Shown: in pieces, positions 1 to 64,000 of the stretch
Numbering within the stretch: position 1 is the first letter of the stretch
Layout of the letters: the number at the start of each line of letters is the position of its first letter
NCBI GenBank assembly: GCA_950097015.1
Contig: CATNEN010000039.1
Location: 20,274,001 to 20,338,000 of the forward strand
Direction: 5' to 3'
Length of the DNA stretch: 64,000 nucleotides
Origin: Macrostomum hystrix
Lineage: Eukaryota; Animalia; Platyhelminthes
Notes under the pieces: model-generated
Seen by the model: the letters and a program-made list of their open reading frames with translations, nothing else
Databases searched by the model: none
What the model was told of the DNA's origin: nothing
Made by a program: the position numbers and the translations under genes

Positions 1-2692
1 CTCATCTGGTCCTTCTCTTAACTGGTCCTTCTCTCATCTGGTCCTTCTCTTAACTGGTCCTTCTTTCATCTGTTTCTTCTCTTAACTGGTCCTTCTCTCA
101 TCTGGTCCTTCTCTTAACTGGTCCTTCTCTCATCTGGTCCTTCTCTTAACTGGTCCTTCTCTCAACTGGTCCTTCTCTTAACTGGTCCTTCTCTCATCTG
201 GTCCTTCTCTTAACTGGTCCTTCTCTCATCTGGTCCTTCTCTTAACTGGTCCTTCTCTCATCTGGTCCTTCTCTCAACTGGTCCTTCTCTCAACTGGTCC
301 TACTATCATCTGGTCCTTCTCTCATCACGTGCTTCTCTCAACTGGTCCTTCTCTCATCTGGTCCTTCTCTTAACTGGTCCTTCTCTCATCTGGTCCTTCT
401 CTTAACTGGTCCTTCTCTCGACTGGTCCTTCTCTTAACTGGTCCTTCTCTCATCTGGTCCTTCTCTCAACTGGTCCTTCTCTCATCTGTTTCTTCTCTTA
501 ACTGGTCCTTCTCTCATCTGGTCCTTCTCTCATGTTTTTCTTCTCTTAACTGGTCCTTCTCTCATCTGGTCCTTCTCTTAACTGGTCCTTCTCTCAACTG
601 GTCCTTCTCTTATCTGGTCCTTCTCTCAACTGGTCCTTCTCTCAACTGGTCCTTCTCTCATCTGTTTCTTCTCTTAACTCGTCCTTCTCTCATCTGGTCC
701 TTCTCTTAACTGGTCCTTCTCAATATCTGGCCCTTCTCTTATCTGGTCCTTCTCTCAACTGGTCCTTCTCTCAACTGGTCCTTCTCTCATCTGTTTCTTC
801 TCTTAACTGGTCCTTCTCTCATCTGGTCCTTCTCTTAACTGGTCCTTCTCTCATCTGGTCCTTCTCTTAACTGGTCCTTCTTTCATCTGGTCCTTCTCTT
901 AACTGGTCCTTCTCTCATCTGGTCCGTCTCTTAACTGGTCCTTCTCTCATCTGGTCCTTCTCTTAACTGGTCCTTCTCTCAACTGGTCCTTCTCTTAACT
1001 GGTCCTTCTCTCATCTGGTCCTTCTCTTAACTGGTCCTTCTCTCATCTGGTCCTTCTCTTAACTGGTCCTTCTCTCATCTGGTCCTTCTCTTAAAAGGTC
1101 CTTCTCTCATCTGGTCCTTCTCTTAACTGGTCCTTCTCTCATCTGGTCCTTCTCTTAACTGGTCCTTCTCTCATCTGGTCCTTCTCTTAACTGGTCCTTC
1201 TCTCGACTGGTCCTTCTCTTAACTGGTCCTTCTCTCATCTGGTCCTTCTCTTAACTGGTCCTTCTCTCATCTGGTCCTTCTCTCAACTGGTCCTTCTCTC
1301 AACTGGTCCTACTATCATCTGGTCCTTCTCTCATCACGTGCTTCTCTCAACTGGTCCTTCTCTCATCTGGTCCTTCTCTTAACTGGTCCTTCTCTCATCT
1401 GGTCCTTCTCTTAACTGGTCCTTCTCTCGACTGGTCCTTCTCTCATCTGGTCCTTCTCTCATCTGGTCCTTCTCTCAACTGGTCCTTCTCTCATCTGTTT
1501 CTTCTCTTAACTGGTCCTTCTCTCATCTGGTCCTTCTCTCATGTTTTTCTTCTCTTAACTGGTCCTTCTCTCATCTGGTCCTTCTCTTAACTGGTCCTTC
1601 TCTCAACTGGTCCTTCTCTTATCTGGTCCTTCTCTCAACTGGTCCTTCTCTCAACTGGTCCTTCTCTCATCTGTTTCTTCTCTTAACTCGTCCTTCTCTC
1701 ATCTGGTCCTTCTCTTAACTGGTCCTTCTCAATATCTGGCCCTTCTCTTATCTGGTCCTTCTCTCAACTGGTCCTTCTCTCAACTGGTCCTTCTCTCATC
1801 TGTTTCTTCTCTTAACTGGTCCTTCTCTCATCTGGTCCTTCTCTTAACTGGTCCTTCTCTCATCTGGTCCTTCTCTTAACTGGTCCTTCTTTCATCTGGT
1901 CCTTCTCTTAACTGGTCCTTCTCTCATCTGGTCCGTCTCTTAACTGGTCCTTCTCTCATCTGGTCCTTCTCTTAACTGGTCCTTCTCTCAACTGGTCCTT
2001 CTCTTAACTGGTCCTTCTCTCATCTGGTCCTTCTCTTAACTGGTCCTTCTCTCATCTGGTCCTTCTCTTAACTGGTCCTTCTCTCATCTGGTCCTTCTCT
2101 TAACTGGTCCTTCTCTCATCTGGTCCTTCTCTTAACTGGTCCTTCTCTCATCTGTTTCTTCTCTTAACTGGTCCTTCTCTCATCTGGTCCTTCTCTTAAC
2201 TGGCCCTTCTCTCGACTGGTTCTTCTCTTATCTGGTCCTTCTCTCATCTGGTCCTTCTCTCATCTGTTTCTTCTCTTAACTGGTCCTTCTCTCAAATGGT
2301 CCTTCTCTCATCACGTGCTTCTCTCAACTGGCCGTTCTCTCAACTGGTCCTTCTCTCATCACGTGCTTCTCTCAACTGGTCCTTCTCTCATCACTTGCTT
2401 CTCTGAACTGGTCCTTCTCTCATCACTTGCTTCTCTCAACTGGCCCTTCTCTCAACTGGCCCTTCTCTCAACTGGTCCTTCTCTTAACTGGTCCTTCTCT
2501 CAACTGGTCCTACTATCATCTGGTCCTTCTCTCATCACGTGCTTCTCTCAACTGGTCCTTCTCTCATCTGGTCCTTCTCTCAACTGGTCCTTCTCTCAAC
2601 TGGTCCTTCTCTCATCTGGTCCTTCTCTCATCTGGTCCTTCTCTCATCTGGTCCTTCTCTCATCTGGTCCTTCTCTTATCGGGTCCTTCTCT
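1..2692. repeat. 16-bp minisatellite (CATCTGGTCCTTCTCT / TAACTGGTCCTTCTCT), truncated by window start
   Basis: Direct tandem periodicity. The variant block TACTATCATC...ATCACGTG recurs at 301, 1310 and 2511, indicating higher-order duplication. Confidence 0.95.
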
Positions 2693-3214
2693 TTTTCAGC
2701 TCTCCCTGATCCATATGCAATCAAAAAATTTTAAGCATGATTTGTTAGCCTATTTGCATAGCATTTTACTTTTAACTAACGTATAATGAAAGCAATGCCA
2801 AATTTGAGTCTAAATTTGAGCATAGTCCTCGCGGCCTCATAAAGGAATCGTGTGGTTAAGAAAGGGTGGTGAAATCAGAAATGGCAATTAGTATTGTCTC
2901 TCAAAACACAGCTTCTGGTTGCAGAGAAGAATAAGAAATTTAATACAACGGAGGACCTTTTGCCACTGGAAAAATTAGAAGAATTTTTTTTGAGAATTGA
3001 AAAATGGAATGCAATTTTTTGTTCCAGTGGTATCTGTGGCATCAATGGCCTTTTTTAATTAATTTTACTTCCAAGTCTCAATTTCCAACTCACGGCTCAC
3101 TTATATTTTTTCATTTTCCATGGGCTTTTAGTTGGCTGTTGCGTGTTTTTTAATACGCCGTTTTCTGATTTTTAACGTTTAGAGACAAATGACTAGGAAG
3201 AGTAAAACGAACTA

Positions 3215-4506
3215 TGGATCAGAAATAGACTGTGGATTGAGAAATAGACTGTGGATTGAGAAATAGACTGTGGATTGAGACATAGACTCAGGATAAAGAA
3301 ATAGACTCTAGATTAAGAAATAGACTCTGGATTGAGAAATAGACTCTGGATTGAGAAATATAGACTGTGGATTGAGAAATAGACTCTAGATTAAGAAATA
3401 GACTCTGGATTGAGAAATAAAATGTGGATTGAGAAATAGACTCTGGATTGAGAAATAGACTGTGGATTGAGAAATAGACTCTGGATTGAGAAATAGACTC
3501 TGGATTGAGAAATAGACTATGGATTGAGAAATAGGATGGGGATGTAGAAATAGACTCTGGATTAAGAAATAGACTCTGGATTGAGAAATAGACTCTGGAT
3601 TGAGAAATAGACTCTGGATTGAGAAATAGACTGTGGATTGAGAAATAGACTGTGGATTGAGTAATAGACTGCGGATTGAGAAATAGACTGTGGATTGAGA
3701 CATAGACTCTGGATTGAGAAATAGACTGTGGATTGTGAAATAGACTGTGGATTGAGACATAGACTCTGGATTGAGACATAGACTGTGGATTGAGAAATAG
3801 ACTCTGGATTGAGAAATAGACTGTGGATTGAGAAATAGACTGTGGATTGAGTAATAGACTGCGGATTGAGAAATAGACTGTGGATTGAGACATAGACTCT
3901 GGATTGAGAAATAGACTGTGGATTGAGACATAGACTCTGGATTGAGACATAGACTGTGGATTGAGAAATAGACTGTGGATTGAGAAATAGACTGTGGATT
4001 GTGAAATAGACTGTGGATTGAGACATAGACTGTGGATTGTGAAATAGACTCTGGATTGAGACATAGACTGTGGATTGAGAAATAGACTGTGGATTGAGAA
4101 ATAGACTGTGGATTGTGAAATAGACTGTGGATTGAGACATAGACTCTGGATTGAGACATAGACTGTGGATTGAGAAATAGACTATGGATTGAGAAATAGG
4201 ATGGGGATGTAGAAATAGACTCTGGATTAAGAAATAGACTCTGGATTGAGAAATAGACTCTGGATTGAGAAATAGACTCTGGATTGAGAAATAGACTGTG
4301 GATTGAGAAATAGACTGTGGATTGAGTAATAGACTGCGGATTGAGAAATAGACTGTGGATTGAGACATAGACTCTGGATTGAGAAATAGACTGTGGATTG
4401 TGAAATAGACTGTGGATTGAGACATAGACTCTGGATTGAGACATAGACTGTGGATTGAGAAATAGACTGTGGATTGAGAAATAGACTGTGGATTGAGAAA
4501 TAGACT
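3215..4506. repeat. 19-bp minisatellite (GAAATAGACTGTGGATTGA)
   Basis: Tandem periodicity. The variant ATAGGATGGGGATGTAG occurs at about 3531 and 4196, 665 bp (35 units) apart. Confidence 0.95.
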
Positions 4507-4581
4507 TTAGTTCTCATTGTATTACTAGTAGTAGGTTAAATAGAAACGAATGTAGCTATTTATTTCTCTGCAAGTTAATGC

Positions 4582-4676
4582 CTCAGTAAAAAACCCAATA
4601 GTTAGGGTTAGGGTTAGGGTAAGGGTTAGAGTTAAAGTAATTTTTTAAGTTTGCGGTTGGTTTCGCATTTACTGAG
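4582..4676. repeat. Short interstitial (TTAGGG)n run inside a small inverted repeat
   Basis: GTTAGGGTTAGGGTTAGGGTAAGGGTTAGAG at 4601-4631, flanked by CTCAGTAAA (4582) and TTTACTGAG (4668-4676). Confidence 0.6.
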
Positions 4677-4849
4677 TTTTAAGTTTGGCATATTTATTAG
4701 AACGAAAATCTGTAGGATTCGAAAACGACTCGATTTATCGCATGCCAAACAAAACTGGCTTCAATTGCTCAGAAGAAATTAGGTCGATTGAAAGCTGCTC
4801 TCCATGAATGATTATTGAAATCTGCGATTCGTCAGACTTTCAAATGCGG

Positions 4850-5140
4850 TAAAACATCATGCTTTTCATCGCTCCGCAAACATGATTTCGATGCGCTACA
4901 TCGGAATTTTCAATCCGCTGAGTCCTGAGCACACTCACAGATACTGTACGCAGGCACACACTCACGCAGGTGTGTACATCTGCGTACATCTGACTTAAAG
5001 CTTTGCCCTCAAGGGCGTAAATTGCACGACAAGCCACCAAGCCGTCTCGCGGTCCCAAATAAATGTTGCTACGCCGTGGAATCGAGCCAGGGACCTTGGT
5101 GTAAGATGCAAACGGCTTGGGCTGCTCTGCCACTCTCCCC
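4850..5140 (-). mobile_element. tRNA-derived SINE family 1, diverged copy
   Basis: Minus-strand head with A-box TGGCAGAGCAG and B-box GCTCGATTCC. The body matches the copy at 45281-45652. Confidence 0.8.
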
Positions 5141-5739
5141 AAATAATCAAGCTCTGATTCAAACGCATCGACCGCTTGTCACTTATTGGAGAATCCAGCG
5201 TTCATTGCGAGACTAAAATCAAACACAGTAACGATCTATCGATAGTCTCCGCTAAAGATGAAGCAGTTGTTGACATTTTATATTTTGCTGTCATTTCTAC
5301 GTTCTTACCACTTGGACATTTTGTTAAAATCACTATCTTTTGGTCAACCAAGTGCAGTTTGATAAGGGCGTTAAATAACTTAAAATTTTGAGAACATTTA
5401 AATTATTTCAACCCGCGGCGAGGCCACATTCATCAACCCACATTCAATTTAGACGACATAGAGATAAATGAGGCCAGGGAGAGAGGCCAGACCCCTAAGT
5501 ACAGTGAGAGTGTACACTGGCCGATGGTGATAAATTCAGGGCAGATGTACACACGCCATGTGTGTTCAGGGGGTCAAAGGAATAAGAAGAAGTGCCTCTT
5601 CGCTCGTACCAAATGATGCGCATGTCCCACGGCCCCCTAAAAATTACAAAAAACTTTTTCAGTGCAGTTTATCACGATTACCGCAGCAGAAATTAAAAAA
5701 ACTTTACGCCCTAACAAGTTTTTAGGCACTGACGCAGCA

Positions 5740-5930
5740 ATACAGCACAAGGATAAGCATGCAGGCACACACTCACAGGTGTGTACATCTGCCCTGACTT
5801 TCTCCTCGTCAGCCAGTGTACAATATGAGATTGTATCCTTGGAGATTGGCTCTCAAAGGCGTAAACTGGACGACAAGTCTTTCTCTTACGCGGCTGCTCC
5901 CAAAAGTTGCAATGTAGCCTTGAGCTCGTG
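5740..5930 (-). mobile_element. SINE family 1 fragment (an opposite-strand fragment lies at about 5410-5570)
   Basis: Shares CAGGTGTGTACATCTGCCCTGACTTTCTC with the copy at 45281-45652. Confidence 0.7.
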
Positions 5931-7309
5931 GTTTTGTTTCGAATCGCCTTGAAAAAAATGTTAATAGAATTTTTGCGAGATTTTTGCGATCAAATATTGA
6001 ACTTAGGGTTTTTATTGTTGTCATTAACGTAAATTGACATGTGAGACAATGAGGTGCGAACATAAAACATTAAAATGCCAAACCCTAATACAATTAGGGT
6101 AAAAGTGTGATTCTATTCTTTACATTACTCTACTCCGAATACGGGGTAGCCCACAAACAGCACTCACACTAAAAGTACTCTAAGAATCGGAGTAATATAC
6201 ATTACAGCTCACACACAGTCTAGGGATTATAGGAAGATATTGAAGACGTCATTAGATCAATGGAAGCTCTAGGAGTTGGTTCTGGTGAAGAGGCAGCAAT
6301 TTCCCTGATTGAATAGCAAAAACTGTCTGTCTGTCCGTCCGTCAGGTCCGCCGCATCCTATTCACTGATTCAGAGGCAAACATGCCCTTCTCTAATCAAA
6401 ATTTCTAATCCTATTCATTTCTCTGTCTGATCCCGCTGTAGAGAGACTCCGAACTGCAATGACCAAACGGGAATTACAGCGATTTTTTCATAAAAGAAAT
6501 CGAACAAAATAACGGGGTTCTCGTTTGCAAAGTTCGAGGAAAAAAGTTTAAATTAGAATTGTCTTCCAAGTCGGAAGCAATTCCGTAGGGACTTCGGCCA
6601 GACTAACTTTTTTCCGTTTGTCAAGCAAGATCCCAGAGGGAATTCCCCCCCCGTCAGAAAATTTGCATGAGAACGAAAAATAGCCGAGAACTATATAGCA
6701 GAGCGCATGCACAACAAGTAGTTCAGGAAGCTTCACTTGAACCTTAATTTATCCCTAGTTTGTGGGAAATGCAATTCGGAGAACTAAGAATAGACGGTAT
6801 CAGGGAGGTGGGCATTCGGTGCACCAGTTGCTGTTGGTTGGCCCCATCAAGGCAGTTTTACTCGCTTCTCAAGCCTCTTCATGAACAAATTGATTTATTT
6901 ATATTTCTCTGCTTTCGGATTTCACGTTTCTGCAGAGAAGCGAAAGAATAAGTGGAAATCTAGTTTCTATCGGTTTAACTATTCCCAGTTGGGAGTTCCA
7001 AAAATTGTGCTTGACTAGCTAAAGTACATTACGAGTTGATTGTTTACTAAGAGCTGACTGAGATTCACTTTCAGTTATGGTTAGCCCGCTTGATAAGTGG
7101 CTTGAGTAGTCTAACCTCAATTATTCAAATTAGCAGCTGACATATTGATTTAATCTATTTAATAAATGGAATTTCGAATAAAATAAATTTTCACTTCTTT
7201 TTTCCTTATTAATTTTCTCCCTTCTACTCTATTCTAGCACTGCCTTTCTCCTCTGTCCATTTATTCGATTTCTGTTTTATCTTTAATCTCCGCTAACTGA
7301 CCTCAATTG

Positions 7310-10300
7310 TTTCTCCCTATCTCCCTATCTCTTTCTCGTATTTCCTCTCTCCTCTCTGCTTTCTGCTCTCCTCTCATTTCTGTCCTCTTCTCTCCCCTAT
7401 CTTCTGTCCTCTCCTCTCATTTCTGTCCTCTTCTCTCCCCTATCTTCTGTCCTCTCCTCTCATTTCTGTCCTCTTCTCTCCCCTGTCTTCTGTCCTCTCC
7501 TCTCCCCTATCTTCTGTCCTCTCCTCTCATTTCTGTCCTCTTCTCTCCCCTATCTTCTGTCCTCTCCTCTCCCCTATCTTCTGTCCTCTCCTCTCCCCTA
7601 TCTTCTGTCCTCTCCTCTCATTTCTGTCCTCTTCTCTCCCCTATCTTCTGTCCTCTCCTCTCCCCTATCTTCTGTCCTCTCCTCTCCCCTATCTTCTGTC
7701 CTCTCCTCTCCCCTATCTTCTGTCCTCTTCTCTCCCCTATCTTCTGTCCTCTCCTCTCATTTCTGTCCTCTTCTCTCCCCTATCTTCTGTCCTCTCCTCT
7801 CGTTTCTGTCCTCTCCTCTCCCCTATCTTCTGTCCTCTCCTCTCCCCTATCTTCTGTCCTCTCCTCTCCCCTATCTTCTGTCCTCTCCTCTCCCCTATCT
7901 TCTGTCCTCTCCTCTCCCCTGTCCTCTGTTCTCTCCCCTATCTTCTGTCCTCTTCTCTCCCCTATCTTCTGTCCTCTCCTCTCATTTCTGTCCTCTTCTC
8001 TCCCCTATCTTCTGTCCTCTCCTCTCATTTCTGTCCTCTTCTCTCCCCTATCTTCTGTCCTCTCCTCTCACCTATCTTCTGTCCTCTCCTCTCATTTCTG
8101 TCCTCTTCTCTCCCCTATCTTCTGTCCTCTCCTCTCCCCTATCTTCTGTCCTCTCCTCTCCCCTATCTTCTGTCCTCTCCTCTCCCCTATCTTCTGTCCT
8201 CTTCTCTCCCCTATCTTCTGTCCTCTCCTCTCATTTCTGTCCTCTTCTCTCCCCTATCTTCTGTCCTCTCCTCTCGTTTCTGTCCTCTTCTCTCCCCTAT
8301 CTTCTGTCCTCTCCTCTCCCCTATCTTCTGTCCTCTCCTCTCTCCTATCTTCTGTCCTCTTCTCTCCCCTATCTTCTGTCCTCTCCTCTCCCCTATCTTC
8401 TGTCCTCTCCTCTCCCCTATCTTCTGTCCTCTCCTCTCCCCTGTCCTCTGTTCTCTCCCCTATCTTCTGTCCTCTTCTCTCCCCTATCTTCTGTCCTCTC
8501 CTCTCATTTCTGTCCTCTTCTCTCCCCTATCTTCTGTCCTCTCCTCTCATTTCTGTCCTCTTCTCTCCCCTATCTTCTGTCCTCTCCTCTCCCCTATCTT
8601 CTGTCCTCTCCTCTCATTTCTGTCCTCTTCTCTCCCCTATCTTCTGTCCTCTCCTCTCCCCTATCTTCTGTCCTCTCCTCTCCCCTATCTTCTGTCCTCT
8701 CCTCTCCCCTATCTTCTGTCCTCTTCTCTCCCCTATCTTCTGTCCTCTCCTCTCCCCTATCTTCTGTCCTCTCCTCTCCCCTATCTTCTGTCCTCTCCTC
8801 TCCCCTGTCCTCTGTTCTCTCCCCTATCTTCTGTCCTCTTCTCTCCCCTATCTTCTGTCCTCTCCTCTCATTTCTGTCCTCTTCTCTCCCCTATCTTCTG
8901 TCCTCTCCTCTCATTTCTGTCCTCTTCTCTCCCCTATCTTCTGTCCTCTTCTCTCCCCTATCTTCTGTCCTCTCCTCTCCCCTATCTTCTGTCCTCTCCT
9001 CTCCCCTGTCCTCTGTTCTCTCCCCTATCTTCTGTCCTCTCCTCTCCCCTATCTTCTGTCCTCTCCTCTCCCCTATCTTCTGTCCTCTCCTCTCCCCTAT
9101 CTTCTGTCCTCTTCTCTCCCCTATCTTCTGTCCTCTCCTCTCCCCTATCTTCTGTCCTCTCCTCTCTCCTATCTTCTGTCCTCTTCTCTCCCCTATCTTC
9201 TGTCCTCTCCTCTCCCCTATCTTCTGTCCTCTCCTCTCCCCTATCTTCTGTCCTCTCCTCTCTCCTATCTTCTGTCCTCTTCTCTCCCCTATCTTCTGTC
9301 CTCTCCTCTCCCCTATCTTCTGTCCTCTCCTCTCCCCTATCTTCTGTCCTCTCCTCTCCCCTGTCCTCTGTTCTCTCCCCTATCTTCTGTCCTCTCCTCT
9401 CATTTCTGTCCTCTTCTCTCCCCTATCTTCTGTCCTCTCCTCTCCCCTATCTTCTGTCCTCTCCTCTCCCCTATCTTCTGTCCTCTCCTCTCTCCTATCT
9501 TCTGTCCTCTTCTCTCCCCTATCTTCTGTCCTCTCCTCTCCCCTATCTTCTGTCCTCTCCTCTCCCCTATCTTCTGTCCTCTCCTCTCCCCTGTCCTCTG
9601 TTCTCTCCCCTATCTTCTGTCCTCTTCTCTCCCCTATCTTCTGTCCTCTCCTCTCATTTCTGTCCTCTTCTCTCCCCTATCTTCTGTCCTCTCCTCTCAT
9701 TTCTGTCCTCTTCTCTCCCCTATCTTCTGTCCTCTCCTCTCCCCTATCTTCTGTCCTCTCCTCTCATTTCTGTCCTCTTCTCTCCCCTATCTTCTGTCCT
9801 CTCCTCTCCCCTATCTTCTGTCCTCTTCTCTCCCCTATCTTCTGTCCTCTCCTCTCCCCTATCTTCTGTCCTTTTCTCTCCCCTATCTTCTGTCCTCTCC
9901 TCTCATTTCTGTCCTCTTCTCTCCCCTATCTTCTGTCCTCTCCTCTCGTTTCTGTCCTCTTCTCTCCCCTATCTTCTGTCCTCTCCTCTCCCCTATCTTC
10001 TGTCCTCTCCTCTCTCCTATCTTCTGTCCTCTTCTCTCCCCTATCTTCTGTCCTCTCCTCTCCCCTATCTTCTGTCCTCTCCTCTCCCCTATCTTCTGTC
10101 CTCTCCTCTCCCCTGTCCTCTGTTCTCTCCCCTATCTTCTGTCCTCTCCTCTCATTTCTGTCCTCTTCTCTCATTTCTGTCCTCTTCTCTCCCCTATCTT
10201 CTGTCCTCTTCTCTCCCCTATCTTCCGTCCTCTCCTCTCCCCTATCTTCTGTCCTCTCCTCTCCCCTGTCCTCTGTTCTCTCCCCTATCTTCTGTCCTCT

Positions 10301-13215
10301 CCTCTCCCCTATCTTCTGTCCTCTCCTCTCCCCTATCTTCTGTCCTCTCCTCTCCCCTATCTTCTGTCCTCTTCTCTCCCCTATCTTCTGTCCTCTCCTC
10401 TCATTTCTGTCCTCTTCTCTCCCCTATCTTCTGTCCTCTCCTCTCATTTCTGTCCTCTTCTCTCCCCTATCTTCTGTCCTCTTCTCTCCCCTATCTTCTG
10501 TCCTCTCCTCTCCCCTATCTTCTGTCCTCTCCTCTCCCCTGTCCTCTGTTCTCTCCCCTATCTTCTGTCCTCTCCTCTCCCCTATCTTCTGTCCTCTCCT
10601 CTCCCCTATCTTCTGTCCTCTCCTCTCCCCTATCTTCTGTCCTCTTCTCTCCCCTATCTTCTGTCCTCTCCTCTCCCCTATCTTCTGTCCTCTCCTCTCT
10701 CCTATCTTCTGTCCTCTTCTCTCCCCTATCTTCTGTCCTCTCCTCTCCCCTATCTTCTGTCCTCTCCTCTCCCCTATCTTCTGTCCTCTCCTCTCTCCTA
10801 TCTTCTGTCCTCTTCTCTCCCCTATCTTCTGTCCTCTCCTCTCCCCTATCTTCTGTCCTCTCCTCTCCCCTATCTTCTGTCCTCTCCTCTCCCCTGTCCT
10901 CTGTTCTCTCCCCTATCTTCTGTCCTCTCCTCTCATTTCTGTCCTCTTCTCTCCCCTATCTTCTGTCCTCTCCTCTCCCCTATCTTCTGTCCTCTCCTCT
11001 CCCCTATCTTCTGTCCTCTCCTCTCTCCTATCTTCTGTCCTCTTCTCTCCCCTATCTTCTGTCCTCTCCTCTCCCCTATCTTCTGTCCTCTCCTCTCCCC
11101 TATCTTCTGTCCTCTCCTCTCCCCTGTCCTCTGTTCTCTCCCCTATCTTCTGTCCTCTTCTCTCCCCTATCTTCTGTCCTCTCCTCTCATTTCTGTCCTC
11201 TTCTCTCCCCTATCTTCTGTCCTCTCCTCTCATTTCTGTCCTCTTCTCTCCCCTATCTTCTGTCCTCTCCTCTCCCCTATCTTCTGTCCTCTCCTCTCAT
11301 TTCTGTCCTCTTCTCTCCCCTATCTTCTGTCCTCTCCTCTCCCCTATCTTCTGTCCTCTTCTCTCCCCTATCTTCTGTCCTCTCCTCTCCCCTATCTTCT
11401 GTCCTTTTCTCTCCCCTATCTTCTGTCCTCTCCTCTCATTTCTGTCCTCTTCTCTCCCCTATCTTCTGTCCTCTCCTCTCGTTTCTGTCCTCTTCTCTCC
11501 CCTATCTTCTGTCCTCTCCTCTCCCCTATCTTCTGTCCTCTCCTCTCTCCTATCTTCTGTCCTCTTCTCTCCCCTATCTTCTGTCCTCTCCTCTCCCCTA
11601 TCTTCTGTCCTCTCCTCTCCCCTATCTTCTGTCCTCTCCTCTCCCCTGTCCTCTGTTCTCTCCCCTATCTTCTGTCCTCTCCTCTCATTTCTGTCCTCTT
11701 CTCTCATTTCTGTCCTCTTCTCTCCCCTATCTTCTGTCCTCTTCTCTCCCCTATCTTCCGTCCTCTCCTCTCCCCTATCTTCTGTCCTCTCCTCTCCCCT
11801 GTCCTCTGTTCTCTCCCCTATCTTCTGTCCTCTCCTCTCCCCTATCTTCTGTCCTCTCCTCTCCCCTATCTTCTGTCCTCTCCTCTCCCCTATCTTCTGT
11901 CCTCTTCTCTCCCCTATCTTCTGTCCTCTCCTCTCCCCTATCTTCTGTCCTCTCCTCTCTCCTATCTTCTGTCCTCTTCTCTCCCCTATCTTCTGTCCTC
12001 TCCTCTCCCCTATCTTCTGTCCTCTCCTCTCCCCTATCTTCTGTCCTCTCCTCTCCCCTATCTTCTGTCCTCTTCTCTCCCCTATCTTCTGTCCTCTCCT
12101 CTCATTTCTGTCCTCTTCTCTCCCCTATCTTCTGTCCTCTCCTCTCCCCTATCTTCTGTCCTCTCCTCTCTCCTATCTTCTGTCCTCTTCTCTCCCCTAT
12201 CTTCTGTCCTCTCCTCTCCCCTATCTTCTGTCCTCTCCTCTCCCCTATCTTCTGTCCTCTCCTCTCATTTCTGTCCTCTTCTCTCCCCTATCTTCTGTCC
12301 TCTCCTCTCATTTCTGTCCTCTTCTCTCCCCTATCTTCTGTCCTCTTCTCTCCCCTATCTTCTGTCCTCTCCTCTCCCCTATCTTCTGTCCTCTCCTCTC
12401 CCCTGTCCTCTGTTCTCTCCCCTATCTTCTGTCCTCTCCTCTCCCCTATCTTCTGTCCTCTTCTCTCCCCTATCTTCTGTCCTCTCCTCTCCCCTATCTT
12501 CTGTCCTCTCCTCTCCCCTGTCCTCTGTTCTCTCCCCTATCTTCTGTCCTCTCCTCTCCCCTATCTTCTGTCCTCTCCTCTCCCCTGTCCTCTGTTCTCT
12601 CCCCTATCTTCTGTCCTCTCCTCTCCCCTATCTTCTGTCCTCTCCTCTCCCCTATCTTCTGTCCTCTCCTCTCCCCTATCTTCTGTCCTCTTCTCTCCCC
12701 TATCTTCTGTCCTCTCCTCTCCCCTATCTTCTGTCCTCTTCTCTCCCCTATCTTCTGTCCTCTCCTCTCCCCTATCTTCTGTCCTCTCCTCTCTCCTATC
12801 TTCTGTCCTCTTCTCTCCCCTATCTTCTGTCCTCTCCTCTCCCCTATCTTCTGTCCTCTCCTCTCCCCTATCTTCTGTCCTCTCCTCTCCCCTGTCCTCT
12901 GTTCTCTCCCCTATCTTCTGTCCTCTCCTCTCATTTCTGTCCTCTTCTCTCCCCTATCTTCTGTCCTCTTCTCTCCCCTATCTTCTGTCCTCTCCTCTCC
13001 CCTATCTTCTGTCCTCTCCTCTCCCCTGTCCTCTGTTCTCTCCCCTATCTTCTGTCCTCTCCTCTCCCCTATCTTCTGTCCTCTCCTCTCCCCTATCTTC
13101 TGTCCTCTCCTCTCCCCTATCTTCTGTCCTCTCCTCTCCCCTATCTTCTGTCCTCTCTTCTCTCCTCTCCTTTCTCTTCTGTCTTCTCCTTTGTTTTCTG
13201 CTCTCTCCTCTCTCT
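7310..13215. repeat. 24-bp polypyrimidine satellite (CCTATCTTCTGTCCTCTCCTCTCC) with a 1533-bp higher-order duplication
   Basis: About 5.9 kb tandem array. Rare variants (CTTTTCTCTC, TCTTCCGTCC) recur 1533 bp apart, and the ORFs at 9926 and 11459 are identical. Confidence 0.97.
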
Positions 13216-13292
13216 TTGGAACCCCTATCCTCTCTCCGCTATGAATCTTCTCAATGTTCTTTCTTATGGAGAATTCGGGACTTGGAGTGGTT

Positions 13293-13506
13293 AGGGTGTG
13301 TAGCCTAGTGGTTTGAGCGTATAGGACTCACGACTTAAAGGTAGCGGCTCGATTTCCGATTCAACTATTCAACTTGTGCCCTTAAACAAGACACTTAATT
13401 CTGAATTGCTTCAGTTCACCAAGCTTTTAAATGTGTACCAGCATTAGCTGGGGTTATTGAGGGTGGGTGTGGCGCCCCCAGTCCATGGACTGAACAGCCG
13501 TACGCC
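13293..13506 (+). mobile_element. tRNA-derived SINE family 2 with CORE-like central domain
   Basis: A-box TAGCCTAGTGG, B-box GCTCGATTTCC, then TTGTGCCCTTAAACAAGACACTTAA. A second copy lies at 36780-37024. Confidence 0.8.
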
Positions 13507-14174
13507 AAATTTGGGTAGATTTATTAAATGATTATTGTTGCTACCATTATTATCTCTCTCAATTCTCTAACCCTACTTTACTGTCAATTCTTTGTTCTGC
13601 ATTTTATGCTCTGTCTGTTTCCTGTCTTCCCATTTCAACCCGCGCGTGTCTATTTTTACCTCTCTTTTATCCTCTCCCCAAATCTCCACAAAAGTAATCC
13701 AGAAAATTACACCCAGCAGTGGTCTATTCTGAATTATTGAACCAATCACGTATCTGCTTTCACGCGCGTTTTTTTTATAGAAAAAAACTTTCTTATCTAA
13801 TCAGAGCAAATTAAAACAAAAGGACCGATCGACATTGGCTTTTGTCCAACAAAACTCAAGTTCTTTAAATAGATTAGAATGCACTTTTAAATTAAATTCA
13901 ACGGGCATTATATAGAGAAGCGAGCAATGGGTTAGGCGTCAAACGGAACTGCCAAATCACCTGAGTCACTTTAAGATACAGCTCACTGTCTGACACAGGC
14001 GTGACTGAGAGGTGGAGAGCGCGAAAGAAGGATTAACTGCTACTCGATCAACGGGTTTAACTCAACTGCCTCTCTAACTTTCCGTTTTGTCCAATATCTT
14101 CTCTCTTCTCGCCTCTCCTTTCCATGTAGTTCCATTTTGCATATACCCCCTGGGTGTACTTGTATGGCTCTCAA

Positions 14175-14718
14175 AGCTCTCCTCTGTCCTCTTTCCTCTC
14201 TTCTTTCCTCTATCCTATCTCCTCTCTCCCATCTCCCATCTCCTATCTCTTCTCTCCCATCTCCTATCTCTTATCTCCTCTCACCCATCTCCTATCTCCT
14301 ATCTCCTATCTCCTCTCTCCCATTCTCCTATCTCCAATCTCCTCTCTCCCATCTCCTATCTCCTATCTCTTCTTTCCCATCTCCTATCTCCTATCACTTC
14401 TCCTTCCCATCTCCTATCTCCTATCTCCTTTCTCCCATCTCCTATCTCCTATCTCCTCTCTCTTCTTTCCTCTATCCTATCTCCTCTCTCCTCTCTCCTC
14501 TCCTCTCTGCTCTCTCCTCTCTCCTATCTGCTCTCTCCTCTCTCCTCTCTCTTCTCTTCTCTCCTCTATCCTATCTCTTCTCTCTTCTCCCCTCTCCTAT
14601 CTCCTCTCTCCTCTCTCCTATCTCTTCTCTACTTTCCTCTATCCTATCTCCTCTATCCTATCTGCTCTCTCCCATCTCCTCTCTCTTCTCTCCTCTCCTC
14701 TATCCTATCTCCTATCCC
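14175..14718. repeat. Degenerate pyrimidine-rich low-complexity array (CTCCTATCT-type)
   Basis: Direct inspection of the sequence. Confidence 0.85.
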
Positions 14719-15168
14719 GGTAACCCGAAATACCGGCAAATTTAAATTAAGTTTTTTGCGTTTTTTTACCGCTTCAGGGCCCGGAATTAGAAGGTTTCTC
14801 TCCTATCTCTCCCTCTGTCTGAGAGGAATGACAATAGGCGATTAGCTTTTGATTCCAACTCTAACTGTGTAATAATAACCAATAGTTCATAGTTTTCTCG
14901 TGCATTGATGTCACCAACATCTTAATTTGTGAAAATTTATCAATGGAAGTCACGCTCGTTTGCTTTATGATCGAGAAGTTTTTTGTCTAGGCAAATGTTT
15001 TTTGCATCATCTGCGGTTTCTAGTTTCATTTTTTCTGTTTTATTACTGGAAAAAAATATCAATCTCAGCCATAAGGAACAGCATTATTTGTTAGAAACTT
15101 TTCTAATGACAATTTTACACTGAAGCATTCGTTTCTTGAACAATGGTTTCAAGTTTTTAAGTTTAATT

Positions 15169-18100
15169 TTAGAGTTTGGCATCCCGGGCTTGGCCTGATA
15201 GAATTGCAGGCAATGAAACAGCCACCAATGCGGCTACAGACAATGGCATCCAGGAAGCGAGTCTGCCCGGCGCGCCGGATTTGGTGGTTGTCAGCGGTGG
15301 AACCGCTGTTGTCGAGCCCAGGTACCAATCTTCCGACGGGCAGTTAGCGTCCCAACCAACCTTCTCATTGTTCTGCTTCACTGAATCGTTTAGAAACTTG
15401 ATCAACGGTTGAAAGTATTCCATCAGGGGCTGCGCGCTGATTTCGCGGCTTCCAGTTAGTTCAAAGAGTGCGTCCTCCCAGTGCTTGGACGAGCCCAAAG
15501 CAAGCATATTCCTGAGAAGGCAGAAATCAGACTGATTAACGCCCTTAGAAGCTTCAGAATCAGGTTTATGGAGGGTTTGCGCAGGGTTTGGAGTGAGGTG
15601 GCTGTGGAGGAGGGTTCGCGCAGGGGTGTGCAGTGAAGTGGCTGTCAGAGTGAGGGTTCTCGCAGGGGTGTGGAGTGAGGTGGCTGTCAGAGTGAGGATT
15701 CGCGCAGGGGTTTGGAGTGAGGTGGCTGTTAGAGTGAGGATTCGCGCAGGGGTTTGGAGTGAGGTGGCTGTTAGAGTGAGGATTCGCGCAGGGGTGTGGA
15801 GTGAGGTGGTTGTTAAAGTGAGAATTTACTGAGAGGCATAACGGGAGTGGGGTGGATGCGTTTGGTTGGGGTTACCGTTGGGCATTCGCTAAGGTTTTTT
15901 CTCTCCTAAGTATGCCACAAGAGTCTCACTCGAACTGAAAAATCGAGAACTCACTTCATAGCCTCGCCAGCAGTTTTGCTTTGGTAGAAGTCGCACTTGT
16001 AAAGCGGTCCCTTATGGCCGGACTTGTCGCAAAGCGCCTTGTAAAACTGGAACTGGAGGAAGTGGCTGATGAAGTAGCGAATGTAGGGCGTGTTTCCGGG
16101 CACGTGGTACTTGGCTCCCGGGTCGAAGTCGTCCTCCGTGCGCAGCACCGGGCTGGCCACGCCCTGCAGCTCGCAGCGCAGTTTCCACCAGGCCGAGTTG
16201 TACTGCTCCGGCTGCACTTCGCCCTTGAAGACGCCCCAGCGCCACTTGTCAATCAGGTAGCCGAACGGTATGAAGGCGATTTTCTTGAGCGCCATTAGGA
16301 ACATATAGTTCACGTAGTATTCATCGGATTCAATCGTGGAATTAAGGAGGCCAATCTTGACTAGGTGCTCCGGGGTCATGACTGACAGCTCGATTGTGTC
16401 GCCCACAGCCTCGTGGAAGCCCGGATTCGCTCCCTGGCGGAACGGCACTGGCTGGTTCTGGTACTGCATGAAGTACTGAATGTGACCCATCTCGTGATGC
16501 GTCGTAGCCAGGTAGGACAAGGTGACGCTGGTGCACTGCTTGACCCGGAAGTCGCCCTGGCCAGTGTAGAAGTCCCAGGCGGAGGCGTGACAGTTCATCT
16601 CAACATTAGGCAGGCGCTCGATCACGGACTTGGCCCAGAATTTGTCCGTCATATTGCCCCAGCCCAGGCTGGCAAAGAACTCTTCGCTGACTTGGAACAT
16701 TTTGGTGGCATTCCAGCCCTGAAATGGTCGCGACAATCAATACGTAATTCAACTCAAACCGAAACATCTTCAGCTAACGTCACTATCAATTATCGGAGCA
16801 GCTCCTAGCAACTTACCTTCCGCACCATCTCCTTGGTGATGTCAACAGTCCACTGCTCCGGATAGGGCACCGTGAGGTCCTCCACGTTGGCCCAGCTCTG
16901 TGCCCACATGTTGCCCATGATGTGGGCCGGCAGGTGATTGGTCGGTGGAAAGATGCTGGCATCGAAGTGTCGCCTTAGCTTCATTCGCACGTAGGCGTGC
17001 AGCAGTTCATAGAACGGCTTGAACTCCTTCCACAGGCTCTCCATGCTGGCCTCGAAGTCGTCTTTCGGCTCGTACCAAGACTGCCAGTACTTGGCTAGGT
17101 TGGCATAGCCGGCTTGGTTGATCATGCTGTTGGCAAGGCTGACAAACTGCTGATAGCTCTGCTTCATCTTCTTGCCAGAAGCGTCTCTCCAGCCGACCCA
17201 GAAGGCCCGCTTGACCGGCTCGGAAACGCTTAGGTTCGCCATAGCGAGCACAATATCTGCGGAGGCACGGCTTTGGTGTTTAGGGTTTCGAAATTTCTAT
17301 TTTTTGCGATTTTTATGTGGCGCATGCTAAACTAAAGCGACCTACGTAGGATTTAATAACTCAATTAATTTTATTATTAAAAAAACGAAGCAGTCCTACT
17401 GGGTTCCAGTGGGACCTCCAGACCCGTGCGCGGATCCTTCACTTTGGCTGTGTTGTAGAACGTCGCTAGCCTTGTCCTCACCTCGCTGTACTGTAATGCG
17501 GATGTTTTTTAGTATTTTATTACCTAATAAAACGTGACACTATGACGTACATGTCTAATTTCAGAAAAAAATATTTTTATCGAATTGGTGCCCACAAAAA
17601 TTTCCCGGACGTATGAAGGTCACGGAAGTGTACATAGATTTTTCATGACCAAGTAAATTTTGAGGACGGATGAAGGTCAGGGAGGCGGATATCGTTTTTG
17701 TGACCAAGAAAATTTTGAGGACGTGTGAAGGTCAAGGAGGCGGATATCGAGTCTTCGTGACCAAGAAAATGTGTCCAAGCGACATGGAAGTTATCGGCCA
17801 ATGTCTCACCATCTCCTGCATTGTCGAGTTGGCTACAGATGTTCCAATGTCGTCCGCCTTGCTAAACAATCGCAACAAATTTGTGTCGGTAAAGTTTCTC
17901 CAGTTAAATTGCTGCATATCGTTTCGCTTGCTCTTTAAAAATTCTGTCAGGGCTAGCTCAGCCTCCACCAGCTTGCGCGAGTTCTCGTCATTGATGTTTA
18001 CCGCGTAGTTCCAACTAGCTTCGACTGCTAGGTTCCTCTGCGTCGCTAGCTGGGTGTTGAATTCTTCAAACCAAATTCGTGCCGCAGTTTCATTATTGCT

Positions 18101-18172
18101 AATGCCATAGCAACTGCCTAGCAACAGCAGGAGCAGAGGCGTCGCTGCTTGCAGGCTCCGTTTAAGATGCAT
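15169..18172 (-). CDS. ACE: Angiotensin-converting enzyme-like peptidyl-dipeptidase A (peptidase M2), single catalytic domain, about 666 aa
   Basis: Exons 18172-17810, 17490-17400, 17256-16817, 16718-15955 and 15511-15169, all GT-AG with consistent phases (2001 nt). Signal peptide, GNMWAQSW, CHASAWDF, zinc motif HHEMGH, GFHEAVGD, DFDPGAKYHV, hydrophobic C-terminus. Confidence 0.95.
15575..15830. repeat. 42-bp tandem repeat in ACE intron 4
   Basis: About 6 copies of GGAGTGAGGTGGCTGTTAGAGTGAGGATTCGCGCAGGGGT-type units. Confidence 0.85.
17605..17790. repeat. About 56-bp degenerate tandem repeat in ACE intron 1
   Basis: GGACG..TGAAGGTCA...TGACCAAG occurs three times. Confidence 0.7.
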
Positions 18173-18764
18173 CGGCTGTTGGAAAATAATTCCAATTGCT
18201 TTTCTCTCGAGTCGCGAGTGCAATAAATTGTGCTAGACGCGGTCGCATTAAATAATTTCCTTTAGCCTCGTGATGTGTGCGTTGTCGTGATAGTCGCCTG
18301 GTAACTCAGGTAAATAGTTTGCATTGATAAAGCAGTACGATAACTTGCCAATGAGTTGAGCAGCATGTTGTTCGCAAATTATTCATGTTTTTCTATTCTT
18401 AGCAAAAAATCGTTTCTAAATGGATTTCAAGTTAGTAGCGAAGCTGATAAGCGTTATCTGACCTGACGAAGCAAAACATATAGATTCGAGTTTTCCAGAA
18501 TTCTTGCTTAAAATTTAAATGAAGAGCGAAAAATGTAAAGAAAAATTAATCAGCTGCTACTCGCAACCACAAGAGACAAGGAGACACAGTAAAAAAATCT
18601 AAAATGCACAACGCAAAGCACAATATTGCAGTCAAATTGCTCCCAGTCTATTTCAAAATTTTGAGAATTCGAAAGCACAGGTCAATGTTCAAAGTACACG
18701 TAAGCTTCACGCCTGGGGAACATTTTGATCTAGAAAATCCTATAGTTACGTCCTATAGTTACAT

Positions 18765-19490
18765 CTACTTGGGTCAGGTTGAACTTAGGTCAGGTTAAAC
18801 GTGGGTCAGGTTAAACTTGGGTCAGGTTAAACTTGGGTCAGGTTAAACTTGGGTTACGTTAACTTGGGGTCAGGTTGAACTTGGGTCAGGTTAAACTTGG
18901 GTTACGTTACCTTGGGTCAGGTTAAACTTGGGTCAGGTTAAACTTAGGTCAGGTTAAACTTGGGTCAGGTTAAACTTGGGTCAGGTTAAACTTGGGTCAG
19001 GTTAAACTGGGTCAGGTTAAACTTGGGTTACGTTAACTTGGGTCAGGTTAAACGTGGGTCAGGTTAAACTTGGGTCAGGTTAAACTTGGGTTACGTTAAC
19101 TTGGGGTCAGGTTGAACTTGGGGTCAGGTTAAACTTGGGTTACGTTAACTTGGGGTCAGGTTGAACTTGGGGTCAGGTTAAACTTGGGTTACGTTAACTT
19201 GGGGTCAGGTTGAACTTGGGTCAGGTTAAACTTGGGTTACGTTACCTTGGGTCAGGTTGAACTTGGGTCAGGTTGAACTTGGGTCAGGTTAAACTTGGGT
19301 CAGGTTAAGCTTGGGCCAGGTTAAAGTTGGGTCAGGTTAAACTTGGGTTAGGTTGAACTTGGGTCAGGTTAAACTTGGGTTACGTTACCTTGGGTCAGGT
19401 TGAACTTGGGTCAGGTTGAACTTGGGTCAGTTAAAACTTGGGTCAGGTTGAACTTGGGTCAGGTTAAGCTTGGGTCAGGTTAAAGTTGGA
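18765..19490. repeat. 16-bp minisatellite (AAACTTGGGTCAGGTT)
   Basis: Tandem periodicity. Confidence 0.95.
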
Positions 19491-19872
19491 TTGTAACTAG
19501 ATTGTAACTAGTTGGTATACAATCTAACATGTTAGTGTAAAATCTAACAGGTTGTTGTACAATCTAACATGTTGGTGTACAATCTAACTAGTTGGTGTAC
19601 AATCTAACTAGTTCGTGTACAATCTAACTAGTTGGTGTACAATCTAACAGGTTGGTGTACAATCTATCAGGTTGGTGTACAATCTAGCAGGTTGGTGTAA
19701 AATCTAACAGGTTGGTGTACAGTCTAACAGGTTGGTGTACAATCTAACAGGTTGGTGTACAATCTAGCAGGTTGGTGTACAATCTAACAGGTTGGTGTAC
19801 AATCTAGCAGGTTGGTGTACAATCTAACAGGTTGGTGTACAATCTAGCAGGTTGATGTACAATCTAACAGTT
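19491..19872. repeat. 20-bp minisatellite (GTTGGTGTACAATCTAACAG) abutting the 16-bp array
   Basis: Tandem periodicity. Confidence 0.95.
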
Positions 19873-20435
19873 TTGTTTCGAATCGAATTCATTGGTGACA
19901 AATGGATGTCCAAATGAAAAATTTGTAGGCAATTTATGGATGATGTACACTTTTTACGTTTATTTTTCACAAAAGAACACAGATAAATAACTATAGTCTG
20001 ACGAAGCGTTGTCCTTTTTCCTGGACGGCTAAAGAACACAAAAGCTAAGATAAATAACAGGCACAACAACGCAAAATAACTTTTTCTATCTAGAGGTAAG
20101 CATTCGGTTGCAAAGCAGAACACTAATACAGCAACTCAAAGTTTAATTCTGTATGAAAATATTTCAGAGAATCAATGAATAGTGTCACAGCGCAACAATG
20201 TGGCAGAACAAAGAGGCATGTTGTAATCAGTAACTAAGTTAGCATGACACACTGGCGTTAGTTTCGATGACAAGGTGACCCACTATATGCAGCAAATCGA
20301 GTTAATCAGCCTAAAAAACTGTTTAGTTAAAGTACAAATTTTCCGATGTCGTGAAGCGAATGCGCATTTTTCCGAAATCTGTCTCTACATTAGCCAGGAG
20401 TAAATAGCAGAACCTTCTATGTCAGTTCTCCTTCG

Positions 20436-23032
20436 TCACTCGAATCGCTTCAGCAGCTGCTGCCGCCGTCTCTGTTCCTCGTCAAGCGGCTCTTCGGACA
20501 GTTCCACTTCGTCAGCCGGCGAGAGGTCGCTGCCGTTTCTCTGCCCGACTGGCTCGAGGCAGATTTCATCTGCCTCCGTCTGGAATCGGATGCTCTTTGC
20601 TAGATACTGCGGCGGCTGCTGCTGCTGCTGCTTCTGCTGCTGCTCCTTGCGGCGCTTCCTACGGCGAGGCCTCCTGCCCAGCGCCAAGGCCATGTTGCGG
20701 CGAAAGTTGGCGCTCCACACGCAGTAGATGAAAAAGTTCACGGCCGAGTTAAGCAGGGTTAACAGCGAGCCGACAGAATAAAAGTATGAATAGAACCAGT
20801 TGCCTTTCTCGAAGCTGGTGTCCAGCAGAAGGTGCCAGACAGCTCCGGGCAGTTCAGTGGCAACAAACACAGCAATGATGACCACCAGCATCTTGGTGTC
20901 CTCGGTGCGTCTCGTTGCTTCCCTGGTGAGAATTGCTCGAATTCGCGATGCCACTAGCAGGCTCCGGATAAGCAGAGCATTGAATACCAGCAGCCACAGA
21001 ACAGGGCCCAGCGACAGAAAGATGAAGTACATCAGCTTCTTGTACACCAGCATGTACAAATGGCCGAAGCGCTCCGGCTGGGCCTGTGTGACATTCAGCG
21101 GCAGGCAGCGGTGTGGAACAACCGTGTGCTCAATCAGTAGCGGCAGGTTGTACAGCAGGGAAGTGGCAGAGACGCAGATGCAGTACATGCGCGAGCGACG
21201 CGGGTTGCTTCGCCGGCCGGACATGAAAGGGTTCTGCACCACTGTGTAGCGGTCGAGCGCCACGATGAGGATGATCCAGTTGCGAGCGGTGCGAGCCACG
21301 CTGCCCAGGTACCAGACCGCGGGTAGGGCCACTTGGATGACAGGATTAGCATTCAGCAGAGTCTGCAGCTGGACTCCAGACTCGTCCCGAATAAGGACAC
21401 CAAGGCCCATGTAGACTACGATGTAGGGCGCGGAAAGACCGATGAACACGGTGTCGACTGCGGGGACGTGTGGTGACGGAGGGGTTAATAATAATGATAT
21501 GTGCGTGTGGCCAAAGGCACATGGAACGTCATTTAATGTTTGTAGCAACGACCACTAGAAGAAGAAGGATGGGACACTTCGTTTCCTGGAAAATATATTA
21601 AAGGTAGATTTTCACGGAAGCACAAGCGACATAGGAAATTGTCACGTTTTTCACATAAAATTGTTGATAACTTTTTACTGGAAGCCAATCCAATGCTGTT
21701 CTTTTAATGTATCTTGCAAAAAATTTCGCTTCAACGAATTTTTGAAAGCTTCTTTTCTTAAACATTGATAATTAATGATAAAGATAAATATGATAAATTA
21801 AGGAAAAAAATGAAGATAAATTATTCATGAATGAAGCTTCCAAGAAGCAAAGTGCCCGTCCATTTACTTCTTGTGGTCCTTGATTTGTAGTCGCTTTTTT
21901 TCAAACGTCTATGGCTCAAAGCTTTTCTAAAAAGGAAATTTAGATTACCGTTTATTGGTTGATAATTCAATCTCGGCCATAGACTATTTGACCAATGAAG
22001 CTATCGGTCATAGAAAAATTATAATAGCTCGTAAATCATCAAGGACTACTTAATCTGTGATTAAGAAGTCCTTGTAAATAACCAAATTGACACGTGCAGA
22101 AATGTTAGGGCACAGGTACTTAGGTATTTTGTATTACTTTACGCTCGTATATAGCTGAATATATTATAGCATTTGTGGGTTGAGGGTTATATGTTCGGTT
22201 TGTTTTACTAAATCTAATCCATTCAAAATTTTAAACGCAACGTTAGACTACGAAAAGTGGAAATCTAAAAACTGCACCGGGTATGAATGAAAAAGTACAT
22301 ACAGTTAGAGTTCCAGAATTGCATTGGCTTCCTGCAATTTTCTCGATAATCTTTTTCCTTCTCTCTCAATCAAATACAACATGAGTGCTGCATTAAAGTT
22401 TCGTCATTTTTATTTTTGTGATTCTACTGCTGCATGCCGAATTCGTATTGTGGGATTGTTTAGAATGGATATATCAATAATAAACAGTACGAGCTATTTT
22501 ATCGTTCCGTTTGCAGAAAGATATGCTAAATATGAACGATGTTTACTAAATTTATGTCTATCGGTTTGATTTTTATGAGAAAATGCTGTGAAAACCCCGG
22601 GGGTAAAACTTATATCTGCCTGGTGAATTCATAGTCCAGGCAGTGCAAACTCTCAATGAGCCCTGTGGGTTGGCGGGATGGGCATCACTTCACAACGCCA
22701 GCCCCAAGCCTTCTCTCCGTGGCTGCGCCCCAAACGTCGCGGATTCGAGCTCAGGGCGCTCGGTGTTGGACGCGGACCTAACCACGATGTCACACATTCG
22801 GATACTTACAAGTTGACAGCGCCAGTAGCAGTACACTCATCGACGACTTCCCAATGTCCCGCTTCAGCACCAGAATTGACAGCGAATTCAGAACCAGGCC
22901 CATCACAAAAATGATCGACGATAGAATGACATCTGTTAGCAGGATGAAGCGCTTCTCAAATGCGTTGAAATGGTCGGCAAGGCAGGAGTCGTTCGACTCA
23001 CTGTCGTTCAGCCCGTATACGTTGTCGCTCAT
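20436..23032 (-). CDS. Class A neuropeptide GPCR, FMRFamide-receptor-like, about 414 aa
   Basis: Exons 23032-22810 and 21457-20436, with a phase 1 junction giving LALST-FDTVFIG. TM1 GLVLN, TM3 LDRY, TM7 NSAVNFFIYC, N-glycosylation sites in the N-terminus, basic and polyQ tail. Confidence 0.9.
21546..21882. mobile_element. Non-autonomous DNA transposon (MITE), P- or hAT-like, in the GPCR intron
   Basis: About 45-bp degenerate TIRs CAA(C/G)GACCAC...; 8-bp TSD GTTTGTAG / ATTTGTAG. Confidence 0.7.
22695..22790 (-). mobile_element. SINE family 1 fragment
   Basis: CCCCAAGCCTTCTCTCCGTGGCTGCGCCCCAAA is shared with the copy at 45281-45652. Confidence 0.6.
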
Positions 23033-24974
23033 GTTTACTACTTAATCGAGCAAAGTTTGACTTCTGTGCCTAAGGAAGGTACCTAGTACAGACTGGCGAC
23101 TTACGTTGGAGAGGCATTTGTTATACTATGGGGCAACATTCCACCCCGAGGAGGGGAAGAAAATTTCTGGGAGGAATTAATCCGAGTGTGCAGCGAACCA
23201 ATCAGGAGCGGCAGACTGCCTGCAGCAGAAGGAAGGTGAGAGTTTTGGGCGGCTTTCGGTTTCTGCGCTTCCTTTAGCAGCAATTATGCACGTCAGCAGG
23301 AAAAAATCAAGCCCTTCTTTAACACAAACGTAGGCACTGTAATTATCATTGCCCTCCAGTTGCTAGGAGTTTGCCTATCCCCAACTTTTAATTTACTGCT
23401 ACGCCTCAGACGAATATGAAGGACTAATTTCCTCTTTTTAATCACCTTCTATAGTTCAGTGGAATGGCGAATAGAACCTAAAATAATGACAAATGACTAT
23501 TTTGTACCAAAGAATGCTAAATAAAAGCAGACATCCACCTTTGCAGAAAACATCCCGTGACCCGTATAGCCGTGCTATTTTCTGCGGTAATCCACAGCTC
23601 TGTGATATTGCTTAGGCTATTGGCACGAATGCGTAATAAACTTAGGAAAGCAGAGAAACAAAAAGAAGTACACCAAGAGACATGACGGATGCGACAGACA
23701 GTCTGATCTAAAATTACCGTTCATCCGTTTCGACGTTGCATCATTTTTACTAATTAGTCGATAAGTCTAATTTCTAAGATAATCAGCATAAAAACAAAAC
23801 CGTGGCGCCATTTTCCGTCAATTATGGCTCGAAAAAACACGATAACTTCGTGAAAACCAGATTTTTCTGAGACTAATATTTGAATCGAAAATAGAGTAAA
23901 AATAGGTTTGAAAATACCAACTCGCAAAATATGGCAGCAGAGCCGACAGAAGAAAAACAAATCTAGACAAAAGCGATTTACAGATATTTGTGTTGTTCAA
24001 ATTTGCGGCAAATCCAAACTGAATATAGAATGTCTTTCAATATTGTTCTATTGTGTTTGAACAATCAATTTATCATTTTCCCTGAAGGCAACCGCCATCG
24101 TTTCATTGTTTAGTCGACAAAAGCCACCTGGTTGCGAATCCTGTTTCTCTATACGCTTTCGATTCCCAGGAAATAAAAAAACTTGACTTTGTGATATGCG
24201 AAACAGCACTTTTTTCAAAGACATTGCATCGAAAAATTGCAAACATATAAAAAAATCAATGGAGTAAATATCATGGGATAGAAATTGGGACTTTTGTTAA
24301 AAATCAAACCAATCCAAACCAAATCAAACCAAAATCGACCGATCGGTTGATCGTTGAATGGAATTTGGCAATACTTGTGCAAAATAGAAAATATTTCTAA
24401 AAATTGAACATAGCCTGGTTGTATCGTAAGCTCGTATCTTCCAAAAATAATATTTTGTAAATTTTTGTTAGCTAACAAAGGAGCCCACATGAATTATATT
24501 TCTGTAATAGAGAAGACTACAATAATGTACCTGCATATTTTCCTGAGGTAAAAATAATATAACTTAAAAATAGAATAATGTGTATTTTACTCACGAACTT
24601 TTAGAGCTTACCCACTTCATGTAAAGTTTGTCCCGAGAAGTTAAAAGCCTAGTAACCCTAGTTGTCATATCATCAGTTATTATCTATTGATTATGTCGAG
24701 GTTCGTCACGACACGTAAACTTGTTTTTATATGAAAAAAACGTTAAAATTACTTGGAGGAAAAAGCTGGTTTCCGCCCACCTGCGTGCCCATTATCTGCC
24801 CGCTCAAAAGCACGCTCAAGCAAGCAAAATGATCTTCGTGTTGCGACGCTAAATGATCTGCGAGTTACGACGAAGATGTTGGAGCTACAAACAGAACTAG
24901 CTATTTCTTTCTAGGATTTGCGACAGACACTTTCAAGAGATTTTACAGAGGTTTTTGATAAGAACATTTTTATT

Positions 24975-25155
24975 ATAGCGCGTTTTCCACTCCCACCAAT
25001 GTCCGTGAGCTCGATAATGTGGTGAAGCCACATACATTCGGGGCGCACGGTATCTATATGTGTGTGCTCAGGAGTCAGCCAAACGGGCAGACACTACATG
25101 GCCTGGTCTACTGTCGCAAAATTATGTGCCAGTGGCTACAGAGCCCTCCTGCAAC
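24975..25155 (+). mobile_element. SINE family 1, internally deleted copy
   Basis: GTGTGTGCTCAGGAGTCAGC...GGGCAGA and the 3' CCTCCTGCAA match the copy at 45281-45652. Confidence 0.6.
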
Positions 25156-26569
25156 TTTTCTTAATCATTGTGAGTTTTTGACGTCCAGACTTGGAAAAAA
25201 CTCTAAATAAGGAAATGACGGCGAGAGAGATACCGAAAGTAAGAGAAGTACAACCATAGTCTGCGCGATAAATTATAGTCCCTGAGGTTGATCAAGCTGC
25301 CCGATAGAGATAATCTTTCGTATTCTTAAAATCTCGCCTCTGACCACTTGATACATGTCCACTTGACTTGTCATACTGTAGCCATTTTTATGACAGGTCT
25401 AAATTTCGCATTTGAATATCACGTCTCACGTCTTTGAATATCATATCACGGCTGTTGAAGGACCCTTGACGATGGGTTGTTGAAGGCCGATGGAATCCGC
25501 TGCACGCATGGAGAAAACCATAGACAGCTTCATTACACACGTCGAAAAAATATTTAAACTGAAAAGGAGAAAAGGCTTTATATGCTTTAAATAAAAAAAT
25601 TCGTCTCATTTAGGTCCTCAAAACCGGAATTGATTAAAAAATCACTGGGGCCTTTGGAATAATATAATAAGGAAGAGGATGTCGACGTTGACGATCACAA
25701 AACAAAAGCTTTTTGGTTTGGGGACTTGCGACGAAAACAGAAGCCATAAAAAATTGGGGGAGGGGAAACTTTTAATTCTTTGAGTTTCATTCATTTTGAA
25801 AGTTCCAGATAGATTGTGTTCGCACAAAAGAGAAGAGGGTGCATCGAAGAATGCGTCGGATGGCAAAATGCGCTTTGAAGTTTTACTACTCGCCTAGGTA
25901 CGAATTCTTACGGGCTGTCCCGAAATGACGTCATAGGCTATTTATAGAAGCCACTCGCGTAGAACGAATCTGACCTTTATTGACTTTTGGTATTGATTGA
26001 CACGTTATTTAGAGTATTCATTTGTCCGTCGAATAGGCGAGCGGTAGCTGGATGTTGTTGTTACTGTTTGCTGCTGCTGTTTTGTTGTTGTGGTTGTTGA
26101 GATTGCTGTTCTTTTATGAAACAGGGAGACATAAAGAAGCCGTAATTTTTGTGAAAAAATTAGGTGTTGTGTATTTGGTCCCTAGATTAGGGATCTATTA
26201 AAAATGTAGCATTTATAAACAGATATTGTATTTAAATAAACAGGAAATTTCACTTGCGCCAGTTATAGATTATAGACTTCCTAAATTTCCTGAAACATGT
26301 ATGAGGTGTTTTAGGTACCTAGCATTTTAAGCTAATTAAAATATTTCCAGGTAACTAGAATTGGAATGTCTAATATAAAGTTTTCAATTATTTCAAGCGC
26401 GTCAATCTTACTTGCATATTCAAAGACTCAAAGACTCAAAGATTCAAAGATTCAAAGCCAACTCAACGCGGCCCTAGTCCACCATTTAGACTATGGTTCA
26501 GCAGAAGTGTAGATAGAAGTTTTTATTGTGGGGTCTAAATCCTGGGTGGAGAATTCCCATCGATTTGCA

Positions 26570-27435
26570 TGAGGACACCTTCCATGGATTTGAAAGACGC
26601 CACCATCGACTTGGGCATGAGACGCGACCATTGACTTGGGGGTGAGACGCCACCATGGATTCGGAGAGCGTCACCATGATTCGGTGAACGTCACTATGGA
26701 TTCGGAGGACGTCACCATGGATTCGGAGGACGTCACCATGATTCGGTGAACGTCACTATGGATTCGGAGGACGTCACCATGGATTCGGAGGACGTCACCA
26801 TGATTCGGTGAACGTCACTATGGATTCGGAGGACGTCACCATGGATTCGGAGGACGTCACCATGATTCGGTGAACGTCACTATGGATTCGGAGGACGTCA
26901 CCATGGATTCGGAGGACGTCACCATGATTCGGTGAACGTCACTATGGATTCGGAGGACGTCACCATGGATTCGGAGGACGTCACTATGGATTCGGAGGAC
27001 GTCACTATGGATTCGGAGGACGTCACCATGGATTCGGAGGACGTCACCATGATTCGGTGAACGTCACTATGGATTCGGAGGACGTCACCATGGATTCGGA
27101 GGACGTCACCATGATTCGGTGAACGTCACTATGGATTCGGAGGACGTCACCATGGATTCGGAGGACGTCACCATGATTCGGTGAACGTCACTATGGATTC
27201 GGAGGACGTCACCATGGATTCGGAGGACGTCACTATGGATTCGGAGGACGTCACCATGGATTCGGAGGACGTCACCATGGATTCGGAGGACGTCACCTGG
27301 ATTCAGAATACGTCACCATGGATTCGTAGAACGTCAACATGGATTCGTAGAACGTCAACATGGATTCGCAGGACGTCACCATGGGTTCGGAGGACGTCAC
27401 CATGGATTCGAGGTGTCGCACCACCATGGATTTAA
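26570..27435. repeat. 21-bp minisatellite (ATGGATTCGGAGGACGTCACC) with a 62-bp (21+21+20) higher-order unit
   Basis: Tandem periodicity with degenerate edges. Confidence 0.93.
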
Positions 27436-28319
27436 GACGGATATTCGAGGAGCGCCCCTGTCGTTCTTCAAGTGATTAAACAGCCGGGCCTGGGCCACGT
27501 AATTAATCGCTGCAACACCACAGGAGCGCTACATGATTCCAGATCTATAGTGAGTCGATACCAATAGCAAATTGTCCGCTTGACAGGAGCAGGACCCCCT
27601 CCATGTTGGTTTTCAGTGCTCAGCGGACCTGGTGAAATCCAATTTCCTTTTTTCTCGCCGTGGCGTGAAACACACAAAGGGATTGGGGTGAGAGAGACAC
27701 ACAGGCGGAGCTGGGAGGGCCACAGTTCCGAGAAAAGACAAAGGGTAAAGGAGGAAGACGACGGATACAAGGGACAAGCCAAGCGGAGGAAAAGCGAGGA
27801 TTTCAGTTGAACATGTAATAAAGAGAGAATGAAATACTGTAGAGGTTGACTAGGCCTGTCCCGTCTCTGTCTTAGAATATCACTATATTTTTATCTGCAG
27901 CAAAATTTCAATATCACGGCTTACGACTAGCCAACATGAATATTTTGCGTGTAATTTGGGGAAAATCACCTGCACCTTTCCGGACAGTGATCTTTCCAAA
28001 AAGAAAAAAAATCATCAAAAGGATTTCTTATCGGACAAGGCTTAGAAATACCCGTGCAGTGTTTCTATTTAAATTAAGAAGTACTTTATTTACAGTTTGA
28101 CAACTAAAAGATCGTTTCTTGTACGAGTAACTTGAAGCTTCACCGAGGCTCGAATAATTTTGCTTGGACCGAATGACGTTGCGGAGATAAGCCAAACTCA
28201 AAGATTTGAAATTTCATCTGGATGAGGATCGAGTTACGTTTTTCTGTGATGTGATCTTATTAATGCAGAGGCGAAATTTTAGAAGAGGGCTCGAAAACTT
28301 TACAGGACAGAAAACATCA

Positions 28320-28742
28320 AAAGTTCGAAGCGCCACAAGCTCAAAACGTCACGAGCTCAATGCTTTATACAAGCTCGAAAAATAATGAGCTCGAACTATC
28401 AAGAGCTCGAAGCGTCACAATCTCGAAACGTCACGAGCTCAAAACGCTAGAAGCTCGAAACGTCACGAGTTCGAAACGTCACAAGCTCGAAAGGGCACAT
28501 CTCGAAGCGTCAAACTTGAAGCTTCACAAGCTCGAAGCGTCACAAGCTCGAAGCTTCACAAGCTCGAAGCTTCACAAGCTCGAAGCGTCACAAGCTCGAA
28601 GCGTCACAAGCTCGAAGCTTCACAAGCTCGAAGCGTCACAAGCTTGAAGCGTCACAAGCTCGAAGCTTCACAAGCTCGAAGTTTCACGAGCTCGAAGCGT
28701 CACAAGCTCGAAGCATCACAAGCTCGAAGCATCACAAGCATA
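28320..28742. repeat. 16-bp minisatellite (CACAAGCTCGAAGCGT)
   Basis: Tandem periodicity. Confidence 0.9.
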
Positions 28743-29569
28743 TTAGTATCACAAGCAAATAAATTCAGGCTTCAAACTAACGAGATTGAAAACTTCACTA
28801 ACTTAGAGCTCGAAGGGTTCAGAGCACTATATATACGAGTATTTAATAATTCGGTCTCCCTTGAACTCTTTCCACTCCAGTTTTTCGTTGAAGATTTCAT
28901 TAACCCAAAAACTGACTGCATGTTTACTTATTTGGTTCTCCCGAGGGAAAATGTTTTTTCCAATGATTGGAAATCAGCCAAAGGGGGTTGGAATATTACG
29001 AGCTAGAAAAATATTGTGCTCGCAGTTCATTTCGACGAATGAAGGAAGTAAGTCACTGAGACCGGTGGGTTGGGATCAGTTATAATTGCGTTGGTGCGCC
29101 AAGTCAAAGCTCCAAGCGCTCGTGTATTTATGACAGGCTCGATCTATACTATAATATTATACATAACTAAGGTATGATAAATGCCTCCATGCATAACAGA
29201 AGCCGATCGATCAATCCGGGTGTATTATAGTAAGGATCAGAGAGACGAAAGTAATAGTAGTGGCTAAGGAGAATATACGATATAGGAATAAATAGCAAAG
29301 TTATCAAATCCACCGACTTCTGTGCGAGAAAAAAACGGTGAGAAGACGACAGATTCAAACCGAATGCGCCAAGATTTATAGCGATACAGGACCGAAGCGT
29401 TCGTTTAGTTTGTACATCTTTTAAACGCAGTTTTCTGCGTTTTTTATTTCAGTCTTAAGGTCACTGGTCTCGTGATGGTTTGTGCTTTACAGTATTGTGA
29501 AGAATTTAATTCTTGTCAATTGGCGAGACAAAGGCGAGACCGCGAGTACTGAAAGCACAATTTGGCGGC

Positions 29570-29685
29570 CCTCGCAATCACATAGCTCAGAATCAATCAC
29601 AGGGATGTGTAGATATGCTCTGACATCATACACCTTCTTGGGTTGGCCCTCAAGAGTGTAAATTGCACGACAAGCCAACAAGCTT
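29570..29685 (-). mobile_element. SINE family 1 fragment
   Basis: GGTTGGCCCTCAAGAGTGTAAATTGCACGACAAGCC. Confidence 0.6.
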
Positions 29686-31014
29686 AATTTAAGCCGACAT
29701 AGCCTAAAGTTAAATTACTTATAATAGTCGATCGCGTATTATATACAGCTAATCAAATGGGTAAATACAGTAACACTGTGGGAATCTAACTGTTCATTTT
29801 ATACGGTTGAGCATAACGAACAGCAGAACGTAAGGCAAATGTATAAGACAAGAATGATCAAGGACCACCTCTAAGTAGCTAGCTTTACATTAGTAAAGTC
29901 TACTTTAGTAGTCTTTGACAAAGATTCTGATCCTTGATTGAATTTCATTATAGGCAGAAAAATGCCAGTTAACTTAATAATCCAATAATCAGTTTATAAA
30001 CACGAACGCATAAATATATTAAGCCTTCTTAAATGATCTAATATCATTATGATATTCATTTCGTGTTATATACTGAATGCCTAATAAGCAGCAGCGGCAG
30101 GCTAGTACACCATATAAAATTGGTAAAGTGCAATTACTTTCTTCCGAATTGCAGGCGGGTAAAATGTCCTACTACTTCACAGCAGCCAACACAGGCTCGT
30201 TTACACACACGCCTGCAGCCTTCCCATAGAATATTGGCACTGCTGCACAGCCTACAGGCTATATACTTTAGCCGCGAACTGTACCCCTCTGTTTGGCTGT
30301 TACACGGCCGAAAAGCAAGCCAGCTACATGTAAGTAATACCTGTACAAGTACACAAATGAATCCTGCAACGACAAGGCCAGCTAGGGGAGAGTGGTAAAC
30401 AAAATGTCGCCATCAATTCGCAACTACATACAGCTCCGTCCTTTGTTACCATTTCTTCAGCGTCAGTTTTTAGTACTATGCTGGCATTCGCGCATGAAGA
30501 AACGGATAGGCCGCAGAATTACTTTACTTGCACGCGCTGACTTAGTTTTTTCACAGCGAACGGAATGCTAATTCAAAATGAACTTTTTCTTTAAGTTGTA
30601 ATTGCTGAACATCCATCGGCGAGCTATAGCTATATACGCTTGTAGAAGGCTTGGATCCTTGCCCAAGTATCATTACATAATATTTTTTGTGTTTTGAAAA
30701 GAAAGCAAATACTTAGGAAAATAGGCAGAAAAAATATTTTTCAGGATAGCTTACACTTAAACACTGATTCAAGCTAGAACATTTACTTTATTTTGCACTT
30801 AAAGCATTGTAAATGTATAATTGACATACTAAATGACAAATAAGTTAGTACATAACAACAATAGTACAAACGCCGACACATAGGGCCAGATAGATAAAGT
30901 GATAGTTAGGAATTTTTTCAGGTCAAAGTTATTAGCAATGGGCATCCGGTCTAGCACGGGACACTTTCAGCCATTTAACAGTAGAAAGTGCACGGGGTCG
31001 GTGCACTTTCAATA

Positions 31015-31965
31015 CAGGGTCGGCAAACTTATTAGCTAGTGGGCCAAAAAGAGAACCTAAAAGGCGGCAGCGGGCCGCATTGACTGTAGAAAGATGAGAT
31101 AGGGGAGAGATGAGGCACGGGAGAAACGAGAATGAGGAGAGACGAGACAGCGGAGAGATGAGACTGAGGAGAGATGAGACAGCGGAGAGATGAGACTGAG
31201 GAGAGATGAGACAGCGGAGAGATGAGACTGAGGAGAGATGAGACAGCGGAGAGACGAGACAGAGGAGAGATGAGACTGAGGAGAGATGAGACTGAGGAGA
31301 GATGAGACTGAGGAGAGATGAGACTGAGGAGAGATGAGACTGAGGAGAGATGAGACTGAGGAGAGATGAGACAGCGGAGAGACGAGACAGAGGAGAGATG
31401 AGACAGCGGAGAGATGAGACTGAGGAGAAATGAGATATGGGAGAGCGGAGAGACGAGACAGGAGAGATGAGACAGCGGAGAGATGAGACTGAGGAGAGAT
31501 GAGACATGGGAGAGATGAGACTGAGGAGAGATGAGACAGCGGAGAGACGAGACAGCGGAGAGATGATACACGGGAGAGACGAGACAGCGGAGAGATGATA
31601 CACGGGAGAGACGAGACTGAGGAGAGATGAGACATGGGAGAGACGAGACTGAGGAGAGATGAGACATGGGAGAGATGAGACTGAGGAGAGATGAGACATG
31701 GGAGAGACGAGACTGAGGAGAGATGAGACATGGGAGAGATGAGACTGAGGAGAGATGAGACATGGGAGAGACGAAACTGAGGAGAGATGAGACACGGGAG
31801 AGACGAGACATGGGAGAGATGAGACACGGAAGAGACGAGACAGGGGAAAGATGAAACTGGGGAAAAATTAAACAGGATACTGTAGGTGTCGGTAGGGGCA
31901 ACGGGCCGGATTTGAGAGCTTCGAGGGCCGCATCTGGCCCGCGGGCCGAAGTTTGCCGACCCCTG
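31015..31965 (-). mobile_element. hAT-Charlie-type MITE with an internal 16-bp array (GAGATGAGACTGAGGA, about 31090-31860)
   Basis: TIRs CAGGG(G)TCGGCAAAC and subterminal GGCCCGCGGGCC, typical of MER58/Charlie-like ends. TSD not recognisable. Confidence 0.8.
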
Positions 31966-31984
31966 GATACAGTTTTTCACATTG

Positions 31985-32250
31985 TTTTCTGTATCTCCCA
32001 AAATATTCAACCCGTCGCCATGAAAATCCGGAACACGGGCTAGCATTTTCAGCTCTATCCGATGAAACAACTTGCAGAATCACAAATCATCGGCATCGTC
32101 GAGATTTTCAACGATTCTCGTCGGGGTGTCTGGTGGCAAAGAGCACCAATGCAGGCATTGGCGCCTGTATTCTGCTCATATTCTGCTCACGAAATTTCAT
32201 AATGTAACTATGCCGGCTTTTATCGTTGATTAAAATTTATAGATTATATT
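31985..32250. repeat. Unclassified dispersed repeat (second copy about 36520-36710)
   Basis: CGATGAAACAACTT.CAGAAT.AC.AA.CATCGGC.TCGTCGAG...GGTGGCAAA is present at both loci. Confidence 0.6.
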
Positions 32251-32652
32251 GTTAAATGTTTATTGTAAAAAACGATTTGGATTCGCCAGAGGTTTTGTAC
32301 AGTTTATACCTTGTCACCAGGGTCTTCGACAAGAATCGCGGAATATCTCGTCTACGCTAACTTGGACGGCATTGAAAGTTAGTTCATCCTTAAGGCGGAA
32401 TTTCGATCCATATGGTAGACTTTCACGAAAATCGATAATTCGGTTTGGGAGCCATCGTGAAGTAGGCAGTGGGTATTTGAAATACCTCCGTGGTGTTTCT
32501 CTTTCCGATGAATAAAAATTGCGCGGTCGTTCTGTCTGCCAAGCAAAAGTAGATCTTATACTGCACAAACGTGACAAATGATGACAATGATAAAAAAACC
32601 ATGCAAATTTCACATTTACGTTAACTGAGTAATTCACAATCGGTACAAAAAA

Positions 32653-35600
32653 CTACTGAGGAACCTCAAACGGTGTCTCCTCCTTCTGCCCGATGGTCCT
32701 ATCGGCGAAGCGAAGTCGCATGAAAAAATTGCCGCCTCTCTCCAATTGACCCAATCCGACCAGTTCCCGATTGTTGCTAAGCACCAGAGCCTCGGTAGCC
32801 AGAATTTCATCGGGCCACTGCACCATACCACCGGAGGTCTTGTCGGCTGCCCGAGCATTGCTAAATCTCAGTGTTGACGTTGGCAACGGACAGTGGGCCT
32901 CTTCGAATACGCGGCGAAGTTGGTGCTCCTGTGTTGGGCAATTGTTGTGGCTACATAAATCCTAAATACAAAAGAGCCTTGAAGAATAAACTGTACAATT
33001 CCAAAGATTTAAACTGACACAAATCCTAAGATTTAGTGATTTAAACTGACACAAATCCTAAGATTTAGTGATTTAAACTGACACAAATCCTAAGATTTAG
33101 TGATTAAAACTGACACAAATCCTAAGATTTAGTGCTTAAACTGACGGAAATCCCATGATTTAGTGATTTAGCCGACACAAATCCCATGATTTAGTGATTT
33201 AGCTGACACAAATCCCATTTAGTGATTTAACTGACCCAAATCCCATGATTTAGTGATTTAGCTGACACAAATCCCATGATTTAGTGATTTAACTGACAGA
33301 AATCCCATGATTTAGTGATTTAACTGACAGAAATCCCATGATTTAGTGATTTAGCTGACACAAATCAAAAGATTTAGTGATTTAACTCACACAAATCAAA
33401 AGATTTAATAATCTAATCTAAATATCTAGACTTGGTTTAAATATTAAAAAACGCAACATATTCTAAACTTTGAAATATTAAGTATTTCATTATTACAAAG
33501 TAATAACGAAAGCAGCCTGACTGCTGCGCGTGGACTTGAGGCTGCGTCGCCGCAATGCGCGGATTTTCTGTGCGTACGCTCCCACAGCTGCCCATCAGCA
33601 GGAGGCGCAGGAATTCTTCGAGTTCCTGTCGGAGCAGCTCGAGATGGTGGCGCACCGCGACATTGTGGTGGTGCTTTGTGACCTCAATGCCGTAGCACCG
33701 TGGTCCCAGCGCTGCCCGTTTGTTTCGCCACGCCAGAACGCCAACACCGCCGCGCTAGCGGACCTGATGGCGAGGCTCGACCTGGTGTCAGCTAACACGC
33801 GCTTCCGCAAACCGCCCAACCGACCTTCGCCAGCTGCAAACGAAGTAGGCGGAACGCGCGAGGCCGATTCACCAGGACCCGCTTGGCGCAGCTCGACCAC
33901 GTGCTGATTCGCCATCGCGAAAGCAGCCGGCTGCAGAACTGCGACACAATGGAACCCCTGGCTGTCCATCCGACCATCGCCTGCTCAACTGCGACCTGAG
34001 GCTCTCTGATCCGCTGTACAGACCACCAAAACGCCTTAGGAGAAGGTACTCGTACTTCCGCAGCAGGTTTGCGTACGCCTTTGCGACCACCCTGGGATCA
34101 GCGCAGGCGCCGGACTACAGCACAATCAGCTCAGCCATCGCCACTGCCGCTGCCAAGACTCTGCCGCTTATGGAGCCCGCGTCACGGCAACTTCCAGTTT
34201 GGGCGAGCGACCTGGAGGTCCGTGAGGCCCGCCGCACTGTCGAGCAGCTGCGGCGTGCTAGGCGACCGACATCTGATGCCGAGAAGGCCTTGGCAGACGC
34301 CTACGCAAGTCGACAGAAAGCCGCTGTTGACGACGCGATCCGGGCTGTCACCTCTGTCGGGCCTGAACGGCAGAACAGGCTCGTCTGACCGGTTGTGAAA
34401 GCCCTCACCGGTCGCAAAAAAAGGCGGTGCTCAACCTGGCTGGTGACACTGTCGAGGAGCGCAGAAACAAGCTGCGCACTTTCTTCGCCGCCATAGTCAA
34501 AGCGCCGCCGCCGACTCTGCCGAACGAGATGCCGCTGCCCCCGAGGTGGCGCTGCCGCGGCAGTAGGACTTCGACACAAGTCCAGTGACCAGCATCGACA
34601 TCGTGGAGTTCGCCCGCAGGGCACCGGGAGGCCGCGCCCCCGGTCTGGACGAGGTCCCCGTCGAGGCGCTGCGAGTCACAAGGGTTGCCACTGAGGTGGC
34701 CCGCGTGATGAATGGCGTCCTGGCGGGAGGCCCTGCGCCCCGCGAGTGGATCCAAGTTACCATCGTCGGCATTCCGAAGAAGCCGGGCACTACGCGGAAG
34801 GAGGAGCATCGCGGGATCTCGCTCATGTCCTGTGCCGCGAAGCTGTTTAACCGGGCGCTGTTAGCCCGGTTACAGCCTGTGCTGGACTCGTTTCTGCGGT
34901 ACGAGCAGAAACGAGTGCGGTTCCCCGTCGCGGCACGGTGCACTAACTCCGGAGTGCTGCAGGGTGACACTGGCGCCCTTTCTCTTCGTGCTGGTGATGG
35001 ACTGGGTGCTCAGGACCGGCCTGCCGACTGCAGAGGACGGTTTTCTGCTTCAAAGGCGCAGCACTATTCGACGGCACCCGGAGAAGAAGCTGTCTGTCCT
35101 CGGCTACGCGGACGACCTCACCCTGCTGTATACGACGGCCGAAGGCGCCCAACGGCTGGTGGACGGCCTGAGTGCGGCGGCGGCGAGGGTCAGCTATCAA
35201 CGCCAGAAAGACCTAGGTGCTGAAGGCGCCGCATAACCTACCTGCCGATATTCTACTACGAGACGGTGACGGCCCCCGGGACCGCGCTCCCGAAGTGCCG
35301 TCAGTTCGTCTACCTCGGCGGACTGGTGCCTGACGTGGGCCGCCTTCCGTTCTGTGCGGGCGGTGCTGCTCTCTGAGGCCCTGTCGAACGGCGCCAGGTC
35401 CCAGCTGTCGAGACCGCCCTGTTGTACAATGCTGAGACCTGGACGATGACCGGGGCGCTCGAGGCGCAGCTCGACGCGGCGCATGCGGCCCTAGTTCGCA
35501 CCGCTTTCGGTGCCCGCCGCGGCCTTAGCAGCGAGACAACGAGTCCCTTTACCAGCGTGCGTGCCTAACGCGGCCTTCTGTCCTGCTGAGTCAGCGGCGC

Positions 35601-38148
35601 TTGTGGCTGGCCGGGCATGTCATCTGAGCCGAAGCCTACTGCCCAGAGCCGCTGCAGGATGTCCTGCTGTGGACCTCGTAGGGACCGCGCAGGCGTGGCC
35701 AGGTACGATCAACCCGCTATGTCGACCGTCTTTTTGAAGACGCGCGAGCACCCAGCCAGGCGGCCGGTGTGAAGCATGTTAGAGACCTGGCTCTGAAACG
35801 CGTGATTTGACGCTCCCCCCTCTTGGCCACTTCTGTGGTCGGCGTGGGGCGTAACTACTATTATTATAATTACTAATAAACCCCGGACTTACTTGAATGC
35901 CAGGCGGACAGTTCCAATAGTACAGGGTGCGGAATGGTGGCATGGGCCTATTGCTAGCAGCCTGACGTGGGTTTGTAAACCGATTATTCAGACTGTCCGA
36001 ATAGTCGACAAATCCTGAGCTCTTGTCAGCCAGGGCTCGATCCAAAGCCACACCGGGCGGCACAGCTTCGCGAGACAGCCGGGCCAGAGGCGTCGGCGAT
36101 ACAACCAGTCGAGCGCCGAACATCCTGGCACCGTCTAGCAGGTTGCCGATTCGGCAGGCGGACGCAACGTCACCAACTTCAACGAATGCGCCAATGAGTG
36201 GACCAGGCGGGGGAACTGGCTGGTCAGCTGGCAGAGGCTGATTGGGCGGCCTGGCTAGCAGGCAGACACGCATCACGTTGCCGTACAGGCACAGCAGGTT
36301 GAACAGCCTGTCGCAGGTGAACACGCCGGAGTCCAGGCCAGACAGCAGCAGCACCGGGGTGACACGGCTAGGCGGACCGCCGACGCCAACGCCGACTGGT
36401 TCGCGGGTGAAGTCCCAGGCGTCGTCGGTGTTGCGCACAATGGTCAGCTCGGTGGGCAGGGCAAAGTCTACCTGACAGGCGAGGATGTTAAAAAGTAGAA
36501 GCGATAATACTCACATCATTCTTTTCTGCATATCTCAAAATCAACAAAAATTTTCCGCAATACACGATGAAACAACTTTCAGAATAACTAAACATCGGCG
36601 TCGTCGAGGTGCCATGGTGGCAAAAACTACCAATATAAACACAAAATCGTGTAACCACGTCGACTAATGTTATTGATAATATATAATTTATTAAACTGTT
36701 AGTCATGGTATAATTGAAGAATATATTGCTCCATGAATAACTGGAAGATACTGAGTGGTCTTTTAACTTAAAAATTAATAGCAGCCAGCAGCCATCAATA
36801 TCCGAAGGCTGCGTACGGCTGTTCAGTCTATGGACTGGGGGGACGCCACACCCACCTTCAATTATTCCAGCTAATGCAGATAACCATTTAACAGCTGGGT
36901 GAACTGAAGCAATTCAGAGTTAATTGTCTTGCTAAAGGACACAAATTGTTTCAGTGGAGTCGGGAATCGAACCCTCGACCTTCAAGTCGTGAGTCCGAAG
37001 CTCTAACCACTTGGCTACAACCTCATTCTATCTAAGATCTATTAGACTATAAAATAACAAGCTCTAAAACTTACTTTAATAGTGCAACAGCCGTCAAAGA
37101 TGTCCAAACCGTTTAGTCGGGCCTTAGCAACAACGGCCTCCTCGAAATTGGCAAACTCAACTAGTGCGTGCAGATGCTTGTTTGGACCTTTGCGAAACAT
37201 GACAGCTCGGCAAACTCGACCGAACTTGGAGCAGGCAGCGTACAGTGCTTCCATAGTGACTAGGGGAGCCTCTTCTCTATAGAACACTAGCAGCAGCACT
37301 CGATTAGGCCTAGGAAAGCCTTCGCCGCGATGCATAATGCGATGCATGGAGGACTCGCCGACTGAAATACCGCCCAGGGCTCCGGACCTGGCAAATCAAC
37401 AAAATGAGAGGTCGTGGGTTCGAATCCGAAATTTTAATCCTCGAGTTTACACTTAACTCCTTTTACTGCCATTAGAGATGAAAAAACTGTGATTCTGCAA
37501 CAGTGACGCTTAAATAAGTCAAGTTGAAATGTTCGCTAAAGCTACTAAGAGGTAAGTAGTTTAAACGAAAACTACTATATATTTTTAACGTGTCTCCTTG
37601 GCAGTGGATACACAGTAACCCAAAATGGTTTCTAAAACAGCCAACCCAACTCACTTATTGAGCTCGACAGCCCTAACAACAGATTGGGCCTCTTTAAACT
37701 CGATTAGTGCGCGAAACTTGTGCGGCATAGTCCAGATGCGGTTCACTGAGCCGATACGGCCGAAGGCATCCAATAAGTCAGCCTCCGACGTGTTGGCCGG
37801 TATGTCGCTAACAACAATGACTAGAGAGGCCCGGTTGTCGTCAGGCTGAGCTAGATTCTGCTGGCGATGATGCGGCGGCGGACGACGGCGCTGTTGGTCG
37901 TTGTCTTCGAAGTGCGACTCGTCCTCCTCGGAAGGCGGCGCATCGCCGATGCTGCGCTGATTGTAATGATCGGCGTATGGCGCCATCGTGCCTCCGCGGC
38001 TGACTCCACGGCCTCCGCCTCGACCTCTGCCGAAGCCGCGACTTGACGGCGGATGCGGCCCGCCTCTGGGCATGCCGCCGCGCGAACGACCTCCGCGTGG
38101 CGGCGGAGGGCCACCGCTGCCTCTGAAACTGGGGCCGCCACGACCTGC
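32653..38148 (-). CDS. HNRNPL: hnRNP L-like (PTB/hnRNP L family) 4-RRM RNA-binding protein with RGG-rich N-terminus, about 553 aa from the acceptor; start codon uncertain
   Basis: Exons 38148-37655, 37387-37075, 36471-35893 and 32928-32653 with consistent phases. Motifs PNRVLLL, LNGLDIFDGCCTIKVDFA, DAWDFT, CDRLFNLLCLYGNVMRV, NNRFT and TLYYWNCPP. The first internal ATG is at 38073. Confidence 0.88.
33006..33410. repeat. 31-32-bp minisatellite (GATTTAAACTGACACAAATCCTAAGATTTAGT), intronic
   Basis: Tandem periodicity. Confidence 0.9.
33505..35880 (+). mobile_element. Decayed, 5'-truncated RTE-like LINE in the last hnRNP L intron (antisense)
   Basis: APE motifs CAYAPT, VLCDLNA, QLDHVL and SDHR; RT motifs APGLD, RGISLMSCAAKLFNR, GVLQGDTLAPFLF and YADDL. 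Frameshifts, a deletion near 34910, and a (TTA/TAA)-rich tail. Confidence 0.9.
36780..37024 (-). mobile_element. tRNA-derived SINE family 2
   Basis: Minus-strand TAGCCAAGTGG and GGTTCGATTCCC boxes, CORE-like block, homologous to 13293-13506. Confidence 0.85.
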
Positions 38149-38176
38149 CTGCGGGTGTGCGCGCGCGTGGCTTTTA

Positions 38177-38430
38177 GTGTGACTGAATGATGCCTGAAGA
38201 TGTGACTGAATGAGGCCTGGGGGTGTGACTGAGTGAAGCCTAGGGGTGTGACTAAATGAGGCCTGAAGGTGTGACTGAATGAGGCCTGAAGGTGTGACTG
38301 AATGAGGCCTGAGGATATGACTACATAAGGCTCGAGGATGTGACTGAATGAGGCCTGAGGGTGTGCCTGAATGAGGCCTGAGGGAGTTACTTAATGAGGC
38401 CTGAGGGAGTGACTGAATGGCCTGAAGGAG
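38177..38430. repeat. 23-bp minisatellite (GTGTGACTGAATGAGGCCTGAAG) between SWEET and hnRNP L
   Basis: Tandem periodicity. Confidence 0.88.
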
Positions 38431-38811
38431 GTCGAAATCTAAAAAAGTATTACCCTGTTGTGAAAAAAAAACAGTAGAAATAAAAAGTGAGTAATTCTCA
38501 ACTGGAGAATAAAATATTTAAATTCACAGAAAAACTACTATATTTTGTGACTCGAATATGGAATCAAAAATTTGAAATTTATCGCATTTTCTGCAGAAAT
38601 TTAACGCAATAACAAACTTGAATCAAAAACATATAATAAAAGCTAACCCTGTTTGAGGATAATAGAATGCCTAATCAAAGAACTAATTATACTAAAATCA
38701 CTAACAAAGGCACTTCGTTCAAAGCAGTAAAAGTACACAATGAATATCGATAGACTATTTTTTACGGTAGCATAAAATTAATTTTGTTATGATTCACTAA
38801 AAACAGTAAAA

Positions 38812-40969
38812 TCAGTCTTTCTTGACTTCCGATTTTTTGACAGGAAATGTGACAAGAATATAATAGCGAACGATTAGACAGGCTACGGCGGAACTGACAC
38901 CCATCAGATTTGGCAGCTGAAATGTTAAATTTGGTTAGAAGTTTCTTAGTTAGTTTTTACAACGCTTGCAATTCAGGCTACTTGAAGTAGCGAGATGTGA
39001 CATTATTTGTGAAATAGTGAAAATGGATGGAGTTAAGGAAATAATCAATTAATAAGAGATTGCTGTACACCAGGGGTAGGCGAACTACAAATCCGGCCCG
39101 TTGCCCCTTCCAACACCTATAGTATCCTGTCGCATCTCTCCTCGGTCTCATCTCTCCACTATGTCATTTCTTCTCTACTGGCCGTCTTATTTTTTTGTCT
39201 CATCTCCCCCCTGTCTTATCTCTACCCTCTCTAATATATTCTATGTATCATCTCTCTCCTGATGTATCTCTTCTGTCTCATCTCGTCTCTGCCTTATCTC
39301 TTCTGTCTCATCTCGTCTCTGTCTAATCACTCCCGTGTCATACCTTCCCTGTCTTATCTCTCCTCTATCTCATCTCCACCTGTCTTATCTCTCCCATTTC
39401 TCGTATTTCTACAGTCAATGCGGCCCGCTTTCGTATTATTGGTTTTCTCTGTTGCCCGCACGCAAATAAGTTGGCCGACCCCTGTGCGTGTGAACACAGC
39501 AATTCAGAGGCTCATCTAGGGCCTAATTACTCACCACAATATTAAAGTCGCCAATGGCCTGACCGTACAAGCTCCACAAACCGCTGCAAAAAGTACCAGC
39601 TATCAGTATTGGTAAATGAGTTCCGCTAGCATCTTTTGTAGTTAGCATGCGACCAATGTCCAGCAGAGGTAGCAACATGAACACGGTGTTAACTAGGCTG
39701 CAACTGGCTCCCAGATGTCGAACAAAAGCATCACCAGACAGATAGTACAGGTGATAATACAGCGCAGTGAAGTAGGAGAGTAGGGCTGTGAATTTGTAGC
39801 TGAAGTTGCTCTGTGGGGTTTAAGACGATATAAATTATTTACTGGTACTTGAATTCAGTGAAGAATCAGCGGATGTGAAACTCAGATACCCTGAAGAAAC
39901 AGCGGATGTGAAACTCAGATACCCTGAAGAATCAGCGGATGGTAAACTCAGATACCATGAAGAATCAGCGGATATGAAACTCAGATACCCTGAAGAATCA
40001 GCGTATATGAAACTCAGACACCCCTGAAGAATCAGCGGATGGTAAACTCAGATACCATGAAGAATCAGCGGATATGAAACTCAGACACCCCTGAAGAATC
40101 AGCGGATGGTAAACTCAGATACCCTGAAGAATCAGCGGATATGAAACTCAGACACCCCTGAAGAATCAGCGGATGGTAAACTCAGATACCCTGAAGAATC
40201 AGCGTATATGAAACTCAGATACCCCTGAAGAAACAGCGGATGGTTAACTCAGATACCCTGAAGAATCAGCGTATATGAATCTCAAATACCCCTGAAGAAA
40301 CAGCGGATGAAAAACTCAGATACCCTGAAGAATCAGCGGATGAAAAACTCAGATACCCTAAAACTCAGCGACTCACCCACTCAGTGCTGTAGATCAAATA
40401 AAGAGCAACATAAGCCAAATTCAAGGTCAGCCCAAGGCCATTTAGTGCCACCAAGTTGAAATTTCCAATCAGTGAGCCATAGTGAAGCCATCCTATGCCG
40501 CTGAAGTTGAAGTGATCAAGTTTTAACTAGCAGGATATTTTATAGTATTTTACAAATTTTTATTTCTTCAAAACTTACTTGGCAATTGAAAACAGAAAGA
40601 ATAGTACAGGTGCATTCGATGCATCCTTGGTCTTGTAGACATGGTAGCTTGATGGCCTGAAATTGTATTTTTTATATTTTTTTATTAATAAAAATGACAC
40701 ACCATTCTATATTTTAATCAATTTTGAAGCATGGCATTAAACACTAAAGACAATTAATTGCAGTTTATGAATAGTGTGTTACTTTAACTTGATTTGTGTT
40801 AAAAGTATTGAGAAAGAGATAAAAATTGCCATAAAGACTAGTGGATTTAATTAATTTTCAAACAAAGAATAAAAAAACCAAGTGACAAGACAAATACTTA
40901 CACTCCTGATAGAATCATGAAGATGGTGGCAAAAAATGTTGCCCATTGAAGAATAGGAAGCAGGTCCAT
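38812..40969 (-). CDS. SLC50A1: SWEET1/SLC50A1 sugar transporter (MtN3/saliva), about 216 aa; absent from the ORF track
   Basis: Exons 40969-40902, 40656-40579, 40500-40377, 39810-39535 and 38916-38812 (651 nt, phases consistent). Motifs GWLHYG, VALNGLG, MLLPLLDI, TKDA (twice), LWSLYG and LPNLMG. Confidence 0.92.
39071..39484 (+). mobile_element. hAT-Charlie-type MITE, second copy with a shorter degenerate internal array
   Basis: CAGGGGTAGGCGAAC...GTTGGCCGACCCCTG; shares CTACAGTCAATGCGGCCCGC with 31015-31965. Confidence 0.8.
39859..40370. repeat. 33-34-bp minisatellite filling SWEET intron 3
   Basis: About 15 copies of TGAAGAATCAGCGGATATGAAACTCAGATACCC. Confidence 0.92.
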
Positions 40970-41379
40970 TGTGAAACACCCTGAAAATTGTTAATATGAG
41001 TTGCTTACAACGACCTAAGGAATATGCACTTATTTTTGCAGATGTATTTTATGTTTTATTAGCTGTATACTTATTTTCTTTTTCGATGCTCTGGACAGAG
41101 AAGTCAGAAGTGTGAAAAACAATGAAACTCTAGTTTTATAAATTATATTAGTAACTTTTCCTTCATCGGGCGCCCTAAAAATGGTGGGAAAACTCGATGA
41201 ACAGTAAATTAACATAATTTATTTAAACGCCTGTCACTGATAAAAAAAACATTTGACAGATTTTTGAATCAAGTAAAAATGTCAATTAGTTTTAAGTTTA
41301 TGACTAAAATTAGAACAAGGGGCAAGGGGTAGAGTTACACCAAATCAAGACCAGCAGCAGAATTGGTTGCACAGCATTG

Positions 41380-41700
41380 CCATAGACTGACAACTTTTTG
41401 ACAAAGTCGCCTGTCAGTTTGCAGCACTTAGTCCATTGGTGAAAAGCCCATTGCTCTGGCATTTGCATTAGCTCAACACCAACTTTTATGCAGCAGAACC
41501 CACCTGTCAGCAAATGGGGCACCGATTTTGCAATCAGTTTCAATATGCCAAGATCCACTGACAAAATCGAATGAATTGAAGTTTTTGGACTATGAATCGG
41601 TGTCTTTGTTAATCTAGAGATTGGAAAACCATGGTTGGCTGTGTCATCAGCAATGTCTGTTTGCCCATGACTGAACTCTTCAAGCCAGTGATACACAGCT
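41380..41700 (-). pseudogene. Mariner transposase relic, internally deleted
   Basis: YHWLEEFSHG.TDIADD (HTH end), LGILKLIAKSVPHLLT (WVPHxL-like) and the C-terminal WTKCCKLTGDFVK. Confidence 0.65.
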
Positions 41701-44700
41701 CTCTTATATAAGAAATATCTAATGAATATTTCCTCTGCTTTATTCTATTCTGGTACTCACGCTTCTCTGCTTGTCTCTTCCATTTTTTCTGCTTCTGTTT
41801 TCTTTTGTTGCAAAATTTTAGTCAAAGGACAAACTTGGGTTGGGGCCTTGAGTTGGTGCCATAGTGAGGATCATGTAGTGATTTGCATTTTCAAAAGTGG
41901 TGTGCAGCGGCGTGCAAATATGTAAGTGGAGTGCATTTGGCATGCAAAATGCACACTACATAATGCTAATGCATTGCAATGCAGCAAAAAATATGTATTA
42001 TATTTTTTAAAAATTTATTGTATATAAACAGTACAAATTATAGCTTTTTAATTGTTGATAAATAAATGCATTATTGAGAAATACACATTTTTTTGAATAT
42101 AAAATTTATAGTTTACTTCTTTTGTTGAGCTTTGTTTTTCTGTTTTGTTTTGTTGCAATTTAAAAAACATTTCAATTTTCAATTTTTCATTTTGACTTAA
42201 TTATGTTAACCTAATTAGCCAGTGTAAAGGTAAAAGTGAGATTAAGACAAGTTACCCGTGGTTAGTAGTCCTGGTTTGGTTTTCACAGTTGGCATGCATT
42301 TGCTTGCCATTGGCGTGCTTTTGTGGATTAGTTTTGGGTCATTTCTCACATGCACTTTACATGATCTGCACTATGGACTTGGTGTAACATTACCCCTTAT
42401 CCCTTGTTCTCATTTTAGTCATAACTTTCATACTAATTGATATTTTTATTTGATTCAAAAAGCTTTAGAACAGTCAAATGTTTATTTATCAGTGACAAAA
42501 GTTCAAAATTTTGTTTTTACTAATTAGCATGTTCATTAAGTTTTCCCACAATTTTGTGACACCCCTAGTAAACTCCACTATTCTTACAACCTTTAAAACT
42601 AAGTAAATGTTAGAGGCTTGAAAACATTTCACAATAGAAAAATTTAATGAGCTCTAAACAGTAGCAGTTTATTCTTATATATTTTCTTAATTTAGGCCTA
42701 TTCTTAATATCTTGAGATAGTAAATAAGTCAAAGAAATTTAAATGGTTTGTTTTACTATATATAGGCCCTACATTATAGGGTAATATATTTCTAAATGTT
42801 TAAATTTCAAACAAATAAAGTTTCTTGTTTGTTGAAAAAAAATTTTAATAGACTATTGCTGTATTGGCATTGTATTTTGATAATGGGCATAACATTTTTT
42901 ATGTATTGCTTAAATTCATAGTTTATTAATTAGTTAAGTAATCTGCAAATTTGTTGGTAATAACATTATGTAGGCCTATTGTTAATGTTATATTTAATTA
43001 TAGGGCCTATAACATGTGGAGTTAGCCTATCTACTGTACTAGTATGCCTAGCAAACAAAGCTAGCAACAAACAAATCTTACCCTAATGGAGCAAATTTAA
43101 AAAAGCTGCAGACACTCCTGCTAGGCGCACAGGTGCGCAGTTGTTTTCAAGAAAAAGAGCACAAATCCGCAATTGCTATATATCTTCAGTCTGACTCAAT
43201 GTAGTAATTGATTTCACGAAAAAATGTCAAAAGACCTTTTTTTGATCTCCGTAGTGTATTCTATAATTAGAACAGCTAAGGTTGTCTTTTTGCACTCGGG
43301 GCACTGCGGAGCATGTATTTGTGTAGGGGCACAAGGGCGCACTGTTTGTTATACATCTACATACTTATGACAACTTTACACTCACAAGGCACCGCCGCAC
43401 AGACAGGAATTTCTTTCTGCGCAGGCAATTTTTCACAAACACGCCAGACGCTGTCTGCATAAACCCCTATTGGCTCCAATTGGGCAAATCTTAATCTGAC
43501 ACTAAATCATATGAAGACTTTGACTTTTAATAACAGTACTTTACAGTTAACAACACTACTTACAACAAGATCAACTTAGTACTAGGTTTCCATTAAAGTA
43601 GCTAGGCCTACTTTGAATTAAAATGCCCTATATAAACATAGTTAAAATCAGCATAAATCAGCCTATAGGCCTACTTAGGTTTAGAACTGATTCTATCCAA
43701 TGTACACATGTCACTATCTTGGCTATAGCTGCAAATTAGCAACATTGTCTACTTTCTTGATAAAGTTTTGATATTTTCTATTCTACATTCTTGATATTCT
43801 AGCCTAGGCCTAGTGATTGAATAAAGCAAACTAGGTGAGTTGAGATTGGCTTCTCTGCTGCTATAGCTAAAATTGTTGGAAATAAATGCGCTAAGCTACT
43901 TTTAGGGTTTTCTATAGGCCTATTGTAATATATAGCCGCCTAATACAAATTACCATTGGCATTGGAGTGGTTGCAAAATAATGCCTTCACTTTTAAAAGT
44001 GAGATAAAAGGTTAAGTAAATAAGACTCTAGTAAATTTTGACCTGATTCATAATTTAGGAAATCAGATTACTGAACTGACTAGATAGGCCCCTAGCTACT
44101 GTTGATGATGTTTCACTAGGCCTATAAACTATCACAGCTCAATTGACACATACATATGGACAAACCATTGACTATAGGGTAATGTATCATCAACCAAACA
44201 GTGTATCTTCAAAACCGAACAAGAATTTTGACTCCTTCCTTGGTCTCGTGCAAGACAGAAACAAGCTATTGTGTTTCACAGAACAACTAATTTGAAAGTT
44301 GAAGAAATTATCTACAAGCTGAGGCATGATGTGCAATGAAGCATTAAGAGGAAAGAAAGATATTGATGTTTCAGTAGAAATTAATTTTGCAAAAGCATAC
44401 TTTTTAACAACATTTTTCAGTAGGCCTATGTACTTTAGACAAAGATTGTGTGGTTGCTTGCCAATTAAATGACCATAAATGTAGTTATTTATAGAGTATG
44501 AAAAATGCTTTCAAATGAAATAATTCAAGATAGTTCACTCCTTAAAATAAGATTAAACCACTCACTCAAATTGTAAAACCAAACATAAAATTCTCTGTTT
44601 GGTTTGAAGATACATGAAAATCATTGTTCGGTTTTAGCTAAAAAACAGGAATAACTTTTTTCTATCTGACAAAATAGCAAAAGGAGATACTTTTTAGAAA

Positions 44701-45280
44701 GGTGTAACTGTTTTCTATAACTTGGCTTTTGATTTATCATCATATCTTAAATAGAAAATCTGTAGCTTAGGTTTGAAGTTAAAAAAATACACATTCTTGT
44801 TTGGTTGATGATACATTAGGCCTACCCTATTTACTTTGTGACATAGGAATAGCATAGCAGATCAATAACAGTACATGTGACCAAGTGGAAAAGGGATTGC
44901 ATAAATAAATATAAAAACTAAATAGGGCCTATGGGTCAGCTACAAACTAAACTAAAGTTATAGTTAAATATTTTGTTCCTAATTGCTAATTACAATCACT
45001 TTTAATGCTTGACTCGATGTTAAAAAATTCACCTTTAAATTTAAAACGCAATCGACTGATTACGACGCTGCGCTTGATAAAGCAATAAAATAATTGCGTT
45101 TAAATTGGACCGAATATCAGACTACACAGAAAAAAGCATGCGTACGAAAATTGTTTTTATTTGAGGAAGTTTATCCGAGGAAACGTGGCACAAATATTTG
45201 TCTCTTCACTTTCTTTGAAATAAAACTGACGTAAAGCTTAACGGCTTTATTGATCTACGAGTACATTCAGCACTAGTTAA

Positions 45281-45652
45281 TAATAATAATAATAATAATT
45301 GCAGGAGGACTGCAGGCAACGACACATAGTTTGGTGACACTAGACCCGCAGCCAGCGAGGAGGCAATTCTGCCCATTTCGCTGACTCCTGAGCACACACG
45401 CACACAGATACCGTACGCAGGCATACGCTCACACAGGTGTGTACATCTGCCCTGACTTTCTCATCGTCAGGCAGCTAGTGTACACTCGAACTGTGCCTTG
45501 GAGGTTGGCCCTCAAGGGCGCAAATTGCACGACAAGCCCCCAAGCCTTCTCTCCGCGGCTGCGCCCCAAATAAATGTGGCCTCGCCGTGGAATCGAACTT
45601 AGGGACTGTGGTGCGAGTGGCAAACGCGTTAACCGCTCTGCCACCGACCCCC
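45281..45652 (-). mobile_element. Full-length tRNA-derived SINE family 1
   Basis: A-box TGGCAGAGCGG, B-box GTTCGATTCC, (TTA)n tail; 13-bp TSD CAGCACT(A/G)GTTAA at 45268-45280 and 45653-45665. Confidence 0.9.
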
Positions 45653-47485
45653 CAGCACTGGTTAAAGCTGAGTTAAAATAAAATAGCTCAACGAAGGCAG
45701 AGTACAATGGCCAAGTAGTGACCCTTGACGAAACGAGGCTTCCGCTCTAAATAGAGAATGTACTTTTGGCTCACTACCAAGGTCCATATGGAAAAATATG
45801 GGGAATTCTATGGAAGGTATTCTTTATAGGGAGTAGAATTAACGGTCAGCAAGAGAGAGGACATATGTCGGTGGATGTCAGGCGCTGTGCTGCCTGTGCT
45901 TAGTGGCTGTCATGAGCCGAAGCCGGTTCGCGGTTGTCAAAGTCGGGTCGGCGACGATGCCGATGGACGAACCGAGAACGGACGTGAAACGGAACGAAGC
46001 GAACACGAAATCGTAGCGGGACGGTTGTAACGGTTGTAACGAATCGGTTGTAACGAAAACGTCTGTTTGAACTGTGCGCCGCACTAATCGCTTAAATAGA
46101 GCCCTGAGTCACGCGCTCAAGCCGTGATCTTGTGATCAGCCCAATCTTACCGAGATGTTGGACAGCTAGATTACGTGCCTCGCCTGCCGATCGGTGTTTG
46201 GTCGGGAAGGGATTGGAGAGTGGGTGCGGGCCCGGGAAAAGGGATCGATGATTTATTAACTGGGAGTGGGGTGGGTGCGCGATTACGTTACAATGATTTA
46301 TGACAAGGAAAACAAATAAGGGAGGGAGGTGGGTGTGCGATCTAAAAAGATTAATGATTTATTATGGCTAATTAATTGTAACAATGGGAAAGGGAGGAGG
46401 GATGGGGGCGCTTGACAGTTGGAAGAGTAATTAATCATGCAAAAAGGAGGGAGATACGCGCATTTTGAAAACAAAAAGACAGAAAAATGATGATTTACGA
46501 CCGAGAAGGGAATTTTGACAGCTCAAGGTCACAGCTAGACGATGAGTACGTCATCGAGGCCAGGTAAAGGGAAGGGAGGGGAAGGGACGCAGGAAAACTA
46601 TCCTAAAAAAGTATATAGTCCTAAAAAAACTATCCTTAATATACCCCTTAAAGTCGCTGTTACATCATGATCGAGAGGAGGTTTTGACATCTCAAGGTCA
46701 TGCAAAGTCTTCGGTGAAGAGGATTGGGAGGGTACATTGGAAGGGTAAGGAGATGAGCCAGAAAAATTGAAACGCCCCCCTATAAAATTATCTGCAAAAA
46801 AAGACGGGCACGAATTTCTTGAGTATCGTAATAATACTATAGTATATTAGCACTTATATATTATAGCACTTATATATAAGTGCGTTAAAACAAATTTAGC
46901 GCCAGTTTAAAATTGTGTGCATTTCAAATTATCCGAAAATTAAACTTCAATATCAAATGGGGTTGGATTTTCAAGCTCATAGAGATTTTTTCAGGGCCTG
47001 CCAATTTGCCAAATAAGCGGATTGTCGTCATCGCATTCGGAAACATTAGGACCACAAAGACCTCCACGCATGATCTCCTTGCACAAAGAATTAGCAAGAC
47101 ATACGTAAGTCTTGTTTGTGGTGCTTCATTAAATGCTTTGGTGGCTTCCATCTTTGCTGAGTAAATTTAATTATTGGGATATGGACAAGATCCTAATCGC
47201 AAGAAAGCTTTTTTGTAGCACAGAAAAACAGCCTGGCTGTATATAAATAAACTGCTGTGTGCTTAGAATTACTGATCATGTGCAATGAGTTACTTTCTTG
47301 TTTCATCATGCTTCTGATAAAGATCAGAATCGACTGCCGACTGAGACAGGAGATATCGCGATTTTCTTGGCATGCATGATGAACTTGATAAAAGTTCTGT
47401 AATTCTGTACGCAGACTTCTTCATCAAACTATAGATCTGCGTCGAGAACTCGCGGTACAAAGCACCTGCAGAGGAAGCTGCTATA

Positions 47486-47509
47486 TCCCAACTATACTAA
47501 ATCTCTAAA

Positions 47510-47543
<34 letters not shown>

Positions 47544-50181
47544 GGAATTTCGATACACAGGCTAAATGCCTCAACCAAATTTGATCGCGTTTTTTGCTAA
47601 ACATGCCAAATTTTACTGACATGAGACCTTGAAAATTTCGTTAGTCTGCTTCAATGCTAACAATATTAAATATTCGAAAAACGAGTTTTCCTTTTGCTTT
47701 CAATAGGAGGACAAACAAGGTTAAATTGGAATAGGGCCGGACACTGTCAGTTTTATTAGATTGCATCGGTGCTTTTTCTCGCCCGCGCGTGCATTGGTAT
47801 AGCACTGAACAGGGCCCGATACTCTCAATTGAATAGGATTGCGTCACTGCTTTTCGACCCCTACGTACGTTTATAAATTTGTCTCTTGGCTGATCGAGTG
47901 ATTTGATTTGAATACGCAAAACGTACATAGCAGATTTCATGATTGGGCTTTTATGATGCTCAATGCTAGCGAGACCTCTCCTCCTCCTTTCTATCCATAA
48001 AACTGCAGCCTTTCTATTGTCAAACCTTGTCTCGACTTCGATCATTGTGCCGCTTTCTTTTCATCTAGCTCCGAAGTAAAGTACTTTAATGCTTTTGTAG
48101 AATGCAGGTAGAATTTCAGCATCGGTTTTGTTATTTGTTACTGCTTCTTTTTCTTCTAATCTTCTAAACATCAGCAGTTAAAAACGTAAGTTCCTATTTA
48201 TTAGTACTTTTTGGGCATTTTTGGTTCGAGTATAAATAGTAAGCGATTTTGGTTAGCTACTGTCGAAGCAGATATTTGTTAGCTTTATTATTCCTGTACT
48301 CCCTTTCAGAAAATAGTATAAGTTTTTTCGAGTATCGGGAATTCGATAATAAAACTAAGGAAATATTTTTGTGCATAGCTGCAGGCGATATCACAATTGA
48401 GAACTGCAAGAAAAAAATATTGAGCGCAGCTAAGAGCGTAAATTATTTCAAATTTTTTTAGCATTGTTTTAAGCGTTATTCGATCAAAAAAAATAGCTTA
48501 TTTAATAATAATAATTATAAAACTTTATTCGACGAACACTGATCGAAACCGTTTTCTAAAGTGCTCAACGATTTTCTAAATGTGTCCAACGATTTTCTAA
48601 ATGTGTTTAACAGTTTTCTAAATGTATCTACCGTGCCACATGTAACAGGAGATGTAACAGGAGATATTTGTTGCCTTCTGGGCTGAGTAAAATGATGGAC
48701 ACATCGTTTCTATGCTATTTGGGGGCAATGGTTTCCTGTCAAAGAAAAAGGGCAAACATTTCTTGCTGCGAGTTTGGTAGCCTGCAAGTAGCCTCCATTC
48801 TGGTATTATGGAGGTTTTCTTCTGTTTGGAGAACATTAGTTCTCTGCTGCTGGGGGAATTAGTTCTCTGCTGCTGGGGGAATTAGTTCTCTGCTGCTGGG
48901 GGAATTAGTTCTCTGCTGCTGGGGGAATTAGTTCTCTGCTGCTGGGGGAATTAGTTCTCTGCTGCTGGGGGAATTAGTTCTCTGCTGCTGGGGGAATTAG
49001 TTCTCTGCTGCTCGGGAAATTAGTTCTCTGCTGCTGGGGAAATTAGTTCTCTGCTGCTGGAGGGGAAATTAGTTCTCTGCTGCTGGGGAAATTAGTTCTC
49101 ATGGCAAAACCAGCGTTTGAATCATGGCTAAACCAGAGTCTGAATCATGGCAGAGTCTGAATCAAGGCTAAACCAGAGTTTGAATCATGGCTAAACCAGA
49201 GTCTGAATCATGGCAGAGTCTGAATCAAGGCTAAACCAGAGTCTGAATCATGGCTAAACCAGAGTCTGAATCATGGCTAAATTTAAGTTTGAATCATGGC
49301 AAAACCAGAGTTTGAATCATGGCTAAACAAGAGTTTGAATCATGGCCAACCAGAGTCTGAATCATGGCAAAACCAGAGTTTGAATCATGGCAAAATCAGA
49401 GTTTGAATCATGGCAAAACCAGAGTTTGAATCATAGCTAAACCAGAACTGGGGGATAATCGTCAACTGTGGGATAATTGTAAACTGGGGAATCATCATCA
49501 AATGGGGGATCATGGTCAACTGGGGATCATTGTCAAATGGGGATCATCATCATTTGGGAGTCATCATCAAATGGGGGATCATGTTCAACTGGGAGATCAT
49601 TGTCAACTGGGTGATCATCATCAACTGGGGGATCATTGTCAACTAGGGGGTAACATTGTCAACTGGGGATCATCATCAATGGGGGATCATAGTCAACTGG
49701 GAGATAATTGTCAACTGGGGGATCATCATCAACTGGGGGATCATTGTAACCTGGGGATCAATGTCAACTGGGGCATCAATGTCAACTGGGGGATCATTGT
49801 CAACTGGGTGATCATCATCAACTGGGGGATCATCATCATCTGGGGGATCATTGTTAACTGGGGGATCATTCTCAACTGGGGGATCATTGTCAACTGGGGG
49901 ATGATTCTCAACTGGGGGATCATCATCAACTGGGGGATCATCATCAACTGGGGGATCATTGTGAACTGGGGGATCTTTGTCAACTGGGGGATCATTGTCA
50001 ACTGGGGGTTCATTGTCAACTGGGGGTTCATTGTCAACTGGGGGATCATTGTCAACTGGTTGATCATTGTCAACTGGGGGATCATTGTAGCTTTAAAAAG
50101 CTGTAAATTCAGCTGCTAAAATGTATATATTAGACGAATTAAAAATATTTCTGCTCCCCAAAGGGGGGCAAAACTTGCTAG
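47486..50181 (+). mobile_element. Non-autonomous Helitron-like element, copy A
   Basis: 5' A|TCCCAACTATACTAAA followed by (TCTG)n; 3' hairpin CTCCCCAAAGGGGGG then CTAG. Internal 23-bp (48835-49100), 23-bp (49100-49445) and 18-bp (49447-50088) arrays. Confidence 0.75.
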
Positions 50182-50767
50182 TCCACTATACTAAAAATGA
50201 AATGGTTGGTTGCTTGGTTGCTTGTAATTGATTTTCTCCCGAACGGCTCAACCGATTTTCACCATTTCTTCACCAAAAGATGCCAAATATAGGGACAATT
50301 ATACACGTATTTTTATTAAGCTTAACTTTATTGCTAAGGGGATTAAATATTCGAAAAACATGATTTTTTTAAAGGTCAAACCATCTTGGCCTATTGAGAA
50401 TTTCACTGACAGCCACTGAATTAGAATTGCATCGTCAAATTGCGCAACAACCCCTAGCTGATTGAATTTAAAGCCTGCACTCTGGAGACAAATTTGAAAT
50501 AAATGTACACAACCAACCGCGAGACTGAGTGTACTCTATTTTCTCACTTTGTTGTACAAAGCCAGAACTTTGAGAATTCATTTTATAAGGCAGATTTTTG
50601 CACCCACTAACCAACAGTCGGAATAGCCGATGTGTAGGCACTAGGAATAGGTTAGGCTAGGCTAGGGTTCGATTCTGCACTGCGTCAAATCATTTAGACT
50701 AATTTTCAGCCAGTAGTGATTGAAGATTATTTTAATTTATTTTTTCATTTCGTAAATAAAATATCAT

Positions 50768-52780
50768 AAATCATAGCAAACCTGAATTTGAATCATGGCA
50801 AAAATAGAGCTTGAATCATGGCTAAACCAGCGTCTGAATCATGGCTAAACCAGAGTCTGAATCATGGCTAAACCAGAGTCTGAATCATGGCTAAACCAGC
50901 GTCTGAATCATGGCTAAACCAGAGTTTGAATCATGGCTAAACTGGAGTCTGAATCATGGCTAAACCAGAGTCTGAATCATGGCTAAACCAGAGTCTGAAT
51001 CATGGCTAAACCAGAGTCTGAATCATGGCTAAACCAGAGTCTGAATCATGGATAAACCAGAGTCTGAATCATGGCTAAACCAGCGTCTGAATCATGGCTA
51101 AACCAGAGTTTGAATCATGGCTAAACCAGAGTTTGAATCATGGCTTAACCAGAGTTTGAATCATGGCTAAACCAGAGTCTGAATCATGGCTTAACCAGAA
51201 TTTAAATCATGGCTAAACCAGAGTCTGAATCATGGCTTAACCAGAGTCTGAATCATGGCTAAACCAGAGTTTGAATCATGGCTTAACCAGAGTTTGAATC
51301 ATGGCTAAACCAGAGTCTGAATCATGGCTAAAATAGAGTCTGAATCATGGCTAAACCAGAGTCTGAATCATGGCTAAACCAGAGTCTGAATCATGGCTAA
51401 ACTAGAGTCTGAATCATGGCTAAACCAGAGTCTGAATCATGGCTAAACCAGAGTCTGAATCATGGCTAAACTAGAGTCTGAATCATGGCTAAACCAGCGT
51501 CTGAATCATGGCTAAACCAGAGTTTGAATCATGGCTAAACCAGAGTTTGAATCATGGCTTAACCAGAGTTTGAATCATGGCTAAACCAGAGTCTGAATCA
51601 TGGCTTAACCAGAATTTAAATCATGGCTAAACCAGAGTCTGAATCATGGCTTAACCAGAGTCTGAATCATGGCTAAACCAGAGTTTGAATCATGGCTTAA
51701 CCAGAGTTTGAATCATGGCTAAACCAGAGTCTGAATCATGGCTAAAATAGAGTCTGAATCATGGCTAAACCAGAGTCTGAATCATGGCTAAACCAGAGTC
51801 TGAATCATGGCTAAACTAGAGTCTGAATCATGGCTAAACCAGAGTCTGAATCATGGCTAAACTAGAGTCTGAATCATGGCTAAACCAGCGTCTGAATCAT
51901 GGCTAAACCAGAGTTTGAATCATGGCTAAACCAGAGTTTGAATCATGGCTTAACCAGAGTTTGAATCATGGCTAAACCAGAGTCTGAATCATGGCTAAAC
52001 CAGAATTTAAATCATGGCTAAACCAGAGTCTGAATCATGGCTTAAACAGAGTCTGAATCATGGCTAAACCAGAGTCTGAATCATGGCTAAACTGGAGTCT
52101 GAATCATGGCTAAACCATAGTCTGAATCATGGCTAAAATAGAGTCTGAATCATGGCTAAACCAGAGTCTGAATCATGGCTAAACCAGAGTCTGAATCATG
52201 GCTAAACTAGAGTCTGAATCATGGCTAAACCAGCGTCTGAATCATGGCTAAACCAGAGCTTGAATCATGGCTAAACCAGAGTTTCAATCATGGCTAAACC
52301 AGCGTCTGAATCATGGCTAAACCAGCGTCTGAATCATGGCTAAACCAGCGTCTGAATCATGGCTAAACCATAGTCTGAATCATGGCTAAAATAGAGTCTG
52401 AATCATGGCTAAACCAGAGTCTGAATCATGGCTAAACTAGAGTCTGAATCATGGCTAAACCAGAGTCTGAATCATGACTAAACTAGAGTCTGAATCATGG
52501 CTAAACCAGAGTCTGAATCATGGCTAAACTAGAGTCTGAATCATGGCTAAACCAGCGTCTGAATCATGGCTAAACCAGAGTTTGAATCATGGCTAAACCA
52601 GAGTCTGAATCATGGCTAAACCAGCGTCTGAATCATGGCTAAACCAGCGTCTGAATCATGGCTAAACCAGAGTTTGAATCATAGCCAACCAGAGTCTGAA
52701 TCATGGCAAAACGAGAGTTTGAATCATAGCCCACCAGGGTTTAAAACATGGCGAAACCTGAGTTTGAATCTTGGCTAACC
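50768..52780. repeat. 23-bp minisatellite (TGAATCATGGCTAAACCAGAGTC) with a 414-bp higher-order unit
   Basis: Tandem periodicity. The variant TTAACCAGAATTTAAA occurs at 51191 and 51605. Confidence 0.96.
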
Positions 52781-52796
52781 TGTTTGAAAAATCAAC

Positions 52797-55508
52797 GTCA
52801 ACTGGGGAGTCATCATCAAAATGGGGATCATGGTGAACTGGGGGATCATGGTAAACTGGGGGATAATTGTCGACTGGGGGATCAATGTCAACCGGGGGAT
52901 CATTGTCAACTGGGGGATCATTGTCAACTGGGGGATCATTGTCAAATGGGGGATCATTGTCAACTGGGGGATCTTTGTCAACTGGGGGTTCATTGTCAAC
53001 TGGGGGTTCATTGTCAACTGGGGGATCATTGTCAACTGGGGGATCATTGTGAACTGAGAGATCATTGTCAAGTGGGGGGTAATGGTCAACTGGGGGATAA
53101 TTGTCAACTGGGGAATCATCATCAACTGGGGATCATCATCAACTGGGGGATCATTGAGAACTGGGGGATCTTTGTCAACTGGGGGATCATTGTATACTGT
53201 GGGATCATTGTCAACTGGGGGATCATTGTCAACTGGGGGATCATTGTCAACTGGGGGATCGTTGTCAACTGGGGGTTCATTGTCAACTGGGGGATCATTG
53301 TCAACTGGGGGATCATTGTCAACTGGGGGATCATCATCAACTGGGGGATCATTGTCAACTGGGGGTTCATTGTCAACTGTGGGATCATTGTCAACCGGCG
53401 GGATCATTGTCAACTGGGGGATCATTGTCAACTGGGGGATCATTGTCAACTGGGGGATCATTGTCAACTGGGGGATCATCATCAACTGGGGGATCATTGT
53501 CAACTGGGGGAACATTGTCAACTGGAGGAACATTGTTAACTAGGGATCATCATCAATGGGGAGACTTCATCAACTGGGGGATCATTGTGAACTGGGGGAT
53601 CTTTGTTAACTGGGGGATCATTGTCAACTGGGGGATCATTCTCAACTGGGGGATCATTGTCAACTGGGGGATCATTTTCAACTGGGGAATCATCATTAAC
53701 TGGGGGATCATTGTTAACTGGGGGAACATTGTCAAATGGAGGAACATTGTTAACTGGGGATCATCATCAATGGGGAGACTTCATCAACTGGGGGATCATT
53801 GTGAACTGGGGGATCTTTGTTAACTGGGGGATCATTGTCAACTGGGGGATCATTGTCAAATGGGGGATCATTGTCAACTGGGGGATCATTTTCAACTGGG
53901 GGATCATCATCAACTGGGGGATCATCATCAACTGGGTGATCATTGTGAACTGGGGGATCTTTGTCAACTGGGGGATCATTGTCAACTGTGGGATCATTGT
54001 CAACTGGGGGATCATTGTCAAATGGGGGATCATTGTCAACTGTGGGATCGTTGTCAACTGGGGGTTCATTGTCAACTGGGGGATCATCATCAACTGGGGG
54101 ATCATTGTCAACTGGGTGATCATCATCAACTGGGGGATCATTGTCAACTGGGGGAACATTGTCAAATGGAGGAACATTGTTAACTGGGGATCATCATCAA
54201 TGGGGAGACTTCATCAACTGGGGGATCATTGTGAACTGGGGGATCTTTGTTAACTGGGGGATCATTGTCAACTGGGGGATCATTGTCAACTGGGGGATCA
54301 TTGTCAACTGTGGGATCATTGTCAACTGGGGGATCATTGTCAAATGGGGGATCATTGTCAACTGTGGGATCATTGTCAACTGGGGGGTAATGGTCAACTA
54401 GGGGATAATTGTCAACTGGGGAATCATCATCTATTGGGGGATCATGGTCAACTTGGGGATCATTGTCAACTGGATGATCATCATAAACTGGGGGATCATT
54501 GTCAATTGGGGGAACATTGTCAACTGGACGAACATTGTTAACTGGGGATCATCATCAATGGGGAGTCATCATCAACTGGGGGATCATTGTGAACTGGAGG
54601 ATCTTTGTCAACTGGGGGATCATTGTCAACTGGGGGATCATTGTCAACTGGGGGATCATTGTCAACTGGGAGATCATCATCAACGGGGGGATCATCATCA
54701 AATGGGGGATCATTGTCAACTGTGGGATCATTGTCAACTGGGGGATCATTGTCAACTGGGAGATCATTGTCAACTGGGGGATTATTGTCAACTGGGGGTT
54801 CATTGTCAACTGGGGGATCATTGTCAACTGGGGGATCATCATCAACTGGGAGATCATCATCAACGGGGGTATCATTGTCAACTGGGGGATCATTGTCAAC
54901 GGGCGGGATCATTGTCAACTGGGGAATCATTGTCAACTGGGGGATCATTGTCAACTGGGGGATCATTGTCAACTGGGTGATCATCATCAACTGGGGGATC
55001 ATTGTCAACTGGGGGAACATTGTCAACTGGAGGAACATTGTTAACTGGGGATCATCATCAATGGGGAGTCATCATCAACTGGGGGATCATTGTGAACTGG
55101 GGGATCTTTGTTAACTGGGGGATCATTGTGAACTGGGGGATCATTGTCAACTGGGGGATCATTGTCAACTGGGGGATCATTTTCAACTGGGGGATCATCA
55201 TCAACTGGGGGATCATCATCAACTGGGGGATCATTGTGAACTGGGGGATCATTGTCAACTGGGGGATCATTGTCAACTGTGGGATCATTGTCAACGGGCG
55301 AGATCATTGTCAACTGGGGGATCATTGTCAACTGGGGGATCATTGTCAACTGGGGGATCATCATCAACTGGGGGATCATTGTGAACTGGGGGATCATTGT
55401 CAACTGGGGGATCATTGTCAACTGTGGGATCATTGTCAACTGGGGGATCATTGTCAACTGGGGGATAATTGTCAACTAGGGGATCATCATCAACTAGGGG
55501 ATCATTGT
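52797..55508. repeat. 18-bp minisatellite (ACTGGGGGATCATTGTCA)
   Basis: Tandem periodicity; it is the source of the NWGIIV/QLGDHC pseudo-ORFs. Confidence 0.96.
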
Positions 55509-56064
55509 TGCTATAAAAGTCTGTAAATTCAGCTGCTAAAAAGTATATACTAGACGAATTAAAAGTATTTCTGCTCCCCGAAGGGGGGCAAAACTTGCTA
55601 GTAATTAGACTAATAATAAGCGAGCGCTTGACCATGCTGTGGAATGTTATCAAATAAATCGTTTGCTGTTTGATCAGAAGAATAATTCCTTCTTGAATGG
55701 CAAATTATTTGCTAAATAAGCATATGCCTTTTTATATTTTTGCTTTATGACTAACTTACCAATTAGCAGCAGCTGGCTGTAACTAGAGGCTATTAAATGC
55801 AGTTTTTATTATTCATAGCTGCATTTCCCTATGCGTGAAGCGCTCATTGCAAAATATAGTCTCAGCTGTATGTGGTGACCGCAGCTTGTGCTGCCGTGAT
55901 TTCTCAGGTGAACCACTGTAATTTGCAGGGCACTCTGTTAAGGTTAGAAAATTATGCTATAAAGCTTCACTGGGCAGTCTTGTGTCGTTAAGCCACAAAA
56001 GCGACAGGTTTGGCCACAGAATATTCTGCGGGATATTCTGTGGGTTTGGCTGGGGTTGGTCAGG

Positions 56065-56400
56065 AGGGTCAGTTGCAGAGCGATTTACGCGTTCGCCTCT
56101 CGCACCTATGTCCCTGAAATCGACTCTGCGTTGAGGCCACATATCAATTTGGGGCGCAGCCGCGGAGAGATGGCTTGGGGGCTTGTCGTGCAATTGCGCC
56201 CTTGAGGGCCAACCTCCAAGGCACAGAGAAGGTGTTCGCTGCCTGACGACGAGAAAGTCAGGGCAGATGTACGCACCTGTGGGTGTGTGCGCCTGCGTAC
56301 GGTATCTGTGTGCCTGTGTGCCTGTGTGCCTCCTCGCTGGCTGCGGGTCTAGTGTCACAAAATGATGTGCCATTCCCCACAGCCGTCCTTCAAATAAAAA
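56065..56400 (+). mobile_element. tRNA-derived SINE family 1, near full length
   Basis: Collinear with the reverse complement of 45281-45652. Confidence 0.85.
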
Positions 56401-56747
56401 TATCTTCCCATTGGGGGTTGGTCAGACAGACTAGTCGAGATTTGGTACAGACATCCTAATCGACTATTGGCTTCTGATTGATTCGGGTTTATTGAAATGT
56501 GACAACGCAGCGGAATAGAGGGAGCCCCATGGGCTAGGGAACTAATAGTCATCAGGTACCTGTACAGCACAAGCCAAACTCAATAACATGAACAACCCAG
56601 CCCGTTGAGCGTTCGAATGCAACACAATAAACTAACGCTCATTACTCAGACTCAATGTGTCATCAGATTGTCCGTGGTGCCTCACGGAAAGGGACACAAC
56701 AATACGCTCGTATCCTTCGCGATTTTATCAGCTAATGGGGGTATTGA

Positions 56748-57580
56748 CATGGATGAATGAATAGAATGGATTGCTATTCTGGCTCTGGCTATTTTCGTTT
56801 TTGACTCTTTTGCATCCGGTTCCCCCGTGCCTTTTCATTGGTTGATGATTGCCATAGACAATTTTCGGCCTTCGCCCCTTTCTTTCGATGCACAAGCGCA
56901 AAGAACCGAGAATGTCGGTTACTTGCAGAGATTATCGAGCGCTCGTTATTCCCTGGTTACTTGTTTGTCAATTGAAGTTGTTAATTGAAGCAGAGGAATA
57001 ATAACAAATCCCTTGCAAATTACAACAGTAATGATTTCAGATTTTCATGTCGAGGGTGATGATGAGGGTGCGATGACAATGCTACAATAATGGATTACTG
57101 GCGATGCTTTATCTGAATTTTACTATTGGAGTTAAGAAATTGGTTTTAAAGTTCTATTTCAACACAAGTAACTTCTATTTCGCCCAGAACTCTTCCGGCC
57201 TAAGTAGTAAGTTCAGTTTCATCATCGAGGGAGTACCTTTGTGTGTGCCCTTTTAGTAAGTTCTATTTCTTCAGTGACACATCAAAACTTGTGGTTCACG
57301 ATTCTATTAAGGTACATGACAACACAGACTGTTAGAATGGTGAAATTAAGTGAAATTGGAACAGGAAAACAACACACATAACGAGCGCTCGATAATCTCT
57401 GCAAGTAACCGACATTCTCGGTTCTTTGCGCTTGTGCATCGAAAGAAAGGGGCGAAGGCCGAAAATTGTCTATGGCAATCATCAACCAATGAAAAGGCAC
57501 GGGGGGAACCGGATGCAAAAGAGTCAAAAACGAAAATAGCCAGAGCCAGAATAGCAATCCATTCTATTCATTCATCCATT
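56748..57580. mobile_element. Foldback / P-element-like non-autonomous transposon with ~200-bp near-perfect TIRs
   Basis: 56748-56949 is the reverse complement of 57378-57580. Terminus CATGG; 8-bp flanks GGTATTGA / GATATTGC (6/8 match). Confidence 0.85.
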
Positions 57581-58607
57581 GATATTGCCCACTGGTTTGT
57601 AAAAAGTATTTGTTCAATAAGTGATAAAAGCTCTACTTCCTTGTACATGTATATTTACGAAACGAGACAAGCTACACAACAGTGCACACAAATAATATTT
57701 CACGTGCAGTTACCAATTGCAGGCAATTTAAAGTAAATACAAATTTAAACAAAAGTACAGAGACACTGTGACAACAATGCGAAAATACATTAACTAGTTG
57801 TCCTTAAAAGCAAGGGCAATGGGTGGGGTTATACAAATATTTTCATAGTTTTCATAGACAATCATTCTCTTGAGCATTAAAAATGCTATCGCACTTTACT
57901 GTAGTACGTACAATGCACGATTGCACATTTGGGTGCACCTCTTACCCATAGACAGTTAAAGCGTGCTGAAATAATTTAGTCTCGGGTGCAGCAATACGCA
58001 CAGCGTGAAATTTGTGGGCAGCAAGACAGATATTATAAATAATTAGTGCCATAGACATTACAGTCGTGTTACAGTCGGCCTTTATTGGTAGACCCGAAAT
58101 TCCCATCCAAAACGATTAAAAAGGCTTAAAATTAAATTTACAGACACTATATAAGCACAAATCGACTGAATCAGTTTCACAAAATACAAAATATTTTATT
58201 GCAAATTTATTCACAGTTCACAGTTTATTAGTCCTATATGAAGCTACGTTACGACGGCAAAGAAAGGACGGCTTCAAGTGTATTGAAACAGTATTTATTT
58301 AAAAAAAGTAAATAAAGTGAAACTTACATGGTTGAATGGGATTATAGACTTACATGTAACTGCAACAAAGCAAACGGCCGCTTTAATCGCTTAAATCGAT
58401 ACAAAAATAGACAGGCACACTCGTCGACTTGGTCATATCAAAAATAGACGTCTCCTAGGTCTCACAGACAACGAAATGAACTTAAATTTTTTATGAACCT
58501 TTTCTTATCCCCTTAAAGAAGTCTGCAAGCAGTGTAATGCAAGCCTGATATAGCCTCACAAAACTCCCCAACGTGGGCTCATAGCCCTCTGACGTTTTTC
58601 ATACCTC

Positions 58608-59065
58608 TCACACTGTCTCATCTCTCACTGTCTCATCTATCCACTGCCTCATCTATCCACTGTCTCATCTATCCACTGTCTCATCTATCCACTGCCTCAT
58701 CTATCCACTGTCTCATCTCTCACTGTCTCATCTATCCACTGCCTCATCCATTCCACTGTCTCATCTATTCCACTGTCTCATCTATTCCACTGTCTCATCT
58801 ATTCCACTGTCTCATCTATTCCACTGTCTCATCTATTCCACTGTCTCATCTATTCCACTGTCTCATCTATTCCACTGTCTCATCTATTCCACTGTCTCAT
58901 CTATTCCACTGTCTCATCTATTCCACTGTCTCATCTATCCATTGTCTCATCTCCCCTTTCCTCACTTCCATCTTGTCCCATCTCTCTCTTGTACCATATC
59001 TCACTTGTCTCGTCTCTCCAGTGCCCCATCTCTCACTTGTCTCGTCTCTCTAGTGTCGCATCTCC
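58608..59065. repeat. 16-17-bp minisatellite (CCACTGTCTCATCTAT[T]), related to the hAT MITE internal unit
   Basis: Tandem periodicity. The reverse complement ATAGATGAGACAGTGG resembles GAGATGAGACAGCGGA. Confidence 0.9.
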
Positions 59066-59386
59066 TCGCAACTGAATCCGACCATCTGATCGTCTTACGA
59101 GTAGCAATTTTTTGCTTGGCATATCTAGGCTAATAAATTTATCTGGCCATACTCTGAATCACATGGCGTACATTTAATAATGTTCAATGCTGCAGAACTT
59201 TGTAGCAACATTTTTAGTCAAACTAAATGAAAAGAGATTAGACAAGTGAGGGTTGAGACAAAGGGAGAGATGGTATATCTTGAAGTAGATGTTGGAAGGG
59301 GCCAGGGGCCATATTTGTGGGCTTTAAAGGTCGCATCATACCTGTTGTAAACCCAAAATTTCCAGCTAGTCAATAAAATTTCACTG

Positions 59387-59844
59387 TTATCCCTCTGTGG
59401 TGACTTTGCCGCATTTCTTTAACGGAATCGCTTCTTCGATCCGATCGTTACCTCCAATGTAGACGCCGCCACCGATGTAATCGCTGCCATCGCTTTCATC
59501 GCTGTCATTGCGTTGAGATCGACGCAGCTCATTAACCTGGTCTGTCTGCATGGTCTGCAGGCCGAATGACAAGCCGCTGCCATTGCCTTCCTCTCTGCGA
59601 CCTCCTCTGGCAGTGGTGCAGAGGCACTTCAGCAGCCGGCGTCCCAGAGGCGTCGCGGCGAATGCGGATCGGAATTCCGCATTGACAGCGAAGTAGGCCA
59701 GAGCTGAGGCGGCCATGCCGCTCTTGGCCATGAGAATCGCAGACACTGATAGAATGTGGTACAGGCCACTGTCCAGGTCAAGCGGACTGGCCAAGCTGCA
59801 GATGGCTATTATTGTGTAAGGCGTCCAGCAGAGCAGAAACGTGC
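59387..59844 (-). CDS. Terminal exon (TM6-TM7-tail) of an opsin-like GPCR; upstream exons unresolved
   Basis: Acceptor TTTCATAG, then TFLLCWTPY (TM6), AILMAKSG with the TM7 lysine, and NAEFR in helix 8. A possible small upstream exon ends at 60133 (CAAIFLV-G). Confidence 0.75.
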
Positions 59845-61059
59845 CTATGAAATGAAACGCAATGTTTTTTTCAGTGCCAATTAAGAAAGAAGAATGATAT
59901 TTCGAACCCAGACATCACTGGAGAAATGTCATTTAAAGTCCGAAACCAAAGCAAAGGCTTCCTTGCCTTGTTTAAATCGAAGCACTTCAATATGCTTTCT
60001 CTTATTTCTCCTATTGCTTCGCAATAAAAAATAAAAATCAATCATCGAACCGTTGAGTGTATAGAGATGCAGCAAAACTCTGTAGGGTGTAGCCATGCGC
60101 TTTTAGCCGTGGGAAATTCAAAACGAACACACCTACAAGAAATATGGCTGCACACGGCTCTGAGATGGTATACCGATAGAAAATTCGGGTACTTTAAAGC
60201 TATAGGAATTTAGCTTTGAGAGAGTTTAGAGACCTCGATATTGACCCTCGCTTAAAGTGCTTCCTGGCTTTAAGCGTTTAGTTCAATCTCTTCATGCATG
60301 TGCTACATGCACGAGCTATATAATAATTTAGTAGTGAATGCTATACAAAAGTACTTTCTGTAGCAGTGACACGCGCCATTTAAAAGGATGCTGACACAAG
60401 TAATGCTCAGATTTTTTACTATTATCGACTTCTTCTCCTGTAGGGTTTCGTGCTGAAAACACTCTATGGGGCCAGAAAATCAAAACCAATCAGCTATCTG
60501 ATTTTTGCTGAACGAATGTTTCAGAAAGCTTTTGTAAGAATGAGAAATAATTTACTCGTACCAAAGCCACTGATTCTTTATGAGTGCAATGTAAATAAAA
60601 GCTCAAACCAGAATTCCCCCCATCATGCAATGTACTATATCACTGCGCCTCTGTTGTCAAGGCTCATTGGCGAAAATAATGCAACAAGCCCCAAGCCTTC
60701 TCTGTGGGGAAAAGGATTTTTATTCACTGTACAATCGTCTGCAAAACCACCCATTTCGTGTAGCATTTAAGAATTTTCTATTCCTATCTGATTGGCTGAG
60801 ACGCAACACATTATAGATCATTTAAGCACGGTGGTGCGTTGTGATTGGCTAGTTAGGCGTAAGCTCCCCTGTTCAAGCCTACCTTCTCCCCGACTGTTTC
60901 TACAAATTTTGTGCAGCTAACGCTCAAATAAATCAAGCTTTCTCCTCCTTGTTGACATACTTCTCGAACAAGTTTGAATGATCTGCGCGCACGGCTACAC
61001 ATGGCAATCAATATTCTGTAAAGTGACTGTGGTCGGGTTGGAATCCCCGGCCTACAGTA

Positions 61060-62488
61060 CTATACCTTTTCAACTTCGGATTCGTCAAAAGTGAGTTCGA
61101 ATTCGTCAGCCTATATAAAACTATAGAGCGCTCAAGGGAATGAGAAGGGGTGTCTAATTTCTTTCGAGAAATGGTCATTTCTTTCGAGAAAGTGACTTCG
61201 AATTCGTCAAAGTACGAGTAAGTGAAATTCGTCAGTGCAAAAGCAGCCTGATCAGAAAGTGTCTTCGCTTCGTCTATGGCAAGAAAGCAAAGTGCCCAGT
61301 GTAAATTTAAGCGAGAAAGTGAGTGAAATTCGTCAATGTAAAATAAGTCAGAAATCTTTCATTACTCATTTCCTGCTCTTATTGTTGTCAGAGATGCCAT
61401 ATATGAGAATTTCGTCTGTGGATCGCTCTAGACTCGTGCGATGTTTTCAACAGGGACGAGACTGGAGACTTATCGCAGTTGAACTGGACATTAAGAGGAC
61501 GACTGCCAATGACATTATCAGAAGATATGTAGATGAAGATAGGATTGATCTTAACGCGCGTGGAGGTGTGGTGAGACCAAAGTTCACCGAGGAGATGCTC
61601 GAGGCATTGACGAGGTACGTGGAAGAGAAGCCGACTGTAACGCTAAAAGAAATGCAGCAAAAGCTTGTGGCAGACTTTCCTGCTGCTCCTGTCGTGACAA
61701 CGCAGGCAATTAGTCGTCGGCTTGACGGGACTTTGTGCATTACATTGAAAGATGTACGGCGGGTTCACGGAGATTGGAATAGTGACGTGACAAAAGAAGT
61801 TAGATTTCTACACATGACCTGGATGCTAGAAACTGGACTGTTTGTAAGGAATTTAATCTACGTAGATGAGTGTGGGTGCAACCTATGGACGGCACGAACT
61901 AAAGGATGGGCGGATTTTGGCAATTTCAGTTTCTTCCACCTTACTCGCCTTTCTTGAACGCCACTGAAATGGCAATTTCTTGCATGAAGGCGGCCCTGAA
62001 ACGGCGCATGACCGACCCTGAAGTTGTCTTTGAAGTGCATGATCGTCAGGCGGCTGTAGCAGCAGGTGAGACACTTCAGAACCGGCGTCTTCGCATTTTG
62101 AGTCGAGAAGTGGAAGCTGCGATGGTTGCGATCACGGAGGAGAAATGCCGACAATGGCACGAATTCACACTTCGGTACGGACCGCGGTGTCTGGCACACG
62201 GAGAAATTTTGGACTGACTACAGCGTGTTAACCTGTTCAAGCGACTTTAAAGCGTGATTTTATGCGTCTGTTTTCCTGTTTTGTTTGTTTAGTTGCTGTT
62301 TTACTTCACGATTGACAATATATACTGGTTGCACTGACGAATTTCACTTACTTTGACGAATTCGAAGTCACTTTCTCGAAAGAAATTACCATAGACACCC
62401 TTCTCATTCCCTTGAGCGCTCTATAGTTTTATATAGACTGACGAATTCGAAGTCACTTTTGACGAATCCGAAGTTGAAAAGGTACGAG
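61060..62488 (+). mobile_element. Tc1/IS630-family DNA transposon with long TIRs and an internally deleted transposase (61394-62217)
   Basis: TA duplication; ~160-180 bp TIRs with repeated GAATTCGTCA boxes. The HTH region and YVDECG are joined, across a frame change near 61905, to FLPPYSPFLNATE. Confidence 0.93.
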
Positions 62489-62647
62489 TATATTAAGCAT
62501 AATACGAATAATCACTATAATCACACAGTACTTCTAAGTAAGATACAGTACTCCGTACAGGCCTGGCACTCCGAAAGTAAAGACACGCATGCAGCGCTTA
62601 CCGGTCGGAACGCAGAATGACAGGATGACTTCGATTTCATTTATTTG

Positions 62648-62689
62648 TATACAATAAGTTGAGACTTTGCAGTAAGAGACCGTCTTTAC
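62648..62689 (-). other. Spliced-leader-like sequence (relic), not an SL RNA gene
   Basis: GTAAAGACGGTCTCTTACTGCAAAGTCTCAACTTATTGTATA matches 37/42 positions of the Macrostomum SL as I recall it (not checked against a database). The terminal ATG reads ATA, and no GT donor follows directly. Confidence 0.75.
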
Positions 62690-64000
62690 CCATGGGATCT
62701 TAAAGTTCGCCGGAGCGAGCGCAGTTGCCCTGGCACGGGCAGATATTGACAAACAAATGGGGCAGCAAGGGGGCAGACAGGGGAGGCCGTGCACAGACAG
62801 GGTCAAGCCACCAGCGCGCAGGGAGGGGTGGGGTTGTACGCGCTGGCCGGGTGGACGGGCAAAGCAACGCAGAGCTGATTGGCGGGAGGGGCAAAGCCAC
62901 GAAGGGCTGGGGTAAGGGTTGACAGACAATGCCCGCGTCCAGCCAATCAGATGGCGGCACAGGGCACCCTGAGCAGGGCCGGGGGAGGAGGGAGAGAAAG
63001 GGCGAGGCCAAGACCGGGCCAAACAAACCGGCATCAAAAACACAACGGCCTTGGCGAGCAGTCGACCTGAGAAACACAGGCACTACAATTCATTAAGCAT
63101 CGGTTAAGTAGGTAGCAGCAAATGACCCTCATGGCTTGCAGAGCATTCATTCTATTCTAGTTCATTTGCTAATTATTAAGAAGGAGCTGAATCCTTCCAC
63201 TACGCATGCTAACTAGCGCAAGTACCCAATTACATCATTACTGCTAATTACCTGAGGTTCTGTTGAGTAAATCAAAAGAACTTGCCCCAAATCAAAGAAG
63301 TGCCTTTCCAAATACCAAGGAGAAGAACGATCGGGAGGAAAATATGATTATGTGTCTCGCGACTCTTGCCTACAGAACCATATGCTTCATTTCATCCTTA
63401 AAAACGAAGTCATGCAAAATTTCTGCTTAATTAAGTCTGCGCTATTCGTCAACTTTTTTATGACGAGCTAAACCAGTTTTCAACTCAAGCATTTAGTTAT
63501 GATGATGACGGAACACGCGATGCAGATTATTTCTACGTTAGTCCAGCTCCGAATATTTGAGTTAGCAATGATTCGTCTTGTCAAAATATTAACAAGAATT
63601 ACGAGCTACATTTACTAAAAAAGAACGACAATAACGACAAAGAACGACCAGGTCGAGCATTTATGTCAGTCTAAACATGTTCAGAGAACGCAGTCAAAAT
63701 AAGCCTCGTGACAGAGAGAATCACTGGGCATTGAAGCGATGAAATTATTAGATGGTTTCTATGTAGCTCTCTTAAGAACGCGAAGCGCTTATATCCATGA
63801 CAATACATGTGTACGCAAAGCTTTTAAAGCACTCTGAGTTGACATGCAATAGTAATGATCATTAGCCTGTTACAAATGCACTTAAGAGCTGAACATGATT
63901 GACTGACACAGCATTTTAGACATTTGCCATACAGACGCCATTATCAGACGGTGTGTATTGTATTTCATGAACAAAAATATGAGTTTTTAAGTGAGCCAAA

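Follow-up and report, generated by a model that had tools for sequence, protein, structure and literature searches.

The analysed window, a 64,000-nucleotide stretch of Macrostomum hystrix DNA, carries at 61017-63087 on the minus strand a 651-bp solo long terminal repeat (LTR) interrupted by a decayed Tc1-like transposon. On this strand the LTR begins with TG at 63087 and finishes with CA at 61017, and it contains a copy of the host spliced leader (SL). Neither a partner LTR nor internal element sequence is present in the 64-kb window, and the two copies of an ATTC duplication directly flank the single LTR. The initial annotation had noted the TG..CA ends and the duplication, which can be read directly, and its coordinates and minus-strand reading of a CCAAT-containing region, TTTAAG, a 42-nt SL-like sequence (62689-62648), AATAAA and GTAAG all hold. 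The locus is organized as follows:

63088..63091: target-site duplication, copy 1 (ATTC on the plus strand, GAAT on the minus strand), read directly
62483..63087, minus strand: 5' part of the solo LTR, made up of U3 (including the CCAAT boxes), the SL copy and an R/U5 block that reaches the insertion site of the Tc1-like element
62878..62947, minus strand: conserved stretch of U3 that contains both an inverted CCAAT (62947-62943) and a CCAAT (62882-62878)
62704-62699, minus strand: TTTAAG, putative TATA-like box, 10-16 nt upstream of SL nt 1
62648..62692, minus strand: 45-nt copy of the spliced-leader exon of the host (SL nt 1 at 62692, nt 45 at 62648)
62645-62640, minus strand: AATAAA, putative poly(A) signal, 2 nt after the SL copy
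62601-62597, minus strand: GTAAG, inside the conserved U5 block CCTGCGTTCCGACCGGTAAGCG
61063..62484, plus strand: decayed DNA transposon of Tc1/mariner-like type, nested in the LTR, flanked by TA and bearing inverted ends of ~178 bp
61017..61062, minus strand: 3' end of the solo LTR (last 46 nt, ending ...CACTTTACA), aligning to the LTR end ...CACTGTCACTACA of the full-length copy L063
61013..61016: target-site duplication, copy 2 (ATTC on the plus strand, GAAT on the minus strand), read directly

The inverted repeats of the nested transposon (61063-61240 and 62484-62329) are 86% identical, and remnants of its broken ORF are found at 61235-61957 (HTH_32, HTH_23 and PAX) and 61906-62217 (DDE_3), with all domain matches below curated cut-offs. 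The LTR copy in the window is dead and decaying. LTR-LTR recombination would have left the solo LTR, into which the Tc1-like transposon would have inserted afterwards.

The window LTR belongs to a group of Ty3/gypsy elements. Genome searches used the piece 62492-63087; the 5' part of the LTR (62483..63087) matches at least 52 genomic sites with 72-93% identity and is ~76% identical over its length to the LTRs of full-length Ty3/gypsy copies such as L063. When its two halves are joined with the Tc1-like insert left out, as was done for alignment to the L063 LTR, the window LTR can be aligned over its entire extent to the LTRs of full-length copies and has the SL at the same place. The block at 62878..62947 is the best-conserved U3 stretch in the comparison with L063. 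Most Gypsy-group subfamilies keep the TATA-like box as (A)CTTTAAGAT or CTTTAAAAGAT, and nearly all keep the U5 block CCTGCGTTCCGACCGGTAAGCG. AATAAA occurs in the subfamily of the window, others having AAATACA, or ATTAAA farther downstream, in its stead.

The full-length copies L061, L062 and L063 have paired LTRs that are 99-100% identical and 7.2-8.4 kb apart, together with the PBS TGGCGCCCGAACGGGGAC, which may be tRNA-Lys-like, as is the HIV-1 PBS, and the PPT AGGAGGGGAGGA. A tRNA gene as candidate primer was found neither in the window nor in 28 loci. The relatives encode a gag with CCHC and a pol arranged as PR-RT-RNaseH-IN, the Pfam order in L063 and L062 being zf-CCHC, Asp_protease_2, RVT_1, RT_RNaseH, Integrase_H2C2 and rve. 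Target-site duplications in the group include TTGT, GAAT and TTAG; 4-bp duplications flank all three full-length copies as well as the solo LTRs L002, L003, L004 and L016, with a 3/4 match at L020, and TG..CA ends recur in L061, L062 and all five of these solo LTRs. The proposed identity as an LTR retrotransposon is thus borne out by paralogs with paired LTRs, PBS, PPT and gag-pol. Neither the LTR nor the SL RNA has an Rfam family, and a metagenome scan with the gag alignment found no relative. Gag relatives P0001-P0008 were matched in other samples.

The host SL exon was taken from genuine SL RNA genes of the M. hystrix genome and is identical to the published 35-nt SL of M. lignano (PMC8629364). 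From it the window copy differs at 8 of 45 positions, or at 5 of 42 without the three 5' bases, the latter being the figure given in the initial annotation; the final ATG of the SL reads ATA in the window. As the features are short, chance resemblance, or a coincidence of the TG..CA ends and ATTC flanks, was considered, and its likelihood is negligible: a 31-nt SL core pattern with up to 2 mismatches gave 94 matches in the genome against 0 for the reversed control, the window copy being matched at C39:20336652-20336682, and full-length relatives and 4-bp duplications occur throughout the family. An SL copy lies at the same LTR position in all 16 family copies examined and at the same place in both LTRs, making it a family feature rather than a one-off insertion. 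All LTRs read contain a single full-length SL copy with no tandem truncated relics, and no second, degenerate SL was found by eye upstream of it.

The resemblance to the SL is limited to the exon. Across 69 distinct dispersed non-gene copies, likeness to the SL RNA gene begins at SL nt 1-2 and ends at the splice donor: the match is ~0.2 at position -1, 0.5-0.8 at +1 to +4, at least 0.9 in the core and 0.42 at +45, falling to 0.19 and 0.12 at the intron GT. The LTR copies are followed by no intron, Sm site or stem-loops. The window reads ...TTATTGTATA/CAAATAAA across the junction (marked by the slash), whereas genuine SL RNA genes read ...GCATG/GTAAGACACCG and continue with two hairpins and ATATTTTTAG. 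The window copy was therefore rejected as an SL RNA gene, there being no GT donor directly after the exon, no stem-loops and no Sm site. SL RNA genes are multicopy, with at least 17 in rDNA units, and one dispersed SL copy (L031) does have the intron, which would suit a DNA-level insertion of such a gene, or of a pseudogene, into the LTR, or else the integration of a retrocopied unspliced SL RNA; such an origin is nevertheless very improbable given that likeness in the LTRs stops at the splice donor without intron, Sm site or hairpins beyond. The exon-exact limits of likeness point instead to a spliced RNA as the source, and fit the origin from a trans-spliced, reverse-transcribed RNA that the initial annotation had proposed.

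We hypothesize, with a probability of roughly 0.8, that the locus is a solo Ty3/gypsy LTR, later hit by a Tc1-like transposon, whose SL is a relic inherited from an ancestor of the whole family via a reverse-transcribed trans-spliced RNA. An element RNA would have acquired the SL by trans-splicing and been reverse-transcribed as far as its 5' terminus. Transfer of the resulting strong-stop DNA onto an RNA 3' end could then have produced a new LTR of the form U3-SL-downstream sequence, and the SL copy would have passed to both LTRs in every later cycle, as expected from its position upstream of the poly(A) site. Since a 45-nt non-homologous 3' tail on the strong-stop DNA would be hard to extend, capture would require a rare, so far hypothetical microhomology-guided transfer. 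We considered whether copy-choice with genuine SL had later "refreshed" the LTR copy, and reject this: the 5' end, expected to be the most refreshed, is the least host-like part, and the intact GCATG/CATAAG junction of L033, which looks ancestral, also disfavours it.

The SL copy probably represents the start of the transcribed leader (R). Different changes have destroyed the SL ATG in 10 of 14 Gypsy-group lineages, more often than any other 3-nt window was altered, and this repeated loss suggests that the copy lies in a transcribed leader. The TATA box of a 354-bp LTR family that also carries the SL is located at -33 to -26 of SL nt 1, a spacing that agrees with a start at the SL copy; the nearest TATA-like box in an SL-bearing BEL/Pao family, ~67 nt upstream, is not so spaced. 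The TTTAAG of the Gypsy group, 10-16 nt upstream, is too close for a TATA-directed start at SL nt 1, so the U3/R boundary of this group may be inside the SL copy. SL nt 1-8 are the least conserved part of the copy in the Gypsy group, and, with the spacing of the box, this suggests that the TSS may fall within it. RNA evidence consisted of Logan contigs, which are without starts, ends or strand. They include LTR-encoded SL copies joined to element sequence, and one contig spans U3, SL copy and leader, which could be read-through rather than LTR-initiated RNA; no spliced joint from the LTR GTAAG was seen in these contigs.

Compatible with a relic origin, the SL copy might in addition be maintained by selection because it has a function in the element, a reading we regard as possible though doubtful. 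It might act as a host-like 5' leader or R that promotes initiation, translation or stability in stem cells or germ cells, or might shield the RNA from silencing. Between 12 diverged Gypsy-group sub-clusters the SL block is 80% identical, compared with 61% and 59% for its 60-nt flanks and a shuffled baseline of 53%, although indels are frequent in the LTR flanks and depress their measured identity. Core nt 9-42 changed in 0-2 lineages per position, save two positions with six lineages each, but the lineages are related and such counts are not independent. The repeated ATG loss also speaks for maintenance, as it implies that the block is read as 5' UTR. On the other hand, in the 354-bp family the SL block evolved faster than the remaining LTR: its core has 3 fixed changes, 4 nt have been lost and the 5' part is changed in at least 50 copies, compared with ~4% divergence elsewhere. 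LTR-driven RNA is moreover expected to carry an m7G rather than a TMG cap, which counts against a maintained SL function.

SL copies are not confined to Ty3/gypsy elements. They are also carried by the LTRs of BEL/Pao elements, with PF05380 matches inside their LTR pairs, by the 354-bp LTR family, for which at least 314 candidate matches were obtained, and by a small non-autonomous family, the interiors of the BEL/Pao and 354-bp families being judged from match positions only. Hundreds of candidate LTR matches thus agree with the earlier suggestion that the elements scatter SL copies through the genome. Among the SL-bearing families at least 2 different SL/downstream junctions can be distinguished. 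A candidate element acceptor site reads AG/AAAGAAATC. In metagenomes, no LTR was retrieved with the SL pattern, which matched 2 trans-spliced mRNA contigs and 1 SL RNA gene of a different Macrostomum-like worm.

Rather than being newly captured each time, the SL may have passed between families within the genome by transfer of strong-stop DNA onto the RNA of another element, yielding chimeric LTRs. Such a transfer would be possible due to the SL block (as R) and the PBS TGGCGC(C/A)CGAAC being common to the families, and this shared PBS is itself in its favor. The motif AAGAAATCA directly follows the SL in the 354-bp family, in the Gypsy-type branch L101/L103 and in the small element L064; it is, however, short, and the superfamily of L101 and L103 is assumed from their LTRs. 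An LTR pair of the 354-bp family, which shares AAGAAATCA, can flank a BEL/Pao protease match, and L053 consists of U3 and SL followed by unrelated sequence. Given that the SL is joined differently in the BEL/Pao family (SL/GCTTCAACTCG) and that co-packaging of unlike RNAs is unproven, spread between families appears quite unlikely. A broader proposal is that the SL block is a working shared R/leader module with its core kept in divergent Gypsy-group subfamilies and its ATG purged, and that strand transfer between unlike RNAs of Ty3/gypsy and BEL/Pao families, which have the block and the PBS type in common, could exchange LTR halves, hand the SL on to other families and yield U3-SL-host chimeras; we put this forward tentatively and consider it rather unlikely.

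Several known systems link retroelements or retro-copied transcripts to SL sequences. The non-LTR elements SLACS, CZAR and NeSL-1 use the SL RNA gene as their insertion site and are likewise physically linked to SL sequence, whereas the M. hystrix element carries an exon-only SL copy wherever it is inserted. That the RNA of an LTR retrotransposon can serve as a trans-splicing substrate is known from the Ty3/gypsy element Cer1 of C. elegans, whose 2.4-kb spliced mRNA occurs with and without SL1 (PMC3315495); there, however, SL1 is added to the RNA instead of being encoded by the LTR, and trans-splicing does not affect the full-length genomic RNA of 8 kb. In dinoflagellates, relic SLs of recycled cDNAs (Slamovits and Keeling 2008, as described in PMC3229502 and PMC7245778) are, according to these descriptions, similarly DNA-encoded at the 5' end of retro-copied transcripts and prove reverse transcription of trans-spliced RNA. 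As described there, the carriers are retrogenes of the host, in which the relics are arranged in tandem and cut short at an AG; in M. hystrix the carrier is a retroelement with a single full-length relic.

The closest likeness is found in parasitic flatworms, for which SL fragments in LTR and LINE elements were briefly remarked on (Calvelo et al. 2025, Mol Biol Evol, PMC12582326), so the possibility raised in the initial annotation that the feature is undescribed does not stand in full. Those cases are also partial leaders without other SL RNA features inside mobile elements, mentioned as a filtering step that discarded 597 loci, without anatomy. M. hystrix differs in being a free-living host and in having all 45 nt of the exon, always at one site close to the presumed U3/R junction and inherited by whole Ty3/gypsy and BEL/Pao families. 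The main text of the M. lignano LTR paper does not mention the SL.

These LTRs provide clean sequence-level proof that LTR-retrotransposon RNAs of a flatworm underwent trans-splicing and that RNAs of this kind are able to complete retrotransposition, with the SL inherited as a part of the LTR in two retrotransposon superfamilies. In Macrostomum genomes, the search for SL RNA genes, the mapping of SL reads and the calling of trans-splicing sites are all confounded by these hundreds of copies. If the SL block is maintained, it would represent a mobile element borrowing a host RNA-processing tag, which is testable via transgenesis in M. lignano.

The LTR could be read directly along the minus strand of the window, and every coordinate in the initial annotation, which had proposed an LTR carrying a copy of the host spliced leader (SL), proved correct. 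Its features are as follows.

63087, minus strand: TG start of the LTR
62947-62943 and 62882-62878, minus strand: inverted CCAAT and CCAAT within a GC-rich stretch
62704-62699, minus strand: TTTAAG
62692-62648, minus strand: SL-like block
62645-62640, minus strand: AATAAA
62601-62597, minus strand: GTAAG, part of a CCTGCGTTCCGACCGGTAAG block
61063-62484: interruption with inverted ends of about 178 bp and TA flanks
61017, minus strand: CA end, closing the final 46 nt of the LTR beyond the interruption
63088-63091 and 61013-61016: GAAT (ATTC on the plus strand) flanking the two LTR ends

The interruption contains broken ORFs with helix-turn-helix and DDE_3 remnants and is a decayed Tc1/mariner-like transposon. 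Because neither internal element sequence nor a partner LTR is present within the 64-kb window, the copy is a solo LTR.

A search of the assembly (42 contigs, 220,453,370 bases) with a 31-nt SL core yielded 94 matches with at most two mismatches and none for the reversed control. Seventeen perfect core copies lie in arrays of 11.6-kb period on contigs C15, C17 and C42, where downstream of the core come CATG|GTAAGACACCG, one hairpin, ATATTTTTAG and then another hairpin. The RNA of these array copies folds as a canonical SL RNA, with the classic arrangement of three hairpins and an Sm site. One SL RNA gene is found per 11.6-kb rDNA unit (18S-5.8S-28S), with a U1 snRNA gene some 300 nt away; in one C17 locus (L065, 12000-21999), the SL RNA gene occupies approximately 2371-2455 and U1 2748-2910, both on the minus strand. 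The SL exon consists of GCCGTAAAGA, the core and CATG, 45 nt in total, and its last 35 nt are the published Macrostomum lignano SL (PMC8629364). Measured against these genuine genes, the window copy shows the 5 differences over 42 positions originally claimed, and 8 over the whole 45-nt exon. Away from the rDNA arrays, a dispersed copy of the SL RNA (L031, C1:16047913) retains the intron portion but differs upstream of SL nt 7 and is probably a pseudogene.

Sorting the SL copies by flanking sequence revealed three LTR groups. Group 1 includes the window LTR, whose 596-bp piece at 62492-63087 has at least 52 genome matches of 72-93% identity. The SL search also returned same-strand pairs 7.2-8.4 kb apart, and the three loci fetched (L061, L062 and L063) are paired-LTR paralogs with 4-bp duplications (TTGT, GAAT and TTAG); their LTRs measure about 690 bp, and the two in a pair are 99-100% identical. 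In all three, a primer binding site (PBS), TGGCGCCCGAACGGGGAC, lies two bases past the 5' LTR and a polypurine tract, AGGAGGGGAGGA, precedes the 3' LTR. They encode a 302-aa gag, which has a CCHC knuckle, together with a pol of some 1,500 aa whose protease, RT, RNase H and integrase follow one another in the Ty3/gypsy order. With its two halves set side by side in a local script, the window LTR aligns with that of L063 from TGT(A/G)GTGCC to CACT(TT)ACA at about 76% identity, with the SL block at the matching position. Five solo LTRs of the window's subfamily are also flanked by 4-bp duplications, in one case with only 3 of the 4 positions matching; together with the full-length relatives, they show that the TG...CA ends and ATTC flanks are not coincidental. 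The SL block is a family feature and not a one-off insertion, being present in 16/16 subfamily copies read, some with later indels. Group 1 as a whole comprises at least 12 sub-clusters, with the SL 230-330 nt from the LTR 3' end.

Two further observations concern group 1 internal regions. L063 contains an insertion of about 1 kb (7033-8063; ORF 7208-8140), not found in L061 or L062, with a 311-aa ORF encoding a DnaJ J-domain; the insertion may represent a piece of a host gene acquired by the element and is noteworthy given the reported use of the heat-shock response by M. lignano LTR elements (PMC12801592). At the gag/pol overlap, within the pol frame, lie 12-23 tandem units of 30 bp, their number varying among element copies (L063:2244-3203; L061:2352-2874; L062:6591-7230).

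Group 2 LTRs are 370 bp long (TGTAGCGA...AAAGACA), carry the SL 52 nt from the LTR end and are associated with 5-bp duplications (CCACC, ACGCT), the PBS TGGCGCACGAACG and LTR pairs about 6.84 kb apart. BEL/Pao protease matches (PF05380) in 1,786-aa open frames lie within five such pairs, which identifies group 2 as BEL/Pao. Group 3 LTRs (354 bp, TGTCGCGA...CAAGACA) carry the SL just 17 nt from the LTR end, with the PBS TGGCGCCCGAACG and a 5-bp duplication, AGGGC, at the copy L033. Group 3, which has at least 314 candidate matches and many LTR pairs 1.7-1.9 kb apart, is a small non-autonomous element; one LTR pair with the group 3 SL variant flanks a BEL/Pao protease match. The sequence following the SL is GCTTCAACTCG in group 2, while (A/CAT)AAGAAATC is common to group 3, part of group 1 and the C1 locus L064. 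The SL is thus joined to its downstream sequence in at least two distinct ways, across two superfamilies.

Several SL carriers stand apart. At L064 (C1:19307500-19314000), an LTR-like repeat of about 500 bp containing an SL copy occurs four times, at spacings of 1834, 2321 and 1834 bp; this is a tandem LTR-internal-LTR array of another small element. In L053 (C39:11246832-11249862, minus strand 1199-1532), a 354-bp LTR copy with a perfect SL core, the family match ends about 2 nt before the SL 3' end and gives way to unrelated sequence, which could be a deletion or an SL-mediated chimera. In L085 (C15:174736-176166, minus strand), the PBS region is duplicated, TGGCGCCCAATGTGGGACA then TGGCGCCCGAACG, directly past a group 3 5' LTR. 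At L032, L069 and L050 (C3:7909520, C11:3964703 and C31:1410481), AGAGAC before the SL copy pairs perfectly with SL nt 14-19 (AGAGACCGTAAAGACGGTCTCT) in a hairpin, and L032 and L069 have a tRNA-like antisense stretch upstream; these loci may have arisen as snap-back cDNA artefacts or may belong to a further repeat family. Metagenome scans found no related element. Among JGI contigs recovered by an SL search of metagenomes (L106, L107 and L108), two metatranscriptome contigs start with the Macrostomum SL, on an isocitrate-dehydrogenase-like mRNA and a zinc-knuckle protein mRNA, and one metagenome contig carries the SL RNA gene of a related worm; Macrostomum-like flatworms are therefore present in these environmental samples.

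To trace the origin of the block, 69 distinct SL copies other than SL RNA genes were scored per position against the gene. The match is about 0.2 upstream, position -1 included. It takes values of 0.49, 0.81, 0.58 and 0.83 over +1 to +4, reaches about 0.9 or higher across the core, stands at 0.78-0.83 over +42 to +44 and at 0.42 for +45, and falls to 0.19 and 0.12 for the G and T of the intron. The copies were found independently of positions 1-10 and 42-45, so this boxcar shape is not a search artefact. They therefore run from the SL RNA 5' end to the splice junction, deriving from a spliced leader joined to other sequence and not from the gene. Insertion of an SL RNA gene as DNA is excluded, as the likeness ends at the splice junction. 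The exon-exact profile fits the proposed origin from a trans-spliced, reverse-transcribed element RNA, which is well supported; the interpretation in the initial annotation as a whole, with its putative U3/R placement and hypothesized mimic function, is partly supported. Under the proposed mechanism, a trans-spliced element RNA would be copied from the PBS to the cap, and the strong-stop DNA, with the complement of SL nt 1 at its end, would move to the 3' part of an RNA and be extended into U3, giving U3-SL-X-U5 LTRs. Once upstream of the poly(A) site, the SL block would be remade in both LTRs each cycle, whatever the start site. The putative transfer of strong-stop DNA with a non-homologous tail is the weak step.

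Three indirect lines of evidence place the block in the 5' leader. The SL's terminal ATG is altered in different ways in 10 of 14 group 1 lineages (ATA, AAA, TTA, TTG, CTG, TGT), more often than any other 3-nt SL window, and is removed by a 4-nt loss in group 3; such purging of an upstream start codon makes sense only in a 5' UTR. Group 3 has a TATA-type TATATTTT box at -33 to -26 relative to SL nt 1, a spacing typical of start sites. Finally, contigs from three sequencing runs that behave as RNA (genuine-SL depth of about 80,000-95,000 versus 4-8 on gag; about 50 Mb of contigs) include joins of U3 with LTR-type SL copies as well as of SL copies with downstream sequence specific to the element, although such contigs show neither transcript starts nor ends. 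The exact U3/R placement in the initial annotation is putative, however: in group 1 the TATA-like TTTAAG is just 10-16 nt upstream of the SL and SL nt 1-8 are the least conserved, and group 2 has no TATA-like box closer than about 67 nt upstream. The GGTAAG conserved in U5 is a possible cis-splice donor; no spliced joint from the U5 GTAAG was seen in the RNA contigs.

Evidence for maintenance of the block is mixed, pointing in both directions. Between group 1 sub-clusters, the SL block is 80% identical, compared with 61% and 59% for the 60-nt flanks and 53% for shuffled sequence. The main group 3 family (at least 50 copies) has three fixed core changes (CGGGCTC..GAGG..TTTGTTG), and the SL is pristine in the older copies L033 and L053, a pattern that resembles drift after an initial capture. 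Old solo copies, including the window's, decay.

Related phenomena have been described elsewhere. In C. elegans, the 2.4-kb spliced mRNA of Cer1 occurs with and without SL1 (PMC3315495), a leader that, unlike the LTR-encoded SL of M. hystrix, is not encoded in the element. In dinoflagellates, relic SLs are described as marking recycled host cDNAs (PMC3229502, PMC7245778). A detailed paper on M. lignano LTR retrotransposons does not mention the SL. In parasitic flatworms, 597 candidate SL loci were discarded as lying within LTR and LINE elements (Calvelo et al. 2025, PMC12582326); these are of the same kind as the M. hystrix LTR copies but were mentioned in passing, without anatomy, and our literature search for LTR-encoded SLs found no further description beyond that remark. 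The LTR copy may act as a functional SL mimic, as hypothesized in the initial annotation. The SL-bearing LTRs of M. hystrix are a well-resolved case of a phenomenon that had already been briefly noted.
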